From contig CAYSCT010000012.1 in assembly GCA_964429845.1 (NCBI GenBank), positions 18,412 to 82,411 on the forward strand: 64,000 bases of DNA, given 5' to 3'. Under the pieces are notes generated by a model. It made no database searches and had not been told where the DNA came from. It saw only the letters and a list, made by a program, of their open reading frames with translations. This stretch comes from an uncultured Ohtaekwangia sp. GTDB taxonomy: Bacteria; Bacteroidota; Bacteroidia; Cytophagales; Cyclobacteriaceae. Below, one piece after another: positions 1-64,000 of the stretch. The translations under genes were made by a program, and so were the position numbers. Numbering within the stretch: position 1 is the stretch's first letter; the number at the start of each line of letters is the position of its first letter.

Positions 1-979
1 GGCGGTCGTAACCTTCGTGGGCCAGCAGAAAGTTTTCTGCCTGTTCGAGGGGCATGCCGCAAACGGCCGAGGTGGGGTGCAACAACTTCAGCATCACAGA
101 ACCCAGTTGCGGGAAGTTGGTGGCCACCATGTCGGCCTGGAATTCTGTTTTCAGGTGGATGAGGTTCCCGGCCTGCACAGTTTTTGGACCATGTTCGTCA
201 AATTCGCGCAAGCGGATTTTTTTGAAACAGTTGATGATGTACCTGCTTACCAACGCCTGCTCTTCAATGTCTTTTTGGGTCCACGATACCTGCCGTAGGT
301 CAATGCCCGGCTGGTGTTTTTGGGTACCCGCCAGCGCCACGGTGCGAAACACCTGGTTTTCGTCTATGCTTACCAGCAGTTCAGGCGTGGCCCCGATCCA
401 CGTGCCGGTGTGTGGGGTGGAGTGCAGTGAGACAAAAGCCGTAGGATAGCTGCTGCAGAGGCGGTCGAAGAAAGCCAGCAGGTCTGCAGCGGGGTCTAAC
501 GCAATCTCTTTGTAACGCGAGGGCACCACTTTCTCGAAGCTTCCTTGTGCTACTGCCTCTATGCTGGCCTGCACCAGTTCTTTGAATGCGCCATAGGTGC
601 CCACCTCCCTTTTGCCCGCGGGATGGATAAAATGGAATCGGGGGGTGAGGTAGTTACTGCACACAGGTTTGGGTTCAATGTCTTTTCCGTTTCTGGAAAC
701 ACCCGATGCCGAGAACGTGTAGAGTTCATCGGCTGGCAGCCAATACTTGGGTTGGTCTTTGCGGAAGGGAGCAATGATGAATCCGGGCGCGGATTCTTCT
801 AGTGTAAGTTCCTGCAGCACCTGCGGGCGGGCCGTGCAGAGCAGGTGCACATCTTGGCCATCGGGCATCCGCCATAGCGAGATGCTTTCTTGGCATTCCA
901 GGCTTTGCACCACCCGGTGGCGGAGGTAACTTTTGGTAGTGGCTGAGGAAGTTTTTGCTGATGATTCCGTTCGCTCCAT
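1..979 (-). CDS. menF: Isochorismate synthase / chorismate-binding enzyme; 3' end runs off the window start
   Basis: Not in the ORF track because no stop codon lies in the window. Hand translation from ATG 979 gives MERTESS...FEKVVPSR...WIGATPELL...ALAGT...KDIEEQALV...HLKT...LHPTSAVCGMP, which are chorismate-binding family motifs. It lies next to a MenI-like thioesterase. Confidence 0.8.
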   Translation of the reverse strand, partial: MERTESSAKTSSATTKSYLRHRVVQSLECQESISLWRMPDGQDVHLLCTARPQVLQELTLEESAPGFIIAPFRKDQPKYWLPADELYTFSASGVSRNGKDIEPKPVCSNYLTPRFHFIHPAGKREVGTYGAFKELVQASIEAVAQGSFEKVVPSRYKEIALDPAADLLAFFDRLCSSYPTAFVSLHSTPHTGTWIGATPELLVSIDENQVFRTVALAGTQKHQPGIDLRQVSWTQKDIEEQALVSRYIINCFKKIRLREFDEHGPKTVQAGNLIHLKTEFQADMVATNFPQLGSVMLKLLHPTSAVCGMPLEQAENFLLAHEGYDR

Positions 980-980
980 T

Positions 981-1436
981 TCAACCTCGTTTATCAATAA
1001 CGGCCAGCGTAATGCGGCTGATACATATCAGTTGATGCTGGTCGTCAGTGATTCTGATTTCCCAGACCTGCGTTTTTTTTCCTATGTGCACTGGGGTGGT
1101 TTTGCCATAAACAAAACCGCTCCTCACGCTTTTAATGTGATTGGCATTGATCTCGAGCCCCACGCAATGTTGCAGTGAGGGGTCTACCGTAAGGGTAGCC
1201 GCCACGCTGCCCAGTGTTTCTGCCAACGCCACCGATGCACCTCCATGTAACAATCCCATGGGCTGGTGTGTTCTGCGGTCTACCGGCATTTTTGCTACCA
1301 GGTAATCTTCGCCTACTTCTGTAAACTCAATGCCCAGGTGTTCTACCATGCTGTTGAGCGACAACTGGTTGAGTTGCCCCACGTGGAAACCCCGCGTTAA
1401 AAAGGCGGGCGATGTTTTGTCAGGAAGGTGCGACAA
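981..1436 (-). CDS. menI: Hotdog-fold thioesterase (DHNA-CoA thioesterase, YdiI/MenI type)
   Basis: Motif HQPMGLLHGGASVALAETLGS and GLEINANH; upstream of isochorismate synthase. The true start may be later than 1436. Confidence 0.75.
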   Translation of the reverse strand: MSHLPDKTSPAFLTRGFHVGQLNQLSLNSMVEHLGIEFTEVGEDYLVAKMPVDRRTHQPMGLLHGGASVALAETLGSVAATLTVDPSLQHCVGLEINANHIKSVRSGFVYGKTTPVHIGKKTQVWEIRITDDQHQLICISRITLAVIDKRG

Positions 1437-1449
1437 TGGAGTATTTCGT

Positions 1450-1457
1450 TATTTTTG
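1450..1457 (+). promoter_or_regulatory. Bacteroidota sigma70 -7 element (TAnnTTTG)
   Basis: TATTTTTG upstream of the phosphatase gene. Confidence 0.5.
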
Positions 1458-1510
1458 CGGCCGACTAACGATTTTGACAGCGATTTTGACAGGGCAAATT
1501 AGGAAGAAAA

Positions 1511-2164
1511 TTGACCTCAAAAAAAATTTATCTGATACGCCACGGGCAGACCGACTTTAACCTGAACGGCATTGTGCAGGGCAGCGGTGTGGACTCTTCT
1601 TTGAACGAGCGCGGCCGGTGGCAGGCGGAGGCTTTCTTCCAACACTATCAGCATGTTTCGTTCCGGAAGGTGTACACCAGTGCCTTGAAACGCACCCGCG
1701 AGTCGGTTCAGTTATTTATTGACAAGGGCATTCCCCACGAGGCGTTGAGGGAGCTCAATGAGATCAGTTGGGGAAACCGGGAAGGCCAACAGATTACACC
1801 CGAGGAGGATGCCTACTACCACTGGATGTTGAGGCAGTGGCAGGAAGGCAACACCTCGCTGCGCATTGAAGGCGGAGAGAGCCCGGACGAAGTGGCGCTG
1901 CGGCAACGGGCCGCCATCGAACGGCTGATGAGCCGGGAGGACGAAGACACCATTTTGGTATGCATGCATGGTCGGGCCATGCGCATATTGCTTTGCCAGT
2001 TGCTGCATTATCCGCTCCACTGCATGGATATGTTCGAGCATCAGAACCTGTGCCTGTACGAACTGAACCATACAGGCAATTCGTTTCAGGTGGTGAAGTA
2101 CAACGATACCACCCACCTTGCCAACGTGCCCCAATGGGCAGCCTCATTGCCGGTAGCGGGCTAA
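1511..2164 (+). CDS. Histidine phosphatase (phosphoglycerate mutase-like) family protein
   Basis: LIRHGQT catalytic motif, GGES and CMHG. Confidence 0.9.
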   Translation: MTSKKIYLIRHGQTDFNLNGIVQGSGVDSSLNERGRWQAEAFFQHYQHVSFRKVYTSALKRTRESVQLFIDKGIPHEALRELNEISWGNREGQQITPEEDAYYHWMLRQWQEGNTSLRIEGGESPDEVALRQRAAIERLMSREDEDTILVCMHGRAMRILLCQLLHYPLHCMDMFEHQNLCLYELNHTGNSFQVVKYNDTTHLANVPQWAASLPVAG

Positions 2165-3735
2165 GTAGACGAAGTTGTTTTCAATTGATCGAGGGCCGAG
2201 CGAGCCTTACTATCGATACTGTTTTTATACTCGTGCTTTTTGTAGGAGAGGGCCAGGTTAAAATATTTCCTGGCTGAGGCCGGGTCGCGTTGGGCCTGCG
2301 CCAGGTAGCCCAGTTGAAGGGCAGCGTTGGGGGCAAAGTACCACGGATTGTCGCCCGCCATGTCGATGGTTTGCTGGTAAAAGAGCCGCGCTGCGGCCAG
2401 GTCGGCCGTGCGGTGCGCGAGTCGTGCCTTGCGGTAATAATATTCTGTCTTCTCTTTCAAAGTCACCAGGTCGGCCGGTGTGATCGATTGCAGCACTTCG
2501 CGTGCTTGCTGGTAGTAGCCCCCGTCTGTGGCCAATCGCACTTTCAATATCTTCGGGTTGGGAAAGAGCCCTTCTTTCAATTGGGCATCGGCATACCTGT
2601 CGGGCTCGGCCACATTGCGACCGGTAAGCTTGGCCTTTTCGAAATGGGCTTTCGCCAGTTCTTTTTTGTTCATCAGCCAGTAGGCCAGGCTGATTTTGTA
2701 GTAGGCGTCCTTCTTAAAGTTGTCGCTGCGGTAGTGTTGTATGAAGCGCTGATAGGCTGCAATGGCATCGGTGTAACGGCCTTTTTGCAACAGCATTTCC
2801 CCGTGCAGGTATTCGATGTAATACATGGGTAGCCCTTGCGGATGGGCATGAAGTGTTTCCACCTGCTTCAACGCTTCTTCACTCTGGCCGTTTTTCATCA
2901 GCATGTTGATGGCCAGGAAAAGCAGCAGGCGGTTGGAGGGATCTTCTTTCAGGGCCTCCATAAAACCCTGCGTGGATTCTTCAATTTGCTGGTTGATGAG
3001 GCCCTTGATGGTGTAATACAAAATGGTGGCCTCGATGTTCAGCGAAGACCCCGACTTGCGCAGTTCCTCGAGCTGGCTTTGGCCTACGGCAACCGAACCC
3101 TTCATGCCGAGCAGCGTAATGAACCAATGATACTTATCTGGAACGGAGCCCACCATTACCTGTATGACGCCACTGGTTTTTTTAATGGGCACAAAGGCCG
3201 GGTATTTTTTCAGGCACTCCTGCGTAAGGTTAAACGCGTTGCGAATGGCCCATACAGCATTGAACTCCTGCCCCAGGTTGAGGAAGTTGAAGCCCCGCTG
3301 CAGGTTTAGTTCGGCCCTCAGGAAGATGGTTTCGGCCGACTCGGGCATGCTTTCCAGTTGCTTAAACCGCTCGCGGAACAAGGTTTCTATCTGGTTGAAT
3401 TTTTCTTCGTCTTCGCTGATGAGCACATCCAGCGTTTCGCAAAAACTTTGTACATACATTTTGTGCAGTGCATGGCCTTTGTAGGTGCGTAACTGCTGGT
3501 AGGCCTGTTCTGTTTGCAGGTTGAGAACAAGGCGATGAATTTTTTGTGCTTCACTATCGAACTTCCACAACAGATCGGTTGCGCTTACCAATTGCCAGCA
3601 AAATAAAAAAGAGCAGATCAGCAGACCTGCTCTTTTTGTGCCAGATAAAGTCTTGTTAAGCAACCTTGCGGGTACGTTTGGCAGGTGTTGCTTTTTTGGC
3701 TTTGCTTTCATCTTCAATGGGTTCCACCTCCACAT
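2161..3735 (-). CDS. Exported tetratricopeptide-repeat protein
   Basis: Multiple TPR-like helical repeats and a hydrophobic signal-like segment (GLLICSFLFCWQLVSA). The start is uncertain; the annotated one overlaps the upstream gene by 80 nt. Confidence 0.75.
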   Translation of the reverse strand: MWRWNPLKMKAKPKKQHLPNVPARLLNKTLSGTKRAGLLICSFLFCWQLVSATDLLWKFDSEAQKIHRLVLNLQTEQAYQQLRTYKGHALHKMYVQSFCETLDVLISEDEEKFNQIETLFRERFKQLESMPESAETIFLRAELNLQRGFNFLNLGQEFNAVWAIRNAFNLTQECLKKYPAFVPIKKTSGVIQVMVGSVPDKYHWFITLLGMKGSVAVGQSQLEELRKSGSSLNIEATILYYTIKGLINQQIEESTQGFMEALKEDPSNRLLLFLAINMLMKNGQSEEALKQVETLHAHPQGLPMYYIEYLHGEMLLQKGRYTDAIAAYQRFIQHYRSDNFKKDAYYKISLAYWLMNKKELAKAHFEKAKLTGRNVAEPDRYADAQLKEGLFPNPKILKVRLATDGGYYQQAREVLQSITPADLVTLKEKTEYYYRKARLAHRTADLAAARLFYQQTIDMAGDNPWYFAPNAALQLGYLAQAQRDPASARKYFNLALSYKKHEYKNSIDSKARSALDQLKTTSST

Positions 3736-4447
3736 CGGCCAAAATACGGCCCGAGTGTTCGTCTATCACAATCTTTTTCTTCTCGCGGATTTCAGCAATT
3801 TTTTGCGGAGGGATGATAATATTACATCCTTCGGCCGCACCACGAACCACCCTTACAACGGCCAATCCATTTGAAAGGTTGGCACGCAGGCGCTCGTAAT
3901 ATTTCAACAGTTTATCTTCAATTTTCTTGGCGGCCTTTTCACGTTCGGCCAGCAGACGCTTCTCTTCTTCCTGACTCTCCTCCAAAATACTCTTCAACTC
4001 ATTCTTCTTGGTTTCCAGGTCTTCGTTGCGGCCTTTAATCAGTTCTTCTATTTTGGCTATTTCGGCTTTTTTCTCTTCAATTTTCTCTTTGCCTTCCTTA
4101 ATCCGCTTTTCGCAAATCTGCACTTCGAGTTCCTGCAGCTCTATTTCTTTGGTAATGGCATCGTACTCTCTGTTGTTCTTAACGTTCTTTTGTTGCTCGT
4201 TGTATTTTTTGATCAGCTTTTCGGCCTCTTTAATTCCCTCCTTGTTCTTTTTGATGATCTCTTCAATCTCTTTTTGCTCTGCCTCGAAGCGGCTCAGACG
4301 GGTGCGGTAGCCTTCCATTTCATCTTCCAGATCCTGCACTTCATCGGGAAGGTCGCCTCGGAGTTTTTTCAGTTCGTCAAGGTTTGAATCGATGGTTTGA
4401 AGTTTAACAAGCGCCTCTAGTTTCTGTGCAACTGTTTGATTTTCCAT
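3656..4447 (-). CDS. Coiled-coil protein of the C4-type zinc-ribbon (HP0958/CdsZ-like) family with a degenerate ribbon
   Basis: Long coiled coil, NNREYDAITKEIE motif, C-terminal GC...IPPQ...EHxGRIL; follows the Nif3 gene as is usual in Bacteroidota. Confidence 0.85.
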   Translation of the reverse strand: MENQTVAQKLEALVKLQTIDSNLDELKKLRGDLPDEVQDLEDEMEGYRTRLSRFEAEQKEIEEIIKKNKEGIKEAEKLIKKYNEQQKNVKNNREYDAITKEIELQELEVQICEKRIKEGKEKIEEKKAEIAKIEELIKGRNEDLETKKNELKSILEESQEEEKRLLAEREKAAKKIEDKLLKYYERLRANLSNGLAVVRVVRGAAEGCNIIIPPQKIAEIREKKKIVIDEHSGRILADVEVEPIEDESKAKKATPAKRTRKVA

Positions 4448-4450
4448 TAC

Positions 4451-5545
4451 TTATAAATAGCTTAGTGGATTAGTAACCTGTTTTGAAAAATTGATCGCAA
4501 AAGTAGGAAATTTTTCCCGTAAAACCTCCGCTATCAGCTCTTTAGTGAAGTGTTCACTCTCGTAGTGCCCTACATCAGCAACCATCAGCTTGCCCTCCGC
4601 ATCAAAGAATTCGTGGTATTTGAAATCGGCCGTTACCAGCACATCGGCACCGGCCCGAATGGCATCGGGCAGCAGAAAGCTTCCGGCCCCCCCGCAAACG
4701 GCCACTTTGTGGATGGGGCGCCCGGGCAACGGGCTATAGCGAATGCAACCGGCCTGAAACACGTCTTTCAAACGCTTCAGAAATGCCAATGGTTCCTCGG
4801 GTGTTTCCAACGTGCCCAACATGCCGGCACCCACTTCTTGGTTTTCGTTTTCCAGCTTCGTCAGGTAATAGGCCACTTCCTCGTAGGGATGGGCCTGGCG
4901 CAGCGCATTCAGTATTTTTGATTGCTGGTGCCACGGAAAGATTACTTCGGCCCGTACCTCCTGTACTTTCTCCAGTTGGCCGGCTTCACCTAAAAACGGG
5001 TTAGCTTCGGCATTGGGCCGAAAGGTGCCCGTGCCCTCCACCCGAAAACTGCAATCCTGATAGTTGCCAATGTGGCCGGCACCGGCTGCGTGTAGGGCTT
5101 CCATCACTGCCTCGGCATGGTCGGCCGGTATAAAGGTGACCAGTTTGGCCAGCGTGTCTTTACGCGGGGCCAGTATCCGTTGGTTTTGAAGCCCGATCTT
5201 ATCGGCTATTTTCTTGTTGACACCGGTGCGAATGTTATCGAGGTTGGTGTGGATGGCATAGATGGCGATGTCGTTTTTAATGGCTTTGATGATGGTGCGC
5301 TCTACGTAACTCTGCCCGGTAATTTTTTTGAGCCCTTTGAAAACGATGGGGTGGTGAGCGATGATGAGGTTGCACTCTTCGCGGATGGCCTCTTCCACCA
5401 CGGCTTCGGTACAATCGAGCGTAACGAGCACGCCCGACAGCGGCCAAGAAGCCTGACCGGTAAGCAATCCGCTGTTGTCGTAATTTTCCTGATACGGCCT
5501 GGGCGCCCAAGCCTCCAGATAATCGATTACCGGTTGAATTGTCAT
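4451..5545 (-). CDS. Nif3-like dinuclear metal centre protein (YbgI family) with PII-like insert
   Basis: QENYDNSGL, IAHHPIVF, HTNLD, HPYEE, GHYESE motifs. Confidence 0.92.
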   Translation of the reverse strand: MTIQPVIDYLEAWAPRPYQENYDNSGLLTGQASWPLSGVLVTLDCTEAVVEEAIREECNLIIAHHPIVFKGLKKITGQSYVERTIIKAIKNDIAIYAIHTNLDNIRTGVNKKIADKIGLQNQRILAPRKDTLAKLVTFIPADHAEAVMEALHAAGAGHIGNYQDCSFRVEGTGTFRPNAEANPFLGEAGQLEKVQEVRAEVIFPWHQQSKILNALRQAHPYEEVAYYLTKLENENQEVGAGMLGTLETPEEPLAFLKRLKDVFQAGCIRYSPLPGRPIHKVAVCGGAGSFLLPDAIRAGADVLVTADFKYHEFFDAEGKLMVADVGHYESEHFTKELIAEVLREKFPTFAINFSKQVTNPLSYL

Positions 5546-5560
5546 TGTCGGTTGTTTCCT

Positions 5561-5568
5561 TAGTTTTG
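5561..5568 (+). promoter_or_regulatory. -7 element (TAnnTTTG) for lpxK
   Basis: TAGTTTTG in the divergent intergenic region. Confidence 0.5.
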
Positions 5569-5596
5569 GCCAAAATTACTAAAGTATTACACCTTC

Positions 5597-6634
5597 GTGG
5601 CTCTTCGTTTACTCCGCCTGCTGTTGTTCCCCCTGGCCCTTATGTACGATGCAGTGACACGCCTGCGCAACCACATGTACAATACTGGCTACAAGCCTTC
5701 GGTGCAATTTGATGTCTTCACTATTTGCGTGGGAAATCTGAATGTGGGGGGAGCTGGCAAAACGCCCTTGGTGGAATACCTGATTCGTTTGCTGGAGGGA
5801 CTGCCCCTGGCAACCCTGAGTCGAGGGTACGGACGCAATACGCGCGGCTTCAGGATGGCCGGTGACGATGACGAGGCGGCCACCCTGGGCGATGAGCCCT
5901 TCCAGTTGTATCGAAAGTTCGGGCAGCAGGTAGCGGTGGCGGTGGGCGAGGAGCGCGTGCTGGCCATTCCGCACCTTCTTCATGAAAAGCCGGAGGTGCA
6001 GGTAGTAGTGCTCGATGACGCCTTTCAACACAGGCGCATACGACCCCATTTTTCCATTCTGGTGACGGAGTTTCAGCATCCATTTTATCAGGATTTTGTG
6101 TTGCCTGCCGGCAACCTGCGCGAGGCGCGCAAGGGGGCGGGCCGTGCACAGGCTGTGGTGGTAACTAAGTGCCACCCAACGATTTCGGTGGCACAGCGGC
6201 ACCAAATCGAAAAGCAGGTGCAGCATTATGCCGGGCCGGTACCGGTATTTTTCGGCACCATTGCCTATGGGCAGCCGGTGGGTTTTGGAAAAAAATCAGC
6301 ACTTACCCGATCGGTGGTGGCGGTAACGGGAATTGCGCATGGAGCCTCGTTTATTCAACACCTCTCCGAACAGTTAGAAGTGGTGAAGCATTTTCAATTT
6401 GCCGACCACTACCGCTATGGTATGAAAGACCTGCAGGCCATCAGGGCTTGGTGCCAGCGCCATGGGTGTGTGGCCATTACCACCGAAAAGGATATGGTGC
6501 GCCTCATTGCGCCTGAGCTATCCGGCATGGTGAGCGAAATACCCTTCTTCTATGTGCCCATCGAGATGAGGTTTATTGAAAATGGTTCGGAATTTGATAA
6601 GCTCGTGCGAGATCAGGTTGAAAAAGGCGTTTAA
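5597..6634 (+). CDS. lpxK: Tetraacyldisaccharide 4'-kinase
   Basis: VGNLNVGGAGKTP, LSRGYGR, GDEP, LDDAFQH, TTEKD motifs. Confidence 0.95.
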   Translation: MALRLLRLLLFPLALMYDAVTRLRNHMYNTGYKPSVQFDVFTICVGNLNVGGAGKTPLVEYLIRLLEGLPLATLSRGYGRNTRGFRMAGDDDEAATLGDEPFQLYRKFGQQVAVAVGEERVLAIPHLLHEKPEVQVVVLDDAFQHRRIRPHFSILVTEFQHPFYQDFVLPAGNLREARKGAGRAQAVVVTKCHPTISVAQRHQIEKQVQHYAGPVPVFFGTIAYGQPVGFGKKSALTRSVVAVTGIAHGASFIQHLSEQLEVVKHFQFADHYRYGMKDLQAIRAWCQRHGCVAITTEKDMVRLIAPELSGMVSEIPFFYVPIEMRFIENGSEFDKLVRDQVEKGV

Positions 6635-6648
6635 ACACGGGGTTCTTT

Positions 6649-6656
6649 TATCTTTG
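6649..6656 (+). promoter_or_regulatory. -7 element directly before the porin start
   Basis: TATCTTTG, 5 nt before GTG at 6662. Confidence 0.55.
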
Positions 6657-6661
6657 CGCGC

Positions 6662-8734
6662 GTGATGGGAAGATTACTTTGGGCATTAACGGTGGCAATG
6701 GTTGTGGTGGCCACGCTTCCCGCCTCTGGCCAGCGACCGACCAATCCCCAGCCTACCATCAACCCAGGTTCCGCTACCGGTGTTCGCACAGACACCACCC
6801 AAAGGCCCAAGAAAACCGTAAAACCCGCCCCGGTAGGTGTGCGTGGATCGCGCATTGTGGACGATAGTACCAAAAATGTGTACGGCCCCCACACTACCCG
6901 CTGGACAACCGAAGCAGACCTTTTCATTAACAGACCCAATTACCGGCCGCTCGACACGGCCATTCACAATCTCCACCGGTGGAACTACTTTCAGCGACTG
7001 AACAATTTCTACCAGGACCTGGGTAACAACGGCACGCCCCTGAATTCCATCTTCCCCGATTTCTTTGGCGAAACCATTGGGGTATCGTCTGGGTTTATAG
7101 CCTACCAGCCCTACTACGACACCGAGGTACCTGTGCTGTACAATACCAAATCGCCCTACACACGTATGGCTCTGATTTGGGGTGGAAAGGGACGCGCCAC
7201 CACACGCGCAGAGTACACACGCAACATTAACCCCCGCTGGAACTTCGGCTTCAACTATCGCCCTTTGCTGACCAACCGCCAGATACAACGCAGGGGTAAG
7301 AGCGACTATCAGGTGGTGAGCCACTACTACGATGCCTACACCCATTTTCAGTCCAAAGATTCAGCCTATAGTGCTGTGGCCATGTACCGCAGGATCAGGC
7401 ACCGCTCCGTGGAGATGGGAGAGGTATTACCTACCGTAACCGGTGTGGATGTCGATACGCTGTCATTCGCGCAAGCGTACCGCTACTATTTTAGAGACAA
7501 TGCCAGACCGGCACTGACCGTTGCCAACAGCCTGGAACAACGCAACAACCTCCATCTGTTTCACCAATACAACCTGATGGGGCAAAAGGTGCAGGCATAC
7601 CACGTGGCAGATCGGTTGAAACAGATCAACTGGTTTCGCGATGACCTGAGCCAGGAGCAAGAACCCTTTTATGATGAGCAGAGGTTGGACACGGCCGCTA
7701 ACTCGCCCACCAAATTCATAGACAGTACGCGATTTATCACGTTGCAGAATCAGTTAGGTGTGAAGGGCTCGGTGGGTAAAGTGTTCTACAATGCATACGG
7801 AAAAATCAGATCGTACCAACTGTGGCACAAATACCTGAACACCGACACCATTCCAGCGCTGCGCCCGAATGATGAGTGGTATGCAGGTGGCCAGTTGGGT
7901 TATTTCATCGACTCTACCGGGTTTGTATCTGTTACGGCCGAAACGTTGCAGGGAGGTTATTCGCGCCTGCAGGCACAGGGCACCACCCGCTGGGGCGACT
8001 TTCGCGTGCAGCGCAAAGTCAGCAAGCCTTCTTTTTTGCACACCACCTACAGCGGTCACTTTGATTTCTGGAACAACCAATTCAAACCCATAGAGACCAC
8101 ACAGGTGGCGGTATTTCCCCGGCTTACGTGGAAGGGCTTGATGGTTTCGCCTGGCGTAAACTATGGCCACGTGATGCACCAGGTTTACTTTGTTCAGCGC
8201 GACACTTTTCCGGGTACCGACCAGCGCGTAATGCCCGTTCAAACCGAAAAACTGGCGGAGTGGATTACCCCCGAAGTGCGGTTAGCCGTGCGGCTGCCCT
8301 GGAATTTCCACGTGCGCACGCAGGCCTTGTACACCCGGTTGCTGACAGACCGCGACAGCATCATACAGGTGCCGCAGGTATTTTTGAATGGACAGCTCAC
8401 CTACGAAAATGAATGGTTCAAAAAGAATCTGCAAGTGCAAATTGGTGTAGACGCGCATTGGCGCTCGGCTTACAAGGCCATGGGTTACGACCCTGCCATC
8501 CAAAGTTACTATGTGCAAAACAGCCTAACGGTGCCGGCTTACCCGATTGTAGATATTTTCTTCAATGCCAAAATGAAGCGTGGTCGGTTTTTTGTGAAGT
8601 ACCACAACTTACTGCAGGCCATCACCGGAATAGAAGATGCCAACATGCCGGTTCCGGGGCACATGCCCACGCCTTATTTCCCTGGGCAGCGCAACATTCT
8701 CGACTTTGGTTTTGATATTCTTTTGTTCGACTGA
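6662..8734 (+). CDS. Putative porin (Bacteroidota outer-membrane beta-barrel, Porin_10-like)
   Basis: Signal peptide, DLGNxGT and NTKSPYT motifs, amphipathic beta-strands, aromatic C-terminus. Confidence 0.8.
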   Translation: MMGRLLWALTVAMVVVATLPASGQRPTNPQPTINPGSATGVRTDTTQRPKKTVKPAPVGVRGSRIVDDSTKNVYGPHTTRWTTEADLFINRPNYRPLDTAIHNLHRWNYFQRLNNFYQDLGNNGTPLNSIFPDFFGETIGVSSGFIAYQPYYDTEVPVLYNTKSPYTRMALIWGGKGRATTRAEYTRNINPRWNFGFNYRPLLTNRQIQRRGKSDYQVVSHYYDAYTHFQSKDSAYSAVAMYRRIRHRSVEMGEVLPTVTGVDVDTLSFAQAYRYYFRDNARPALTVANSLEQRNNLHLFHQYNLMGQKVQAYHVADRLKQINWFRDDLSQEQEPFYDEQRLDTAANSPTKFIDSTRFITLQNQLGVKGSVGKVFYNAYGKIRSYQLWHKYLNTDTIPALRPNDEWYAGGQLGYFIDSTGFVSVTAETLQGGYSRLQAQGTTRWGDFRVQRKVSKPSFLHTTYSGHFDFWNNQFKPIETTQVAVFPRLTWKGLMVSPGVNYGHVMHQVYFVQRDTFPGTDQRVMPVQTEKLAEWITPEVRLAVRLPWNFHVRTQALYTRLLTDRDSIIQVPQVFLNGQLTYENEWFKKNLQVQIGVDAHWRSAYKAMGYDPAIQSYYVQNSLTVPAYPIVDIFFNAKMKRGRFFVKYHNLLQAITGIEDANMPVPGHMPTPYFPGQRNILDFGFDILLFD

Positions 8735-9327
8735 TGGAAAAGCACGTACTGGGCCTGGAGCTACCTACCGATCCGCGTTGGGTGAACATCGCAGAAATGA
8801 ACATTGGCGATATACTGATCGACCATGCCTACTGCGAACAGAAGGCAGCCTCTTCCTGCATCTCACTCATTGTTCAATATCCTGAAAAGGAAGAATTGGT
8901 GGAAATGCTGACACCGGTGGTGGCGGAAGAGTGGGGCCATTTCGAGCGCGTAATCGAGAAGCTGAAAAGCCGCGGGCTTAAGCTCGGGCCGCAACGCAAA
9001 GATTTGTATGTGGAGCAATTGAACAAAATCACCCGCAAGGGGGGCAGTCGCGAGCAGCAACTGGTAGAGAAGTTGCTGATAAATGCTTTGATTGAAGCCC
9101 GGAGTTGCGAACGATTCCGACTGTTGTGGAAAGATATTCAAGACCCCGACCTCAGCACATTCTATTATGAGTTGATGGTGTCGGAGGCGGGGCATTATAA
9201 AAATTTTCTGGCGCTGGCCAAAAGATACCTACCGGAAGAAGATGTGATGAAGAGGTGGTGGGAACTGTTAGAAGAGGAAGCCAAAATTGTTGCTTCGCTG
9301 GAAGTGCGGGGCGACCGCATGCACTGA
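8734..9327 (+). CDS. miaE: tRNA-(ms2io6A) hydroxylase
   Basis: DHAYCEQKAAS, EEWGHF, ALIEARSCERF, SEAGHY di-iron motifs. Confidence 0.93.
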   Translation: MEKHVLGLELPTDPRWVNIAEMNIGDILIDHAYCEQKAASSCISLIVQYPEKEELVEMLTPVVAEEWGHFERVIEKLKSRGLKLGPQRKDLYVEQLNKITRKGGSREQQLVEKLLINALIEARSCERFRLLWKDIQDPDLSTFYYELMVSEAGHYKNFLALAKRYLPEEDVMKRWWELLEEEAKIVASLEVRGDRMH

Positions 9328-9330
9328 CGC

Positions 9331-9732
9331 TTACTTCGGGGCCAGGTTTTTGAGGTACTTTCTTAAATCAATTTTACGGTTCACTTGCAGGGGGTTTCGC
9401 TGTAGCCGCACTTGTCCTTCGGTAGCTTTTACCTCCACCTCATAATCTGCCGACCACACCACATCCGCCAGCGTTACCAGTCCTTCCTCCACCACTTTCC
9501 AGTCGTAGGCGCGCACGATGATAAAGTGAGTGAGGGGCAGGTGGGTGTTTGCATTTACTTTTGCTTTGGTGCACAGGTGGAAGCTGCTGTCGAAATTGGG
9601 TGTTGTGGTGGTTGAGTCGCCCAGTTTTTGTTTTACCAACGCTGTCAGTGCCGGCTCGGCAGTTTGGGCAATTGCATGGGTGCAAGTACCCCACAGCAGT
9701 AAAAGCAGCCAGGCGGTGCGCGGGCCCATCAC
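9331..9732 (-). CDS. Hypothetical secreted protein
   Basis: Signal peptide ending AIA-Q; 4-nt overlap with the upstream gene; fills the gap between two genes. Confidence 0.65.
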   Translation of the reverse strand: MMGPRTAWLLLLLWGTCTHAIAQTAEPALTALVKQKLGDSTTTTPNFDSSFHLCTKAKVNANTHLPLTHFIIVRAYDWKVVEEGLVTLADVVWSADYEVEVKATEGQVRLQRNPLQVNRKIDLRKYLKNLAPK

Positions 9733-11018
9733 GTTTTCTGCTTTTTCTTTTTAGCGGCCGGAAAGAGTACGTTGTTTAGTATCAACCGGAAACCTGCCGA
9801 ATTAGGGTGTAAATTCAGGTCGGTCGGTTCTTCGCCCACCGTGTGCTGGTAATCTTCCGGGTCGTGGCCGCCATAAAATGTCCAGAAGCCTTTGCCCGTT
9901 ACCCCGTGAACGTACTTGATCTCTTTGATGTCTTTGTTTTCGCCCATGATCACCACATCGGGCTTTACCAGGTGCGATTTGAAAGACGTGGTTTGTCCGT
10001 AAAACCCTTTGATCACTCGGGTGTGGTTTTGTGTGAGCATGGTGGGTATGGGGTCCCATTTGGCTGAGAATTCAAATAAGGAGAAATAGTCATTGTCCTG
10101 CCGTACGCCCCGCTCGGCCGGGTTGTTGTCGATATCTGAAAATTCGTATTGATAGGGGTCGCGCGAGAGGCGGAAGTTGGTGAAGGCAAACGTGTTGTCG
10201 AAGTTCAGTTTTTCTTGTGCCTGCGGGTCGGCCGGATCGCCATCGTACATGCGTTCGCAGATGTCTACTCCATCTGCGGCCAGGGCAATGTCGAACGAAT
10301 CGGTGGCGGAGCACATGGCAAACAGAAAGCCGCCACCGGCTACAAACTCTTTCATGCGTTTGGCTACTGCCAACTTCAATTGCGACACTTTGCGGAAGCC
10401 GTGCTTGCGCGCCATATCTTCCGACTCTTTCTGCTGCTCGATATACCAAGGAAAATTGCCGTAGGAGCCAAAGAACTTACCGTACTGCCCGGTAAAGTCT
10501 TCGTGGTGCAGGTGCAGCCAATCGTATTTGGGCAACTCGCCATTCAGCACTTCGTCATCGAAAATCACATCATAGGGAATTTCGGCATACGTAAGCACCA
10601 GTGTCACGGCATCGTCCCACGGTTGTTTGGTTTTAGGCGAATACACTGCAATTTTCGGGTACTTCTCCAACTTCATCAGGTCGTAGTTAACGGCAGGGCT
10701 GGCAATTTCTGAGATGATCTGGTTGGCCTGTGCATCGGAGATAACCTCATAGCTTACGCCACGCACCACCAACTCATTTTGAATGGCCGGATGGTATTTG
10801 GTCATAAAGCTGCCTCCGCGGTAGTTCAGCAGCCAGTCTACCTCGGTGTCTTTCTTCAGAATCCAATAGGCAATGCCATAGGCCTTCAGGTGGTTGGCCT
10901 GCTTACCGTCCATAGGAATAAACAGGTAGTTGGCAGCCGCGAAGCGCGAAATGAGGAGAAAGCAAAACAAAAGGACGAAACGCATCGTAAGAGCGAAATA
11001 TGGCTTTATTTGTAACAA
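9729..11018 (-). CDS. Conserved Bacteroidota exported protein, usually labelled 'asparagine synthetase B'; class I glutamine-amidotransferase-like; function unproven
   Basis: QANHLKAYG, WLLNYRGGSF, DWLHLHHEDFTGQ, FAMCSATD, GHDPEDY; has a signal peptide. Confidence 0.8.
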   Translation of the reverse strand: MLQIKPYFALTMRFVLLFCFLLISRFAAANYLFIPMDGKQANHLKAYGIAYWILKKDTEVDWLLNYRGGSFMTKYHPAIQNELVVRGVSYEVISDAQANQIISEIASPAVNYDLMKLEKYPKIAVYSPKTKQPWDDAVTLVLTYAEIPYDVIFDDEVLNGELPKYDWLHLHHEDFTGQYGKFFGSYGNFPWYIEQQKESEDMARKHGFRKVSQLKLAVAKRMKEFVAGGGFLFAMCSATDSFDIALAADGVDICERMYDGDPADPQAQEKLNFDNTFAFTNFRLSRDPYQYEFSDIDNNPAERGVRQDNDYFSLFEFSAKWDPIPTMLTQNHTRVIKGFYGQTTSFKSHLVKPDVVIMGENKDIKEIKYVHGVTGKGFWTFYGGHDPEDYQHTVGEEPTDLNLHPNSAGFRLILNNVLFPAAKKKKQKT

Positions 11019-11144
11019 TTTAACAAGGTTTCAGTCTAATGGTCAACGTAAAATGATGGCGATTCGGGCGTAAAGGTTACAAATATTTTGCCGTATTTAA
11101 AGCCCTGAAAAGGGGTAAGTTGGTGATAATCATGCAATAAAAGG

Positions 11145-12374
11145 ATGAATCTGATTGAGAATTTGAAAGAAGGTTTGCGTTCGGTGCAGGCCAATTTGTT
11201 GCGCTCCGTGCTCACAGCACTCATTGTAGCCATTGGCATCACTTCGCTGGTGGGTGCACTCACTGCGGTAGACGGCATTGGCACTACCCTGACTGAGAGC
11301 TTGGCCTCTCTGGGAGCCAACACCTTCGATATTTCCTCGAAACGCAACCGGGGCGGCAGCCAGCAAGGTGTAAAGGAAAAAGTGTATCCGCCACTGCAGC
11401 TCAGCGAGGCACAGAAATTCATCGATCGTTTCACCTTTTCCAACAGTATTAGTCTTTCAGCCTCGCTCACAGGTATTGCCGAAGTAAAATACAAATCCAG
11501 AAAAACCAATCCCAACGTTCGGATTCAGGGCGTAAACGAGAATTACATCTTTTTGAAAGACCTGAATGTGGAGTATGGACGCAATTTCTCTTCGCTCGAA
11601 ATTCAGTACGGCAGCAAAGTGGCGATTATCGGGAGTAAAGTAGCCAGCACCCTGTCCGATAATCCCAACTTGGTGAATGAAGAGATCAGTTTCAAAGGCA
11701 CCAAGTTCAGGGTAATAGGGGTGTTGAAGGAAAAGGGCCAGTTGGCAGAAGACAACTTCGACAACATGGTGATAATACCTATTTTGGTTGCCAACCAGAT
11801 GGCCAGCGGCCGCGGCCTGGATTATTACCTTACTGTGGCCGTCAGAGACCCCTCGCAGGTAGAGTTGGCCATGGGTGAGGCCACGGGTATCATGCGCAAC
11901 ATCCGCCAAGACAGGGTAGGGCAGCCCGATTCTTTTCTGCTGGAACGCAGCGAAACCCTTTCTGACCTGAACAACCTGATAGACATTATTCGCATGGCGG
12001 GTTTTGGTATTGGCTTTATTACCCTGCTGGGCTCGGCCATTGCGCTGATGAACATTATGCTGGTATCGGTTACGGAACGTACGCGCGAGGTAGGGGTGCG
12101 CAAAGCGTTGGGGGCAACACCGCTGCGTATCCGGCAGCAGTTTGTAATTGAGGCCATTGTGGTGTGCCTGCTGGGAGGAGTGGTTGGCATTCTTCTGGGT
12201 ATAGCCGTAGGCAACGGCTTTGCCCGCATCATGGGTATTGAGTCTTTTATTATGCCGTGGTTCTGGATATTTATTGGCGTAGTGGTGTGTGTGGCAGTGG
12301 GTCTGCTGTCGGGCTACTACCCTGCATACAAAGCCTCAAAGCTAGATCCGATCGAGTCGCTTCGATTCGAGTAA
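11145..12374 (+). CDS. ABC transporter permease (MacB/FtsX family)
   Basis: [51 protein letters not shown]. Confidence 0.93.
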
Positions 12375-12384
12375 AAATAACGTT

Positions 12385-13287
12385 TTATCGTTCGGCAAAA
12401 CCCAGCTTGGGCTGGGTTTTGTTTTTTTCGTGCAGGTACAGCAAGATGCCATCCTTAAGGCCTACCTCTGGCACCAGTATTTTTTTGGCGCGGGCCCACT
12501 CCATTACCTTCAGGTAAATGCTGCTGGCGGGAATAATTACGTCTGCACGGTCGGGGTTCATCTGCAAGTCGTATATGCGTTGTTCCAGGGTTAGGCCTTC
12601 CACCATTTTCTTTACATCCTTCAATTTGCGGATGGAGAGGGTTTTGCCCGGTTTGGTGTGGGCCAGTTCGAACAACTTGCTGATGTTACCGCCCGTACCT
12701 ACGGCAGTTACTTCGCCATAATCCTTCCTCATGTGGTCTTTTACCCACTTCTCCATATCGGTCCACATCAGGGGCGAGTCGTGGTGCTCTAACACACGCA
12801 CCGATCCCACTTTAAAAGAGCGCGTGTGGATTTTTTTTCCCTTCACATAGATGTTCAACTCTGTACTGCCACCACCCACATCGATGTGGATATACGATTG
12901 GTCAGTTAAGAAAGCGGCAATGGCGCGGTTGATCATTTCTGCCTCCTGGTGGCCGTCTATAATATTGATTTGTATGCCCATTTCATCGTACACCTCCTGC
13001 GCCAGTTCTGGTCCGTTTTCCGCTTCGCGCATAGCCGAGGTGGCGCAAAACATGTAGTCATCTGCTTCATAAAGTTCAATCAGCAGTTTGTAGGTGCGCA
13101 TCAGCTTTTTAAACTTTTCGATGCTTTTTTCGCTGATGCGATTGGTGCTAAACACATCGTGCCCCAGCCGCAGCGGAAAACGTACGTATTCAAGTTTTTT
13201 GAATAATACGCGTGGACTTTTATCGAGTACTGAAGAGATTTGAAAACGGATGGCGTTGGAGCCGATGTCGATGGCTGCTAATTTCAA
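12385..13287 (-). CDS. ppx: Ppx/GppA family exopolyphosphatase
   Basis: IDIGSNAIR, ATSAMREA, DVGGGSTE, GLKDG motifs. Confidence 0.9.
   Translation of the reverse strand: MKLAAIDIGSNAIRFQISSVLDKSPRVLFKKLEYVRFPLRLGHDVFSTNRISEKSIEKFKKLMRTYKLLIELYEADDYMFCATSAMREAENGPELAQEVYDEMGIQINIIDGHQEAEMINRAIAAFLTDQSYIHIDVGGGSTELNIYVKGKKIHTRSFKVGSVRVLEHHDSPLMWTDMEKWVKDHMRKDYGEVTAVGTGGNISKLFELAHTKPGKTLSIRKLKDVKKMVEGLTLEQRIYDLQMNPDRADVIIPASSIYLKVMEWARAKKILVPEVGLKDGILLYLHEKNKTQPKLGFAER
12397..12428 (+). terminator. Rho-independent terminator
   Basis: AAAACCCAGC-TTGG-GCTGGGTTTT followed by GTTTTTTT. Confidence 0.7.
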
Positions 13288-13388
13288 ACGGGTCTATTTA
13301 GGTAACAGAAAGTTGACACAAAGATCACAATTAACAGATGCAGGTGGAAATTAAATTTTCATTATCTTAGCAATGCCTCCTTCACAGA

Positions 13389-13919
13389 ATGAACATTCGC
13401 ACGCGTTATATAGTCATTTTTTCTGTAATACTTGTTACCGCCTGTACGCTCAATTCCAGGGTAGATGAAAATTTTACCGTGAATGGATTTGTGCCTGTAT
13501 ATGGCGCGTACGAGAAGTCGGAAATTAAGACAACGCCTCCCATTCCACTCAATGATCCAGGCAAGATTTATATCTACGGGCCTTACCTGTTGATCAACGA
13601 GAAAGGAAAGGGCATCCATGTATACAACAACAGCGACCCTGCCAACCCCAGTGCTTTAACGTTTATCCAGATGGTGGGCAACACAGATATGGCCATTAAA
13701 GACAACATCTTGTATGCCGATCACATGGGCGACTTGGTGGCCATTACCTTCTCCGATTTTGAGACTGTATTGGAAAAGGGTAGACTTCCGCTCAGCTCCT
13801 GGAACTTGGGCCTGCCAGCGCCCGCGCAAAGTTATTTTGAATGCATAGACCCCACCCAGGGGTTGGTGATAGACTGGAAACCCGCCACCCTTACTAACCC
13901 CAACTGTTATGCGTTTTAG
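13389..13919 (+). CDS. Lipoprotein, LVIVD-like beta-repeat
   Basis: Lipobox VTA-C; PGKIYIYG, GKGIHVYNNSDPANP, GNTDMAIKDNILYAD. Confidence 0.75.
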   Translation: MNIRTRYIVIFSVILVTACTLNSRVDENFTVNGFVPVYGAYEKSEIKTTPPIPLNDPGKIYIYGPYLLINEKGKGIHVYNNSDPANPSALTFIQMVGNTDMAIKDNILYADHMGDLVAITFSDFETVLEKGRLPLSSWNLGLPAPAQSYFECIDPTQGLVIDWKPATLTNPNCYAF

Positions 13920-14652
13920 GTGGGTTGCGATAGTTTGTACAATACTCCTTGCCTGCGAATCGGGCGACTCGTCTTTCGAATCGTCTACGGGCCAAGGTGG
14001 CTCTATGACGCGGTTTGCCATTCAGGGCAACTACCTGTACGTAGTAGACCAAATGTCCATTCAGACGTTCCGTCTTCAGGGCGACTCCTTTGAAAAAGTA
14101 AACCAGACACCGGTTACCACGCGGCTGGAAACGATCTTCCCCAAAGGAGAGTACCTGTATCTGGGCGCAGCCGATGCCATGTACATTTATTCGATTACAG
14201 ACCCCGCTTCGCCCCAGTTTATCTTCCGCTATGCGCACATTGTGTCGTGCGACCCGGTGGTGGTGCAGGGAACAACGGCCTACGTAACGCTGCGGTCGGG
14301 CACCGCGTGTAACCGCGGGGTCAACGCATTGGAAATCATCGATATTTCTAATCCCAATAATCCCAAACTTCTGGCCAACTATCCCATGACTTCGCCCCAT
14401 GGCCTGGGCGTAGATGGCACCTGCCTTTTTCTTTGCGAGGGCCCGGCCGGCTTGAAAGTATTTGATGTGAGCAACCCGTTGGACATTGCACTCACTACGG
14501 AGTTAAAAGACATTTATGCCTACGATGTCATTCCTCGCAATGGCCTCCTTACACTCACCGGTGAAGACGGGGTGTTTCAATACAATTACAACTGCAATGA
14601 CCATTCGTTGGAGTTAGTGAGCAAAATACCCGTATTACGCGGTGAATTGTAG
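13909..14652 (+). CDS. LVIVD-repeat lipoprotein
   Basis: Lipobox LLA-C; GQGGSMTRF, SCDPVVV, LEIIDISNPNNP, LKVFDVSNP repeats. Confidence 0.8.
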   Translation: MRFRWVAIVCTILLACESGDSSFESSTGQGGSMTRFAIQGNYLYVVDQMSIQTFRLQGDSFEKVNQTPVTTRLETIFPKGEYLYLGAADAMYIYSITDPASPQFIFRYAHIVSCDPVVVQGTTAYVTLRSGTACNRGVNALEIIDISNPNNPKLLANYPMTSPHGLGVDGTCLFLCEGPAGLKVFDVSNPLDIALTTELKDIYAYDVIPRNGLLTLTGEDGVFQYNYNCNDHSLELVSKIPVLRGEL

Positions 14653-15334
14653 GAAGGCGCTTGTGATGCTCGTCTGGGTTCTTCCGCTGGTGTGCAGTGC
14701 ACAGGGAGAGCAACACAGTGAGGTAGCCGAACGAAACATTCCCCTGCACGCCTTTAAGTGGAGTCCCTACCACTTGATTAATTTTTACCCTACCGTGCAA
14801 CTGGCCTACGAGCGCAGACTTAGGGATCGGTTCTCTTTACAAGCAGACATGGGTATTGTGTTGCGCAAATGGCTAATGCAAGATTTTGAAAATACAGACT
14901 TTGAAAACAAGAGAGGGGTGAAGGTAAAACTGGAGGTACGTTTCTATTTGAAGCGCCAGCGCCTATCGAACGCCTTCGACTACCTGAGTGTGGAGCCCTA
15001 TTGGAACCGCATCAACTTCGATCGAAGCGAAACAATGACAGAGTGCTTCGATGTGAATTGCCAATCTCAGTTCAGGCGCACTTATCGTTACGAAATGAAA
15101 TACCGCGAGCCCGGACTTTCCGCCAAGTATGGCATCATGTTACGGTTCAGCCACTTCATTGCCGATTTCAACGGAGGCATCTCTCTTCGGTTTGTCAACT
15201 ACATCAGGCCGGATTGGGTTGAACAACTTATTCCTGAAGATAATTTCAATGCAGGTTGGTTCGAGATACCGAACGAGCGCAAGCGGGTGGGGGTATCACC
15301 TGCATTGGGTGTACGCATTGGTTGGGCGTTCTGA
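14642..15334 (+). CDS. Small outer-membrane beta-barrel (DUF3575-like)
   Basis: Signal peptide ending CSA-Q, alternating beta-strands, C-terminal GVRIGWAF beta-signal. Confidence 0.7.
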   Translation: MNCRKALVMLVWVLPLVCSAQGEQHSEVAERNIPLHAFKWSPYHLINFYPTVQLAYERRLRDRFSLQADMGIVLRKWLMQDFENTDFENKRGVKVKLEVRFYLKRQRLSNAFDYLSVEPYWNRINFDRSETMTECFDVNCQSQFRRTYRYEMKYREPGLSAKYGIMLRFSHFIADFNGGISLRFVNYIRPDWVEQLIPEDNFNAGWFEIPNERKRVGVSPALGVRIGWAF

Positions 15335-15373
15335 TTTTTTGGTTTTCATCCGTCAATTCCATTTCTTTGCGAT

Positions 15374-15495
15374 GCTTATCCAGAAAGACCGAGGGACAGG
15401 GCCCTGAGACGTCTTAGCATCCTATCCTGATCGCAGCATCAGGACGTTGTGCTAAATCCCTTTCGAAAGCAAATTGCCTTTCGAAGAAGATAAGC
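15374..15495 (+). ncRNA. SAM-I (S-box) riboswitch
   Basis: GCTTATC/GATAAGC P1 helix; CAGA, GAGGGA-x-GGCCC, GCA...GTGCTAAATCC core; upstream of the metH-metF operon. Confidence 0.92.
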
Positions 15496-15551
15496 GAAGC
15501 CTTTTTTTCTGAGGCCTTTCTGGAGAAGTGCAAAATAAAATTCCAGAAAGA

Positions 15552-16559
15552 ATGACTATCCAAGAGGTTCTCGCTAAGCGGATCATGGTGCTGGACGGTG
15601 CCATGGGTACCATGATTCAGCGATACAAACTGGAGGAGAAAGATTTCAGAGGCGATATTCTGAAAGACCATCCCCACCCATTGAAGGGCAACAACGACTT
15701 ACTGAGCATCACCCGCCCCGACATCATTAAAGAAATACACCGCGCTTATTTTGAGGCCGGTGCCGACATTGTGGAAACCAACACCTTTGGCAGCACCCGC
15801 GTGGCGCAGGCCGATTATCACCTCGAGTACCTTGTCTACGACATCAACTACCAGGCGGCCAAAATAGCGAAAGAGGTGGCAGATGAGTTTACAGCCCGCG
15901 AACCAGAAAAGCCCCGGTTTGTGGCCGGCTCCATGGGGCCTACCACCAAGTTAGCTTCCATGTCGCCCGATGTGAATAATCCAGGATTCCGCGCCATTTC
16001 TTTCGATGAACTGGCAGTCGCCTTCAAAGAGCAAGCCCAGGGGTTGCTAGATGGCGGAGTAGATATGTTGCTGTTGGAAACCATTACCGACACGCTGAAT
16101 GTAAAAGCGGCTTTGTTTGCCATTCAGGAATTATTTGAAGAGCGGGGCAGCGAAGTGCCCATCATGGTATCGGGCACCATTACCGATGCCAGCGGACGCA
16201 TCTTGTCCGGGCAGACAGCAGAAGCCTTTCTCGTTTCGGTGTCGCATGTGCCACTACTCAGCATAGGACTGAATTGTGCGCTGGGCGCCTCGGCCCTGCG
16301 GCCTTATTTACAGGTATTGAATGAGAAGGCCCCCTTTTTCGTAAGCGCTCATCCTAATGCCGGGCTTCCCAACGAGTTTGGCCAATACGATCAAACTCCG
16401 GCACAAATGGCCGAGCAGGTTGAAGAATACCTGAGGGAAGGCCTTGTCAATATCGTAGGCGGTTGCTGTGGGTCTACCCCTGAGCATATCAAAAAAATAG
16501 CCGAGGCAGCGAAGAAGTATCAGCCAAGAGTGATTCCTGCCCAACTCATTGAGCATTAA
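15552..16559 (+). CDS. metH: B12-dependent methionine synthase, homocysteine-binding half (split MetH)
   Basis: LDGAMGTMIQ, KGNNDLL, GLNCALG, GGCCG. I placed the start at ATG 15552 because the track start overlaps the leader. Confidence 0.93.
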   Translation: MTIQEVLAKRIMVLDGAMGTMIQRYKLEEKDFRGDILKDHPHPLKGNNDLLSITRPDIIKEIHRAYFEAGADIVETNTFGSTRVAQADYHLEYLVYDINYQAAKIAKEVADEFTAREPEKPRFVAGSMGPTTKLASMSPDVNNPGFRAISFDELAVAFKEQAQGLLDGGVDMLLLETITDTLNVKAALFAIQELFEERGSEVPIMVSGTITDASGRILSGQTAEAFLVSVSHVPLLSIGLNCALGASALRPYLQVLNEKAPFFVSAHPNAGLPNEFGQYDQTPAQMAEQVEEYLREGLVNIVGGCCGSTPEHIKKIAEAAKKYQPRVIPAQLIEH

Positions 16560-16581
16560 CAGAGCATAAATTTTTCAGACG

Positions 16582-19251
16582 TTGACCTACCGACCACTAC
16601 AACTCAGCGGTTTAGAAGCCGTAACCATTACCCCGAATTCCAACTTCGTGAATATTGGCGAACGAACCAACGTAACGGGTTCCGCTAAATTCCTGAAACT
16701 GATTAAAGAAGATAAGTTCGAAGAAGCTCTGGAGGTAGCGCTCGACCAGGTGCGCGGAGGCGCACAGGTGATAGACGTAAACATGGATGAGGGCATGCTG
16801 GATGCCAAAGCAGCCATGGTAAAATTTTTAAACCTGATGGCGTCTGAACCTGAGATAGCCTGTGTGCCGGTTATGGTCGATTCTTCTAAGTGGGAGGTGA
16901 TTGAAGCAGGATTGAAATGCCTGCAAGGCAAAGGCATTGTTAACTCTATCAGTTTGAAGGGGGGAGAAGAAGAGTTCATACGTCAGGCCAAACTGGTGAA
17001 GCGCTACGGTGCCGCCACGGTGGTGATGGCCTTTGATGAGCAGGGCCAGGCCGATACCTACGAACGAAGAATCGCGATCTGTAAGCGCGCCTATGATATT
17101 CTGGTGAACGTGGTGAAGTTTCCTCCGCAGGACATCATTTTCGATCCAAATATTTTCCCGGTAGCAACGGGCATTGAAGAGCATCGAAATTATGCGGTAG
17201 ACTTTTTCAGGGCGGCCAGGTGGATCAGAGAGAACCTTCCTTACGCACACGTGAGTGGTGGGGTTAGCAACGTGTCTTTCAGCTTCAGGGGCAACCAGAA
17301 AGTGCGTGAGGCCATGCATGCTGCTTTTCTATTCCACGCAATAAAAAACGGCATGGACATGGGCATCGTGAACCCTACCATGCTGGAGGTATACGATGAA
17401 ATACCCAAAGATTTGTTGGAACGTGTAGAAGATGTGCTGCTGAACAGGAGGGAAGACGCAACGGAGAGGTTATTAGAGTTTGCTGAAACGGTAAAAGGTG
17501 CAAGCAGGAAGAAAGAACTGGACGATGCGTGGCGAAATGATACCGTGGAGGAAAGATTGAAGCACGCATTGGTAAAGGGAATCATCGATTTCATCGATCA
17601 GGATACGGAAGAGGCGAGACAAAAATACGGGCGGCCGTTGCACGTGATTGAGGGCCCTCTGATGGCCGGTATGAACGTGGTGGGCGATTTGTTTGGTGCG
17701 GGAAAAATGTTTTTACCCCAGGTGGTGAAGAGCGCCCGCGTGATGAAAAAGTCCGTTGCCTACCTTACGCCTTTTCTGGAGGAAGAGAAACGCCTCAGTG
17801 GCACCAGTGGAAAGCCTGCGGCCAAAGTATTGATGGCCACGGTGAAAGGCGATGTGCACGACATCGGTAAAAACATTGTAGGCGTGGTGTTGGCGTGCAA
17901 CAATTACGACATTGTAGACCTGGGCGTGATGGTGCCCACAGAAAAAATCATTGAGGCCGCGAAAAGGGAAAAAGTAGATGCCGTAGGATTGAGCGGACTG
18001 ATCACGCCCTCGTTGGATGAGATGGTGCATGTGGCCAAAGAAATGCAACACGAGAAGATGGAGCTGCCTTTGCTGATTGGAGGTGCAACTACTTCACGCA
18101 TTCATACGGCCGTTAAAATCGACCCGGTGTACGATGGCCCCGTGGTGCATGTGCTGGACGCCTCGCGGTCGGTGCCCGTGGTGAGCGAGTTGATCAGTGC
18201 AGAGACACGTGCCGACTTCAAAAAAAGAACCAAGGAGGAGTATGCGCGTCTGCGTAAAGACCACGAGAGCAGGCAGCAGGAGAAAAACTATATCACACTG
18301 GAGGAAGCGCGAAAAAACCGAACCACCATCAACTGGAAGGACACCGTCTTCACCGCTCCCCAATTTACAGGTCGCAAGGAATTGGTTGACTTTCCGTTGG
18401 CCACGTTGCGTCCATACATCGATTGGACACCTTTCTTCCAGACCTGGATGCTGGCGGGGCGCTATCCCGGCATTTTCAATGATGCAGTGGTAGGCGTTGA
18501 GGCGAAAAAACTGTTTGACGATGCCAACCGCATGTTGGATGAAATCATTGCCAGCAAGAGCTTGCGCGCCAATGGCGTAGTGGCTTTCTATCCGGCCACC
18601 GCTGTGGGCGATGACGTAGCGTTGGCCCATGAACCTGCCGGCAAGGCATTTGCTGTCTTTCATTTCTTGCGACAGCAAAACAAAAAGGCACAAAACCTGC
18701 CCAACTTCTGTCTGGCTGATTTTGTGTCGCCCGAGGCAGGTAAGGACTACCTGGGCCTGTTTGCAGTAACGGCCGGAATTGGGTTGGAAAAGCTGGTGGA
18801 GAAATACAAAGCCCAACACGATGACTATTCTGAAATAATGGCCAAAGCGCTGGCCGACCGTTTGGCGGAGGCTTTTGCCGAGTGCCTGCACGAAAAGGTG
18901 CGCAAAGAGTGGTGGGGATATGCGGCTGATGAAAGCCTGAACAACGATTTGCTGATCGCTGAAAAGTACCAGGGTATTCGCCCGGCACCGGGTTACCCGG
19001 CCTGCCCTGATCACACAGAGAAAAAACTACTGTTCGAGTTGTTACAAGCCGATAAGGTGGGCATTACGCTTACCGAATCGTATGCCATGTACCCAGGAGC
19101 GGCAGTAAGTGGATTTTATTTCGCACATCCACAATCGAAGTACTTTGGATTAGGCAAGATTGAAAGAGACCAGGTGGCAGACTATGCGCAACGCAAAGGA
19201 TTGAGTGTGGAGGAAGTAGAAAGGTGGTTGGCACCGAATTTGGCATATTGA
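16582..19251 (+). CDS. metH: B12-dependent methionine synthase: pterin-binding, cobalamin-binding and activation domains
   Basis: [18 protein letters not shown] cobalamin motif, [12 protein letters not shown]; TTG start. Confidence 0.95.
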
Positions 19252-19685
19252 ATTTGAAAATTAGTTTGATTTGAGAATTTGAAAATGGTTAAGAGGTGAG
19301 GGATGATAAGGAAAATCTAATTGTTGAGTTAACTTTTCGGTTTTCACTTGCCTTGATTGAATATTGCGAGCAGTTGGAAGGGGCCAGAAAATTTGTTGTT
19401 GCACGTCAACTTCTGAGGTCGGGCACCTCAATTGGGGCGAACACCCGCGAAGCGCAAAATGCCGAAAGTAAAAATGACTTCATTCATAAATTTAAAATTG
19501 CAGCAAAAGAAGTGGACGAAACCGAGTATTGGTTAATGCTTTGTAAGGAATCTAAGTCTTATCCTGATTGTGATCACCTTCTGGAAGACATTAAAGTAAT
19601 ATCCCGCGTGATCTCAAAGATTATTGCCACATCTAAAGGTAACTAGCATTTTCAAATTAAGACATTTTCAAATCTTCAAATTTTC
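19251..19685. mobile_element. Putative four-helix-bundle insertion element with reiterated terminal inverted repeats
   Basis: AATTTGAAAAT occurs twice on the left (19251, 19276) and CATTTTCAAAT twice on the right (19647, 19663); the unit fills the gap from the metH stop to the metF ATG. Confidence 0.55.
19296..19646 (+). CDS. Four helix bundle protein (23S rRNA IVP-like, TIGR02436 family)
   Basis: QLLRSGTSIGAN, EAQNAESKNDFIHKFKIAAKE, ETEYWL. Confidence 0.92.
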   Translation: MRDDKENLIVELTFRFSLALIEYCEQLEGARKFVVARQLLRSGTSIGANTREAQNAESKNDFIHKFKIAAKEVDETEYWLMLCKESKSYPDCDHLLEDIKVISRVISKIIATSKGN

Positions 19686-20642
19686 ATGAAAGTAACCGAA
19701 CACTTAAAGAATGCCAAAGGAAAGACGCTCTTCACCATTGAGATCCTTCCTCCTTTAAAGGGTGAAAATATCAAGAACCTGTTCGATAACATCGATCCGC
19801 TCATGGAGTTCAAACCTCCGTTCATTGATGTTACTTATCACCGCGAGGAGTATGTGTACCGCAAAAAGGAGGGGGGGCTGTTAGAAAAAATATCTACGCG
19901 CAAGCGGCCGGGCACGGTGGGCATTTGTGCGGCCATTCAAAATCATTATAAGGTAGACACGGTACCCCACATCATCTGTGGCGGTTTCAATAAAGAAGAA
20001 ACAGAGAACGCCCTGATAGACTTGCATTTTCTGGGGGTTGACAACGTGTTGGTGTTGCAAGGCGATGCCATCAAAAGCGAATCGAAGTTTGTGCCCGAGC
20101 CGGATGGCCACCGTTATGCTTCCGACCTGCTCGACCAGGTGGTGCGCATGAACAAAGGCTTGTACCTGGACGAGGAACTAGAAAGTGCGGCAGCCACCAG
20201 TTTTTGTATTGGCGTGGCCGGTTATCCTGAAAAGCATTTCAACGCACCCAACCTGAAAACAGATTTGAAGTACCTTAAATTGAAGGTAGACATGGGTGCG
20301 CAGTACATCGTTACACAGATGTTCTTCGACAATAAGAAGTATTTCGATTTTGTAGATAAGTGCAGGGAGGCGGGCATTAACGTGCCGATTATTCCGGGCA
20401 TCAAACCCCTTACCGGCAAGGCGCAGCTCACCGTATTACCCAAAACCTTCCACATCGATATTCCGGAGGAGCTTTCGGAAGAGGCTGAAAAGTGCAAAGA
20501 CAATGCTGCTGTGAAGGAGGTAGGTATCAAATGGGCCATTCAACAGTCGCGGGAGTTGATAAAAAAAGGAGTGCCCACCCTTCATTTTTATTCAATGGGC
20601 AAGTCAGACCCGGTTTACAAGATTGCCAAGGAATTATTCTAA
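19686..20642 (+). CDS. metF: Methylenetetrahydrofolate reductase
   Basis: FTIEILPP, IDVTY, GVAGYPEKH, VTQMFFDN, LHFYSMG. Confidence 0.95.
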   Translation: MKVTEHLKNAKGKTLFTIEILPPLKGENIKNLFDNIDPLMEFKPPFIDVTYHREEYVYRKKEGGLLEKISTRKRPGTVGICAAIQNHYKVDTVPHIICGGFNKEETENALIDLHFLGVDNVLVLQGDAIKSESKFVPEPDGHRYASDLLDQVVRMNKGLYLDEELESAAATSFCIGVAGYPEKHFNAPNLKTDLKYLKLKVDMGAQYIVTQMFFDNKKYFDFVDKCREAGINVPIIPGIKPLTGKAQLTVLPKTFHIDIPEELSEEAEKCKDNAAVKEVGIKWAIQQSRELIKKGVPTLHFYSMGKSDPVYKIAKELF

Positions 20643-20677
20643 ATCAAAAGACCCAGGTTGTCCGGGTCTTTTGATTT
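20641..20677. terminator. Bidirectional Rho-independent terminator
   Basis: AAATCAAAAGACCC...GGGTCTTTTGATTT 14-bp stem between convergent genes. Confidence 0.8.
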
Positions 20678-20712
20678 ACCAAAAATATTTGTTCTCTAAA
20701 AGAGACTCTGAT

Positions 20713-22251
20713 CTAGAGCACAGGCAAAGCATTTCCCACGAAGTCATTAGGATTACATAGAGGGATTTTTGACCCCCATTTGCTATTAATAGCTTCAATG
20801 AATTGATTGGCTATATAGGCGGATCCTCTCTGATTCGGGTGTACTCCGTCTAATGAGAAGGCCCCAAAAGGAGGAGAAATGGTGGCTGTAAGGGATGAGC
20901 CATTAATGGTTACAGCACCACTTCTAAGCTCACTTAAAATCGCGTTTGCATTAACGAGTACCAACCTGTCAGAGTTAGCGTTTACAAGGTTTGCAATTGT
21001 ACCATTAAAACCATTGATCGCATCTTGAATTTCCGCTTGTTCGCTTGGCAACAAAACCCAATTGTCAGCTAATGGAACGGAGACGCCATTTACCAATAGT
21101 GGATTTCCTCCAACCAATGTACCAATAAATGCCGCAGCAGGGAGAATGATTAGATCACCTTGTGCTGTAGATGTGGGAGCCACTGCTTGCCTGGCAAATC
21201 GGAAAGGTTCTAATTGATCCCGTTGTGATGAAGTCATTGCTCCTGCGCTCACTAATGCATCCCATAACGGGCCCAGATCGCGGGCGGTTTCGTCATGGAT
21301 AACAACCCTGTTACCCGCACCAGCGGTGAAGCTTATTTTTCTCGCATCCATTTCATTTGCAGGCAGGTTAAATGGCGCACCTTTAAATGCGTTTAAGGTA
21401 TTGTTATAACCAGCAAAGTTTGAATTAAGGATACTTGTTGTTACGGCATCTAGTGGTACCGGGTTAACAGGAACGGTGGTGAAAAATGGTATTGAAGTTA
21501 CGTTAGGAATGTTAGCCACAGCGCCTTTTGCACTTGAATTCGCACCAAGCATTGCACTAAGCGCTGCACCATAAGCAGCTTGAAATGCAGCTTGCGATGT
21601 TAAAATGGCTGGATTTGATGCGCCTCCTGTTGCATACCCAAGGACATCGTTATTACCAAGCCAGAAGGTAAAGAACGTACCACCATTTGACATAGATGCC
21701 ACAGCATCACCTATCAATGTAGAGGTGCCTGGGTTAGATGCAATTCGAGCGTAGTATGGATTGAACAAGGGATTTCCTGATGCAGGACCTCCTAAAAGCG
21801 GAGTTTGTGCGGTTTGAATGGTTACACCAGGAACACCCCAGTTATTCAGGGCAGTTTTGCTACCTGGATAAGGCGCAAATACCGTTGCATCACCAGTAGT
21901 TGGAGAGGGAGCCGGTGAAGAAGGGTTCTTCAATATCAACCTACCTTGTGTGCAACCCCCACTCGGGTTGGAACAACCATTGGTCGATGTAACAGTGGGT
22001 TGCGTAAATACAATATTTGCATTTAGTTGAGCTGCCTGCCTTGCAATGATTGCTGGAAAAGAGTTCGCTTGGCCTGCAGCATATAGGGCATTGTCCATTA
22101 AGCCGGCACTCAAAGAGTTTCCTATTGAAACCATCTTGGTCATATCTACCGAGCCAAATGTTGGTTCGGGTTGCTCCGGAAAATCGTAGGTACACGCTCC
22201 CAGAATTGAAAGCGTAATCAGAGATGTTATTAATCTATTTTTCATAGTCAT
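20713..22251 (-). CDS. SGNH/GDSL-family lipoprotein
   Basis: Lipobox LGA-C; blocks GNSLSAG, WLGNND, DGVHPN. Confidence 0.85.
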   Translation of the reverse strand: MTMKNRLITSLITLSILGACTYDFPEQPEPTFGSVDMTKMVSIGNSLSAGLMDNALYAAGQANSFPAIIARQAAQLNANIVFTQPTVTSTNGCSNPSGGCTQGRLILKNPSSPAPSPTTGDATVFAPYPGSKTALNNWGVPGVTIQTAQTPLLGGPASGNPLFNPYYARIASNPGTSTLIGDAVASMSNGGTFFTFWLGNNDVLGYATGGASNPAILTSQAAFQAAYGAALSAMLGANSSAKGAVANIPNVTSIPFFTTVPVNPVPLDAVTTSILNSNFAGYNNTLNAFKGAPFNLPANEMDARKISFTAGAGNRVVIHDETARDLGPLWDALVSAGAMTSSQRDQLEPFRFARQAVAPTSTAQGDLIILPAAAFIGTLVGGNPLLVNGVSVPLADNWVLLPSEQAEIQDAINGFNGTIANLVNANSDRLVLVNANAILSELRSGAVTINGSSLTATISPPFGAFSLDGVHPNQRGSAYIANQFIEAINSKWGSKIPLCNPNDFVGNALPVL

Positions 22252-22263
22252 GATCAGTCGAGG

Positions 22264-25200
22264 TTATTTCATGAGTTCATCGAAAGTGAGAGATATATAG
22301 TAGATGCCACCCAGAGTTGGGCCACCGTAATTTAGCACATACCGTTCGTTGGTAAGATTTGATCCGCCAATCTTTATAACAGATTTCATTTCTTTCAGAC
22401 GATAGCTGATTTGAGCATCAACTGTACCGATGGCAGGAACATTGCCTTGCGCGAATGAAGATTCCCACAAGAATGCATCTTGCCAGCGATAGGTAATATT
22501 GAAGCCAACATTATCAGTGACTTTTCTATTGCCGAAAGATATATTGTACTTGTGCTCGGGTGTATTGAATTCAGCTAAGAATCCGTCTGTAGCCAACTTG
22601 TCTGCATCATTAAGTTTATTCCAGTTATAGTTAGCGCCAACTTTATAGCCTTTTTGCAAGGCATACTCTATACCCAGAGCAAAGCCCTGTGCAACAAGGG
22701 TTCTATCTACATTGGTAGGAATCGAAAAGGTATTCTCTTTGCCGACTGTGGTGATAGGGGTTAATAACGTCTGGGCGTTTCTGATGTTCTGCTCTGTTCT
22801 TGGGTCAAAGTTATAACGAATATCCGTAGGCATTCCTTGTATATCGATTACACCGGAGGCCTTTCTAACGAACTGGGAGGCAATAAAATCGTTGTAAGTA
22901 TTATGATAATAGACAACGTCAACGGATAAAGAGTTGGCGAATACGCCTCTATATCCTACTTCTACTGATTGTACCTGTTCAGGTCTAACCGGGGCCACTG
23001 ACGTTACAGGCCTCAATAAACCAAGGTTGTTGGGATCGCCAATAGCTGTTGGGTTGCTCGCATTACTTGCTACGGCAGCAGTATAGGAGTTAACAGATCG
23101 TAAATCATAGGCATACTGTAGGGCGTTTCTGGCGATTGCATATTGTGGTAGCCCTCCAATAAGCCGGGCGCTTACTACATTTAAGTCAATGTGTTGATTT
23201 TGCGTGGTGGGTAATCTGAAGCCGGTCTGGAAAGAAGTTCGTATTGCTGAGTTCGGGTTAAGGGAATATACGGCTGAGAATCTTGGATTAATCTGTGCTT
23301 TGAAATTTTCATTCTTATCCCAGCGTATAGAAGCCATCAAATTAAGCTTGTCGTTCACTACTTTTTTGGACGCTTGCGCATAGGCCCCTAATTCTTGAAT
23401 GGTAATGTCATTGCCTGTGGTGTCCGCGAATATAGTACCGTTAGAATTTAGATCATATAGCCGGTAAGTGCCACCAGCGATCAACTCCATCCATTTAATC
23501 TGGTTTTTGAAGTTGTATCTTCCTTCGGCATGATAAAGTCTGGTCTGGTCATTAAACAGTGAGCCACTAGGTATTACTTTGCTTCTTGCTTCAGTTTTGG
23601 CTGCTTCAAACTCAGGAGACCCGGGAAGGTAGCGGCCGACATCTGCAGCGCTTCGGGCGGCATTGTGGGCATTCTCTTGCTGGCCTATACTGGGTGCGGT
23701 TCCCCCAAAAGGGTTAAAGCCTTGTGCAGCGAGACTACTGAGATAACCTATGGAGTAATCACGATACCACATGCTGTTTGTTTTCCAAGCATCATTAATC
23801 AAGATACCTGTTAGATCAGCTATGTATGAGTCGCCCGAGTCTTCAATGGTAGTATAACCTCTCACAAAGAAATTACTTCCTTTTAATTCGAGTTTGTGTT
23901 GCTGTATGCTAAAGTCTTTTAAGGAATATCGTTGGGCACCAGTGTAAACGGAGGTGCCGGCCCCATAATTCAATAGATACGAAAGTTCAAGTTTGTCTGT
24001 AATGCGGTAGTTTAAGCCAACATTGGCTTTCAAGTTTTTTGCACCGTAATCCACCAAGTGTTGTTCCTCATACGGAGTCCTAGAAACAACTTGATCAGGT
24101 AACCATTGTGTGAAGGGGGCCAGTGGAGTGCTTGCTAGTGCTGGTGCCAAGGATAGTCTTACAAGGCCCAAACTGTTAGCAACCTCATCGCCAAAAGCAT
24201 GTACACGGTCCGCCCCTGGGTTGAAACTCAATCCTCCTTGGCGTTCAGGGTTTTTATCTTGCATGTTGGTTCCATACCAATCGGTTGCTTGACTGTATGA
24301 TAACGCTACTTTGAATGCAAACTTGTTATTGAAGGCTTTTGCATAACGAAGGGCACCTTCCCACATAGGTTGCGCAGATGAAGGGCCAATTGGGCCGGGT
24401 TGACCGCTGTTGTCCAGATTAGAACCTCCACCAATGTGATTCATGCTGTACTTCGCAAACGCGCTAAGTCCCTGGTATTCGAACGGGCTCTTGCTGTTGA
24501 CTAAAAGGATACCGTTAAATGCATTTGGTCCGTATAATGCTGACGAAGACCCAGGAAGAAATTCGACACTCTCAACATCTAGTTCGCTGGGGCCATTCAA
24601 ATTACCAATCGGGAAGTTAAGCGCGGGGGCTTGAGTGTCCATACCATCGGTTAGTTGAACGAAGCGTGTATTACCAGTTGAGTTAAATCCTCTGGCATTA
24701 ATGATCTGGAAGTTAATACTGCTACTCGTCATGTCAAGACCTTTCATATTGATAAGCCCTTTGTAGTAGTTGTCTGAGGCGGTAGTCTGTACACCCAGAA
24801 TATCCATCTTTTCAATACTTACCGGAGAAAGCCTGACATCTGTATCGGAAAATGTTCCACCCGATACTACAACTTCCTGGAGTACGGTTACTTCCATAGA
24901 AATATTTAAGCCGGTTGTGTTAGCTTCTGTAACATCTAGCTCAATCGTTCGGTAACCGATATTAGAAATGCGAAGTTTAAGCGGGGGTGGGAGGTTAACT
25001 TTTAAGTTAAACTCTCCACTGTTGTTGGTAATTGTCCCCAACACAGTTCCGATGACTATAATATTGGCACCGGGAAGTACTTCTCCAGTAACTCCATCTT
25101 TCACGGTTCCAGAAATCGAAGTAGTCTGGGCCATGATTGCGAATGAGCTACCTAAGAAAAGAAGCACTGAGATGAACGACTTCTTGTAGAATAGATTCAT
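22264..25200 (-). CDS. TonB-dependent receptor with N-terminal CarboxypepD_reg-like domain
   Basis: Signal peptide, ISGTVKD..LPGANI, plug motif PGSSSALYG, barrel strands. Confidence 0.92.
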   Translation of the reverse strand: MNLFYKKSFISVLLFLGSSFAIMAQTTSISGTVKDGVTGEVLPGANIIVIGTVLGTITNNSGEFNLKVNLPPPLKLRISNIGYRTIELDVTEANTTGLNISMEVTVLQEVVVSGGTFSDTDVRLSPVSIEKMDILGVQTTASDNYYKGLINMKGLDMTSSSINFQIINARGFNSTGNTRFVQLTDGMDTQAPALNFPIGNLNGPSELDVESVEFLPGSSSALYGPNAFNGILLVNSKSPFEYQGLSAFAKYSMNHIGGGSNLDNSGQPGPIGPSSAQPMWEGALRYAKAFNNKFAFKVALSYSQATDWYGTNMQDKNPERQGGLSFNPGADRVHAFGDEVANSLGLVRLSLAPALASTPLAPFTQWLPDQVVSRTPYEEQHLVDYGAKNLKANVGLNYRITDKLELSYLLNYGAGTSVYTGAQRYSLKDFSIQQHKLELKGSNFFVRGYTTIEDSGDSYIADLTGILINDAWKTNSMWYRDYSIGYLSSLAAQGFNPFGGTAPSIGQQENAHNAARSAADVGRYLPGSPEFEAAKTEARSKVIPSGSLFNDQTRLYHAEGRYNFKNQIKWMELIAGGTYRLYDLNSNGTIFADTTGNDITIQELGAYAQASKKVVNDKLNLMASIRWDKNENFKAQINPRFSAVYSLNPNSAIRTSFQTGFRLPTTQNQHIDLNVVSARLIGGLPQYAIARNALQYAYDLRSVNSYTAAVASNASNPTAIGDPNNLGLLRPVTSVAPVRPEQVQSVEVGYRGVFANSLSVDVVYYHNTYNDFIASQFVRKASGVIDIQGMPTDIRYNFDPRTEQNIRNAQTLLTPITTVGKENTFSIPTNVDRTLVAQGFALGIEYALQKGYKVGANYNWNKLNDADKLATDGFLAEFNTPEHKYNISFGNRKVTDNVGFNITYRWQDAFLWESSFAQGNVPAIGTVDAQISYRLKEMKSVIKIGGSNLTNERYVLNYGGPTLGGIYYISLTFDELMK

Positions 25201-25316
25201 AAGATTATCAAGGTTTAGTCCTTAAATCTACAAGAAAAACTATAAAAACAATCGTTTGAAAGCCCTTTTTTGGAGTGGTTAGTATTTCTTTAGCCCATGC
25301 CTTTTACTACCCAGGA

Positions 25317-25646
25317 CTAACCGTTTTTCTGCACGTGCCGGGCCAGCTTATCGCAAAGGGCCCGCATTTCGTTGGCCATGAATTCATCGCCTGTGGCGTT
25401 GAGCACGCTTTGCGAGAGTCCGCCAATGCAGTCGATGTAAAATCGTTTCATGTCGTCCACCGGCATGTCTTTGGCCCACAGGTCGATGCGCAGGGTATTG
25501 CGTTGGGTATGATCCCACAGGGCCAGGCTGATCGACTTGGTTTCAGACAATCCTTCCTCAGGCTTGTCGGTGGCATCCCACAATATGCGTTCGGGCACGT
25601 TGTTGCTATCTAATTCTACAGTAAATGCGATGTTGGATTTTTTCAT
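25317..25646 (-). CDS. gldC: Gliding motility protein GldC
   Basis: VELDSNNVPERILW, LWDH...LRIDLWAKDMPVDDMK. Confidence 0.9.
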   Translation of the reverse strand: MKKSNIAFTVELDSNNVPERILWDATDKPEEGLSETKSISLALWDHTQRNTLRIDLWAKDMPVDDMKRFYIDCIGGLSQSVLNATGDEFMANEMRALCDKLARHVQKNG

Positions 25647-25759
25647 TTTTTATCTTCTCTTAATCACGGAACACTGTTATCAACTACCTCTTTCTTATCC
25701 TACCTTAACGTTGTGCAAATGATTAACCTGTTCCCTCTGGTTTCATTACAACTACAAAG

Positions 25760-26419
25760 TTAACCTATTTTCATTTCCGGGATTTCGCCTTCTATCACCA
25801 GCCTTCCTTCCGTGGCATTTTTTATTTGTTCGGTGGAAACTCCCGGGGCGCGTTCGAGCAATCGAAAGCCTCCTTCGGGTAAAACGTCTAATACCGCCAT
25901 GTCGGATACAATGCGCTTAACGCACCGCAAGCCGGTAATGGGTAACGTACATTTTTTCAGCAGCTTAGAGGCCCCGTCTTTGCTACAGTGCTGCATGGCT
26001 ACAATGATGTGGCGTGCCGAGGCCACCAGGTCCATCGCGCCTCCCATGCCTTTCACCATTTTGCCGGGCACTTTCCAGTTGGCTATGTCGCCCTGTTCAG
26101 AAACCTCCATAGCCCCCAGAATGGTCAGGTCTACCTTGCCGCTGCGGATCATACCAAAGCTTTCCGCGGAACTGAAAAGGGCCGATCCTGGCATCATGGT
26201 AATGGTTTGTTTACCTGCGTTAATCAAATCCGGATCTACTTCGTGCTCTTTGGGGAAGGGGCCGATGCCGAGCAGACCGTTTTCAGACTGCAGCACTACC
26301 TGCAGGTGCGAAGGAATATAATTGGCTACCAGGGTGGGTATGCCGATGCCCAGATTGATGTACATGCCATCTCTCACTTCCTGGGCTATCCGTTGTGCTA
26401 TTCCAATCTTATCTAACAT
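25760..26419 (-). CDS. scoB: 3-oxoacid CoA-transferase subunit B
   Basis: NLGIGIPT, SENG catalytic Glu, GMGGAMDL. Confidence 0.92.
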   Translation of the reverse strand: MLDKIGIAQRIAQEVRDGMYINLGIGIPTLVANYIPSHLQVVLQSENGLLGIGPFPKEHEVDPDLINAGKQTITMMPGSALFSSAESFGMIRSGKVDLTILGAMEVSEQGDIANWKVPGKMVKGMGGAMDLVASARHIIVAMQHCSKDGASKLLKKCTLPITGLRCVKRIVSDMAVLDVLPEGGFRLLERAPGVSTEQIKNATEGRLVIEGEIPEMKIG

Positions 26420-26537
26420 AGAAATTTGAAAATTTGAAGATGGTATGATTTGAAAATGAGTGGTGAATCGATTCAGGAATGGAAACTGATATTTGCCTCA
26501 CGTCACAGCTTCATTCTACTGTTATTTCATTTTCCCA
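26420..26537. repeat. Intergenic spacer with the same TTTGAAAAT reiteration as the four-helix-bundle element, but no ORF
   Basis: AATTTGAAAAT at 26423, AATTTGAAGATG at 26431, ATTTGAAAATG at 26448. Confidence 0.55.
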
Positions 26538-27233
26538 TTATTTGGTAATGGTTCGTTGCTCTATCCGCTTCTCGTAGTTCGTTCCCTGGAATATACGACT
26601 TACATAGATGCCGGGCGTATGAATTTCATTCGGGTCTAATGTGCCTGCCGGAACCAACTCTTCCACTTCTGCAATCGTAATGCGACCTGCCGCTGCCATC
26701 ATGGGGTTAAAGTTGCGTGCCGTGCCGCGGTAAACCAAGTTACCAGCCGTATCGCCACGCCAGGCTTTAACGAGCGAGAAATCTGCTTTTAGCCACCGTT
26801 CCATCAGGTAAGTTTTTCCGTCAAACTCGCGCACCTCTTTTCCCTGCGCCACTTCGGTGCCCACGCCTGCCGGTGTAAAAAATGCCGGTATGCCCGCTCC
26901 GCCCGCCCTGATTCTTTCCGCCAATGTACCCTGTGGAATCAGTTCTACTTCCAACTCTCCCGACAGCAACTGGCGTTCGAATTCGGCATTCTCGCCCACG
27001 TAGCTGGAGATCATTTTTTTTACCTGCCGTGTTTTCAGCATCAGGCCAATCCCAAAATCGTCTACACCTGCGTTGTTGGAAATGCAGGTGAGGCCTTTCA
27101 CCCCTTTCCTCAAGAGGGCGGCAATACAGTTCTCCGGAATGCCACATAAACCAAACCCACCCAGCATCAAGACGGCATGGTCGGGTATATCGCGTATGGC
27201 TTCATCGGCCCCGGCCACTACTTTGTTAATCAT
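26538..27233 (-). CDS. scoA: 3-oxoacid CoA-transferase subunit A
   Basis: [29 protein letters not shown]. Confidence 0.93.
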
Positions 27234-27298
27234 AGGCTAACAGTAATTAGGCTGGCAAATTGCCAAAAGGGGCCCACATTGTAAAGGTCTTTTTGCAG

Positions 27299-28231
27299 CT
27301 AGGCCTTATTCAGCACCTGTAGCGCATGCAGCTTGTCTTTGTGCAGTTGTTCCTTCAGGCCCTCCAGGTCGCTGAATCGAATGTCCTGGCGCAGTGCAGC
27401 TATCAGGTTGATTTTCAGTCGTTCACCGTAAATCTCCTGGTCGAAATGGAAGATGTTTACTTCGATGTTGCGCTTGGAGCCGTCTACCGTTGGCCGGTTG
27501 CCAATGTAGAGCATACCTTGATAAGTTTGTTGTTGGTGCTCTACCGTGGCCGCATAAATACCTTCCAGCGGAATGAGCTTGTGGTGGCTGTCTACATCGA
27601 TGTTGGCAGTGGGGAAGCCGAGCATGCGTCCCAACTTGTCGCCTTTCACTACCTGCCCGCTGAGCGAATAGGGGCGGCCCAGCAAGTGGGTGGCTGTGTC
27701 AATATCGCCCGCCTCCAGGGCTTTTCGAATTTTAGAGGAGCTAACACCAATGTTGTCAACTTCGTGGCGCGGAATTTCTTCAACCTCAAAACCATAAGTG
27801 GGTCCGTTGCGCTTTAGTTGTTCAAAGCTTCCTTCGCGGTTTTTCCCAAACCGGTGGTCGTAGCCGATCACCAGCTTTTTGGTGCCTATTCTTTCCACCA
27901 GGATTTTGGTGATAAAATCGATTGAAGAAATCTGCGAAAACTCCCTGGTGAAGGGAATGCGGAGCAGATGCTGTACCCCTTGTTCCTTCAGCAGTTCGGC
28001 TTTTTCTTCGAAAGTGTTGAGGATTTTAAGGGTAGGATCGGCTGGGTTCAGGATAAACCGCGGATGGGGCCAGAACGTAATCACCACCGTTTCGCCCTGT
28101 GTTCGCTCAGCCATCTCGCGCAAGCGCCCCAGAATTTTCTGGTGGCCCAGGTGCACGCCATCGTAAGTGCCACTGGTTACCACAGCATTTTTTACCGGGC
28201 TGAAATCATCGATGGAGTAGTAGATTTTCAT
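27299..28231 (-). CDS. ribF: Bifunctional riboflavin kinase / FAD synthetase
   Basis: GTYDGVHLGH, GYDHRFG, GFPTAN, RNIEV; start moved to ATG 28231 (MKIYYS). Confidence 0.95.
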   Translation of the reverse strand: MKIYYSIDDFSPVKNAVVTSGTYDGVHLGHQKILGRLREMAERTQGETVVITFWPHPRFILNPADPTLKILNTFEEKAELLKEQGVQHLLRIPFTREFSQISSIDFITKILVERIGTKKLVIGYDHRFGKNREGSFEQLKRNGPTYGFEVEEIPRHEVDNIGVSSSKIRKALEAGDIDTATHLLGRPYSLSGQVVKGDKLGRMLGFPTANIDVDSHHKLIPLEGIYAATVEHQQQTYQGMLYIGNRPTVDGSKRNIEVNIFHFDQEIYGERLKINLIAALRQDIRFSDLEGLKEQLHKDKLHALQVLNKA

Positions 28232-28235
28232 GCCA

Positions 28236-28622
28236 TCAATGCCATTGAATTTTAGCCGGATAATTTTCAAACCAGGGATCTTTGGTTACAATTACCAGGT
28301 TTTCGCTTATAGCCTGAGCGATCAGCATGCGGTCGAAGGGATCGCGATGGTGGAATGGAAGGTCGGACAGCTTCAATACATGATTTTTGGTGATAGGGAG
28401 TACATCTAATCCACTCAATTCAATAATCTGGAAGATTTCCCCGATGTGTTTACCTAATTGTAATTTGTGAAGAGAATGTTTGATGCTTTTTTCCCACACG
28501 CTTGCCATGCTAATCAGGCAAGAGTTATTTGGGTCTTCAATAGCGTGCTTAACGGAGTCAGGGAGCAACGGATCATCGGTCATAAACCAAATTACCGCGT
28601 GGGTATCCAGTAGGAGATTCAT
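28236..28622 (-). CDS. vapC: PIN-domain toxin (VapC family)
   Basis: LLDTHAVIW, SVWE, HRDPFDRMLIAQA, VTKD. Confidence 0.92.
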   Translation of the reverse strand: MNLLLDTHAVIWFMTDDPLLPDSVKHAIEDPNNSCLISMASVWEKSIKHSLHKLQLGKHIGEIFQIIELSGLDVLPITKNHVLKLSDLPFHHRDPFDRMLIAQAISENLVIVTKDPWFENYPAKIQWH

Positions 28623-28834
28623 TAAACGTATTCTCTAAAGTCTTCCAGTGGTTCGTCAAAGTCCGACCTCATCGTTATTAATCCCTTGGCCAAACCTGCC
28701 CTTCGTTTTGGGTGTAAAGAACTGGCTTTGGCAGCTTTTTGTTTTTCCAAAAGAAATTCTATAAAGTTCCTAACCTCCTTTTGAAGCGACTCTGGGAGTG
28801 ATTTTATTTCATCGTATAGGGAGGCATGCTTCAT
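28622..28834 (-). CDS. DUF2281-type antitoxin
   Basis: LPESLQKEVRNFIEFL and C-terminal GLAKG...DFDEPLEDF; 1-nt overlap with vapC. Confidence 0.85.
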   Translation of the reverse strand: MKHASLYDEIKSLPESLQKEVRNFIEFLLEKQKAAKASSLHPKRRAGLAKGLITMRSDFDEPLEDFREYV

Positions 28835-28837
28835 ACA

Positions 28838-28845
28838 CAAATATA
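28838..28845 (-). promoter_or_regulatory. -7 element directly before the antitoxin ATG
   Basis: TATATTTG on the minus strand, 3 nt before ATG 28834. Confidence 0.55.
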
Positions 28846-28857
28846 CAAAATGCTATC

Positions 28858-29508
28858 TCAAACAATGTTGTCGATTGAACTGGCTGTTTCTAGTGTGAAT
28901 GAACCAATTCTGGTTCTGCAAAGTTCGGTCAGGTAGGCGCCCACCCCCAGTTGGTTGCCCACATCGCGCGCCAGGCTGCGTATGTAAGTACCCTTCGAGC
29001 AAACTACCCGAAAGTAAACGCGGGGCCATTCTATCTTTTCCACCTCAAACAATTTGATTTCCACCTCGCGGCTCTTCAGCGCGGCTTCTTTGCCTTTGCG
29101 GGCGAGTTCGTAGGCACGCTTTCCAGCTACCTTGATGGCCGAATGAAGTGGGGGAACCTGTTGAATGAATCTGGTAAACTGACTAAAGGCTGCCCTCACA
29201 TCGGCCTCCTTGAGGTGTGCAATGTCAAGGGGTGGCGTGGCCTCTGTCTCCAGATCGTGCGAAGGCGTTGTCTGCCCCAAAACAAAGACCCCCGTATATT
29301 CCTTTTCTTCAGCCTGGAACTTTTCAATCTCTTTAGTCATCTTGCCGGTGCAGATAATCAGCAGTCCCGTGGCCAGCGGGTCCAGAGTGCCGGCATGGCC
29401 AATCTTTTTCAGTTTCAATTTGTAGCGAAGTTTGTTCACTACATCGAACGATGTCCAGCCAAGCGGCTTGTTAACCAGCAGAACCCGATCGTGAGGGGTG
29501 GTTTGCAT
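28858..29508 (-). CDS. truB: tRNA pseudouridine(55) synthase
   Basis: KPLGWTSFDVV, GHAGTLDPLATG, CSKGTYIRSLARD. Confidence 0.96.
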   Translation of the reverse strand: MQTTPHDRVLLVNKPLGWTSFDVVNKLRYKLKLKKIGHAGTLDPLATGLLIICTGKMTKEIEKFQAEEKEYTGVFVLGQTTPSHDLETEATPPLDIAHLKEADVRAAFSQFTRFIQQVPPLHSAIKVAGKRAYELARKGKEAALKSREVEIKLFEVEKIEWPRVYFRVVCSKGTYIRSLARDVGNQLGVGAYLTELCRTRIGSFTLETASSIDNIV

Positions 29509-30302
29509 TACACGATGGCCAGGTTAACACCCAGCCACGAGAGAATCAGCAGCAGGGCGCCCAGTACAATCCGGTAGTAACCGAACCAGCGGAATCCGTG
29601 GCGCGTAAGAAATCCAATAAAGGATTTGATGGCCAGCAGGGCCACCACAAACCCCACCACGTTGCCAACAGCTAAAAGTGTTATTTCTTCTGCGCCAAAC
29701 CGGTGGCCGTCCAGATAAAACGAAAGTAGTTTATAGCCAGTGGCAGCCAGCATGGTAGGTACCGCCAGGAAGAACGAAAATTCGGCTGCCGTTTTTTTGT
29801 TCAGTTTTTGAAAGAGACCGCCAATGATGGTAGCTGCTGAGCGCGATACGCCAGGCACCAACGCCAGCGTTTGAAAAAGCCCTATCTTGAAAGCCGCTGG
29901 ATACGAAACTTCACTGGCTCCGTAGTGCTCCGTATCAACAAACAGTCGGTCTGCGTAGAGGAAAAAGATACCACCGGCAATCAGCATGTAGGCTACTACG
30001 TCCACACGTTCCAACAAGGTGTCAACGGTGTCGCCAAGCAGAAAACCCAATATGGCTGCCGGAATGAAGGCCACCAGTAATTTGAAATAGAATGCGAACG
30101 ATTTGAAAAATTGCTTCCAGTACAAAACCACTACCGACAGGATGGTGCCCAGTTGGATGGCAACGGTGAATGTTTTGGTAAATGGATTAGAAGCAATGCC
30201 AAGCACAGACGAGGCGATGATCATGTGGCCGGTGGACGATACAGGCAAAAATTCAGTGAGACCTTCTACGATGGCCAATATTACAGCATCTAAAAAAGAC
30301 AT
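29508..30302 (-). CDS. uppP: Undecaprenyl-diphosphate phosphatase
   Basis: [29 protein letters not shown]. Confidence 0.95.
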
Positions 30303-30311
30303 AGCGGCTGT

Positions 30312-30521
30312 TTACTGCTTTTCTTCCCGGGGTGTATGCAAAATAGCGAATACCTCAATCACAAAGCCTGCAACCACGACAATGGGGCTCAGCGTAATAC
30401 CCAGGAAGCCGAAGCCATGCGGCTCGGTGTCCATGGCCATAATGATGAAGCCCAGGGCAATTACCACAAAGCCCACGATCATTAACTGATAATTCTTTTT
30501 ACCAAAGGGAAGCTTGCTCAT
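30312..30521 (-). CDS. DUF3098 family membrane protein
   Basis: FGKKNYQLM..G...GFIIM; conserved position between ftsX and uppP. Confidence 0.85.
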   Translation of the reverse strand: MSKLPFGKKNYQLMIVGFVVIALGFIIMAMDTEPHGFGFLGITLSPIVVVAGFVIEVFAILHTPREEKQ

Positions 30522-30524
30522 AAT

Positions 30525-31427
30525 TCAATATAACTCGTCCAATGAAAGGGTTAAATACTTACTTACCGCGCGATAGGTACTTGCCACCGCCACAAAAATA
30601 CCGATAACAACCAAACTGCCAACCAGCAGCGCCAACCTACTTTTGTTTTGAATGAGTTGAAGGTCTTCGATGCGCTGATGGGCCGCATAAACAAGGGCCA
30701 GCAACAAACCACCCGACAACACACCGGCCAGAAAACCATGCAGCGTGGCCCGCTTGAGAAAGGGGCCTTGTATAAACCATTTGCGGGCGCCCACCAACTG
30801 CATGCTTCTGATGAGGAAGCGTTGCGAGAAGAGTGCGAGCCGCAAGGTATTGTGAATAAGCACCACCACCACAAGTAGCAGGAGTAGCGCCAGCCCCATA
30901 AGTACCAGCCCAATGCGGGTCACGTTTTTGTTGATGGAGGCCACCACATTCTCTACATAATACACTTGGAAAACCCCCTCCATTTGTTCCACGTCTGCTT
31001 TGATTTTGGCCAGGCTTTTCGAGTCGTGGTAGTTTTCGTCTACGTTTACCAGGAAAGCATCTCTTAACGGGTTGTCGCCTAAAAATTTCTTAAAGTCTTC
31101 TCCCGTCTCTTCAATAAACTGGCGGGCAGCCTCCTCTTTCGATATGAATTGCATGACAGCCTTCCCGTTCTTCTTCAATACAAAATACTGTGCCGATAAT
31201 TTCTTCTCTATCTGGCTGCGCTGGGTTGCGTTAATGTGGTTCTTAAGGAAAACCTGCACGCGTACATTCTCGCGCACTACACGTTCCATTTCTTTGGAAT
31301 AGATCACCAACGTTCCGAATACACCAATTACAAATAGCGCGAGCGTTATGCTGAAGACCACGCTCACAAATGGATAGCTACCCAGTTTTTTCTTTCTGAT
31401 CTTGAACTTAGGCGTGGGGGTACTCAT
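30525..31427 (-). CDS. ftsX: Cell division permease FtsX
   Basis: SVVFSITLALF, GDNPL, RFLIRSMQLVGA. Confidence 0.92.
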   Translation of the reverse strand: MSTPTPKFKIRKKKLGSYPFVSVVFSITLALFVIGVFGTLVIYSKEMERVVRENVRVQVFLKNHINATQRSQIEKKLSAQYFVLKKNGKAVMQFISKEEAARQFIEETGEDFKKFLGDNPLRDAFLVNVDENYHDSKSLAKIKADVEQMEGVFQVYYVENVVASINKNVTRIGLVLMGLALLLLLVVVVLIHNTLRLALFSQRFLIRSMQLVGARKWFIQGPFLKRATLHGFLAGVLSGGLLLALVYAAHQRIEDLQLIQNKSRLALLVGSLVVIGIFVAVASTYRAVSKYLTLSLDELY

Positions 31428-31432
31428 GGCTT

Positions 31433-31440
31433 CAAAGATA
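31433..31440 (-). promoter_or_regulatory. -7 element directly before the ftsX ATG
   Basis: TATCTTTG on the minus strand, 5 nt before the ATG. Confidence 0.55.
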
Positions 31441-31467
31441 AATCAAATAGGGCAGGGGGCAAAAGCA

Positions 31468-31492
31468 AAAGCCCCGCGGGCAGCAGGGCTTT
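31468..31492 (-). terminator. Probable Rho-independent terminator after the anti-sigma-like gene
   Basis: AAAGCCC...GGGCTTT stem followed by a U-tract on the minus strand. Confidence 0.55.
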
Positions 31493-31512
31493 GTAAGGAC
31501 GAAGTCAGGATA

Positions 31513-32355
31513 CTAGTTTCTGTATTCCCGCAGTTTGGCTACCAATGCTTTGTCCATGATGGGGGCCAGTTTCCGGATGTTGCGTTGCTGCTCATCTAAC
31601 AGATAAAACTGATCTTTGTAAAACAGGAAGAGCGAGTGGTCAACCCCGTTGATCTCAATCACTTCGTACAAGCTTTTGTCGAAAGAACCGTAAAGCAGTA
31701 AGCGCGAGCCTTCAAATTGGTAATGGAAGTCATATTTCTTATTCGATGAATCTACTTCCACCTCCACGGGCGATGCTGTGACCCTGGCAGACGCCAGTGC
31801 TGTCGGCATGTTATTTACGTTATCTTCTTCGGTTAACTCTTCGGAGGGGTTAGTTACTTCTATTACCGGCTTTGCCACCGGCTGTATTACCTCTGCCTTT
31901 ATGGGCTTCACCTTTACCTTTTCTTTCAAAGGGGCGCTGTTTTTTGTGGGCTCTTTTTGGCTTGCTGAGTCTACCGGGGCCTTTTGCTGCTCGGACGGGG
32001 TTGCGGGATTCAGCTTTTCGGTCTTCTTCAGCAAGTCGGTGGAGGCATCTTCGAGGTGAATTTCGGGGCGGAAGTAGTAGTAAATGGCTGCTGCCAGTAC
32101 CCCTGCACCAATTAACCCTGCCGCCAGGCGCATCAAAGGAAAATCGAAATGAACGCCATGGCCAACTGGCACTTTGTTCAACATGCTCTTCAATTCTGCG
32201 GCCCGGGCATTCTTTATCCCTTCCAGAATCCGTTGCTGCAGCTTCACTTCTTTCTGCAGGGCCGGATCGCTGGCTAACTGGCTTTCAAACTCCGCTCTTT
32301 CCTCACCCTTCAGCCGGTCGGTCAAATAGTCGTCTATCCATTCAAAATTCTTCAT
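31513..32355 (-). CDS. Putative membrane-anchored anti-sigma factor
   Basis: N-terminal IDDYL...L..EE..EFE..L..D anti-sigma-like domain, one TM helix, low-complexity linker; directly after an ECF sigma gene. Confidence 0.7.
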   Translation of the reverse strand: MKNFEWIDDYLTDRLKGEERAEFESQLASDPALQKEVKLQQRILEGIKNARAAELKSMLNKVPVGHGVHFDFPLMRLAAGLIGAGVLAAAIYYYFRPEIHLEDASTDLLKKTEKLNPATPSEQQKAPVDSASQKEPTKNSAPLKEKVKVKPIKAEVIQPVAKPVIEVTNPSEELTEEDNVNNMPTALASARVTASPVEVEVDSSNKKYDFHYQFEGSRLLLYGSFDKSLYEVIEINGVDHSLFLFYKDQFYLLDEQQRNIRKLAPIMDKALVAKLREYRN

Positions 32356-32360
32356 AATCT

Positions 32361-32933
32361 TCAGTCTAAAAAGTCGCGTTCCGAATACTGTGTTTTCACC
32401 AACTCATCCAACTTCTGCTTGCACTTATACTTTTTTGTTTTGGCTGTATCCGTATTGGCAAACCCAAGTTTGTCTGCTATTTCCTGCATCGAAAGCTCAT
32501 CGAAGTAGTAATACATCAGTACTTTACGGCAGGTCTCGCCTAATTGTTCCAAACACTGGGCGATAATCTTCTCCCGCTCAGGGCTGTCCATGTCGAGGGT
32601 TTCTGATGCATCTTTTTCCTCGTTGGAGAGCCTCTTCTTGCGGTCCAGCTCTTTTCTCCACAGGTTTTGGCAAATGCTGTAGATATAAGTGCTGATTTTG
32701 GAGGTAAGCACCAGCTTGCCAGACCGTGCCTTCTGCCAGAATACCACCAGGGCATCCTGATAAACATCACGGGCTTCGTCCTCCGTACCGCTGTTGGTAA
32801 TGACCAGTTTGGTCATCATTCGGTAATACTTCTTGTAAATGAACTCCAGGGCTTTCTCATCGCCTCGGCAGATCCTTTCAAAGACCTCCTTCTCGTCAAT
32901 TTGATTGCCCGATTTGAATACTCGCAATGCCAC
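32361..32933 (-). CDS. ECF RNA polymerase sigma-70 factor
   Basis: DEARDVYQDA, TYIYSICQNLW, region-4 SMQEIADKLG..AKTKKYKC. Confidence 0.92.
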   Translation of the reverse strand: MALRVFKSGNQIDEKEVFERICRGDEKALEFIYKKYYRMMTKLVITNSGTEDEARDVYQDALVVFWQKARSGKLVLTSKISTYIYSICQNLWRKELDRKKRLSNEEKDASETLDMDSPEREKIIAQCLEQLGETCRKVLMYYYFDELSMQEIADKLGFANTDTAKTKKYKCKQKLDELVKTQYSERDFLD

Positions 32934-33013
32934 GCTGGTAACCGCTATTTAGTTGAACGGCAATATAGTAGGGTTGAACTTCATTAAACCGGGTTGAGTT
33001 GCTGCCAAAGAAG

Positions 33014-33445
33014 TTACTGTGCTTTTAACCATGTTTGAGTACGGTAGAAGGGTCCCCAGTAACCTCTCACTTTCAAATCATTTCCTTCCAGCCAGATTTT
33101 GCAGCGGTATATTTTGCCATTGTTCGGATCGAGAATGGTTCCTTCGGTATATTGTTCTCCGGCCTTCACCATGTTGCGTAAAATCTCCATGCCTATGATC
33201 TTCTTCTTATAGCGCTCGTCTTGTTCTTCGCATTCGTCACACACGGGGTCTGGGTCTTCGCCCGGCTTGCGGAAAAGCTTCACAATTTTACCATACACCT
33301 TGCCATCCCGCTCGAATATTTCCACGATGGACTGGGCTTCGTTGGTTTCATCGTCTATCGTTCGCCATTTGCCAACCACTTGGGCATGTGCAAGTGTTGT
33401 GGTGAACAGGATACAAAAGCCAACCATCCATCCATAACGTTTCAT
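33014..33445 (-). CDS. DUF2147 domain exported protein
   Basis: GKWRTIDD, GTILDPNNGKIY, LKVRGY...RTQTW. Confidence 0.88.
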   Translation of the reverse strand: MKRYGWMVGFCILFTTTLAHAQVVGKWRTIDDETNEAQSIVEIFERDGKVYGKIVKLFRKPGEDPDPVCDECEEQDERYKKKIIGMEILRNMVKAGEQYTEGTILDPNNGKIYRCKIWLEGNDLKVRGYWGPFYRTQTWLKAQ

Positions 33446-33504
33446 TTCACAGGGTAAGTTAAAACCAAGCTGCTTAGCCGGTCAAAATTTCCCTTAAAAT
33501 AAAG

Positions 33505-33539
33505 AAAAAGAGCCATGTTTTCCGGACATGGCTCTTTTT
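33505..33539. terminator. Rho-independent terminator after hppA
   Basis: AAAAAGAGCCATGT-loop-ACATGGCTCTTTTT. Confidence 0.8.
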
Positions 33540-33556
33540 GAATGCAAGAGGGGAGT

Positions 33557-35854
33557 TTACTCACCTGCTTCTACCTGAACAGGAGCAGCTACTACCTTCT
33601 CTGTTTTTTCCTTAGGGGCGTCTTTAGCAGTGGCTGTGGTCTCCGTTTTAACCAGCATGGGAGCGATAACGAGTGCCACTACCGACATCAATTTCAAAAG
33701 TATGTTCAGCGAAGGGCCAGAGGTGTCCTTGAAAGGATCTCCTACCGTATCGCCCACCACTGCCGCCTTATGCGGATCTGACTTTTTGTAATACTTCTGA
33801 CCGTTGATTTCCACGCCCTCTTCAAAGCTCTTCTTGGCATTGTCCCAGGCGCCACCAGCGTTCGATTGGAAAATGGCCATCAATACGCCTGAAACGGTTA
33901 CACCAGCCAACATACCACCCAGTGATTCCACGCCAAAACCAGGCAAGAAGGCGATCACTACGGGAACAATCACGGCCATTAAACCGGGCACCACCATTTC
34001 CTTGATGGCTGCCTTGGTAGATATCTCCACGCACTTTCCGTATTCGGCTTTACCATCGGCATCGTGGAATATTTTCTGGTCTTCGGCCGACCAGTCTTTC
34101 ATTTCTTTATCGCCATTCTTGCGCATAACCTCCAACGCAGCTTTCAGCGCTGGTATGTTGTTGAACTGGCGTCTTACTTCTTCGATCATCGACATGGCAG
34201 CACGGCCTACAGCACCCATAGCGAGGGCCGAAAATACAAACGGAAGCATGCCACCAATGAAGAGGCCGGCCATCACGTTGGCTTTCGAAACATCAATGGT
34301 GCTCAGTTTAGCGGTTGTCATGAAGGCGCCAAACAGGGCCAACGCGGTAAGGGCTGCAGAGGCAATAGCGAAGCCTTTTCCAATCGCGGCAGTGGTGTTA
34401 CCTACGGCATCCAACTTATCGGTACGTGAACGCACTTCCTTGGGAAGCTCGGACATCTCAGCGATACCACCGGCATTGTCGGAAATGGGACCGTAGGCAT
34501 CTACTGCCAACTGGATACCCAGGTTGGAGAGCATACCAACTGCTGCGATGGCGATACCGTAAAGGCCTCCAAAATTGAAAGCACCAATAATGGCAAATGC
34601 AATGATAATGATGGGCCACATGGTGGACATCATACCCACACCTAAACCTGCGATGATGTTGGTTGCGGCACCGGTGGAGGATTGACGCACAATGGAAACA
34701 ACAGGCTTTTTTCCCATCCCTGTATAATACTCAGTTATCAAACCAATTACCACACCTGATACCAAACCAATAACGGTGGCTATGAAGATACCGGTTGAAG
34801 TGTAGGTGGTAAACTCACCTGGTTTATTGTACAAAGGATCGCTATACTGCCAGGTGTCGGGCAGCATGCCTTTAATAATGAACCATGACGCGATGATCAT
34901 GATCACAGAAGAAACAATTTCTCCGGTGTTTAAGGCTTTTTGAGGGTCGCCACCTTCTTTTACGCGCACAAAGAACGTACCGATGAATGACATGATGATA
35001 CCTACACCAGCCAGCAACAACGGCAGCATTACCGGAGTAAGGCCATTCATGAAATCAGGGTTGGCGAATTCATTTAACCCCATGAACGCAGCGCCCAATA
35101 CCATGGTACCGATAATGGAACCCACATACGACTCGAACAAGTCGGCACCCATACCGGCCACATCACCTACGTTATCGCCTACGTTATCGGCAATCGTGGC
35201 GGGGTTCAGCGGGTGATCTTCGGGAATACCGGCTTCCACTTTACCCACCAGGTCGGCACCCACATCGGCCGCCTTGGTGTAGATACCACCACCCACACGG
35301 GCAAACAACGCAATGGAAGAGGCACCGAATGAGAAACCGGTGATAATGGTGATCACTCTGCTCAGGTTTTCTTGCGTATTGATACCAAATTGGCTTGAAT
35401 AAATAATAAAAAGTATGCTCAGGCCGAGCACGCCAATACCAACTACACCCATACCCATTACTGAACCGCCTGTGAAGGCTACCTCAAGCGCTTTGCCCAG
35501 GCTGGTGCGGGCGGCATTGGTGGTGCGCACATTAGCTTTGGTAGCTACCCGCATACCAATGAAGCCTGCCAGTGCTGAACAGAATGCACCCAGCACGAAA
35601 GAAACGCCCACCAGCGGGTGAGATGTTTCGCTGTTGGCGGTGAAGGCCAGCAGAAGAGCCACGCACAATACGAATATCGCCAAGATGCGGTATTCGGCTT
35701 TCAGGAAGGCCATCGCTCCTTCCGCAATGTGGCTGGCTATCTTCTTCATTTTGTCGGTTCCGGCATCCTGGCTATTTACCCAGGCGCTTTTCCACGCCAC
35801 ATAGATGAGTCCCAGCAAACCAAATGCGGGAAGGGCGTAAATCAAAGTTTGCAT
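33557..35854 (-). CDS. hppA: Membrane-bound ion-translocating pyrophosphatase, K+-dependent clade
   Basis: [43 protein letters not shown]. Confidence 0.96.
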
Positions 35855-35916
35855 ACTGTTTAAGTTAGTTAGTAGAAAGTCCTGCCTACGAAGCGGGACG
35901 TTTTTTCAAAGTGCCG

Positions 35917-35924
35917 CAAAGATA
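35917..35924 (-). promoter_or_regulatory. -7 element for hppA
   Basis: TATCTTTG on the minus strand. Confidence 0.55.
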
Positions 35925-35966
35925 TAAGAAGGGCTAATATTTTAAAATTTTGAAAAAACAGGCTTT

Positions 35967-36347
35967 TCAGGACTTGAAAAGTTGCTTCAATGCCTGCCAA
36001 AGTTTTTGTTTGGCACCACTGTCATTCTGCAGATCGGCCAGGGGCGGAGCGGGTATTAGTTGCGTTCCATTGGGCAGGCTGGCTACTTCTAAGTGGGCAT
36101 AGCCGGCAAGGGGTAACCCGAAATAGAGCGACTTGGGCGACAAGGGCTGCCAATAGTTGAAGTCGTGGTGCGGTTCGTAATGGACAGCTACGCTTTCGGG
36201 TTTTAAACCCACAGCAACCAAAATTTTTTGAAGCAGGTCCTGCTCTTCTGCACTCACTTCGCGCCAGGGTTTGTTCAACACCACGGTGGTTCGCTCCAGG
36301 GGCACATAGATTTCTTCATTGAAGATGCTTGCTTCCAACACGTTCAT
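35967..36347 (-). CDS. Hypothetical protein, possibly like the Bacteroidota 'DNA polymerase III psi' family
   Basis: Coupled to the thioesterase gene; LLQKILVAVGL and KQKLWQALKQLF patterns; the family call is from memory only. Confidence 0.55.
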   Translation of the reverse strand: MNVLEASIFNEEIYVPLERTTVVLNKPWREVSAEEQDLLQKILVAVGLKPESVAVHYEPHHDFNYWQPLSPKSLYFGLPLAGYAHLEVASLPNGTQLIPAPPLADLQNDSGAKQKLWQALKQLFKS

Positions 36348-36353
36348 GCCCAA

Positions 36354-36878
36354 TCAGTCTTTGATGTCGAAAATGGATTTAAGTTCTTTTGCTTCTGCAG
36401 GATTCATTCTGCCGGCCAGGATCAGGCGAAGCTGCCTTCTTCTTAGTGCGCCATTGTACAGTTCTCTTTCCTCGTCTGTTTCAGGTTCTACTTCAGGCAC
36501 ATCGATGGGGCGCCCGCTTTGGTCTACGGCTACAAAGGTGAAGTAGGCACTGTTGCTTTCCACCAGTGTGCCCGAGGGAACATTTTCTGCGGCCACGTCA
36601 ATGCGCACTTCCATAGACGAGTTAAAGGCACGCGTTACCTTGGCTTTTAAGGTCACCACATCGCCCAAACGTATGGGGTGTTTGAACGAAATATTGTCAA
36701 CAGAGGCAGTTACTACAATGCGGTTGGAGTGTTTCTGTGCCGCAATGGCCGATACAATGTCCATCCAGTGCATTAAGCGGCCACCCATTAAGTTGTTCAA
36801 GGTATTGGTATCGTTGGGCAAAACCAGTTCGGTCATGCTCACTTGCGATTCTTTCGGAGTCTTCTTCTTGCGCGGCAT
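36354..36878 (-). CDS. Acyl-CoA thioesterase (hotdog, YciA type)
   Basis: VLPNDTN..NNLMGG, VTASVD, FTFVAVD. Confidence 0.92.
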   Translation of the reverse strand: MPRKKKTPKESQVSMTELVLPNDTNTLNNLMGGRLMHWMDIVSAIAAQKHSNRIVVTASVDNISFKHPIRLGDVVTLKAKVTRAFNSSMEVRIDVAAENVPSGTLVESNSAYFTFVAVDQSGRPIDVPEVEPETDEERELYNGALRRRQLRLILAGRMNPAEAKELKSIFDIKD

Positions 36879-36979
36879 CGTTTGCGGTAGCTAATAAGTG
36901 TTTGTAAGCTTCAATGTTTTCGCAAAAATCATAAAATTATTTTGCAAAGCAGCAGTGTGGTGCATTATTTAGCAAAGCA

Positions 36980-37078
36980 ATGAACAACACGCGTACTTTC
37001 TTCACGTCAACCACAACGATTATCGTTGCGCCTGTTGTTGCTACTGGTATCATTACCACAACAGGCATTACGGGGTAG
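36980..37078 (+). CDS. thrL: thr operon leader peptide (32 aa)
   Basis: MNNTRTFFTSTTTIIVAPVVATGIITTTGITG*: 11 Thr and 5 Ile; ends 84 nt before thrA. Confidence 0.85.
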   Translation: MNNTRTFFTSTTTIIVAPVVATGIITTTGITG

Positions 37079-37145
37079 CGCCCATATAAATCTACCACCG
37101 CCCCCGTCCCAATTATTGTTTTAGTTTTCTCAACCCCGACTTTTC
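37070..37145 (+). promoter_or_regulatory. Attenuator hairpins of the thr leader
   Basis: ACGGGG (37070-75) can pair with CCCCGT (37102-07), and CGGGGT with ACCCCG (37134-39); GGTAG/CTACC pairing; U-rich tracts follow. Confidence 0.55.
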
Positions 37146-37162
37146 AGAGTCTAACAACTGCT

Positions 37163-39619
37163 ATGAAAGTGCTGAAATTTGGTGGCTCCTCTGTAGCCAC
37201 CCCTGAAAGAATCAAATCCATTCTGGGCATTGTAAAATCCTACCTGGCCGATGAACCCATTACGTTGGTATTCTCTGCCTTTGGAGGCGTTACCGACACC
37301 CTAATACAGATGAGTAACCAGGCCCTTGCCGGCAATGGTCAATACAAAGAAATGTTAGCCCAACTGGAGCAGCGCCACCTTGATGCCGTGCGCGTGCTTG
37401 TTTCCATACAAAAACAAAACAGCGTGTTGGCCCGCGTAAAGGCCACCATGAATGAACTGGAAGATGTGCTGCACGGCATATACCTGGTAAAAGAACGAAC
37501 CCTGCGGACGCTGGATTTTGTAATGAGTTTTGGCGAGCGCCTGTCAGCCTACATCATTGCCGAGGCCCTTCAGGATGCCGGCATAGCCTGTGAATATCTG
37601 GACGCCCGCCTGATTGTGCGAACCGACAATCACTTCGGCTACGCACGCGTTGATTTCGACACCACCAACCGACTGATACGCGAGCACTACAAACACCATA
37701 ACGATTTGCAGGTGGTAACGGGTTTTATTGGAACCAGCGAGAGTGGAGAGACAACCACCATCGGCAGAAGCGGCTCAGACTATACGGCCGCCATTCTGGC
37801 GGGGGCGCTGCACGCTACCCAATTGGAGATATGGACCGATGTAGATGGTATGATGACAGCCGATCCACGCAAAGTGAAGAAAGCCTTTACGGTAAAGGCC
37901 ATGACCTATGAAGAGGCCATGGAACTTTCTCACTTTGGCGCCAAGGTGATTTTTCCAGCCACCATGCAGCCCGCCATGGCACATCATATCCCTATCTGGA
38001 TAAAGAACACATTCAACCCCACGTTTGCCGGCACCCGCATTGGTAAAGAAGGCAACGGAAAGGATTTGATCATCAAGGGTATTTCATCGATGAGTCAGGT
38101 AAGTTTGCTGAGCGTGGAGGGCACAGGGCTTCAGGGCGTGGTGGGGGTGTCGATGCGCTTGTTTGGAGCCTTAGCGCAGGCAAAGGTAAACGTGGTGTTG
38201 ATCAGCCAGGCTTCTTCCGAACACTCCATCTGTTTTGCGGTGGAAGGCGCTGCCGCCCTGGCAGCCAAGCATGCCATTGAACGGGAGTTTAGAAACGAAA
38301 TCAAAAATGGAGAAATGGATGAAGTGCATGTGGAGAACGAACTGGCCATTGTAGCCATAGTGGGTGAAGGCATGCGACACAACCCGGGCACCAGCGGCAG
38401 AATGTTTCATTCGCTTGGCAAGAGTGGTATCAATATCTACGCCATCGCACAAGGTTCTTCCGAGCTGAATATATCGGCTGTTGTTCATACCAACGATGTT
38501 TCCAAAGCGCTGAACACGTTGCACGATGCCTTCTTTCTGAGCGACCGAAGGGTGGTGAATGTTTTTCTGGTGGGTACCGGATTGATTGGCAAGGAACTGT
38601 TGACGATGATGGGGCATCAGTTCAGGCAATTGGCCGAACAACACCACCTCGAGGTGCACGTGGTGGCGGTATCTAACAGCAAACGTATGTTGTTCTCGGA
38701 GGACGGCATCGACCCAGCGCAAGCCATGACGTTATTGAACGAAAGCGGGGAGCCCATGCACATGGTTTCGTTTGTGTCTAAAATGAAATCGCTGAACCTA
38801 TCAAACAGTATTTTTGTGGACTGCACATCGGCACAAGAGGTGGCCGACTGTTACGAAGAGATACTCAACGCGAATATTTCGATTGTTACACCGAACAAGA
38901 AAGCCAACTCGGGCAGCTATTCCAAATACCTCTCTTTGAAAAAGGCCGCTTCGCGCAGGGGCGTGCGTTTCTACTACGAAACAAATGTGGGCGCGGGGTT
39001 GCCCGTTATCAACACCCTGAACGACCTGATGCTGAGCGGTGACCGCGTGATACGTATTGAAGCGGTGCTAAGCGGCACGATGAATTACATCTTCAGCGCC
39101 TACCAGAAAGGAATGGCATTCAGCCAGGTGGTGCGGCAAGCCAAAGAAATGGGCTATACAGAGCCTGATCCGCGCGATGACCTGAATGGCATGGACGTTG
39201 CCAGGAAGATATTGATCCTGGCGCGCGAGGCAGGTTGCGAAATTGACCTGGCCGATATTGGTGTAAGGAGCCTGGTGCCGGAGGACTGCGAAAAAGCCCC
39301 CGATGTGGCGTCCTTCTTTGCGGCTCTCGAAAAGCATGACCCTTCTTTCGAACAGTTGCTGAATGAAGCCGAGGGCAAAGGGGAAAAGTTGCGCTACATG
39401 GCGGTATTCGAAAATGGCAAGGCACAAGTATCGCTGACGACAGTCGGATCTTCGCACCCTTTCTTCTCTTTGAGAGGAAGCGATAACATTATTTTGTTAA
39501 CCACCGAAAGATACCATGAACGCCCCATGGTGATTCGCGGACCCGGTGCTGGGGCGGGTGTGACGGCCGCAGGTGTTTTTGCGGATATCATTCGGATAGG
39601 TAACTACGCAGGGCAATGA
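37163..39619 (+). CDS. thrA: Bifunctional aspartokinase / homoserine dehydrogenase I
   Basis: KFGGSS, GRSGSDY, ACT domains, GTGLIG, YETNVGAGLP, GPGAG. Confidence 0.96.
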   Translation: MKVLKFGGSSVATPERIKSILGIVKSYLADEPITLVFSAFGGVTDTLIQMSNQALAGNGQYKEMLAQLEQRHLDAVRVLVSIQKQNSVLARVKATMNELEDVLHGIYLVKERTLRTLDFVMSFGERLSAYIIAEALQDAGIACEYLDARLIVRTDNHFGYARVDFDTTNRLIREHYKHHNDLQVVTGFIGTSESGETTTIGRSGSDYTAAILAGALHATQLEIWTDVDGMMTADPRKVKKAFTVKAMTYEEAMELSHFGAKVIFPATMQPAMAHHIPIWIKNTFNPTFAGTRIGKEGNGKDLIIKGISSMSQVSLLSVEGTGLQGVVGVSMRLFGALAQAKVNVVLISQASSEHSICFAVEGAAALAAKHAIEREFRNEIKNGEMDEVHVENELAIVAIVGEGMRHNPGTSGRMFHSLGKSGINIYAIAQGSSELNISAVVHTNDVSKALNTLHDAFFLSDRRVVNVFLVGTGLIGKELLTMMGHQFRQLAEQHHLEVHVVAVSNSKRMLFSEDGIDPAQAMTLLNESGEPMHMVSFVSKMKSLNLSNSIFVDCTSAQEVADCYEEILNANISIVTPNKKANSGSYSKYLSLKKAASRRGVRFYYETNVGAGLPVINTLNDLMLSGDRVIRIEAVLSGTMNYIFSAYQKGMAFSQVVRQAKEMGYTEPDPRDDLNGMDVARKILILAREAGCEIDLADIGVRSLVPEDCEKAPDVASFFAALEKHDPSFEQLLNEAEGKGEKLRYMAVFENGKAQVSLTTVGSSHPFFSLRGSDNIILLTTERYHERPMVIRGPGAGAGVTAAGVFADIIRIGNYAGQ

Positions 39620-40557
39620 GCAAAGTAATCAGAGCAAAAGCACCGGCCACAGTGGCAAACGTGTGTTGTGGTTTCGATATCCTGGGTTTTGCCGTACACA
39701 GTCCCTGCGATGAGGTGCAACTCACCTTTCACGAGGGTAGCGAGGTGTTGATGAACTCCATCAGCGGAGACCATGGGAAGCTTCCATTGGACGCGGAGCG
39801 GAACACAGCTACCGTGGCTATATCTTCCTACCTGAATGCGATTGATAAAAGGGTAGGAGTAAAGGTTGATTTATATAAACACCTGCCGTTGGGTAGCGGC
39901 ATGGGTTCCAGCGCGGCCAGTGCGGCTGCAGCCCTCGTGGCCGTAAATGCTTACTTCGGCAATCCGCTTTCGCGCGAAGCGTTGGTGGTGCATGCCATGG
40001 AAGCGGAACGTGTGGCGTGTGGCGCGGCCCATGCCGACAATGTGGCGCCCTCGTTAATGGGCGGCTTTGTGCTGGTGCGAAATTATCAGCCGTTGGATTT
40101 GATTCGGGTTCCTTTTGCCATGGAAATCTATTGCACGCTGGTGCACCCGCACCTGGAATTGCGTACGGAAGATGCACGCAAGGTGCTCAAGCCATCCGTT
40201 ACCTTAAAGGAAGCCATCACGCAAAACGGCAATACCGCGGGACTGATGGTGGGACTCATGAGCGGTGACTATGAATTGATAGGGCGATCGTTGCACGATG
40301 TGATAGCCGAACCGATTCGCTCAGTTTTCATCCCTGGTTTTGCAGCCATCAAACAAAAAGCCAAAGAGGCCGGAGCATTGGGTGCAGGCATTTCGGGGTC
40401 TGGCCCTACGATGTTTGCCCTCAGCCGCAACAAAGCCACTGCGGAAAGGGTAGGGCATGCCATGCAGCAACATTTTTCATCGATGGAGTTGCCGAGCGAT
40501 GTACAGGTATCGGCTGTGAATGCAGCGGGTGCCACTATTATTGAAAGAGAATCATGA
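39616..40557 (+). CDS. thrB: Homoserine kinase
   Basis: PLGSGMGSSAASA GHMP motif, HADNVAP, ISGSGPT. Confidence 0.95.
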   Translation: MSKVIRAKAPATVANVCCGFDILGFAVHSPCDEVQLTFHEGSEVLMNSISGDHGKLPLDAERNTATVAISSYLNAIDKRVGVKVDLYKHLPLGSGMGSSAASAAAALVAVNAYFGNPLSREALVVHAMEAERVACGAAHADNVAPSLMGGFVLVRNYQPLDLIRVPFAMEIYCTLVHPHLELRTEDARKVLKPSVTLKEAITQNGNTAGLMVGLMSGDYELIGRSLHDVIAEPIRSVFIPGFAAIKQKAKEAGALGAGISGSGPTMFALSRNKATAERVGHAMQQHFSSMELPSDVQVSAVNAAGATIIERES

Positions 40558-41849
40558 GATATTACAGTACCAATAATCGGAACAAACTGGTAAGCCTGAA
40601 AGAGGCGGTGTTGAAGGGGCTGGCGCCCGACCAGGGTTTGTATATGCCCGAGCGGATCGAACCGCTGCCAGCTTCATTCTGGCAAAATATCACAACCTAT
40701 TCTTACCAGGAGATGGCCTTTCATGTGGCGAAACAACTATTGGGGCATGCACTACCAGATGAAGATCTGCAGGGTATGGTAATGCACACGCTGTCCTTTG
40801 ATACTCCGGTAGTGGAGGTGGAAAAGGATGTGTTTTCGTTGGAGCTTTTCCACGGGCCTACGCTTGCTTTCAAAGATGTGGGTGCACGCTTTTTATCTGG
40901 TCTGCTTGGAGTCTTCGCCCGGAAGATGAACCGTGAAGTGATCATTCTGGTAGCCACATCAGGCGATACCGGCAGTGCGGTGGCCAACGGCTTTTTGGGG
41001 GTGCCCGGAACACGGGTGGTGATCTTATTTCCGTCAGGGAAAGTGAGCCAGATACAGGAGAAACAATTCACTACATTGGGTCAAAACACGGTAGCTCTTG
41101 AGGTTGATGGAACATTTGATGATTGTCAGCGCCTGGTGAAACAGGCGTTTTCTGATGCGGAGTTGACAGACCAACTCTTTCTTTCGTCAGCCAATTCCAT
41201 CAATATTGGCCGGTTAATTCCCCAAACGTTTTACTATTTCCGGGCCTACCAGCAACTCTGCTCCTTGGGCCGGCCTTTACAGTTTTGCGTACCCAGCGGC
41301 AATTTTGGTAATCTAACGGCAGGGCTATTGGCTACCCGTTTGGGATTACCGGCTCGCCCATTTATTGCGGCCACCAACCTTAACGATGTGGTGCCGCGGT
41401 TTTTAAGGGGCGAAGCCTTTGCGCCACGTGTTTCCATGAGTACCGTGAGCAATGCCATGGATGTAGGTAACCCCAGTAACTTTGCCCGTATGCTTGATTT
41501 GTATCAGCGCGATGATGAGGCGGTTCGACAAGCGATATGGGGAGCCACCTTCGATGACGCTGCCACCCTTCATGCCATGCGGGACGTTTGGCAGCGCACC
41601 GGCTATCTGCTCGATCCCCATGGGGCCGTTGCTTATTTGGGATGCCGCCAATACCACGATTCGCGAACCATGCGTGTGTTTCTTGAAACGGCCCACCCAG
41701 GCAAATTCAAAGAGGTGGTGGAACGAGCGGTAGGGCAGGAAATAGCACTGCCCGACAGGTTGAAAAAGTTTTTGGGTGCAGCGGCCCACACCGTAAAGAT
41801 GACGAATGACTACAACGCGCTGCGGGAATACCTCAAGCAGTTGGCCTGA
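40554..41849 (+). CDS. thrC: Threonine synthase
   Basis: FHGPTLAFKD PLP lysine, ATSGDTG, PSGNFGN, TAHPGKF. Confidence 0.96.
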   Translation: MRYYSTNNRNKLVSLKEAVLKGLAPDQGLYMPERIEPLPASFWQNITTYSYQEMAFHVAKQLLGHALPDEDLQGMVMHTLSFDTPVVEVEKDVFSLELFHGPTLAFKDVGARFLSGLLGVFARKMNREVIILVATSGDTGSAVANGFLGVPGTRVVILFPSGKVSQIQEKQFTTLGQNTVALEVDGTFDDCQRLVKQAFSDAELTDQLFLSSANSINIGRLIPQTFYYFRAYQQLCSLGRPLQFCVPSGNFGNLTAGLLATRLGLPARPFIAATNLNDVVPRFLRGEAFAPRVSMSTVSNAMDVGNPSNFARMLDLYQRDDEAVRQAIWGATFDDAATLHAMRDVWQRTGYLLDPHGAVAYLGCRQYHDSRTMRVFLETAHPGKFKEVVERAVGQEIALPDRLKKFLGAAAHTVKMTNDYNALREYLKQLA

Positions 41850-41856
41850 TCATGCA

Positions 41857-42504
41857 CTAACGCCACCCTTGTTCACCCAATAGCGGCACGAAAGCAAAGT
41901 TGTCGAACGTCTCTGTGGTGAGCTTGCCCTTTCTTTTGGTGATGCGGAGCATCTTTTGCGATTCGCGATTGCCCACTGGGATGATCATGATACCGTTATC
42001 GGCCAGTTGGTCGGTGAGGGCCGTAGGCACGATGGGTGCACCGGCTGTTACAATGATTTTATTGAAGGGCGCTTTTTGCGGCAAACCTTTCGAACCGTCT
42101 CCCTGAAACAAAAACAACTTGTAGCCCAACAGCGGCAAGAACGCCTTTGTTTTTTCGTACAACTTTTTGTTGTATTCAATGCTGTAAACCGTAACGCCCA
42201 TCTCAGCAAGTATGCAGGCCTGGTAACCCGAGCCGGTGCCTATTTCCAGCACTTTGTCGCCTGGTTGTAGCTCCAGTTTTTCCGTTTGAAACGCCACCGT
42301 GTAGGGCTGCGAAATGGTTTGTCCTTCACCTATCGGAAAGGCTTTGTCTTCGTAGGCGTGGTTCAGCAAGGCATTGTCGAAGAAGAAATGCCTCGGAACT
42401 TTGCCCACAGCGTCTAAAACGCGCGTGTCGCGGATGCCTTTTTCTTTCAGCTTTTTTACCAGTTTGTTGCGCAAACCCCGGTGTTTGTAGTTGTCTTCGA
42501 GCAT
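41857..42504 (-). CDS. pcm: Protein-L-isoaspartate O-methyltransferase
   Basis: GQTISQPY, LEIGTGSGYQA, IIVTAGA, FVPL; start set at ATG 42504. Confidence 0.95.
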   Translation of the reverse strand: MLEDNYKHRGLRNKLVKKLKEKGIRDTRVLDAVGKVPRHFFFDNALLNHAYEDKAFPIGEGQTISQPYTVAFQTEKLELQPGDKVLEIGTGSGYQACILAEMGVTVYSIEYNKKLYEKTKAFLPLLGYKLFLFQGDGSKGLPQKAPFNKIIVTAGAPIVPTALTDQLADNGIMIIPVGNRESQKMLRITKRKGKLTTETFDNFAFVPLLGEQGWR

Positions 42505-42517
42505 GTGCCTTTTTAAG

Positions 42518-42733
42518 ATTTCCACACAGCCTTGTGGATGGTTTGTGGATTAAAAAACTCTGTTTCCATGCGAAAAAACGGCTTTTTGAGGGCTTTGCAA
42601 AGTTTTATAAAATGTTTAGGAAAAATGAAACTGATCGTCCTAATTTAGGGTTCTCATACACACAGTAAAAGCTTTTTGCCATAGCGTAAAACTGTGTTAA
42701 ACCTGACCCTGACAGTAGGTGGTTTTTACCACA
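42518..42733. other. Cluster of six DnaA-box-like 9-mers in a non-coding region (candidate oriC or DnaA-regulated site)
   Basis: Near-matches to TTWTNCACA at 42518(+), 42533(-), 42544(-), 42654(+), 42693(-), 42725(+); AT-rich stretch at about 42595-42630. Confidence 0.35.
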
Positions 42734-42769
42734 CTACTGCATGGGCAGGGAAACTCAAAAAAATCCATT

Positions 42770-45469
42770 TCAATTACCGATTAAGATGAAAGGCGCCCAA
42801 AAGTAGGGGTCTGCAAAGTGCTTTTCCTGAATCATCTTCTGTTTGGCTTTCTGAAGGGCTATTTTGTAATTACCACCTGGGTCGGCCAACAGAAATCGGT
42901 AAAAATCTGTCATCAATTGGGTAGTAGATTCATCGGCCACACTCCAGAACGATACCACCAGGTTTTTGGCACCTGCATAAACCAAAGCACGCGAAAGACC
43001 AATAACACCTTCTCCTTTCGATACCTTTCCCAAGCCGGTTTGGCAGGCAGATAATACAGCCAGATCTGCAGAGAGCGACAGATTGTAAATTTCTCCGGCA
43101 TATAAATTACCATCTTCATGGTTATCTGTATTAAGGAATATGCGCGACAGCTCCGGGTTACGTTCGTCTACAATGCCATGCGTTGCAAAGTGTAAATATT
43201 TATACTGACTAAGATCTGTTTGTTTGATGGTTGTTTCGCTTGCCTGGGTGTGCGTTACCACATCGCTTTGGTTTCCAAAGAGCAATGAAATGGTGTTTAC
43301 CTCTATTTCGCTTCCAGGTAAAAATCCAAGCCCATTGTTGTTGGTAAATTCCACCGGGGCACACAAGAAAATAGATTTTGAATTTTGCTTGCCTTGTACC
43401 TTGGCCTTTTGCAAAAGCAAACCTGCCGAGAATTCGTAGCTAATGCCATACCTGGTAGCCAGAAAAGACTGTGACGCAAAATCGCCTTTTACTTTTTTGA
43501 TAGGTAACGCTTCAAAGGGTAGCGTAGCCAAGCGGCCCGCAGGTAGTAACGTAACTTCTGTTATGCGGGCAGGTAATGGAGGCACCAGCAATTTACGAAG
43601 CCGATCGGCCGTTTGGCTATAGGCATCGAACGAACGGTAATACAGGCTGTTCATCCAACCTTTCGCCAATCGCTCGAAGTCGGTGGGGAGGGCGAGGTTG
43701 CGAATACGGAAAGCGTTTCCCGTAAGGATGAATTGATACAGCCGCCCGGTTTTTTCTGCTACAAAGTAACTTATAATGGCCTGCTGCTCCTTAAGGGAGC
43801 TTTGAAGTTCAGCGATGGTGGGGGCCGTTGAATTGAACTTCAGATTGTAGTAGTTCGGAAATTCACTTTCCAGCCTTTTAATAAAGTTGGCATAGTCAAT
43901 ATTCAGTTGAAAGAGGGTTTCTCGCAGGTATTTTTCTTCTTCCGCATTGGGTTTACCACTTAACTTCTGCGATAAGAAGGAAATGGCAGCCTTCAGATTT
44001 TTTTCTTCCTCCAACAAAGCTGCCGGTATCCCTGAAAAGGATTTGGCCTGTGTATCAGCTATTGATTCCTGCAATACAGCCGATTTACTTTTCTCGGCAA
44101 AATAAAAAGCTTCATTGATATACTTTCGTTTGTCTAAAACTACATCGGTGATCTCAAGCGCAATTCGGACACCATCTTCATATAGTTCTGTTGCAAGTTC
44201 CCCCAAGGATAATTTGTCACTTTCGTTTGAACTTTGGTGTCGTAGATTATCGATTAGTGTGTCGCAAGAATGAAGACATTTGATAGCGAACTTTAAATCA
44301 TTCAAACTTAGCGTCATAGTAGCATAGCGTATTTCTAAAGCTTTAGCCTTATAAAGAAAAGAATACATCAAAGCTCTTGCATTGTAATAGCCAGATGTTG
44401 CTGGATTAATTCTGCTGTCCATTGTATTGAAATTAGGGACATTAGCGATCATTGCCTTTTGATAACACATCATTGCACTATCAATATCATTCTTACTTAC
44501 ATAAACGTTGCCAAGTAAATTAAACGCATAAGCGAGATCCGGACTTTTGGTTCCAAAATGCATTGAATAGATATCGATAGCTTGTTGTATAAATTTAGTT
44601 GCTGATTGTGGTTTTTTGACACCGAGATACGATCTACCTAAGTTAGTAAGCACAATCGCTTGAGAGGGATGCGGATTGGGGTAAATAGATTCCCAAACTT
44701 TTAGTGCACGCTCAAAATGAATTATCGCATCTCCATAAAGGTTTTGTGACAGATATGCAATGCCAAGATTTGTATTAATAACAGCAATCTTCGGATGATC
44801 TTGACGATACAAAGAGGAATAGGCTCCTAACGCCATTTCATAATAATCAAGTGCCTTGTTGGCATCTATTTCTAAATAAGCGAGTCCCAAATCGTTATAA
44901 GAAGCTGCAATCAAACTCACATTATTTGGGGCTTTCTCTTTCCTTATTGCCAGCGCTAATTGTAGCTGTTCAACAGCTTTTGAATAGTTACCAACTACCA
45001 CCAAAGTATTCGCTAATAATGACAATGCATTTGCGGTCTCGAGACCATTTTCCTCTTTCATAAGGATAGGTATTGCCTCCTCTAAACTATCAAGTGCTAT
45101 ATCTGACCTACCTTTGTTCATGTTTAGGTAAGCAATAGTACATTTCAGAAGCGCTGTATTCAATTGCTTTTGATCAAGATTTGGAAGAAGACTTTTTAGG
45201 TTCTCAATTTGAATTTCAGCTTCATAAAGTAGCCCAAGTTGGATTAATGCAAGTGCTTTTTTATTATTCAAAAAGAATGTTAGCTCTCCATTTATTTGCT
45301 CAAATCTGTCAATCTCGGAGATCGCAAGTTCATATTTCGATTCAAAAAGTAATTGTTCAATGCGATCCAAGGCTTTCGTATGGTTGTTATCCTGTCCGTA
45401 AACTGCGTCCTTTGCTAGGAAACTAATCAAGAAAATTGCTACTAACTTTAAGATTCGTGGATAACTCAT
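42770..45469 (-). CDS. Exported TPR-CHAT (caspase-like, peptidase C14/CD clan) protease
   Basis: Signal peptide MSYPRILKLVAIFLISFLAKDAVYG-Q; kinesin-light-chain-type TPRs (HPKIAVINTNLG); CHAT dyad LHFATHG and LSACQTG intact. Confidence 0.92.
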   Translation of the reverse strand: MSYPRILKLVAIFLISFLAKDAVYGQDNNHTKALDRIEQLLFESKYELAISEIDRFEQINGELTFFLNNKKALALIQLGLLYEAEIQIENLKSLLPNLDQKQLNTALLKCTIAYLNMNKGRSDIALDSLEEAIPILMKEENGLETANALSLLANTLVVVGNYSKAVEQLQLALAIRKEKAPNNVSLIAASYNDLGLAYLEIDANKALDYYEMALGAYSSLYRQDHPKIAVINTNLGIAYLSQNLYGDAIIHFERALKVWESIYPNPHPSQAIVLTNLGRSYLGVKKPQSATKFIQQAIDIYSMHFGTKSPDLAYAFNLLGNVYVSKNDIDSAMMCYQKAMIANVPNFNTMDSRINPATSGYYNARALMYSFLYKAKALEIRYATMTLSLNDLKFAIKCLHSCDTLIDNLRHQSSNESDKLSLGELATELYEDGVRIALEITDVVLDKRKYINEAFYFAEKSKSAVLQESIADTQAKSFSGIPAALLEEEKNLKAAISFLSQKLSGKPNAEEEKYLRETLFQLNIDYANFIKRLESEFPNYYNLKFNSTAPTIAELQSSLKEQQAIISYFVAEKTGRLYQFILTGNAFRIRNLALPTDFERLAKGWMNSLYYRSFDAYSQTADRLRKLLVPPLPARITEVTLLPAGRLATLPFEALPIKKVKGDFASQSFLATRYGISYEFSAGLLLQKAKVQGKQNSKSIFLCAPVEFTNNNGLGFLPGSEIEVNTISLLFGNQSDVVTHTQASETTIKQTDLSQYKYLHFATHGIVDERNPELSRIFLNTDNHEDGNLYAGEIYNLSLSADLAVLSACQTGLGKVSKGEGVIGLSRALVYAGAKNLVVSFWSVADESTTQLMTDFYRFLLADPGGNYKIALQKAKQKMIQEKHFADPYFWAPFILIGN

Positions 45470-45541
45470 ATATCGATTGTGGGTTGTCAAATTACAAAAA
45501 TGCCTTAGTCAATAAATTTACTCATCTAAATTAATATTTGT

Positions 45542-45775
45542 ATGAAGATTTCTATTAGAACATTATTGCTGTCTGTGATGATTACGGCTGGTTATATAAC
45601 TACTGGTTGCGTTTGTAACTCCACAACCCGAACTGTTTATGGTGACAGTGGCGGTTGTAGTGACTCTGGGTATTGTACTCCGGGCGTGCCTACACCAATT
45701 TATCGAGAAACTACCACAGTATGTGAGGGCTGGTTTTCAACCACAACTTCTACTATTCGCGAGGAGATCAAATAG
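45542..45775 (+). CDS. 77-aa secreted or lipo-peptide, Cys/Thr-rich
   Basis: Basic n-region, hydrophobic h-region, TTG-C23 lipobox-like site; 5 Cys and 16 Thr; fills the whole gap between two genes. Confidence 0.7.
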   Translation: MKISIRTLLLSVMITAGYITTGCVCNSTTRTVYGDSGGCSDSGYCTPGVPTPIYRETTTVCEGWFSTTTSTIREEIK

Positions 45776-45784
45776 GCTCTATGG

Positions 45785-46714
45785 TCAGAATCGGTAAAAG
45801 TAGGTTACAGACGATACAAACTCGCGGGTAAGGCCATCGGGATTCACTTTGCGTTGAATGATTTTGTGGCCCAACAGTAGTTTAATTCCCGATTGTACAT
45901 TGAAGTTATAGCCCGTGGTAAAGATACCCGATAACGCCATCCCTTTGGCATCTGGAGACCTGGTAATAGAGCCATCTCCCTCTATGATTTGATCGCGTGT
46001 AATCCGGTAAATGGGCAACAATCCCAAAGAAAAATTGACACGCGAGAAGCGGAAGTTACGCTCTGCGCGCAGCATGACATCGGTGCCGCGCGTAAGCAGG
46101 TTGCCCTTGGGATATTTTTCGATATAGGCCATGTCTTGATCGCTGCCAGTCCAGCGGCTCCACAAAAACTGATTGTTGTTCTGGTTAAGCGGCACCTGTA
46201 TGCCCGTGGCGAACAACCACTTCCGGTTAATGAGCGACAGACCCGCGATGGCATCGTACGTGCCCAGGCTGGTTTGGTAATACATGGGCAGGGGGAACCC
46301 GTCAATGTCTTTGTCGGAATTGTTGGTTGGGATTTTGCCACCCAACGAGAGGTTCAAGTCAAATTGGTCGGACGTGAAGATATTGCGTGTAAAGCAGATG
46401 GAAATATCACCCATGCCAGAAGTGTTGGCTAAAGTTCCTGTAACAGCCTGATAGGGTAACTTGAGTTGGAATGTGTTACGACTGTTAAGGGAGAAGTTCA
46501 TATCTGCGGTGGCCACATAAATGATGGGTGTAAGGCTGGTGGTGCCCCTGTACAAGTTTAACTCCATCGAACGCAGCTTGACGGCTATTTTTTTGTTATA
46601 GGGCTGGTCGGGTTTCATGGCACCCATGGTGCAGAAGCCCGCATCGCTACAGCCTTGTGTCCAACCGAAGTGTGTTGCGAGGCAGAGCATCGAACACACG
46701 AGTATTTTCTTCAT
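45785..46714 (-). CDS. Conserved Bacteroidota outer-membrane beta-barrel with N-terminal CSDAGFC motif
   Basis: Signal peptide then Q-GCSDAGFCT; YQTSLGTYD; C-terminal TYFYRF beta-signal. Confidence 0.75.
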   Translation of the reverse strand: MKKILVCSMLCLATHFGWTQGCSDAGFCTMGAMKPDQPYNKKIAVKLRSMELNLYRGTTSLTPIIYVATADMNFSLNSRNTFQLKLPYQAVTGTLANTSGMGDISICFTRNIFTSDQFDLNLSLGGKIPTNNSDKDIDGFPLPMYYQTSLGTYDAIAGLSLINRKWLFATGIQVPLNQNNNQFLWSRWTGSDQDMAYIEKYPKGNLLTRGTDVMLRAERNFRFSRVNFSLGLLPIYRITRDQIIEGDGSITRSPDAKGMALSGIFTTGYNFNVQSGIKLLLGHKIIQRKVNPDGLTREFVSSVTYFYRF

Positions 46715-46829
46715 AAAACAGAGAATACGCTAAGATAGGAATGCAACCAGCATTGTCAAAGGTGAGCGGTAAAAACAAAAAAAAACTGTAGTATGTGCCA
46801 CAGGTTTTTTGCTGGTGTAAGTAAAAAAG

Positions 46830-47810
46830 TTACATACCAAGAGACTGGTTTTCGATCGAAGCCAGTTCGATGATTTTTTCGTATTCGGTTGCGTTCAGAT
46901 CGTTGAAGAAGTAGTGGATGGGATTTACCTGGCCCCCGCTAATCAGCACCTCGTAGTGCAAATGAGGTGCGGTAGAGAGCCCCGTGTTGCCCACATAGCC
47001 GATTAACTCGCCACGCTTTACCTTCTGGCCTTTGCGAACGGCAAAGCCGTGCATGTGGGCGTAGCGTGTGCGGTAGCCAAAGCCATGATCTATCTCCAGC
47101 ATTTTGCCGTAACCACTAAAGCTTACCTGCACTTCGTCTACTATGCCATCGGCTGTGGCATAAATAGGTGTGCCAATGGGCGCTGCAAAGTCGATGCCGG
47201 TGTGCATTTTCTTTACCTTGTAAACCGGGTGCACACGCATACCAAAGCCAGAAGCCAATGCAATCAACTCTTTGTTGGCAATGGGTTGTATGGCTGGTAT
47301 GGCCGCGAAGAGCTTCTCCTTATTTTCGGCCAGTTGCACGATTTCATCCTGCGACTTTGACTCGATGTAGATTTTGCGTTTTAGCTTATCTACCGCTTCG
47401 CTCAACTGCACAATGGTTTCTTCGTGCACCATGGATTTGTCGCGTATATCTGCATAGCGGTCGGCCCCGCCAATGCCGGCATCGCGCACCGATTTTTCAA
47501 TAGGCTCCGCCCCCAACACCACCCTGTAGATGTTGTCATCGCGGTGCTCCATGTCGGCCAGAATGAGGTTGAGTTTGTCTACTTCCTTCTGCAGGTTTTC
47601 GTAGTAGTACTCCATCTCCTTTACCTCGTTGCGCAGAATCAGTTCTTTGGGCGACTCGAAATAGTTGTTGTACAGCAGCAGCAGACCCACGGCCAACCCC
47701 AGCACTAGCGAAAAGAAACCGAGGGTATTCAGAATGATGTCACCGGTAGAGGTGCGTACCCGCTCGTACTTACAGGTTTCGGTGTCGTAGTAGTATTTAA
47801 TCTTTGCCAT
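46830..47810 (-). CDS. M23 family metallopeptidase
   Basis: MHTGIDF, YAHM, STAPHLHYEV; N-terminal TM helix and coiled coil. Confidence 0.93.
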   Translation of the reverse strand: MAKIKYYYDTETCKYERVRTSTGDIILNTLGFFSLVLGLAVGLLLLYNNYFESPKELILRNEVKEMEYYYENLQKEVDKLNLILADMEHRDDNIYRVVLGAEPIEKSVRDAGIGGADRYADIRDKSMVHEETIVQLSEAVDKLKRKIYIESKSQDEIVQLAENKEKLFAAIPAIQPIANKELIALASGFGMRVHPVYKVKKMHTGIDFAAPIGTPIYATADGIVDEVQVSFSGYGKMLEIDHGFGYRTRYAHMHGFAVRKGQKVKRGELIGYVGNTGLSTAPHLHYEVLISGGQVNPIHYFFNDLNATEYEKIIELASIENQSLGM

Positions 47811-47813
47811 AGC

Positions 47814-48350
47814 TTAAACAGTTTGCGGGCGAAATGCTTTGATCACGGTTTCGTTGCACACCAGAAATGGCCCTTCCAACAAATCGATGCAATACGGTAT
47901 TGCAGGGAAGACAGCATCCAGGCACTGACGGATGGACTTGGGTTTTCCGGGCAAATTTACGATTAATGTTTGATTGCGGATGCCGGCTGTCTGCCGCGAC
48001 AGGATGGCCGTAGGCACGTATTGCAGGCTTACGCTGCGCATCAGTTCGCCAAAGCCGGGCATCATTTTGTGGCATACGGCCTCTGTGGCTTCCGGGGTTA
48101 CATCGCGCGAAGCGGGCCCTGTGCCCCCGGAAGTAACAATCAGGCAGCATCCCTGGTTATCGGCCATGTCTATCAGGGTGCGCTCAATCAGGTCCTGCTC
48201 ATCGGGTATAACGGCATAAACCGGCTGCCAGTCGCTAACCAAGTACTCGTTCAGCGTGGCCACAATGGCCTTACCGGGCAGGTCTTCATAAATGCCTTTG
48301 CTGGCGCGATCGCTCACATTGATGATTCCTATTTTGATGGGCTTGCTCAC
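47814..48350 (-). CDS. mog: Molybdopterin adenylyltransferase (Mog / gephyrin G-domain)
   Basis: VSDRASKGIYED, TSGGTG...RDVTPEAT, SRQTAG, NLPGKP; true start is GTG 48350, overlapping the trhO stop as GTGA. Confidence 0.92.
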   Translation of the reverse strand: MSKPIKIGIINVSDRASKGIYEDLPGKAIVATLNEYLVSDWQPVYAVIPDEQDLIERTLIDMADNQGCCLIVTSGGTGPASRDVTPEATEAVCHKMMPGFGELMRSVSLQYVPTAILSRQTAGIRNQTLIVNLPGKPKSIRQCLDAVFPAIPYCIDLLEGPFLVCNETVIKAFRPQTV

Positions 48351-49408
48351 GAAGTCAGAACTTGGGTGGATTCCGTTTTTCTCAATTTTTCTTTCAGGTC
48401 TTTGGCCCTTCCTTTTTTGAACACCTGCCGACCCTTGTTGATGCCGGCACGGAGCGCTTTTTGTTCTTCTGCCGGCAGCGCGATGATGTACTTGCACTCG
48501 TCTGAGCAGCAACCATTGTATTGCTCTGCGCAGCTTTTGCATTGTATAAACAACAAATGGCAGCCATCGTTCTTGCAATTGGTGTGATCATCGCACGGCT
48601 GCCCGCACTGGTGGCAGGTGGCAATTACATCGTTGGTAATGCGTTCACCCAGTCGTTCATCGAATACAAAATTCTTGCCTATGAATTTGTTTTCAAGTCC
48701 CTGTTCTTTCACCTGTCGTGCATACTCAATGATGCCTCCGTTCAGCTGAAAAACATTCTTGAAACCGCGGTGCTTCATCCAGGCACTGGCTTTCTCGCAG
48801 CGTATGCCGCCTGTACAATACATCAGCAGGTTTTTGCCTTTGTGTTCATTCAACAAATCTTCGGCCACCTGTAGTTCTTCGCGGAAGGTATCTACATCGG
48901 GACAGATGGCGCCCTTGAAATGGCCCACTTCACTTTCATAGTGGTTGCGCATGTCGATGATGAGCGTGTTGGGATCATCGGCCAGTTTGTTAAAGTCGGC
49001 AGCATTTACATGCGCTCCGGTATCGGTTACATCGAACGAAGCATCATCCAGCCCATCGGCCACAATCTTTTTGCGAACCAGTATTTTCAATTTGAAGAAA
49101 GACCGGCCATTGTCTTCCACCGCGAAATTCAAGCGGATGCCGTTCAAGAAAGAGATGCCATACAGGTAATCGCGGAAGGACTCGCGGTTTTTGGCCGGCA
49201 CGCTGATCTGTGCGTTAATGCCTTCGCTGGCTACATAAATTCTACCCAGCACGCCCAATTGCTCCAGATCGCGAAAGAGCTTATCGCGAAAAGACTGCGG
49301 ATCTTGAATGTGGTGGTATTTGTAGAAGGAGAGGGTGATCCTCTGTTCGTTCGATTGGCGAATCCACTCCTTGAGCAGACGGCCTTCAATTTTGTTGTAT
49401 AGCGCCAT
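48347..49408 (-). CDS. trhO: Oxygen-dependent tRNA uridine(34) hydroxylase TrhO (YceA rhodanese family)
   Basis: SFYKY, EGINAQ, DMRNHYESEVGHF, YCTGGIRCEK, FVFDER. Confidence 0.92.
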   Translation of the reverse strand: MALYNKIEGRLLKEWIRQSNEQRITLSFYKYHHIQDPQSFRDKLFRDLEQLGVLGRIYVASEGINAQISVPAKNRESFRDYLYGISFLNGIRLNFAVEDNGRSFFKLKILVRKKIVADGLDDASFDVTDTGAHVNAADFNKLADDPNTLIIDMRNHYESEVGHFKGAICPDVDTFREELQVAEDLLNEHKGKNLLMYCTGGIRCEKASAWMKHRGFKNVFQLNGGIIEYARQVKEQGLENKFIGKNFVFDERLGERITNDVIATCHQCGQPCDDHTNCKNDGCHLLFIQCKSCAEQYNGCCSDECKYIIALPAEEQKALRAGINKGRQVFKKGRAKDLKEKLRKTESTQVLTS

Positions 49409-49458
49409 AAACCAAGGATTAATGGCAGGTTAACCCGGTTTTTTGATGAAACAATCCG

Positions 49459-49466
49459 CAAAGATA
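49459..49466 (-). promoter_or_regulatory. -7 element for the trhO-mog-M23 operon
   Basis: TATCTTTG on the minus strand. Confidence 0.55.
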
Positions 49467-49490
49467 AGGTTACGGATTGCTTATCGCAAA

Positions 49491-50120
49491 TCAGTTGGTA
49501 GCGGCTTTCAGTTCGCCCCGCAGCAATTGGTTGTATTCTGAGCAGTGCAGGTAGCCCGTTTTGTTGCAGTAGCCGCAGGTTTTATAGGTTTCGCCCAGGT
49601 ACGTTTTGCGAATGATAACGGTGGATCCATTGCACACGGGGCATACCACTTTGCCCGAAGGGCCGCAGTCAATTTCAAAATCACGCGACAGCAGATCGAG
49701 CGCCTGGTTTGCTTCCCTTTGCTTCTGCTGCAGCACCATCTGTTCTGCTTTTTTCAGCCAGTCTACCGCTTCTTGCGAATATTGGCCCGTGGTGCCTTTC
49801 AACTGAATGTATTTGTTCAGCCAGTCCACACTTTGTGCGTACTTGCCCAGGAGGTAGGAGTTGCGCCCGAAGTGGTAGGTGAGATCAGAGGGGATGCTTC
49901 GCAAGTTTTTCAGTACATACACATACTTCTCGTCTGCGGCCGCATATTGTTCGGCATCTGTCAACAAAATGGCCGAGTCTAACTGCACGCGCACGGCTCT
50001 TTGCTGTTGCACTTGTCGCTCGGCTTCCATCTGTCGTATTTTTTCGCGCTCGGCTTCCTGCTGTGCTGCCGTTGGCAGCGTTGTCATCAACGCAAAGGCT
50101 ATCGTCAGATAATACTTCAT
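49491..50120 (-). CDS. Exported TPR-like protein with C-terminal DnaJ-type Cys-rich zinc finger
   Basis: Signal peptide (AA-QQ), one or two TPR helix pairs, CPVCNGS...CGYCNKTG. Confidence 0.75.
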   Translation of the reverse strand: MKYYLTIAFALMTTLPTAAQQEAEREKIRQMEAERQVQQQRAVRVQLDSAILLTDAEQYAAADEKYVYVLKNLRSIPSDLTYHFGRNSYLLGKYAQSVDWLNKYIQLKGTTGQYSQEAVDWLKKAEQMVLQQKQREANQALDLLSRDFEIDCGPSGKVVCPVCNGSTVIIRKTYLGETYKTCGYCNKTGYLHCSEYNQLLRGELKAATN

Positions 50121-51133
50121 TCGTTCAATTTAAAATCGTTCTTCGACATGTTCAGCCACGCCAGGGCGGCTCCGTGAAAAATGTCTTCCTTCTGTTTTTT
50201 TGTGAGATTCATCTCTTCAATAAACCTGCCAATCTCCAGATCGCCCAGCGGGAAAGGATAATCTGAACCTAAGGTAATCTTTTCGCTGCCAATCAGTTTG
50301 ATTACATATTCCAGTATCAGTGGGTCGTGCGTTACACTGTCTACCCAGAATTTGCCCAGATAGCTTCTGGGAGGCACGGGATTGTCGATGGCCACCAGGT
50401 CGGGGCGGCAATCGAAACCGTGCTGTATGCGGCCGATGGTAGGCAGGAAAGAGCCACCCGCGTGGGCAAAGTTTACACGTAGTTGGGGCAACCGTTCAAA
50501 GACACCACCAAAGAGCATCGAGCAAATAGCACGTGAAGTTTCTGCCGGCATGCCCACCAGCCAGGGCAGCCAGTAGCGCTGCATGTTCTTTTCGCCCATC
50601 ATGTTCCAGGGGTGCACCAATACGGCCATGTTCAGCTTTTCGCACGCCTCAAACACGGGGAAAAAGCGCTCCTCATTCAGGTTTTCCTCGTTGATGTTGG
50701 AGCCAATCTGTATGCCTCTTAAACCTATTGATTTGCAGCGCTCTAACTCCCTCACAGCCAGCTCAGTATCATGCATGGGCAAAGTGCCCAAACCCACATA
50801 TTGGTGCGGGTATGCTTTGGCCAGTTCTGCCAGGTGGTCGTTCAAAAACCGCGACAGGTCGAGGCAGTCCAGCGGCTTGGCCCAGTACGAAAACATAACG
50901 GGTATGGTGCACACCACCTGCACCTGCGTATTGAACTGCCTGTATTCTTCTATGCGAATATCCGGAGCCCAGCAGTTTTCTTTGATCTCGCGGAAGAATT
51001 GGTTGCCGCGCATCATCTTGGCGAAGCCCTTCTTGTGGTGCTGCAGGTAGATGAAATCGCCATAACCAAACTTCTCGCTCCAGTTGGGCATTTTCTTGGG
51101 CAGAATGTGTGTATGGCTATCAATTTTCAGCAT
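50117..51133 (-). CDS. Amidohydrolase_2 family: 2-amino-3-carboxymuconate-6-semialdehyde decarboxylase (ACMSD)-like
   Basis: IDSHTHILP, LVHPW, WLVGMPAET, AHAGGSF, GSDYPFPLG; start set at ATG 51133. Confidence 0.88.
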   Translation of the reverse strand: MLKIDSHTHILPKKMPNWSEKFGYGDFIYLQHHKKGFAKMMRGNQFFREIKENCWAPDIRIEEYRQFNTQVQVVCTIPVMFSYWAKPLDCLDLSRFLNDHLAELAKAYPHQYVGLGTLPMHDTELAVRELERCKSIGLRGIQIGSNINEENLNEERFFPVFEACEKLNMAVLVHPWNMMGEKNMQRYWLPWLVGMPAETSRAICSMLFGGVFERLPQLRVNFAHAGGSFLPTIGRIQHGFDCRPDLVAIDNPVPPRSYLGKFWVDSVTHDPLILEYVIKLIGSEKITLGSDYPFPLGDLEIGRFIEEMNLTKKQKEDIFHGAALAWLNMSKNDFKLNE

Positions 51134-51466
51134 GAGGCGCAAAAACAATTTCGAAATATGAGGTTTTTTTTGATGGCCTTCAACACAGGTGCGATGGCGA
51201 TTCTTACCTTTAAAAGTTTATGACTCTTGGGCCGGCAGGTGTAGACCGGGTGTGCGAGTGTTTTTTTGCCAGCCCGAGGGGCACCGGTCTTTCAAGTGCA
51301 ACTCCTATTTCCTTTGTAATTGATTCGGTAGGCCTTTAAACGATTAAAAATGAGAGAATACCCGAGCACCACTGTGTTTGTTTGGGTACTTCATTGCTAA
51401 GTTTGAGAATTACTCCAAAGCGATTTGCAAAAATTGCGATAGTCGTGGGCCAGATCACGCATGTGT

Positions 51467-52069
51467 TTACATACCACTTGAGATAAAATCACCGAGATAC
51501 GAGCGGCTCGTTTGTTCCGCCAGCCCGCAATCCCTCAAGACAGATTTCCAGTCGGGCAGAGATTTGTTTTTTAGGCCAGTAGTCAGCCGGAAAAATTGGT
51601 ACATCCACGAGAGCTGGCAGCGATGCCACCATTTTGTTTTTTGGAAGTCGTTGATCAGCCAGAGGGTTTTACCATGGCCATGGTTTTTCAGTTGGCGGAT
51701 CAATAACATCAGGTCCGTATCACTAAACAGATCCAACACGCAAAACAGCACAATGGCATTGTAGGTGGCAGGCGGTATTTCATGCTGCGTGCCCTCTACA
51801 AAATCAACACGCCCGTTGCCCGAAGCATATCTTTTTGCCAGGCGAAGCATCTGTTCAGATGGTTCCATAAATGTGACGTGCGCACCCGGATTTTGACGGT
51901 ATAAAAATGGCAACCACCAACCTGTGCCACCACCTAAAACCAGCACTCGGGCATTGGGCGGTACGAAAGGTAACAGGTAGCGTTGGGCTTTCTGCAATTG
52001 CCCAACAAAGGCAATTCGCGTCAGTGGGTCGTACACGGCAGCCAGCCGGTCGTAGCCATTTGCAGGCAC
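51467..52069 (-). CDS. Class I SAM-dependent methyltransferase
   Basis: VLVLGGGTGW motif I, MEPS..ML..A. Confidence 0.8.
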   Translation of the reverse strand: MPANGYDRLAAVYDPLTRIAFVGQLQKAQRYLLPFVPPNARVLVLGGGTGWWLPFLYRQNPGAHVTFMEPSEQMLRLAKRYASGNGRVDFVEGTQHEIPPATYNAIVLFCVLDLFSDTDLMLLIRQLKNHGHGKTLWLINDFQKTKWWHRCQLSWMYQFFRLTTGLKNKSLPDWKSVLRDCGLAEQTSRSYLGDFISSGM

Positions 52070-52072
52070 CTT

Positions 52073-53437
52073 TTATATTTTGTTAGGATCGGGATGTACC
52101 CACGGCTGCCGGTATTTGCGCTGTAACAATTGTGTGGCTTCCGCATCGCCTGGAATAGTGCGAGTTTTCGGATCGTACGACAGCGGACGACCCAATTCCA
52201 TCGACAGATTGGCGATGATACAGCTTGCGGTAGAAATGTGTCCTTCTTCAATATCGGCAACGGGCCTGCCTTTTTCTTCAATGGCTTTCAGGAAGTTCAG
52301 CATCTGTCCGCGGGTAGCGGGTGCAGCGTTCAGCTCAATGGCTTTTTCTTGCAGATCTTCCGGATACTTTTCTTTTTCGAACAATACGTCCTGATGGATC
52401 TTTTCTCCTTTGCCTACCGGGGTGAAATCGTATTGCATGGTGCTGCATGCCAGCGTTCCCTTGTCTCCATAAATCTTGTAAGACCACGGGTATTCCGGAT
52501 CGGCCGGTGTGCCCCAGGAGCGGTGCTGCCACACGCAGTTCAGGTCATCATATTCAAACACCGCGGACTGTGTGTCTGCAATATTTGATTTTCCTTCTTT
52601 CTGAACATAAATACCGCCCGTTGCGGAGATGCGCTTCGGCCAGCCGAGGTTCAGCATCCATCGGGTGGCATCGAACATGTGTACGCACATGTCGCCCATA
52701 ATGCCGTTGCCATATTCCATAAATGTTCTCCACCAGCGCACATGGGGAATGCCATCGTACGGGCGTAGGGGAGCAGGCCCGGTCCACATTTCATAATCCA
52801 GGAAGTCGGGCACCGGCTCAACGGGTGGGTTGCCGTTGTTGCGCATGTGGAAATAGCAGCACATTTCCACATGCGAGATTTTACCCAGCATACCGGTGTC
52901 GATGATTTTTTTCTTCGCATCCAGTAAGTGTGGTGTGCTTCTACGCTGCAGACCCACCTGCACCACTTTGTTGTACTTGCGGGCCGCAGCCACCATGGCT
53001 TCGCCTTCTATTACGTCTACGCTAATGGGTTTTTGTACGTACACATGTGCACCGGATTGAATGGCCTCAATGGTGGTGAGTGCGTGCCAATGGTCGGGTG
53101 TGCCCACCAACACAATATCGGGTTTGGTTTCACGCAGCAATTTTCGGTAGTCGCCAAAGAGGGCGGGCACCTTACCTTTTTGCTTTTCGCTTACCATTTT
53201 GCCCGCTTCGGCCAGCATGTTCTTGTCTACATCGCACAGTGATACTACCTCTACCGGTGCCACTTGCATCAATCGGAAGAGATCGCTCTTACCATACCAG
53301 CCCGTGCCAATCAGGGCCACCCTTCGCACCTGGGGCTGGTAAACAATGTCCATGGCATTTGCGCCCAGGCTGGCCATTGCCAGCGAGGCGGTGGCGCCTT
53401 TCAGAAACTGCCTGCGGTTGATGTGGAAGTGGTGCAT
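52073..53437 (-). CDS. Tat-exported Gfo/Idh/MocA oxidoreductase
   Basis: NRRQFLK twin-arginine signal, GTPDHWH, QKP, DMCVH. Confidence 0.92.
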   Translation of the reverse strand: MHHFHINRRQFLKGATASLAMASLGANAMDIVYQPQVRRVALIGTGWYGKSDLFRLMQVAPVEVVSLCDVDKNMLAEAGKMVSEKQKGKVPALFGDYRKLLRETKPDIVLVGTPDHWHALTTIEAIQSGAHVYVQKPISVDVIEGEAMVAAARKYNKVVQVGLQRRSTPHLLDAKKKIIDTGMLGKISHVEMCCYFHMRNNGNPPVEPVPDFLDYEMWTGPAPLRPYDGIPHVRWWRTFMEYGNGIMGDMCVHMFDATRWMLNLGWPKRISATGGIYVQKEGKSNIADTQSAVFEYDDLNCVWQHRSWGTPADPEYPWSYKIYGDKGTLACSTMQYDFTPVGKGEKIHQDVLFEKEKYPEDLQEKAIELNAAPATRGQMLNFLKAIEEKGRPVADIEEGHISTASCIIANLSMELGRPLSYDPKTRTIPGDAEATQLLQRKYRQPWVHPDPNKI

Positions 53438-53629
53438 GGTCGGTGTGGTTAGGTATGAAATTAAAAATAAGGCATCGCAGTGGAACGAGCAACAACAAAT
53501 TGCTGAACAGCAGGTGCTGCGACATATGCTTGCTAACTCAAAGCCACCCCAACTGTATTTTTTCCATTGTCGCGAATTGCTTTGTTATTATTCCGCAATA
53601 GCCGTATCATTCAATGAAAAAATAAGCCC

Positions 53630-56600
53630 ATGCGCCTAATATCGTTTGTCTTGCTATTGTTTTTCACCGTGCAAGGCCGTGCACAAAAAATAGCGCCTGA
53701 ATTTTACCAAGAACTGAAATACCGTTGCATTGGCCCCTTCAGGGCAAGCCGCACGGTAGGGGCCACGGGCATACCCACCCAACCTAATGTTTTCTTTATG
53801 GGTGTGAATAACGGAGGGGTTTGGAAGACCGATGACTATGGCCGCACCTGGCAACCGATTTTTGACAGTGCACCCACAGGTTCCGTGGGCGACATTGCCG
53901 TTTCACCCTCACAGCCTGACGTTATTTATGTGGGAAGCGGGGAAGGCCTTCACCGACCCGACCTGGGTGTAGGTGATGGTATTTTCAAATCAATAGATGG
54001 TGGCAAAACCTGGCAGCATGTAGGCTTACCCGATGTGCAGCAGGTGGGCAGAGTAATTGTTCACCCCACTAATCCCGATTTGGTTTTTGTGGCAGGCCTG
54101 GGGCATCCGTACGGACCCAACGAAGAGCGGGGTGTGTTCCGGTCGCGCGATGGTGGAAAGAATTGGGAGAAGGTGCTCTACGTCAACCACAACACCGGGG
54201 CCATGCAGGTAGAATTCCATCCCACCCAAACAAACATACTCTTTGCCACCCTGTGGGAGCACCGCGAAGGTCCCTGGGAAAACGCATCTTTTTCAGGTCC
54301 GAACAGTGGCCTTTTTCAATCGACCGATGGAGGCACTACCTGGCAGAAGATAACGCAAGGGCTGCCTACTGCGCAACAAGGGCTGGGCAGAATAGGCTTT
54401 GCTATTTCGAATAGCAACCCGCAACGCATGTATGCATCAGTAGATGCGCGCGAAAAGGGCGGCATCTACCGAAGCGATGATGGCGGCCTGAATTGGTACG
54501 TGGTAACGGCCGACCGCAGGATATGGGGGAGAGGGAGCGACTTTGCCGAAGTGAAGGTACACCCCACCAACCCCGATGTGGTATTTTCGGCAAATATTGC
54601 TGCCTACCGTTCGGATGACGGAGGCAAAACCTGGATGTCGATAAAAGGCGCCCCGGGTGGCGATGACTACCACCGCATCTGGATCAACCCGCTGCAGCCC
54701 GACATCATGTTATTTGCAGCAGATCAAGGTGCCGTCATTACCGTGAATGGCGGGCGAACCTGGAGTTCGTGGTACAACCAGCCAACGGCACAGCTTTACC
54801 ACGTTACTGCCGATAACCAGTTTCCGTACTGGGTATATGGTGGGCAGCAGGAGAGTGGCGCCATTGGCATTGCCAGTCGCGGGGCAGGGGGCCAAATCTC
54901 CTTCCGCGATTGGATGGGCGTAGGTGCCGATGAATATGCCTATGTGGCACCCGACCCGAAAAATCCAGACATCATATATGGAGGTCGCGTTACCCGTTTC
55001 AACAAACAAACCGGGCAAACCCAGAATGTGGCGCCCGAAGCGTTGCGGTCGGGCCAATACCGGTTGCTCAGAACCCTCCCGTTGATGTTTCACCCGGCCG
55101 ATCCAGATGCGTTGTTGTTTGCCACCAATGTGCTGTGGAAAACCACTACCGGTGGCCAACATTGGGAGGTGATCAGTCCCGACCTTACCCGAAGAGAGAA
55201 TGATGTACCGGAGAGCATTGGCGATTTCAGAACCGAAGCCATGGCCCAGCGCGCGGTGATCTATGCATTGGCTCCCTCGCCACTGGAAAAGAACCTGATC
55301 TGGGCAGGCACAGACGATGGCCTGGTGCATGTTACCCAAGACGGTGGCAAAACCTGGAAGAACGTAACCCCTGCCGGCCTGAGGCAGTGGGACAAGATCG
55401 CCCAGATAGACGCAGGCCATTTCGATAAGAATACCGCCTACATTGCGGTAAATGCCATCCGGAAGGATGACATGACGCCACACGTTTATCGCACCCACGA
55501 TGGTGGCGCTACCTGGCAGGAGATCACGCAAGGTATGGCGCCCATGGGGCCGGTAAACGTAGTGCGCGAAGACCCGAGGCAACGCAACCTTTTGTATGCA
55601 GGCACCGAAAGAGAAGTTTACTTTTCGGTGGATGACGGAGCGAACTGGCAATCGCTACGCAATAACATGCCGGCATATTCGGTGCGAGACCTGGTGATAC
55701 ATGAAAACGACCTGGTGGTGGGCACGCATGGACGATCTATCTGGATCATGGACGACATCAGCCCGTTGCGGAGCCTGGCGTCTTTGAACGGGCGCCAACC
55801 TTTTCTCTTTCCGCCCGCGCAGGCCACGCGCGTGCGGCACAATCATTTTCTGGATACGCCCTTGCCACCCGAAGAGCCTACCGGCAGCAACCCGCCCGAT
55901 GGCGCAGTGATTGACTATTGGCTGCCCACGCCAGCCGCCCAGGTGCAAGTGGACATTGTGAGTGAGGCCGGTGAGTTGATTCGCACGTACCGCAGCACCG
56001 ACAGCCCCGAGCAGATTGATACCACCGCGCTGCCACACCCCACGTACTGGATACGCCAGCCGCAGAAGTTGGGCGTTGCCCGCGGCCAGCACCGGATAAC
56101 GTGGGACATGCGCTATGCACCTCCGCGTGGTGCGCAGCGTCAGTTTGCCATTGCGGCCGTCTATCGCAATACACCCAGTGGCCCCGAGGGCCCATGGGCC
56201 ATGCCTGGAAACTACCGCGTACGCCTCACGGTGGATGGACAAGTGATGGAACAAACACTCAAACTAAGACTCGACCCCCGGGTACAAATAAGTCAAACTG
56301 ATTTACAGCAGCAGGCGGAGCTTTCTTTGGTGTGTTACCGGCACTACCATACCCTGCAACAATTGCGCGAAACGATAGACCAACAGTTGCAGGAAACCAA
56401 GAAGAAGTGGCCGAAGGGCAGGAGGGAAGCGCTGTTGGTTTACAGAGGTTTGGGGGCCCCAGAAAACCCGGACATCATGTATGGAAGCATTTTAGATACC
56501 CCCGCAGATAAGGAGACCCTTGTGGGCCTGCAGGACAAATTTTTGCATGTGATGGCTTTGTTGCAAAGCGCAGATGCACCACCCACCGAGTCCATGCGGA

Positions 56601-56668
56601 ACGCCATCGTTACGCTGACAGAACGCTTGGAAGCCTTCAGGCAACGTGGTGCGCCCTTGTTGAAATAG
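53630..56668 (+). CDS. VPS10/sortilin-like BNR-repeat exported protein
   Basis: Repeated S/T-x-D-G-G-x-T/N-W Asp-box motifs, GGDDYH, GTHGRSIWI. Confidence 0.88.
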   Translation: MRLISFVLLLFFTVQGRAQKIAPEFYQELKYRCIGPFRASRTVGATGIPTQPNVFFMGVNNGGVWKTDDYGRTWQPIFDSAPTGSVGDIAVSPSQPDVIYVGSGEGLHRPDLGVGDGIFKSIDGGKTWQHVGLPDVQQVGRVIVHPTNPDLVFVAGLGHPYGPNEERGVFRSRDGGKNWEKVLYVNHNTGAMQVEFHPTQTNILFATLWEHREGPWENASFSGPNSGLFQSTDGGTTWQKITQGLPTAQQGLGRIGFAISNSNPQRMYASVDAREKGGIYRSDDGGLNWYVVTADRRIWGRGSDFAEVKVHPTNPDVVFSANIAAYRSDDGGKTWMSIKGAPGGDDYHRIWINPLQPDIMLFAADQGAVITVNGGRTWSSWYNQPTAQLYHVTADNQFPYWVYGGQQESGAIGIASRGAGGQISFRDWMGVGADEYAYVAPDPKNPDIIYGGRVTRFNKQTGQTQNVAPEALRSGQYRLLRTLPLMFHPADPDALLFATNVLWKTTTGGQHWEVISPDLTRRENDVPESIGDFRTEAMAQRAVIYALAPSPLEKNLIWAGTDDGLVHVTQDGGKTWKNVTPAGLRQWDKIAQIDAGHFDKNTAYIAVNAIRKDDMTPHVYRTHDGGATWQEITQGMAPMGPVNVVREDPRQRNLLYAGTEREVYFSVDDGANWQSLRNNMPAYSVRDLVIHENDLVVGTHGRSIWIMDDISPLRSLASLNGRQPFLFPPAQATRVRHNHFLDTPLPPEEPTGSNPPDGAVIDYWLPTPAAQVQVDIVSEAGELIRTYRSTDSPEQIDTTALPHPTYWIRQPQKLGVARGQHRITWDMRYAPPRGAQRQFAIAAVYRNTPSGPEGPWAMPGNYRVRLTVDGQVMEQTLKLRLDPRVQISQTDLQQQAELSLVCYRHYHTLQQLRETIDQQLQETKKKWPKGRREALLVYRGLGAPENPDIMYGSILDTPADKETLVGLQDKFLHVMALLQSADAPPTESMRNAIVTLTERLEAFRQRGAPLLK

Positions 56669-56743
56669 CGTGCTGTGTTGGCCGGGATAAATACTCCCTT
56701 CTGAGGGATTGATGAAGAGTAGATCGGTTACCACTTTGCCTGC

Positions 56744-57448
56744 ATGAAAACCCATCTACTTTCCAGCGACCGTGCCATGATGGTAAGGGCGGGGGCCATC
56801 GCATGCTGGCTTTCGGCTGTTACCACCATCGGTATCCACGCCTTTTTTCAATATAGCGCCACTACTTTCGAAGAACGGCTTATGCTGTTTCAAAACACTA
56901 CCTACCTGGCAAACCGCTGGTGGGTGATGGTGCACTGCCTGCTGGCGATCGTAGGGATGTGGGGCTTTTTGCTCGTGCAATGGAAAAAGGCCGGAGCCAC
57001 CGCTGGGCTGGGTTTTGTCTTCTTTGTGATTTTCGGAGTGGCAGAAATTTTCAGACAACTCGCGGTATTGTTTTACCTCAACGGCATGCGCCAACAATAC
57101 CTGCTTACCGATCAGGCGGAGACAAAGGCTTTCCTGGCACAGCAACTCGATTTGTTCGGGCTGATGTCGTACCCGCTCTTCGGGCTCTTCATTCTGGCAT
57201 TCGCGCTGGGCAACTTTTTCTACGGCTTGAGCCTGCGGCACGAGTCGGGCTTCGGAAAAGCATTGAGTGTGTTGCTCCTGCTGTGGGCAGCAGGAAGCTT
57301 CGCGGCCTTCGGTAACGCGTTTTGGAAAATCCCCTGGCTGTCGGATTTTCTGCCCCATTATAACTTGTGGTACCAGCCCTTAATGCGCGTGTTGCTGGGC
57401 TTTTGGCTATGGCGGGCCGTTACCCGGCAAGAACAGGTAGTGCAATGA
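56744..57448 (+). CDS. Hypothetical multi-pass membrane protein
   Basis: About six or seven hydrophobic helices; co-oriented with its neighbours. Confidence 0.7.
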   Translation: MKTHLLSSDRAMMVRAGAIACWLSAVTTIGIHAFFQYSATTFEERLMLFQNTTYLANRWWVMVHCLLAIVGMWGFLLVQWKKAGATAGLGFVFFVIFGVAEIFRQLAVLFYLNGMRQQYLLTDQAETKAFLAQQLDLFGLMSYPLFGLFILAFALGNFFYGLSLRHESGFGKALSVLLLLWAAGSFAAFGNAFWKIPWLSDFLPHYNLWYQPLMRVLLGFWLWRAVTRQEQVVQ

Positions 57449-57505
57449 CATTCGTCAGCACCGGGTAGCGTTGCCACTGCTAGTTTCGTTTCATTAAACG
57501 AAGAG

Positions 57506-57706
57506 ATGATGAAACGATTGGTCATTACCCTGAAAAAACGCGTGGACCCCTAGCACAAGCTCATCGCTACCGAATGGATCACAGAAGAAGAAATCAAGAT
57601 CATCCGCAAAAAGTACGGCAGCCAGTTCGATCCCGATGAACCGGTTATTCAATCCCTCACCGATCAGTTGATGCTGGTTTCGTTTACGGTCTGGATTCAC
57701 GAGTAA
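57506..57706 (+). pseudogene. 66-codon ORF interrupted by an in-frame TAG at codon 16
   Basis: MMKRLVITLKKRVDP*HKLIATEWITEEEIKIIRKKYGSQFDPDEPVIQSLTDQLMLVSFTVWIHE*; hand-translated. Confidence 0.5.
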
Positions 57707-57798
57707 ACTCCGCTCACAGGGTTAAAAGAGCGCCTAAAAAAGGCTTGTTCAAATAAGCCCTTCTTTTTGCCTTACTTGCAGTAAACAAGGTTCGCAAA

Positions 57799-60036
57799 AT
57801 GAAATGGTTGATGGCGCTGCTGGCGCTGGCAGTGAGTCTTCCGGTTTCCGGTCAAAAAAGTCGTCCATCATTCACCATCCACAAGGCCCAAGGCCCCATT
57901 CGGGTAGATGGGGTGGCAAACGAACCCGATTGGCAAGCTGCCGAAGTGGTAAAAGAGCTGGTTCAGCAATTTCCCAACGATACGTCACGCTCGCGACTGC
58001 GAACAGAATTTCGACTGACCTACGATGATCGTTTTATTTACGTGAACGCCCTGGCGTACGACAATACCAAAGGATCGTATGTGCTCTCCTCGCTGCGCAG
58101 AGATTTCCGCGGTGGGGGGTTGGATGGCGTGTCGGTGGTAATCGACCCCTTTCAGGATGTTACCAACGGCTTCTTTTTTGGGGTGAGCCCAGCAGGTGTG
58201 CAACGCGAAGGGTTGATTTCGAACGGCTGGTTGGTGAATGAAGACCTCGACCTTTCGTGGGACAATAAATGGTATGCCGAGTCGTACATTGGAGAGAACT
58301 TTTATTCGGTGGAGATGGCCATACCTTTCAAAACACTGCGCTACAAGCCCGGCAACGCCCGGTGGAACATCAAACTCTATCGAATAGACAGCAAAGAAAA
58401 TGAACGCTCGGTGTGGCCCTTTACACCCCGCAACTTCGAACCCGGCAACCTGAACTATGCAGGCGAGATGATTTGGGATACCCCACCGGTGCATCCGGGC
58501 CCCAACATTTCGGTAATTCCCTATGTGGCCGGTTTGGCTTCGAGAAATTACCTGGCAGACCCCACCGAAGCGCGCAACAATGCACAGATAGGGGGCGATG
58601 CCAAAATTGCCGTTACATCTTCGCTCAACCTCGATCTGACGGTGAATCCCGATTTCTCTCAGGTGGAGGTAGACAGGCAGGTTACCAACCTCGATCGCTT
58701 CGAGCTGTTCTTCCCCGAAAGGCGCCAGTTCTTCCTGGAAAATGCAGATCTTTTTTCTTCGTACGGCCACATCTTTGCCCGACCTTTTTTCTCCAGAAGA
58801 ATTGGCGTGAGTCGCGATACGGCCACCGGCCAGAACATTCAGAACCAGATACCCTTTGGCCTACGGCTGAGCGGCAACCTCAACAAATACTGGCGCATGG
58901 GCCTGCTGAATATGCAGACAGCCGAAATCAAATCGGCCAACGTTCCATCGTACAACCACACCGTGGCCACGGTGCAGCGAAGGGTGGGGTCTAACTCCAA
59001 CATACGGGGTATTTTGGTTAACCGCCAACTGATACGCAACGACACGCTGGACTTCAGGCCGGCAGGGTATTTCTATAACCGCGTGGCCGGTATCGATTAC
59101 AACTACAACTTTCGCGATAACCGCTGGACTGGCAACGTATTTTTTCACAAACAATTTACCGAGAACACCACTCCACAGGGATTTGCACATGGCTACAACC
59201 TGTCGCACAACACACGCAGCCTTAACCTCAACTGGTTCCACCAGGTAATTGGAAGAGACTATAACCCTGCCGATGGCTATGTGCCACGTAACGGTTACAA
59301 GCGCATTTCTCCCTCGGGGTCGTTTTTTATTTATCCGCAGTCGCAGCTCATCAACAACCACGGCCCCACCTTCGACATGGCTTTTATTTGGGATGACACC
59401 TTCGGTTTTACCGATCGGGAGCTCAATTACGGATGGGCAGCGGTGTTGCAGAACCAGGCCGTGCTGCTGCTGAACTACAGAAACACGTACACCTTTCTTT
59501 TCAACGACTTTGACCCCACCAACTCACCACGCGAAGACAACGCAGAAAAACTTCCGGCCCAGACCGGTTATACGTATGGCAATGTAAATCTCAATTTTAT
59601 TTCCGATCCGCGCGATCTCTTCAACTTCCAGTTCACGGCAGTGGCTGGTAATTATTTTAACGGGCAACGTTACGGGTTCTCAGGTCTTTTCAACTACCGC
59701 TATCAGCCTTATGGCGTTTTTTCCCTCGACTTGAATTACAACCGCATTGTGTTGCCTGCGCCTTATGCCACAGCCGATATTTACCTGGTGGGCCCACGGG
59801 TGGATTTAACGCTTACCCGTTCTGTTTTTTTTACTTCGTTCTTCCAATACAACAGTCAGTTTAAGAATGTAAATATCAACTCACGGCTACAGTGGCGGTT
59901 CAAGCCCGTGTCTGATTTGTTCATTGTATACACCGATAATTATTATTACTCGTTCGATGAGCCACGCCTGTACAGCAACTTTTTTTCAAAAAACAGGGCG
60001 TTGGTGGTCAAGCTTACCTATTGGTTCAACCTGTAA
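57799..60036 (+). CDS. CBM9-like / DUF5916 outer-membrane protein
   Basis: IRVDG..EPDW, TVNPDFSQVEVD, FFPERRQFFLEN, FFSRRIG; C-terminal YWFNL. Confidence 0.88.
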   Translation: MKWLMALLALAVSLPVSGQKSRPSFTIHKAQGPIRVDGVANEPDWQAAEVVKELVQQFPNDTSRSRLRTEFRLTYDDRFIYVNALAYDNTKGSYVLSSLRRDFRGGGLDGVSVVIDPFQDVTNGFFFGVSPAGVQREGLISNGWLVNEDLDLSWDNKWYAESYIGENFYSVEMAIPFKTLRYKPGNARWNIKLYRIDSKENERSVWPFTPRNFEPGNLNYAGEMIWDTPPVHPGPNISVIPYVAGLASRNYLADPTEARNNAQIGGDAKIAVTSSLNLDLTVNPDFSQVEVDRQVTNLDRFELFFPERRQFFLENADLFSSYGHIFARPFFSRRIGVSRDTATGQNIQNQIPFGLRLSGNLNKYWRMGLLNMQTAEIKSANVPSYNHTVATVQRRVGSNSNIRGILVNRQLIRNDTLDFRPAGYFYNRVAGIDYNYNFRDNRWTGNVFFHKQFTENTTPQGFAHGYNLSHNTRSLNLNWFHQVIGRDYNPADGYVPRNGYKRISPSGSFFIYPQSQLINNHGPTFDMAFIWDDTFGFTDRELNYGWAAVLQNQAVLLLNYRNTYTFLFNDFDPTNSPREDNAEKLPAQTGYTYGNVNLNFISDPRDLFNFQFTAVAGNYFNGQRYGFSGLFNYRYQPYGVFSLDLNYNRIVLPAPYATADIYLVGPRVDLTLTRSVFFTSFFQYNSQFKNVNINSRLQWRFKPVSDLFIVYTDNYYYSFDEPRLYSNFFSKNRALVVKLTYWFNL

Positions 60037-60037
60037 A

Positions 60038-60724
60038 CTAAATCTGGAAGTCGAAACCTTTTTTGATCAGGTTATCGTACACTTTCATGTCGAAGCGGTA
60101 GAGATTGGCGGCACGGTGGGCTACATCTTTTTGTTTTTCTTCGCACGGCACCAGGAGATTCATCTTCATTAATTTTCTGCGGAAGTTGGGTTTGTCGAGC
60201 TTGCGATCAAGGATGGCTTCGTATAGATTTTGAAGTTGCAGCAGCGTAAACTTTTTAGGTAGCAGGTTAAACCCGATGGGTTCGTGCTGCACTTTGTGCT
60301 TCAGAAATTCGAAGCCGAAATCAAAAACTTCATTATGGTCGTAAGGCAGGGCCGGTACCCGGTGTACATCGAACCATTTGGCCTCCGAGGCGGTGAAGCC
60401 AGCTTGCGGTTTGTATTTTTTGGCATTCACCAGGGCAAAGTAAGCCACTGTGATAACGCGTTTATCGGGGTAGCGGTCTACGCGGCCAAACGCCTTCACT
60501 TGCTCCAGGTAGATATTCGAGATGCCCGTAAGGGCCGTTAAAATGCGCGAAGCGGCCTCGTCCAGGCTTTCGTTGTATTTGATCCAACCGCCCGGCAAAG
60601 CCCATTTTCCCTTACTGATGCCCTCCGCGTGTTTCACCAAAAGTATCTCCAGTTGATTCTTCTCAAAACCGAAAACAAGGCAGTCGATGGAGAGGGCCTC
60701 AATGATATCTTCAGGTTCCGGCAT
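60038..60724 (-). CDS. NrtR-family Nudix-wHTH transcriptional regulator (probable xylose repressor)
   Basis: SIDCLVFG, WALPGG, YLEQV, RDP-like RYPDKRV, PKKFTLLQLQ, NFRRK; divergent from xylB-xylA. Confidence 0.9.
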   Translation of the reverse strand: MPEPEDIIEALSIDCLVFGFEKNQLEILLVKHAEGISKGKWALPGGWIKYNESLDEAASRILTALTGISNIYLEQVKAFGRVDRYPDKRVITVAYFALVNAKKYKPQAGFTASEAKWFDVHRVPALPYDHNEVFDFGFEFLKHKVQHEPIGFNLLPKKFTLLQLQNLYEAILDRKLDKPNFRRKLMKMNLLVPCEEKQKDVAHRAANLYRFDMKVYDNLIKKGFDFQI

Positions 60725-60737
60725 GGAATTTCGGGGC

Positions 60738-60764
60738 TAATTATAGTCAAATTGACTATAATTA
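60738..60764. promoter_or_regulatory. Perfect 27-bp palindrome, probable NrtR operator
   Basis: TAATTATAGTCAA-A-TTGACTATAATTA in the regulator/xylB divergent spacer. Confidence 0.8.
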
Positions 60765-60823
60765 ATTAATTTTCAAACCTGTCTTGCAAACGATTTTTTA
60801 AAGCGTAATCGAAGATTCAGAAT

Positions 60824-62332
60824 ATGGCCCCTGGCGCGTGTTTATTGGGTTTTGATGTGGGAAGCTCCTCAGTGAAGGTGTCCATTATGGAGGCTGCCAC
60901 CGGCAAGTTGCTGGCTTCTGCTATTTCGCCTACCAACGAAATGGAGATTAGCAGTCCCCAGCCCGGCTGGGCAGAGCAGCATCCGGAATTGTGGTGGCAG
61001 CATGCGGCAGAGGCGGCCCGCAAAGCCCTTCAGAAAGGCGGAGTAAGCAAAGAGAAGGTTGCGGCCATTGGCATATCCTACCAAATGCATGGTTTGGTGC
61101 TGGTAGATGAAAAGCAACAGGTGCTGCGTCCTTCCATTATCTGGTGCGATAGCCGGGCCGTTGACATTGGAGAGCAGGCCAACCGCGCCCTGGGGGAACA
61201 ATATTGTCTCACACACCTGCTGAATTCGCCCGGAAATTTTACCGCCTCCAAACTGCGTTGGGTGAAGGAAAACGAACCGGATATTTATAGCAGGATCAAC
61301 AAAATTATGTTGCCAGGCGATTACCTGGCCATGCGTTTAACGGGTGCCGTGCGCACCACGGTGTCGGGCCTATCGGAAGGCATATTCTGGGACTACCAGA
61401 CGGGAACTGTATCAGACCGGTTGCTTCAACTCTACGGTATCGACCCAAAACTCTTAGCCGACACCGTGCCCACGTTTGGAAACCAAGGTGAACTGACACC
61501 ATCCGCAGCGGAAGCGTTGGGACTGCTGGCAGGAACGCCCGTTACTTACCGGGCAGGCGACCAACCTAACAATGCCTTCTCCTTGAAGGCGTTGCACCCG
61601 GGGGAAGTGGCCGCCACGGCCGGCACCAGCGGTGTGATCTATGCCATTGCCGACAAGCCTCAATACGATGGCGCATCGCGCGTAAACCCGTTTGTTCACG
61701 TCAACCACCAGCCGGGTGCGCAACGCCTGGGCATATTGCTTTGTGTGAACGGTACGGGTATTATGAATAGCTGGCTGCGCAAAGCCTGGAGCCGCAGCGG
61801 AGATTTGTCGTACGAACAATTGAATGCGCTGGCCGCCTCGGTGCCCATTGGGGCGGATGGCCTGCGGATCTTGCCGTTCGGGAATGGCGCGGAGCGCATG
61901 CTGAAGAACAGAGACTTAGGAGCAAGTATGCATGGGTTGAACCTGACAAGACACCAAAGCGCACACGTGAGCAGGGCCGTGCAGGAAGGCATTGTGTTTG
62001 CGCTCGGTTATGGCTTCGATATTTTGCACGAAATGGGTGTGCATACAACGCTGATCCGCGCAGGGCGTGCCAACATGTTCCTGAGTGATTTATTCTGCGA
62101 GGCTTTTGCCAACGTAACGGGTACACGGCTGGAACTTTACAACACCGATGGGGCACAAGGGGCCGCGCGCGCAGCCGGAGTTGGGGCGGGCATTTACGCC
62201 AACCACGATGAAGCATTTGTGGGGCTTGAACGCATAGGAACCTTTGAGCCCACGAAAGACAAACAACGACAATACGGTCAGGCGTTTGCAGACTGGAAGA
62301 ACATTCTGATCCATCAATTGATATCACACTAA
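60824..62332 (+). CDS. xylB: Xylulokinase (FGGY family)
   Basis: [22 protein letters not shown]; upstream of xylA. Confidence 0.9.
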
Positions 62333-62346
62333 CACTTTCTACCATC

Positions 62347-63675
62347 ATGAAAATCACTAAAGGAAAAACTGAATATTTCAAAGGCATCCGCGCCATTCGC
62401 TACGAAGGCAAAGAGTCCGATAACCCATTGGCATTTAAATATTACAATCCGCGCCAGCGTGTGGGCAAAAAAACCATGGAAGAACATTTTCGTTTTGCCA
62501 TTGCCTATTGGCACACCTTCTGCGGCACGGGGGGCGATCCGTTTGGTGTGGCCACGAAAAATTTTCCCTGGTTGCAAAGCTCCGATGCCATGCAACGCGC
62601 CTACGACAAGATGGACGCAGCCTTTGAATTCATTACCAAGATCGGTGCGCCCTTCTATTGTTTCCACGATTACGACCTGGTAGATGAAGCCCCTACGTTG
62701 AAGGAATCGGAGAAGCGGCTGGAGAAAATTGTAGACTACGCCAGTCAGAAGCAAAAAGAGTCGGGTGTAAGGCTGCTGTGGGGAACGGCCAATCTGTTTG
62801 GTCACCCACGCTATATGAACGGTGCCGCCACCAATCCCGATTTCAATGTAGTTTGTCACGCGGCAGCGCAGGTTAAAAACGCCATCGATGCCACGGTTGC
62901 GCTGGGAGGTGCCAACTATGTTTTCTGGGGCGGAAGGGAAGGTTATCTTACCTTATTGAATACCAACATGAAGCGGGAGCAGGAACACCTGGCCCGCTTT
63001 CTGCACGCGGCCCGCGACTACGGAAGGAAGGTTGGCTTCAAACGAACTTACCTCATAGAACCCAAACCGATGGAGCCCACCAAACACCAGTATGATTTTG
63101 ATGCGGCTACCGTGATTTCCTTTTTACGTCAATATGATCTGATGGATGACTTCAAGCTGAACCTGGAAGTGAACCACGCCACGTTGGCGCACCATACCTT
63201 TCAGCACGAACTGCAGGTAGCGGCCGATGCGGGGGTACTAGGCAGTATGGATGCCAACCGCGGTGATTATCAAAACGGGTGGGATACAGATCAGTTCCCC
63301 AACAACTTGTACGAACTAGCCGAATCAATGCTTGTGATTTTGCAGGCAGGCGGGTTTAAGTCCGGTGGTATTAACTTCGATGCGAAGACGCGCAGAAACT
63401 CCACCGACCTGGCCGATATTTTCTATGCACACGTGGGCGGCATGGATGCTTTTGCCCGTGCCCTGCTCATAGCGCAGGCGATATTGGATGATGGCGAGTA
63501 CACTTCGCTGCTCAAGCAACGGTATGCTTCGTTCGATTCCGGCAAAGGCAAGCAGTTTGAACGCGGAGCCCTGGGTTTGGAAGCCATGCGTAAATTGGCA
63601 CACCAAAATGGAGAACCCGAACAGATCAGCGGTAGGCAGGAATATTTCGAGAATTTGGTGAGTAAGTTTATCTGA
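62347..63675 (+). CDS. xylA: Xylose isomerase (class II)
   Basis: [34 protein letters not shown]. Confidence 0.97.
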
Positions 63676-63755
63676 AATGTTTTTTAACGATAAGAAGTAA
63701 TCATTAAAGGTGGTCTCGAAAAATAGCGAAGTGGTTATGTTTGAAAGGGCTCGCC

Positions 63756-64000
63756 TTACCCTCTTTCGAGGATGACCGCATACCCTTGCCCCAGCCCCAC
63801 ACACATGGTGCAGAGTGCATAGCGCTTTTGTTGCTGGTGTAATTCCAGGGCTGCTGTTTGCAGCAGGCGCGCGCCCGACATGCCGAGCGGGTGTCCCAGG
63901 GCAATGGCGCCACCATTGGGGTTGATGCGCGGGTCGTCATCAGCCAGGCCCCACGAGCGGGTGCACGCAAGACTTTGTGCGGCAAAGGCTTCATTCAGTT
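63756..64000 (-). CDS. Acetyl-CoA C-acyltransferase (thiolase), 3' end only
   Basis: Hand translation: NEAFAAQ...[15 protein letters not shown]...CVGLGQG; stop TAA at 63758-63756. Confidence 0.9.

Follow-up and report, generated by a model that had tools for sequence, protein, structure and literature searches.

The question raised by this locus is how one intact gene, encoding an exported TPR-CHAT protease (42770..45469, minus strand), came to have a 5' half far richer in A and T than its 3' half. The gene lies in the window, by which we mean the whole 64,000-nucleotide stretch that was analysed, and in a first-pass annotation it had been read as a chimera whose sensor half was exchanged by recombination, together with an adjacent small ORF, as a variable specificity cassette on a fixed protease. 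The open frame runs over 42770-45490 on the minus strand and gives 906 aa when counted from a TTG at 45490; the ATG at 45469 is the likely start codon and gives 899 aa, and residues are numbered here in the 906-aa frame unless stated.

From its N-terminus the protein has a predicted signal peptide, then a TPR array at residues ~53-350, a scaffold of helices at 371-551 and, last, a CHAT domain at 627-906. Pfam CHAT (PF12770) matches residues 627-906 with E = 5.4e-62 and 210 bits (cut-off 24) over profile positions 3-289 of 289, and several TPR families match residues ~60-350. The His/Cys dyad is intact, as had been claimed, with H771 (HFATHG) and C816 (LSACQTG) invariant in 91 aligned homologues, and there is, as also claimed, no transmembrane helix, the sole hydrophobic stretch being the predicted N-terminal signal peptide. 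An n/h/c signal pattern with Q at +1 (…AVYG/QDNN) can be recognised in the window protein and in all 16 orthologues read; under the "Q-rule" of Bacteroidota, Q stands at +1 after the signal peptidase I site of Sec-exported proteins. An AF2 model of the protease (pLDDT 88.4, pTM 0.84) had Csx29, separase and DdvA as its top Foldseek matches, and the protein, as modelled, has by fold matching the TPR-CHAT architecture of the separase/Csx29/DdvA type. PADLOC gave no defence-system match beyond a weak TPR one and a PDB sequence search gave nothing beyond generic TPRs, and on the strength of these weak or generic matches annotation of the protease as part of a defence system was rejected.

The neighbours of the protease gene are an M23 peptidase gene (46830..47810, minus strand) upstream and pcm (protein-L-isoaspartate O-methyltransferase; 41857..42525, minus strand) downstream, both native and used as syntenic anchors, along with thrCBA and a partner barrel gene (45785..46714, minus strand). 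The last of these is native, with 0.90 nt identity to the nearest genome, and encodes an exported beta-barrel protein of 309 aa, whose mature N-terminus (QGCSDAGFCTMGAMKPDQ) is invariant and whose C-terminus carries YFYRF. Its model, built from a 5-sequence alignment, has FapF and COG4313 channels as best matches (TM 0.57-0.68), but as the model is of low confidence (pLDDT 59.7) the likeness to a FapF-type outer-membrane channel is indicative only. The M23 peptidase, the FapF-like outer-membrane barrel, the exported TPR-CHAT protease and pcm form an envelope module that is conserved in Cytophagales, and literature searches found no characterisation of a module combining such a barrel with an exported TPR-CHAT protease. 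All 18 relatives examined have the barrel and protease genes directly adjoining or overlapping (at most 5 nt), whereas in the window a new spacer of 315 bp (45470..45784) runs from the barrel gene's stop to the protease gene's start.

The step in base composition is real. The 5' coding part (44115-45469) has a GC of 0.365 and the spacer (45470-45784) of 0.394, against 0.446 in the 3' part (42770-44114), and the four G+C counts given in the first-pass annotation were reproduced (31/60 at 43021 and 32/60 at 43561, 22/60 at 44401 and 17/60 at 45241). GC3 is ~0.30 in codons 1-475 and 0.40-0.61 thereafter, with 0.47 for the CHAT half, and the sliding GC and codon analysis that had been proposed as a check finds a sharp step inside the frame, its best change-point lying at codon 480 (z = -5.25; rank 12th among 475 ORFs of at least 600 aa). 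The genome as a whole has a GC of 0.497 and a mean GC3 of 0.591 (sd 0.066), so the block at 44115-45784 lies 13 GC points under its genome; an AT content this high is reached in only 0.35% of 1670-bp genome windows, and the amino-acid usage of the replaced N part is shifted toward AT-rich codons (FYMINK content 0.331 vs 0.252). The CHAT half, which had been described as host-like, is only roughly so, its GC of 0.446 falling at the 6.7th percentile of genome windows. The step is peculiar to the window's copy: the GC of the two halves is equal within 0.03 in 14 same-genus orthologues, and GC3 is flat in the six other TPR-CHAT paralogues of the genome. The explanation that TPR halves are AT-rich throughout the family was rejected, since these genes are compositionally flat.

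Comparison with close genomes gives the tract sharp edges. The nearest, GCA_049324055.1 (locus L027), is near-conspecific, with 94% DNA identity over 10.5 kb of syntenic flanks (0.941, compared with 0.823 between the window and locus L025), and loci L025-L028 share a common gene order over ~14.7 kb. In BLAST against GCA_049324055.1 homology breaks off at 44110/44111 and restarts at 45784/45785; the former boundary is where sequence identity puts the switch, which had been placed at roughly 44100-44200. Between the two lies a foreign AT-rich block of 1674 bp (44111..45784, GC 0.37) in place of a native segment of 1337 bp in the nearest genome, 337 bp longer than its counterpart and with a DNA identity of 0.52 inside the block and 0.94 in the flanks. 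The replaced coding part (44111..45469, minus strand; codons 1 to ~453 in 899-aa numbering, residues 8 to ~460 in 906-aa numbering) takes in the signal peptide, the entire TPR array and scaffold helices one to three. Over residues 30-458 amino-acid identity is 0.39 to L025 and 0.38 to L027, which are 0.86 identical to one another; over residues 459-846 it is 0.90 and 0.84 respectively, and residues 847-906 are 0.97 identical to L027, with flanking proteins at 0.93-0.99. High identity in the CHAT half and low identity in the TPR half had indeed been predicted for close relatives, and P0136 and P0267 show 90% and 85% in the former and ~38-39% in the latter.

The crossover zone (44040..44115, minus strand) lies at the codons for (A)FYFAEKSKSAVLQESIADTQAKSF, a motif invariant in the family, and from this zone downstream the gene is near-identical to L025; the crossover itself sits at the FYFAEKSKSAVL motif, likewise invariant, within the scaffold helices. 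At its opposite end the block stops exactly at the barrel gene's stop codon, where there is no visible homology. No significant repeats flank the block, a scan of its ends giving short chance repeats only.

Trees were built from 212 family homologues for the N and C parts separately. The C-part tree unites the window's gene with P0136 and P0267 (support 1.0; branch of the window's gene 0.057), whereas in the N-part tree it falls outside the P0136/P0267 group on a branch 0.925 long where the median is 0.127, and an AU test on the N part rejects the grouping of the three (delta lnL 57.3, p = 0.0007). The halves are therefore incongruent, and not equally conserved with congruent trees, the outcome that the first-pass annotation had named as counting against a swap. 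Counts of triplet informative sites are 654/149/158 upstream and 970/149/120 downstream in the flanks, 120/91/423 in the N block and 72/166/76 in the C block (chi-square 1183, 6 df over regions), which indicates, from aligned sequence, that adjacent segments of the protease gene have significantly different phylogenies. L025 and L027 fall with one seven-member clade whichever half is used. Affinity of the window's N part to the P0002/P0007/P0013 clade is unsure because of the long branch. In trees without the two close relatives the N half shifted clade, but the AU test did not reject the native placement (p = 0.26); the decisive close relatives came from searching with the C half.

With sharp breakpoints, a drop in identity and incongruent trees, the earlier claim that recombination swapped the TPR half stands, and we consider it highly probable that the gene is a true recombinant, its TPR half and spacer having been replaced by a foreign tract within a conserved module. 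The 1.67-kb tract (44111-45784) would have replaced 1.34 kb of native sequence after the split from GCA_049324055.1, with one crossover passing through the invariant FYFAEKSKSAVL-coding stretch and the other end joined non-homologously at the barrel stop. The tract would have come from another member of this protein family, as yet unsampled, richer in AT and deeply diverged. Membership of that family is supported by collinear family alignments of the foreign half, by its invariant residues, which are kept, and by the retention of 78 of 90 highly conserved positions. Searches for a donor of the N half had best collinear matches of 42-48% among 5.8 billion protein clusters and, exhaustively, 1.84 billion representatives, and of 36-40% in JGI metagenome and GTDB genome contigs; no donor was found among the genome's own paralogues or the nearest-clade loci L034-L036, and nothing exceeded 48% identity.

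Such an import would have delivered the TPR array in full with a new signal peptide and three of the scaffold helices, and also the 315-bp spacer and a 77-codon ORF. This orphan ORF (45542..45775, plus strand) lies within the foreign block, is oriented divergently to the protease gene, and carries GCSDSGYCT and YRETTTV motifs resembling the N-terminus of the barrel protein. None of the 18 relatives examined has the spacer or the ORF; both belong to the same foreign tract, which agrees with the suggestion that the small ORF came with the TPR half. No homologue of the ORF was found among 300 genomes of the order, and promoter and terminator scans of the spacer gave nothing above chance.

The notion of a fixed protease fares less well, the C half itself being discordant. 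The segment in question (42950..44110, minus strand; residues ~460-846) has identities of 0.84 nt and 0.90 aa to the more distant L025, higher than the 0.76 nt and 0.84 aa to L027, elsewhere the nearest genome, and as its DNA identity to L027 is 76% where that of the flanks is 94% it constitutes a second discordant block. This block has a history of its own, by way either of a second exchange or of a donor that was already mosaic, and its discordance is compatible with an origin in the window's lineage or in that of L027.

The rival explanation that survives best is the one nearest to the first-pass annotation, namely that the TPR half and the small ORF are a recurring sensor cassette, routinely swapped onto a constant protease with conflict against phage or competitors as the driver. 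The exchanged tract does cover the TPR array in full, a small ORF that repeats the barrel's loop motif came along, and there is further mosaicism at the locus in the C block and in a patch of the barrel gene. It would nevertheless seem unlikely, as the half swap is confined to the window's gene, one of 212 family members, among 576 close pairs (the next largest gap being 0.57 vs 0.75), and a recurring specificity cassette is for this reason unsupported. Other pairs show no half-specific discordance, having an N/C identity ratio of 1.01 +/- 0.09 in a 15-sequence set and a C half uniformly 0.07 above the N half (sd 0.04) in the 212-sequence set, and no incongruence between the halves is seen in L025 and L027. 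Furthermore the genome holds no second copy or silent cassette of the foreign block, the genes around the locus are housekeeping genes and not the recombinase or reverse transcriptase expected near silent-cassette conversion systems, shufflons or DGRs, and the breakpoint falls within the scaffold helices and not at a domain border. The missing flanking repeats and the lack of ORF homologues in the order count against it as well.

That the contig joins reads from two organisms is very improbable. Whilst the genome may be metagenome-derived, an assembly chimera requires two joins, one of them without any shared sequence, and the frame is intact across the junction in a genome with 0.16% contamination; a separately assembled Logan contig of SRR12997673 is moreover 100% identical over 6992 bp across both junctions, although it may share the genome's reads. 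There is just as slight a chance that the polarity is the reverse, with the window allele ancestral and the L025 and L027 lineages having acquired theirs. Three genomes are involved, and polarity is read from composition and family trees alone, but the N halves of L025 and L027 are of native GC and stay with one seven-member clade in both halves, the window block is far below its genome in GC, and the tight barrel-protease junction is found in all 18 relatives, distant ones included. Rapid divergence in place, by very fast AT-biased mutation of a native N half under relaxed or positive selection, would account for an N part that nests in the family with most conserved residues kept and for the empty donor searches, but is effectively refuted by the knife-sharp edges, by a block ~48% off L027 in DNA between flanks only 6% off, by the 337 extra bp, by a GC3 of 0.30 in a genome averaging 0.59 and by the AU test, which rejects native placement.

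If the gene is a recombinant, as we favour, the chimera would still be a working exported His/Cys protease, with a ligand-binding TPR surface that is now another lineage's. The analogy with Csx29, separase and DdvA suggests a TPR-scaffold part that would bind a partner protein and govern how the dyad is aligned, in which case the swap would alter or re-tune the recognition of that partner; the gating of activation by the TPR region, established for CHAT proteases such as TPR-CHAT of Craspase and separase, may by the same analogy extend to this one. Expression of the protease may also have been uncoupled from that of the barrel gene, since the abutting stop/start junction of all relatives has been lost.

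The best structural match is Csx29 of the type III-E CRISPR Craspase (Foldseek E ~5e-15, TM 0.5-0.61 on target), which has the same order of TPR array, helical scaffold and CHAT domain with a His/Cys dyad, and whose non-catalytic part is described as relaying partner binding to the dyad (summarised in PMC11506125). Identity is however 13%, and Csx29 is cytoplasmic whereas the window protein is predicted to be exported; Craspase components are encoded with Cas7-11/gRAMP and Csx30/31, whilst near the window gene there are no Cas7-11 or CRISPR genes and PADLOC gives no match to such a system. Separase, also among the fold matches, shares a helical (TPR-like) N-terminal region and a CHAT-type caspase fold, but is eukaryotic, far larger and securin-regulated, with 11-13% identity. 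The periplasmic TPR-CHAT domain of DdvA, a Myxococcus xanthus anti-sigma factor (PDB 8rot/8rw5), is a fold match with low TM-scores of 0.26-0.28. DdvA is the sole characterised extracytoplasmic TPR-CHAT protein and a proposed sensor of a periplasmic protein signal (PMC11506125). It has a cytoplasmic zinc anti-sigma domain, a transmembrane helix and an ECF sigma partner, whereas the window protein has a predicted cleavable signal peptide only, and no anti-sigma or sigma domains are among the Pfam matches of the protease gene or its neighbours.

A bolder conjecture, to which we give little credence, is that the locus is a hot-spot of selected diversity, part of an envelope surveillance or secretion-gating system that has yet to be studied; in it the TPR half would read the barrel's invariant N-terminal Cys loop or a mimic of it, and the block would be a matched pair of a foreign TPR sensor and a small exported peptide, the product of the 77-codon ORF, bearing the donor's loop. 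Were this true one exchange would re-key the whole system, comparable to the periplasmic protein sensing proposed for DdvA. 

The Fap system of Pseudomonas (FapF channel, FapD periplasmic cysteine protease), like the window's module, has an outer-membrane channel gene tightly coupled to an exported cysteine protease gene, a likeness that depends on the low-confidence barrel model. FapD is a C39-type protease and not a CHAT one, and there are no amyloid subunit genes at the window locus.

Classical mosaic genes arise by homologous recombination with diverged donors; in naturally transformable bacteria they include genes for penicillin-binding proteins and porins. As in those, the protease gene has sharp blocks of differing phylogeny and composition in one intact frame and a crossover in a conserved stretch, but its block is far more diverged (~50% in DNA, 39% in protein), covers a whole functional half, has one non-homologous end and adds 337 bp. 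The mechanism is not new, since mosaic genes are a familiar product of recombination; what is unusual is how clean the case is, with genomes 94% identical at the locus, TPR halves at 38%, CHAT halves at 84-90% and an in-frame junction mapped to a few bases. It indicates that the TPR array and first scaffold helices of a TPR-CHAT protease are exchangeable as a unit across deep divergence, and it offers a natural allele pair for asking what the TPR half recognises. It is also a warning that "sensor cassette" readings drawn from a GC step need family-wide testing, as the swap here is a singleton. In the 38 kb compared there are two other non-homologous segments, both of them plain indels.

The TPR-CHAT gene lies on the minus strand as an open frame at 42770-45490 that encodes 906 aa counted from a TTG; the ATG at 45469, used as the start in the first-pass annotation, gives 899 aa with the N-terminus MSYPRILKLVAIFLISFLAKDAVYG/QDNN. 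The Pfam match to CHAT spans residues 627-906 (E = 5.4e-62) and several TPR families match at about residues 60-350. An AlphaFold2 model built on an alignment of 91 homologues is confident (pLDDT 88.4, pTM 0.84); in it the TPR helices (53-350) are followed by long scaffold helices (371-551), a small beta unit and finally the CHAT alpha/beta fold. H771 and C816 (906-aa numbering) show no variation across the 91 aligned homologues, consistent with the intact His/Cys dyad read from the sequence earlier, and the protein has a single hydrophobic 19-mer, at the N-terminal signal peptide, which likewise points to a protein with a predicted signal peptide and no transmembrane helix. In all orthologues read a Q directly follows this hydrophobic region, which fits the signal-peptidase-I "Q-rule" of Bacteroidota.

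The four 60-nt G+C counts of the first-pass annotation, which proposed that a foreign TPR half had been recombined onto a fixed protease, were reproduced exactly. The GC content rises from 0.365 in the 5' (TPR-side) coding sequence, with 0.394 in the spacer upstream of it, to 0.446 in the 3' (CHAT-side) part, against a genome value of 0.497; just 0.35% of equally long genome windows match the AT-richness of the tract. GC3 stays at about 0.30 through codon 475 and then runs at 0.40-0.61, with the best change-point at codon 480 (z = -5.25, rank 12 among 475 long ORFs). The CHAT half, described as host-like, is so only roughly, its GC3 of 0.47 being under the genome norm of 0.59 +/- 0.07. That the step is a trait of the family is ruled out by 14 same-genus orthologues, in which the GC of both halves is equal within 0.03, and by the flat composition of the six other TPR-CHAT paralogues of the source genome. 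Larger within-gene GC3 steps are found outside the window in several long ORFs on contigs C2 (1126 aa, 0.71 to 0.31) and C7 (2405 aa, 0.40 to 0.62; 955 aa, 0.44 to 0.68), which could be additional mosaics or else shadow ORFs.

A full-length orthologue is present in almost every genome of the genus, the gene order always being M23 peptidase, the gene for a 309-aa barrel protein and TPR-CHAT, with pcm and thrC next wherever the fetched flank extended far enough. The window protein is 44-52% identical to the genus orthologues with an N/C identity ratio of 0.81, compared with 1.01 +/- 0.09 for other pairs, and its excess distance is limited to residues 1 to about 440. Residues 480-906 alone as query retrieved two proteins, P0136 and P0267, that are 90% and 85% identical in that part, P0136 having scored just 42% in an exhaustive N-half search. 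Their contigs, from GCA_964602295.1 (locus L025), GCA_049324055.1 (locus L027) and two Logan assemblies, are fully syntenic with the window over about 14.7 kb. In a three-way alignment the flanking DNA of the window is 0.941 identical to L027 and 0.823 to L025, and the proteins encoded alongside share 0.93-0.99 identity with L027. Over the 5' coding part identity to either locus is only 0.52, whereas L025 and L027 share 0.78; at the protein level residues 30-458 are 0.39 and 0.38 identical to L025 and L027, which are 0.86 identical to each other, and residues 459-846 are 0.90 and 0.84 identical. Compared separately, the halves therefore give the high CHAT and low TPR identities that had been expected. 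In an independent BLAST search with the window as query, homology to the L027 genome breaks off exactly at 44110/44111, inside the frame and within the interval of roughly 44100-44200 where the switch had been placed by eye, and returns at 45784/45785, the foreign block (44111-45784) measuring 1674 bp and its native L027 counterpart 1337 bp.

The informative sites of this triplet change pattern by region (chi-square 1183, 6 df). Early trees with the 44-52% identical orthologues put the window N half in another clade on a long branch, and at that sampling the native clade remained acceptable in an AU test (p = 0.26). With 212 homologues, the C-part tree joins the window protein to P0136 and P0267 with support 1.0 and a window branch of 0.057; in the N-part tree P0136 and P0267 remain in the same seven-member clade as in the C part and the window protein falls outside it on a branch of 0.925 (median 0.127). 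When the N-part tree is constrained to keep it with P0136 and P0267, the log-likelihood drops by 57.3 units (AU p = 0.0007). The trees of the halves are thus incongruent, as the first-pass annotation had anticipated, and the equal conservation and congruence that would have spoken against exchange did not occur. Segment identities, breakpoints and trees all agree with replacement of the TPR half by recombination, a reading that is strongly supported, and the locus is a well-resolved new example of mosaic gene formation, a known process.

The inner crossover falls at the codons for (A)FYFAEKSKSAVLQESIADTQAKSF, a motif invariant across the family that begins the scaffold helix 455-485, and therefore the junction is not at a domain border; 3' of it the window is nearly identical to L025, with a shared exact 17-mer, and the 5' side is unalignable. 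The swap took in the signal peptide, TPR array and three scaffold helices. The outer end of the block is the stop codon of the barrel gene (45785-46714, minus strand), with no homology there. In 18/18 relatives this stop adjoins or overlaps the start of the protease gene (5 nt or less), whereas 315 bp separate them in the window, so translational coupling of the protease with the barrel gene would have been lost. A scan of the spacer, of a kind that does not cover Bacteroidota promoters, revealed no conspicuous sigma-70-type promoter or terminator pattern. An 11.6-kb contig of the Logan assembly of SRR12997673 is 100% identical over 6992 bp spanning both junctions, although contig and genome may have been built from the same reads.

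The barrel protein carries a signal peptide, is predicted to be all-beta and ends in YFYRF, and its mature N-terminal loop QGCSDAGFCTMGAMKPDQ is unchanged in 17 orthologues that are elsewhere 52-93% identical. A low-confidence AF2 model from a shallow alignment (pLDDT 59.7) best matches FapF and COG4313 outer-membrane channels. Within the block a 77-codon ORF (45542-45775, plus strand), which gene calling on the Logan contig predicts too, carries the motifs GCSDSGYCT and YRETTTV, which resemble the N-terminal barrel motifs GCSDAGFCT…YRGTTSL; its score against the barrel HMM is 12.1 bits, compared with a maximum of 6.5 for 500 shuffles, and a search of 300 genomes of the order gave no homologues. 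It could be what remains of the donor's barrel gene, or a small exported peptide. That this ORF was exchanged together with the TPR half is borne out, since the BLAST-defined block includes the spacer and the 18 relatives have the tight junction instead. In the barrel gene itself, 0.90 identical to L027 as a whole vs 0.94 in the flanks, consecutive informative sites at about 46454-46530 separate the window from both L025 and L027 and may mark a further small recombination patch.

The source genome holds no second copy of the block, and its best collinear relatives in all collections searched are members of its own protein family, at 36-48% identity, so the donor has not been sampled. In trees the block tends to a clade of P0002, P0007, P0013 and others (98 SH-aLRT), an affinity that is unsure because of the long branch; loci of this clade have the ordinary tight barrel-protease junction and a GC of 0.40-0.51. 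In one of them (L034, JGI 3300001372 contig) an N run at about 2370-2380 shortens the called P0013 to 808 aa, its true start adjoining the barrel gene like other relatives. The block is a bona fide TPR-CHAT family member, because it retains all invariant N-half residues and 78/90 columns conserved at least 90%, the lowest retention among members checked (others average 0.957). Its protein composition is skewed to AT-rich codons (FYMINK 0.331 vs 0.252 in L027), which indicates that it resided for long in an AT-rich genome and has ameliorated little after transfer.

The nearest fold to the model is Csx29 of Craspase (Foldseek, TM 0.5-0.61 on target, 13% identity), followed by separase and DdvA. 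The only periplasmic TPR-CHAT described is DdvA, for which its authors propose a role in sensing a protein signal (PMC11506125). By its context the gene belongs to neither the Craspase nor the DdvA system: unlike Craspase the locus has no CRISPR genes, unlike DdvA the protein lacks both an anti-sigma domain and a transmembrane helix, and the gene has no PADLOC match. The setting of the mosaic gene is a conserved, uncharacterised envelope module, in which a periplasmic or surface TPR-CHAT protease may team with a FapF-like channel. The TPR-scaffold part would bind a protein or peptide partner and govern the dyad, and the swap would have brought a new recognition surface and separated expression from the barrel gene.

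The generalisation to a variable specificity cassette on a fixed protease is not supported. Among 576 pairs with at least 75% identity in one half, strong discordance is confined to two, both involving the window protein (0.39 vs 0.90 and 0.38 vs 0.86), the next largest gap being 0.57 vs 0.75, and neither silent copies nor flanking repeats nor recombinase genes were found for the block or locus; this evidence speaks against a cassette system in the TPR-CHAT family. Nor is the protease fixed, as the C half (42950-44114) is itself discordant, 0.761 identical to L027 and 0.842 to L025, with identity to L027 back at 0.93 in the final 180 nt of the gene. The locus is thus more mosaic than its surroundings and its C half has a separate history. 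Because L025-L027 identity is alike in both halves (0.78 and 0.77), the three genomes favour acquisition of the window C half from an L025-like source, rather than a discordance arising in the lineage of L027. Further along, at thrC (41424-41873), L025 is unusually far from the window and from L027 alike (0.61-0.73 nt), and its ThrC has 0.78 aa identity vs 0.88-0.98 for the proteins beside it, which suggests an exchange in the L025 lineage. The comparison with the L027 genome, over 38 kb, shows two other non-homologous segments, and these are ordinary accessory indels: 28232-28900, with a gene for a 128-aa PIN-domain (VapC-like) protein, is probably an accessory toxin-antitoxin insertion, and a 3-kb indel at 56750-59786, missing at the syntenic site of L027, encodes a 234-aa protein without a Pfam match and most of a 745-aa DUF5916/CBM9 protein.

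What the first reader, a model, noticed from the sequence alone, without database searches (positions are those of the whole stretch)
45542..45775. Divergent 77-aa Cys/Thr-rich secreted peptide next to the TPR-CHAT gene
Seen: it starts head-to-head 72 bp from the likely protease ATG, across an AT-rich spacer. It has a signal peptide with a lipobox-like G-C23 and four more Cys (25, 39, 45, 61) that could form nested disulfides 25-61 and 39-45. Thr-rich strands flank a central loop. Inference: a cognate ligand, inhibitor or substrate of the exported protease, forming a receptor-peptide pair that co-varies with the TPR half.
Basis: partly seen in the sequence, partly recalled or inferred. Interest (0 to 1): 0.75.

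Follow-up and report, generated by a model that had tools for sequence, protein, structure and literature searches.

The report
Rare mini-lipoprotein copying neighbouring barrel's loop
The 77-codon reading frame is a real but extremely rare gene for a small exported, disulfide-bonded protein; it copies the invariant N-terminal loop of the neighbouring outer-membrane channel and entered this genome on a 1.7 kb foreign DNA piece that also replaced half of the adjacent envelope protease gene.

Summary
ORF 45542-45775 (+) encodes 77 aa with an export signal and Cys 23, 25, 39, 45 and 61. It starts 72 bp from the TPR-CHAT ATG at 45469.

It is a real gene. One homologue exists among 1.84 billion representative proteins (82 aa, 51% identity, all five Cys kept). 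The pair shows purifying selection (pN 0.32, pS 0.65, omega about 0.27). That homologue also lies convergent with a barrel gene's 3' end.

It is not a general partner of TPR-CHAT proteases:
- About 25 orthologous loci across Cytophagales, including relatives about 93% identical in flanking DNA, have the barrel stop abutting the CHAT start (-1 to +12 bp) and no such ORF.
- About 1260 Bacteroidota genomes and pattern scans of GTDB genomes gave no third member.

Here the ORF sits in a low-GC cassette (44120-45784, GC 0.37 against 0.50 genome-wide). The cassette also replaced the TPR half of the protease (39% identity to relatives, against 86-90% for the CHAT half).

Residues 38-48 (GCSDSGYCTPG) copy the invariant mature N-terminus (QGCSDAGFCTMG) of the adjacent 12-stranded FapF/COG4313-like barrel, which is the plug position in the solved analogues.

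Best reading, inferred and not shown: a periplasmic mimic of that loop.

The parts
45542..45775 (+). Small ORF, 77 aa plus stop (P0001). It is an exported, probably lipid-anchored mini-protein with 5 Cys.
   Evidence: Searches give the sequence. One search finds the homologue P0244 (51% identity, E 3e-14). One search gives omega about 0.27, and 21 of 40 identical residues use different codons. One search gives a three-stranded model.
45542..45607 (+). Signal peptide (aa 1-22), ending in the lipobox-like I-T-T-G before Cys23.
   Evidence: Read directly from the sequence. The homologue has MKKIERR plus a hydrophobic core and VFNG-C. There is no Gln after the cleavage site, unlike the signal-peptidase-I substrates next door, which follow the Bacteroidetes Q-rule (PMC5837995).
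45653..45685 (+). Cys-loop motif GCSDSGYCTPG (aa 38-48), a copy of the barrel's N-terminal loop.
   Evidence: An HMM of the barrel N-terminus scores P0001 at 16.0 bits and P0244 at 16.7 bits. The best of 5000 shuffles of each scored 7.0 and 11.1. Barrel N-termini in many genomes were hit by residues 36-52.
45470..45541 (.). 72-bp AT-rich spacer (GC 0.25) between the divergent starts. It is the presumed promoter region for both genes.
   Evidence: There are only near-matches (one mismatch) to the Bacteroidetes -7 box TAnnTTTG, e.g. TAAATTTA at 45513-45520. No sigma-70 site was found. Function is not shown.
44120..45784 (.). Imported low-GC cassette comprising the TPR half of the protease gene, the spacer and the small ORF.
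   Evidence: Nucleotide identity to relative L022 is about 93% in the flanks. It collapses exactly at the barrel stop (45785) and recovers near 44120. GC is 0.371, in the lowest 0.4% of genome windows. TPR half 39% against CHAT half 86-90% amino-acid identity.
42770..45469 (-). Signal-peptide TPR-CHAT caspase-fold protease gene (899 aa from the ATG). It is a mosaic.
   Evidence: Pfam CHAT E 5e-62 plus TPR families. His/Cys contexts HFATHG and LSACQTG are present. Family-invariant TPR residues are retained.
45785..46714 (-). 12-stranded outer-membrane barrel (309 aa, P0003). It is convergent with the small ORF, with 9 bp between the stop codons.
   Evidence: More than 2600 homologues and no Pfam family. 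AF2 model pLDDT 72. Foldseek top hits are FapF and COG4313 Pput2725 (E 1e-10, TM 0.6-0.7).
46601..46657 (-). Invariant mature N-terminus of the barrel, QGCSDAGFCTMGAMKPDQP (aa 20-38). This is the plug position in the structural analogues.
   Evidence: Identical in 120 of 121 family members and invariant in alignment A3. The segment is unresolved in the AF2 model (pLDDT below 50). The N-terminal segment occludes the lumen in Pput2725 (PMC4493636) and FapF (PMC5557850).

Best explanation
Shown:
- The ORF is a real, very rare protein-coding gene with two known members.
- It encodes a mini-protein of about 54 mature residues with an export signal, and all five Cys are conserved.
- Its central loop copies the invariant mature N-terminus of the neighbouring FapF/COG4313-like outer-membrane barrel.
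- It lies in a 1.7 kb low-GC cassette. The cassette replaced the segment between the barrel's 3' end and the middle of the TPR-CHAT gene, so it broke an otherwise order-wide translational coupling of barrel and protease.

Inferred:
- The cassette came in by homologous recombination from a low-GC lineage like that of metagenome contig L029, using the conserved barrel 3' end and the conserved CHAT-half sequence as anchors.
- The mature protein is probably lipid-anchored at Cys23 and disulfide-bonded 39-45 and 25-61.
- It sits in the periplasm and acts as a trans mimic of the barrel's N-terminal 'plug/handle' loop. It would compete for whatever binds that loop: the TPR array of the periplasmic CHAT protease or the barrel lumen. 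That would modulate gating or proteolysis in this envelope machine.
- It may have originated from a partial duplicate of a barrel gene's 5' end.
For: Real gene: homologue P0244 (E 3e-14, 51% identity, five Cys conserved). pN is 0.32-0.36 against pS 0.65-0.75.

Same position in a second lineage: in L029 the small ORF is convergent with a barrel C-terminus, and a signal-peptide-like ORF starts divergently 118 bp upstream.

Loop copy: 16-17 bits against an HMM of the barrel N-terminus, with 0 of 5000 shuffles reaching that score. P0244's GCADNGYCTMGA matches 9 of 12 residues, plus the conservative Y/F.

Loop importance: invariant in 120 of 121 barrels.

Barrel fold: FapF/COG4313. In both solved analogues the N-terminal segment plugs the lumen, and FapF works with a periplasmic Cys protease, FapD (PMC4493636, PMC5557850).

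Import: identity breakpoints, GC 0.371 against 0.497, TPR half 39% against CHAT half 86-90%. Relatives have TGATG stop/start overlap and no ORF.

Shared compartment: the barrel and the protease both carry signal peptides that expose Gln (Q-rule), and the small protein has a Cys at +1.
Against:
- Only two family members are known, and the second sits on a 637-bp contig, so co-occurrence with a CHAT gene there is not proven.
- About 25 orthologous barrel/CHAT loci work without this gene, so it is at most an optional accessory.
- Co-transfer with the TPR half is expected from linkage alone.
- The barrel's N-terminal segment is unresolved in the model, so 'plug' is an analogy.
- The shared motif is only about 11-12 residues long.
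- The homologue's lipobox (VFNG-C) is atypical.
- No interaction modelling was possible.
Confidence: 0.4

Rival explanations
1. Hitch-hiking small lipoprotein. It is a real exported protein whose function is unrelated to the barrel or the protease. It sits there only because it was carried between the two recombination anchors, and the loop resemblance merely reflects its origin from a duplicated barrel 5' end.
For: It is absent from about 25 orthologous loci and about 1260 genomes. The similarity is confined to about 12 residues. Linkage explains the co-transfer.
Against: The loop residues are the best-conserved part between the two members despite saturated synonymous sites. Both members keep the same position beside the barrel.
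Confidence: 0.25
2. Cargo or substrate. The mini-protein is secreted through the FapF-like barrel and/or processed by the CHAT protease, as Fap subunits pass through FapF with the help of FapD.
For: The barrel has the fold of a polypeptide transporter. FapD protease activity is required for secretion through FapF. The protein is small, Thr-rich and beta-stranded.
Against: It has a lipobox-like Cys and two probable disulfides, so it is a folded, anchored protein rather than an unfolded cargo. It has no amyloid-type repeats. Almost all barrel/CHAT pairs lack it, so their cargo must lie elsewhere.
Confidence: 0.15
3. Dedicated protease inhibitor or immunity protein for the imported TPR-CHAT variant, comparable to periplasmic protease inhibitors such as ecotin.
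For: It is divergently paired with the protease start across a 72-bp spacer. It was co-imported with the TPR half. It would share a compartment with the protease.
Against: The catalytic CHAT half was not imported (86-90% identity to relatives), so no new catalytic specificity needs a new inhibitor. Fold search gave no significant match; the cystatin hits at E 0.2 include the signal helix.
Confidence: 0.12
4. Not a functional gene: a chance or decaying ORF in an imported spacer, or a locus that acts only through antisense transcription into the barrel gene.
For: It is an orphan in a word-indexed search of 5.8 billion proteins. No terminator lies between the convergent stops, which are 9 bp apart. 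There is no expression evidence.
Against: A homologue exists with conserved Cys and omega about 0.27. No Rfam match was found. A 77-codon open frame is itself unlikely in AT-rich sequence.
Confidence: 0.08

Closest known systems
Pseudomonas Fap system: FapF outer-membrane channel plus FapD periplasmic cysteine protease (PMC5557850)
   Same: [quoted passage not shown] It is encoded next to an exported cysteine protease. Small exported proteins are encoded in the same locus.
   Different: The protease is a TPR-CHAT caspase-fold enzyme, not C39. The barrel has no coiled-coil extension and only about 13% identity. There are no FapB/FapC-type amyloid repeat proteins. The small protein is Cys-bonded and lipobox-bearing. 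The plug is a Cys loop rather than a helix, and its plug role is not resolved here.
COG4313 channels (Pput2725, PDB 4RL8; PMC4493636)
   Same: A monomer-size 12-stranded barrel of about 290 mature residues, in which the N-terminal 14 or so residues fold into the lumen. Foldseek E 8e-10.
   Different: No Pfam or sequence match even at E 10. COG4313 proteins are linked to uptake of hydrophobic compounds, not to a coupled protease. They have no Cys loop.
Exported TPR-CHAT plus FapF-like barrel cassettes of Bacteroidota noted elsewhere in this scan (e1-4911582, e1-4761499, e1-4179805, e1-4060518)
   Same: The same pairing of a signal-peptide TPR-CHAT protein with a barrel carrying the CSDAGFC N-terminus.
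   Different: Those notes, as far as shown, mention no antisense mini-lipoprotein wedged between barrel and protease and no swapped TPR half. They are unpublished AI notes, not an established family.
Small periplasmic protease inhibitors (ecotin, cystatin-like folds)
   Same: A small exported protein encoded beside a protease.
   Different: There is no sequence or significant fold similarity. The catalytic half of the protease was not co-imported.

Membership tests
Bacterial lipoproteins (signal peptidase II substrates) | A basic n-region and hydrophobic core, followed by a lipobox [LVI][ASTVI][GAS]-C with Cys at +1. | tested here: inconclusive
   P0001 has MKISIR, a 13-residue core and I-T-T-G-C23, which fits a relaxed lipobox. 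The homologue has V-F-N-G-C, with an atypical Asn at -2. No dedicated predictor was available.
Fap-type secretion system | FapF-like 12-stranded barrel. | tested here: met
   Foldseek top 20 hits are FapF and COG4313, E 1.7e-10 to 8e-9, TM 0.55-0.73. The model has 12 strands.
Fap-type secretion system | Periplasmic C39 cysteine peptidase (FapD). | tested here: not met
   The neighbouring protease is CHAT (PF12770, E 5e-62), not C39.
Fap-type secretion system | Amyloid subunits with imperfect repeats (FapB/FapC), and an N-terminal coiled coil on the channel. | tested here: not met
   The small protein has no repeats. The barrel has only about 25 residues before strand 1. The conserved neighbours are M23, a CinA-like protein, TrhO and Pcm.
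COG4313 / PF13557 (MetA-pathway of phenol degradation) channels | Sequence match to the family model. | tested here: not met
   There was no Pfam hit for P0003 even at E 10. Only two source names in the protein database use that label.
COG4313 / FapF | N-terminal segment occluding the barrel lumen. | tested here: inconclusive
   Residues 14-43 of the model have pLDDT below 50. The position before strand 1 and the absolute conservation fit a plug but do not show one.
CHAT domain proteases (PF12770) | CHAT domain with the His/Cys catalytic dyad. | tested here: met
   E 5.3e-62. HFATHG and LSACQTG are present, and both are invariant in a 56-sequence alignment.
RiPP precursor peptides (Cys/Thr-rich core with leader) | Cytoplasmic precursor next to a modifying enzyme (LanB/LanM, radical SAM, YcaO, ATP-grasp). 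| tested here: not met
   The peptide carries a Sec-type signal. The neighbours are a barrel, CHAT, M23, TrhO and housekeeping Pcm (NF001453, 226 bits, above the 188 cut-off). There is no maturase.
Cystatin-like inhibitors | Significant fold match. | tested here: not met
   The best Foldseek E-value is 0.21, and the aligned helix is the signal peptide.

The most novel reading that the evidence does not exclude
The invariant Cys loop at the barrel's N-terminus is the handle or gate through which the periplasmic TPR-CHAT protease operates a FapF-like envelope channel. This orphan lipoprotein would then be a trans-acting mimic of that handle, travelling with a matching TPR receptor half as a portable receptor-ligand cassette exchanged between distant Cytophagales by homologous recombination.
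Probability: 0.2. Interest if true: 0.75.

Novelty: new variant of a known kind. Interest (0 to 1): 0.5.

Why it matters
Exported caspase-fold (CHAT) proteases coupled to FapF-like barrels are widespread in Bacteroidota, and I found no description of them in the literature searched. The barrel family has more than 2600 members, and neither their substrate nor their gating is known.

This locus is a natural experiment. One lineage has acquired a small protein that carries a copy of the barrel's most conserved element, together with a foreign TPR half.

If the mimic idea holds, the peptide gives a direct handle for three questions:
- What the TPR array recognises, testable by pull-downs with the loop peptide.
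- Whether the N-terminal loop is a plug.
- Whether the protease acts on that loop.

Even if the idea fails, the locus documents two things. One is the birth or acquisition of a selected orphan gene inside a formerly overlapping gene junction. The other is domain-level allele replacement within a protease gene.

Tried and rejected
Searches for more family members:
- The word-indexed search of 5.8 billion proteins returned only the query.
- The JGI metagenome scan gave two chance hits, in eukaryote-like acidic proteins carrying GCSDNGYC.
- Two GTDB genome scans gave only chance matches.
- HMM searches of about 1260 Bacteroidota genomes hit only barrel N-termini.
- Weak hits to 70-104-aa frames in L007, L009, L013, L016 and L017 were checked and were barrel N-termini or noise.

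Mobile element: there are no terminal repeats and no other copy in the genome.

Barrel 3' remnant on the protease strand of the spacer: all three frames are full of stops.

RNA element: no Rfam match.

Promoters and terminators: there is no sigma-70 promoter or intrinsic terminator in the spacer. Bacteroidetes -7 boxes appear only as one-mismatch matches.

Domain and structure searches:
- Pfam and NCBIfam gave no hits for the peptide or the barrel.
- A PDB sequence search with the barrel profile found nothing meaningful.
- The fold search with the peptide model was not significant.

RiPP precursor idea: rejected, because the peptide has a Sec signal and there is no maturase nearby.

Full report
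**1. The observation**

The + strand ORF at 45542-45775 exists as described. It runs from ATG to TAG and encodes 77 aa: MKISIRTLLLSVMITAGYITTGCVCNSTTRTVYGDSGGCSDSGYCTPGVPTPIYRETTTVCEGWFSTTTSTIREEIK. Cys lie at 23, 25, 39, 45 and 61.

The minus-strand gene to its left is a signal-peptide TPR-CHAT protein (Pfam CHAT E 5e-62 plus TPR families). Its first ATG is at 45469, 72 bp from the ORF's ATG. A database gene call uses the TTG at 45490 instead. The spacer has GC 0.25.

An AlphaFold2 model built from the only two family sequences (pLDDT 72) shows three strands (24-33, 53-62, 67-75) around a loop at 34-52.

**2. Is it a gene?**

A word-indexed search of 5.8 billion proteins found only the query. 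An exhaustive phmmer scan of 1.84 billion cluster representatives found one true relative, P0244 (82 aa, 51% identity, E 3e-14). The relative keeps the following:
- the signal peptide;
- all five Cys;
- the block GC-x-CNS-x-T-x-x-VYG;
- the loop GGC-x-D-x-GYCT-x-G;
- the motif YET-x-T-x-CEGWF.

Codon-level comparison gives pN 0.32-0.36 against pS 0.65-0.75, which is saturated. For the mature part omega is about 0.27, and 21 of 40 identical residues use different codons.

There is no Rfam match, no sigma-70 promoter in the spacer and no terminator. Bacteroidetes-type -7 boxes occur only as one-mismatch matches.

**3. Context in relatives**

The right-hand neighbour (45785-46714, minus strand) is a 309-aa protein. 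It belongs to a very large family with no Pfam model (more than 2600 hits).

Two close relatives were examined, L022 (GCA_049324055.1) and L025 (GCA_964602295.1). Both keep the same gene order: TrhO, CinA-like, M23, barrel, TPR-CHAT, Pcm, thrC. In both, the barrel stop overlaps the CHAT start (TGATG), with no spacer and no small ORF.

More distant genomes (L026, L027) and about 20 further loci from genus to order level show the same tight junction, -1 to +12 bp. The barrel/TPR-CHAT pair is therefore the conserved unit, and the 315-bp insert with an opposite-strand gene is the exception.

HMM searches of about 1260 Bacteroidota genomes and pattern scans of GTDB genomes and JGI metagenomes produced no third member.

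**4. How it got here**

The window is about 93% identical to L022 in nucleotide sequence across the flanks. Identity collapses exactly at the barrel stop codon (45785), stays unalignable or at 30-55% down to about 44120, and then recovers.

| Region | Window vs close relatives (amino-acid identity) | L022 vs L025 |
|---|---|---|
| TPR half of the protease | 39% | 84% |
| CHAT half of the protease | 86-90% | 85% |
| Barrel | 91-93% | 93% |

The 39% figure is no closer than inter-family comparisons, which give 44-46%. No database protein is closer than 47% to this TPR half.

The segment 44120-45784 has GC 0.371 against a genome mean of 0.497, which places it in the lowest 0.4% of equal-sized windows. 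GC3 of the TPR half is 0.30 against 0.62 for the barrel. There are no terminal repeats and no second copy in the genome.

The simplest account is allelic replacement by homologous recombination with DNA from a distant low-GC lineage, anchored in the conserved barrel 3' end and the highly conserved start of the CHAT half (FYFAEKSKSAVLQESIADTQAKSF...). The imported TPR half keeps the family-invariant TPR residues, so it is a functional allele and not debris.

**5. The second member supports a donor-like architecture**

P0244 lies on a 637-bp metagenome contig, L029 (GC 0.32). Its layout is as follows:
- Downstream and convergent is the C-terminus of a barrel-family gene (...NPDGLTRHFVSSFTYNYLFRT*).
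- Upstream by 118 bp, a divergent ORF begins MQKNFIVGLLLLFC, which looks like a signal peptide, as the CHAT proteins' N-termini do.

The arrangement barrel <- -> small ORF, with a divergent exported gene upstream, therefore exists in another low-GC lineage. Whether that upstream gene is a TPR-CHAT cannot be told from 14 residues.

**6. The loop**

Residues 38-48 of the peptide (GCSDSGYCTPG) resemble the barrel's mature N-terminus, QGCSDAGFCTMGAMKPDQP. In P0244 the loop is GCADNGYCTMGA, which matches 9 of 12 residues plus the conservative Y/F. The barrel sequence is identical in 120 of 121 family members sampled.

An HMM of that N-terminus scores the two peptides at 16.0 and 16.7 bits. The best of 5000 composition-preserving shuffles of each reached 7.0 and 11.1. 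Genome searches with the peptide repeatedly hit barrel N-termini. In one barrel (L004) the similarity extends into the end of the signal peptide (YHAGAQGCSDAGFCTMGA against YGAGSGGCADNGYCTMGA). This hints that the small gene arose from a duplicated barrel 5' end.

**7. What the barrel is**

The AF2 model (pLDDT 72) is a 12-stranded barrel. Its N-terminal residues 14-43 are unresolved. Foldseek's top hits are FapF, the Pseudomonas amyloid exporter, and the COG4313 channel Pput2725 (E 1e-10 to 1e-9, TM 0.55-0.73).

In both solved structures the segment before strand 1 occludes the lumen. FapF also needs the periplasmic cysteine protease FapD, whose target may be FapE or FapF itself (PMC5557850, PMC4493636).

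The Cytophagales pair therefore resembles FapF plus FapD in layout. It fails membership on three counts: the protease is CHAT rather than C39, the barrel has no coiled coil, and there are no amyloid subunits.

The barrel and the protease both expose Gln after signal cleavage, following the Bacteroidetes Q-rule (PMC5837995). The small protein instead has Cys at +1, consistent with a lipoprotein.

**8. Mechanism**

Shown:
- A selected, exported mini-protein gene.
- A copy of the barrel's invariant loop within it.
- Import on a cassette that also swapped the TPR half.

Inferred, at about 0.35-0.4: the mature protein is lipid-anchored at Cys23 and disulfide-bonded 39-45 and 25-61. It presents the loop in the periplasm and competes with the barrel's own N-terminus for its partner, which would be the TPR array or the barrel lumen. 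This would tune gating or proteolysis.

Rivals:
- An unrelated hitch-hiking lipoprotein (0.25).
- Cargo or substrate of the channel and protease (0.15).
- A dedicated inhibitor (0.12).
- A non-functional or antisense-only ORF (0.08).

Co-transfer with the TPR half cannot be counted as co-variation. The ORF lies between the recombination anchors, so linkage suffices to explain it.

**9. Verdict**

The gene is not a general partner of TPR-CHAT proteases. It is a rare, lineage-restricted accessory wedged into a conserved, undescribed envelope pair.

Earlier scan notes had independently flagged three of these points: the loop repeat, the chimeric protease, and FapF-like barrel/TPR-CHAT cassettes in other genomes. 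I re-derived the first two points with tools here, and for the third I re-derived the barrel/TPR-CHAT pairing and the FapF-like fold, not those notes' own loci.

Noticed in passing
window 42770-46714, and loci L022, L025, L026, L027, L003-L042: A 12-stranded FapF/COG4313-like barrel with the invariant mature N-terminus QGCSDAGFCTMGAMKPDQP is translationally coupled (-1 to +12 bp) to a signal-peptide TPR-CHAT protease across Cytophagales. The pair sits in a conserved row: TrhO, CinA-like, M23, barrel, CHAT, Pcm. The barrel family has more than 2600 members and no Pfam model.
   Followed up: partly
window 42970-44120: The CHAT half of the protease gene is itself a mosaic. This stretch is closer to relative L025 (0.80-0.89 nucleotide identity) than to L022 (0.63-0.88). 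The flanks are the other way round (0.92-0.98 to L022), which suggests repeated recombination in this gene.
   Followed up: partly
L010 and L012 (same-genus genomes G020, G001): A second barrel paralogue with the loop GCSDSGFCT lies in tandem upstream of the GCSDAGFCT barrel. The window genome has only one barrel with this motif.
   Followed up: no
window 45776-45784: Only 9 bp separate the convergent stop codons of the small ORF and the barrel gene, and no terminator is predicted. Transcripts of the two genes should overlap, and read-through from the barrel towards the protease would be antisense to the small gene.
   Followed up: no
window 19251-19685 and 26420-26537: Earlier first-reader notes (e1-5234049, e1-5234050) describe another small ORF that fills a gene junction exactly from a stop codon to a start codon, flanked by inverted repeats. 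I did not examine it, but it may reflect a wider tendency for small genes to be inserted at tight junctions in this genome.
   Followed up: no
L030 and L031 (JGI metagenome contigs): Eukaryote-like acidic or low-complexity proteins carry GCSDNGYC by chance. This shows that the 8-residue core alone is not diagnostic.
   Followed up: yes

Follow-up and report, generated by a model that had tools for sequence, protein, structure and literature searches.

A predicted small exported protein shares the invariant Cys loop of a neighbouring outer-membrane barrel in an uncultured Ohtaekwangia sp.

The locus and the shared Cys loop

The window, the whole stretch of 64,000 nucleotides that was analysed, carries on its minus strand a gene for an outer-membrane barrel of 309 aa (45785..46714, -), for which the ORF, an AF2 model and a Foldseek search together predict 12 strands and a FapF/COG4313-like fold. 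Upstream of it lies an M23 peptidase gene, the usual neighbour of the barrel on that side (46830..47810, -; Pfam E = 2e-34). On the other side, also on the minus strand, are a gene for a predicted exported TPR-CHAT protease of the caspase fold (42770..45469, -; ATG at 45469, which is the likelier start, or TTG further upstream at 45490) and a Protein-L-isoaspartate methyltransferase (PCMT) gene, which locus comparison showed to be a frequent downstream neighbour (41857..42525, -). Between the barrel and the protease, on the plus strand, lies an ORF of 77 aa (45542..45775, +), referred to here as the peptide gene. Its product (MKISIRTLLLSVMITAGYITTGCVCNSTTRTVYGDSGGCSDSGYCTPGVPTPIYRETTTVCEGWFSTTTSTIREEIK) is predicted to be an exported, probably lipid-anchored, Cys/Thr-rich protein.

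The layout of the peptide is MKISIRTLLLSVMITAGYITTG-CVCNSTTRTVYGDSG-GCSDSGYCTPG-VPTPIYRETTTVCEGWFSTTTSTIREEIK. A signal peptide up to ITTG/C is followed by a mature part of 55 aa, which is rich in Thr and Ser and contains five Cys. The Cys loop GCSDSGYCTPG (45653..45685, +; peptide residues 38-48) is found in the middle of the mature chain and at neither end, and the loop probably sits on a tether of ~15 residues in a small exported protein, probably a lipoprotein. The barrel begins with MKKILVCSMLCLATHFGWTQ-GCSDAGFCTMG-AMKPDQ. Its mature N-terminus (QGCSDAGFCTMGAMKPDQ; 46604..46657, -) is conserved across homologues and includes the loop GCSDAGFCTMG (46622-46654, -; barrel residues 21-31). 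The original prediction, which was made without database searches, had placed the two loops at these positions, counted 8 of 11 residues as identical with S/A and Y/F at two others, and noted that the codons differ at most synonymous sites. All of this was confirmed in the two ORFs; the loop-coding DNA is identical at 20 of 33 nucleotides, and the third codon positions agree in 2 of 11 cases. In line with the further statement that the rest of the two proteins look unrelated, no similarity between the peptide and the barrel was found beyond a stretch of 22 residues. Within this stretch 11 residues are identical, so that a weak likeness flanks the loop.

The chance frequency of the motif, a check proposed together with the original prediction, was estimated in the six-frame translation of the 4.24-Mb genome (8.48 million residues). 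Both the full pattern GCSD.G[FY]CT.G and its core CSD.G[FYW]C were found in just two places, the peptide and the barrel, which are ~1 kb apart, and in no unrelated protein of this genome. We also searched the 97,251 six-frame ORFs of the genome with a 22-column profile built on the mature N-termini (residues 1-22) of 89 barrels. The barrel was recovered at E = 1e-16 and the peptide at E = 0.0054, and the next match had an E-value of 0.98. Since the motif is unique to two adjacent genes and the genome-wide profile E-values set these two apart, the likeness of the loops is not due to chance. One could argue that the match is short (11 residues) and that GC[SA]D[SN]GYC also occurs in unrelated eukaryote-like metagenome proteins, and hence that an unrelated small ORF happens to resemble the barrel. 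This explanation is hardly credible in view of the two neighbouring matches in 8.48 million residues, of the gap between the peptide and the next profile match, and of the conservation of the loop in the single homologue of the peptide (P0242, described below), which likewise lies beside a barrel.

The barrel family and its operon

The protease gene encodes a protein of 906 aa (42770-45490) with a signal peptide, a TPR array (TPR_12, E = 2e-37) and a CHAT domain (Pfam PF12770, residues 627-906, E = 5.4e-62, 210 bits against a cut-off of 24). The chain ends with the CHAT domain and therefore has no extra C-terminal sorting domain. The contexts of the catalytic His and Cys are intact, with HFATHG at 767 and SACQT at 814; HFATHG was present in all 113 long protease homologues and SACQT in 88 of the 113. 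From these features the TPR-CHAT protein is predicted to be an exported caspase-fold Cys protease.

We compared 80 genome loci from Ohtaekwangia, Chryseolinea, Chryseosolibacter, Cyclobacteriaceae, Flammeovirgaceae and Roseivirgaceae. The barrel and TPR-CHAT genes were linked in all of those whose contig reaches far enough, and the order M23 peptidase, barrel, TPR-CHAT was kept wherever the contig was long enough. In most of the 80 loci the M23 gene preceded the barrel gene, and the isoaspartate methyltransferase gene often followed CHAT. In 69 of 74 readable loci, -4 to +7 nt separated the barrel stop from the start of CHAT; in the remaining five, the script had chosen an earlier in-frame ATG for CHAT, and the two genes were coupled in 74 of 74. 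The CHAT proteins of the surveyed loci all begin with signal peptides. These results demonstrate that the barrel gene is translationally coupled to TPR-CHAT throughout this Cytophagales clade, and that the two genes form a tight, vertically inherited operon in a housekeeping neighbourhood rather than in a defence island. When the three proteins of the window, all of which have export signals, were compared with the PADLOC defence models, the only match was a weak generic TPR hit (E = 9e-4). Pairs of an exported CHAT protease with a FapF-like barrel are widespread in Bacteroidota, and a literature search for the barrel-CHAT pair found no paper. At two loci a gene of 177-191 aa with a match to PF25900 (PAPPA) is located between the M23 peptidase and the barrel (L164, 1374-1949; L165, 1216-1749).

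The barrel family comprises 2684 clustered homologues, most of which are unnamed, and no Pfam or NCBIfam model matched it. PF13557 did not match the window barrel at E 0.1, nor 58 family members at E 1. Among the best 120 homologues, 119 barrels have a signal peptide followed by exactly GCSDAGFCTMG. In alignments of 58 and 89 barrel sequences, which include paralogues of 40% identity, residues Q20-G31 (except A25) and K34-Q37 are invariant. The 40%-identical paralogue, which is arranged in tandem with the main barrel in some genomes, has the N-terminus QGCSDSGFCTMGALKPDQ. In nine loci (L035, L037, L043, L053, L058, L069, L073, L074, L100) such a second barrel follows the M23 gene and precedes the main barrel, and it keeps the invariant N-terminus with one change (QGCSDSGFCTMGALKPDQ). 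The idea that the gap downstream of the window barrel holds what is left of a tandem barrel was rejected, as tblastn of barrels against 45440-45800 yielded the loop alone and the minus-strand frames are rich in stops.

The AF2 model of the barrel had 12 strands both with the signal peptide (pLDDT 85.6) and without it (pLDDT 90.0, pTM 0.82). About 25 mature residues precede strand 1 in the model. Residues 20-40 had a pLDDT below 50 in both runs, and this segment was left unplaced. In a Foldseek search against the PDB the top matches were FapF structures (5o65, 5o67, 5o68; E = 9e-12, TM 0.58-0.73), followed by the COG4313 channel Pput2725 (4rl8; E = 3e-10, TM 0.59-0.68), with autotransporter beta-domains and porins far lower in the list. 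A search for sequence relatives in the PDB found none. The models thus indicate a 12-stranded channel of the FapF/COG4313 type.

Distant barrels from other classes of Bacteroidota, which have varied neighbours and no CHAT gene, still begin with Q(G)CSDAG[FLVIA]C[TS]. Because these CHAT-less barrels retain the loop, it is a hallmark of the entire barrel superfamily, and the suggestion of the original prediction that the C-x5-C loop is a recognition epitope is not supported in the sense of an epitope specific for the CHAT protein. The extension TMGA[ML]KPDQ, in contrast, is confined to the branch of barrels that is linked to CHAT.

At four loci (L157, L159, L160, L162) distant CHAT-less barrels with the loop lie beside genes whose products, judged by the N-terminal sequences of these neighbours, resemble thioredoxin-like proteins, a cation-diffusion transporter and cytochrome c oxidase subunits. 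A connection with redox or metal chemistry may be suspected from such neighbours. Together with the invariance of the two Cys and the Asp, they could be taken to mean that the loops of barrel and peptide are a shared small-ligand site, in which C-x5-C and Asp form a metal site or a redox pair and which arose or was kept independently in the two proteins. However, the two loops also agree at Gly, Ser, Thr and aromatic positions, which would not be fixed by a metal site, the weak similarity of the flanks goes beyond the loop, and the genes beside the distant barrels are of diverse kinds. Moreover, two Cys that are seven residues apart in a periplasmic protein are normally joined by a disulfide. 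We regard a common ligand site as very unlikely.

A second peptide gene and a replaced low-GC tract

An exhaustive phmmer search of 1.84 billion representative proteins revealed a single homologue of the peptide, P0242, a protein of 82 aa that matches over the full length with 51% identity (E = 3e-14). Its layout, MKKIERRLLFLGLLLFVGLVFNG-CACNSETYSVYGAGSG-GCADNGYCTMG-AGGHDLIGYETVTTCEGWFHTTSTRSFEPIKK, shows that the homologue conserves the loop. The two proteins have 40 invariant columns, among them the GC lipobox, CxC, the loop and TCEGWF. Both have a signal peptide and all five Cys, and CxCNS, VYG and ET..TCEGWF are common to them. In both signal peptides the n- and h-regions are present and G-C is kept, but the lipobox is non-canonical, with T-T (TTG/C) and F-N (FNG/C) at positions -3/-2 against the consensus [LVI][ASTVI][GAS]C. 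Substitutions between the two genes are biased to synonymous sites (pN 0.36, pS 0.75, the latter saturated). No frame other than that of the peptide is open in both sequences; stops interrupt the antisense frames of the gap in the window and of L101. Taken together, these sequence comparisons indicate that the peptide ORF is a genuine gene under purifying selection.

The contig that encodes P0242 (637 bp, 32% G+C) is laid out like the window. It contains the last 54 residues of a convergent barrel, which are 76% identical to the window barrel and 91% identical to the barrel of a Cyclobacteriaceae MAG, and at its other edge, on the opposite strand, a divergent start (MQKNFIVGLLLLFC) that resembles the signal peptide of the protease. 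Since the gene layout is repeated, the peptide gene is present in at least two diverged low-GC lineages, each time between a barrel gene and a presumed CHAT gene. Two peptide genes are known, one of them on this 637-bp contig, and co-occurrence statistics are therefore impossible.

Elsewhere the peptide gene was absent. No relatives were found in 5.8 billion word-indexed clustered proteins, in ~760 related genomes (61 close ones, 401 of the order and 301 of another family) or in a JGI metagenome scan. In the two closest relatives, whose barrels are 93% and 91% identical to that of the window, there is no peptide gene and the barrel stop overlaps the CHAT start. The expected co-occurrence of barrel, small ORF and TPR-CHAT was therefore seen for the barrel and CHAT only, in all loci reaching far enough, and a general three-part system can be dismissed. 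Several other candidates for peptide relatives were rejected. Two metagenome matches (L121, L122) were unrelated acidic or eukaryote-like proteins, and two further matches (P0243, P0244) were long repetitive proteins. Small ORFs of 70-104 aa that bear the motif in relatives were all barrels truncated by contig ends, or pseudogenes. A match with stops in G025 (L005) was a chance hit, off-frame within a large surface-protein gene. The operons whose TPR halves are nearest to that of the window (L164-L166) had no second peptide; an apparent gap of 286 nt in L165 proved to be a run of N inside the CHAT gene.

Alignment and the G+C profile delimit a tract at 44111..45784 that takes in the peptide gene, the intergenic region between the divergent starts, and codons 1 to ~460 of the protease, i.e., its TPR half. 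The tract has no nucleotide match to the closest relatives, and both of its flanks are 83-92% identical to them. G+C falls to 33-40% in the tract (36% in the TPR half, 43% in the peptide gene), compared with 50% in the window. The protease (42770-45490, -) is accordingly a mosaic with a breakpoint near 44110, in which codons 1-460 are a divergent low-GC allele. Its identity to the two closest relatives rises from 18-52% to 76-100% at residue ~460, while these relatives share 84-95% identity with one another across most of the TPR half. The TPR half of the window is at most 48% identical to any of 5.8 billion proteins; of the 50 positions with a conservation of at least 95% in the protease family, it nevertheless retains 45. 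The jump in identity, the low G+C, the unmatched tract and the retained family-invariant TPR positions all indicate that a divergent TPR half and a 294-nt spacer holding the peptide gene replaced the native sequence by recombination. Judged by this pattern, the peptide gene is a horizontally acquired import in this genome and a rare accessory, and the peptide and the TPR half arrived together. The ends of the tract lie in conserved sequence, in the 3' part of the barrel gene and in the middle of CHAT. A search for signs of a mobile element found no direct repeats and just two short imperfect inverted repeats, and no RNA families were found at the locus. If the genome is a MAG, it is possible that the tract is an in-silico chimera with a co-occurring low-GC relative, joined at the two conserved junctions. 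The trio of barrel, peptide and protease would in that case still be real, but it would be a property of the low-GC organism.

The rarity of the gene and its arrival on such a tract raise the question whether the ORF is a by-product without a role of its own, namely an inverted partial duplication of the 5' end of the barrel gene (signal peptide plus loop) that was carried in the low-GC lineage and then recombined into this genome. The loop is, after all, the hallmark of the barrel superfamily, a tract that ends in conserved barrel and CHAT sequence could have brought the ORF in passively, and neither a sigma-70 promoter nor the Bacteroidota consensus TAnnTTTG was found upstream of the peptide gene. 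However, two copies with 51% identity have kept the frame, the signal peptide, five Cys, the loop and TCEGWF, and the low pN beside a saturated pS and the stops confined to the antisense frames also speak against a role-free ORF, which makes this origin distinctly unlikely.

Known systems and the possible role of the loop copy

The closest described system is the Pseudomonas Fap system (FapF and FapD), which has the fold and the logic in common with the window operon and nothing else. FapF, the best structural match of the window barrel, is also a 12-stranded barrel, and the segment before its strand 1 occludes the lumen (PMC5557850); the corresponding N-terminus of the window barrel is the part that AF2 left unplaced. 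Both systems have a gene for a Sec-exported cysteine protease in the operon, next to genes for small exported proteins. FapD is a periplasmic cysteine protease that is needed for secretion (PMC5557850). The differences are numerous. There is no sequence similarity between the window barrel and FapF, and the window barrel lacks the periplasmic coiled coil, having ~25 residues before strand 1. The window protease is a clan CD CHAT protein with a TPR array, whereas FapD belongs to C39. The neighbours in the window are M23, TPR-CHAT and PCMT genes, and the amyloid genes FapA-C or FapE are missing. Finally, the N-terminus of the window barrel is predicted to form a disulfide loop where FapF has a helix.

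COG4313 channels such as Pput2725 (PF13557, 4rl8) resemble the window barrel in being 12-stranded barrels of monomer size. A short N-terminal segment of ~14 residues is folded into the lumen of Pput2725 and occludes it (PMC4493636). One database labels an orthologue of the window barrel 'MetA-pathway of phenol degradation', yet the window barrel family is not PF13557 by sequence, and COG4313 proteins have neither a known protease pairing nor the QGCSDAGFC loop. Occupation of a barrel lumen by a lipoprotein polypeptide is known from LptE in LptD and from RcsF, which is threaded through OmpA/C/F. A small lipoprotein in a barrel lumen would be the point of likeness, and it applies to the hypothesis on the window peptide only; neither lipoprotein copies a segment of its barrel, and neither is homologous to the window peptide.

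We propose, with a rough probability of 0.4, that the peptide is a trans-acting, free-standing copy of the barrel loop that competes for the binding site of the loop. By analogy with FapF and COG4313, the invariant disulfide loop of the barrel would be a lumen plug or gating element. The peptide would compete with the barrel's own N-terminus for one site, in the channel lumen or on the TPR array of the protease, and would modulate gating or processing, whichever the site. In the periplasm the protease may act on the channel or on its passenger, in keeping with the proposal for FapD and FapF. Because the loop is common to the whole superfamily, including its CHAT-less members, it is more likely to be the channel's own plug or gating element than an epitope for CHAT. 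Since AF2 leaves the invariant N-terminus unplaced, it is the fold analogy that suggests the plug role. Likewise, the lumen or another site intrinsic to the barrel is a more likely target of the peptide than a CHAT-specific one, because CHAT-less barrels keep the loop and because the peptide lacks AMKPDQ, the extension of the CHAT-linked barrels. The absence of this extension also weakens the idea, part of the original prediction, that the peptide is a decoy for the CHAT protein.

A TPR ligand nevertheless stays under consideration, since the tail was not docked by AF2, since it is invariant while the barrel varies, and since the TPR half travelled with the peptide. The replaced tract consists of exactly the peptide gene and the TPR half, and the catalytic CHAT half and the barrel are native. 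The peptide and the TPR array might therefore be a matched ligand-receptor cassette, in which the loop mimic, shown to the TPR array, sets the action of the protease on the channel, and in which the peptide and its cognate TPR half are exchanged together between lineages by recombination, like the specificity cassettes of peptide signalling. Physical adjacency alone would give the same pattern, and the tract is one such event (n = 1). We consider a matched cassette unlikely.

The parallel with Fap also brings to mind that the peptide could be cargo or a substrate, and that the loop could be a recognition tag common to the channel plug and to a small protein that is exported or processed by CHAT. 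The barrel fold matches that of a polypeptide exporter, secretion depends on FapD, which may cleave a small Fap protein (PMC5557850), and the small Fap proteins that pass through FapF would be comparable with the peptide, which is exported, rich in Thr and Ser and encoded inside the operon. However, hundreds of barrel-CHAT operons have no peptide gene, so the barrel/CHAT pair must work without the peptide. The lipid anchor, if real, would speak against release, and within the mature peptide the motif is internal rather than terminal. A role as cargo is doubtful on these grounds, and competition of the peptide with the barrel's own loop remains the reading that we prefer. A separate possibility is that the barrel is dedicated to exporting the protease, so that the pair would be an autotransporter split in two. 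This idea comes from the resemblance of the COG4313 fold to autotransporter beta-domains (PMC4493636), which appear lower in the Foldseek list of the window barrel.

By analogy, a protease-partnered, plugged channel would be of a type already known, and the small accessory protein with a copy of the loop appears to be unprecedented. The mature N-terminus of the barrel is among the most rigidly conserved short segments of outer-membrane proteins that we have met, and the main interest of the locus is that it offers a handle on the function of this invariant loop. A natural free-standing copy of the loop within the operon is a probe for the partner of the loop, be it the lumen, the TPR array or a ligand, and can also reveal whether the channel is gated by the protease. 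Should the idea of a mimic be true, it would be a new mode of outer-membrane channel regulation; if it is false, the locus still documents modular recombination that swapped the sensor half of an envelope protease.

The insertion of the peptide gene (45470-45784) interrupts the translational coupling between barrel and CHAT that is universal elsewhere. As a consequence, the protease needs either its own promoter or read-through that is antisense to the peptide gene. An imperfect inverted repeat of 18 nt (45481-45498 with 45612-45629, 83% complementary) couples the CHAT start region to codons 24-29 of the peptide gene, and a transcript spanning the divergent starts could fold a hairpin from this repeat.
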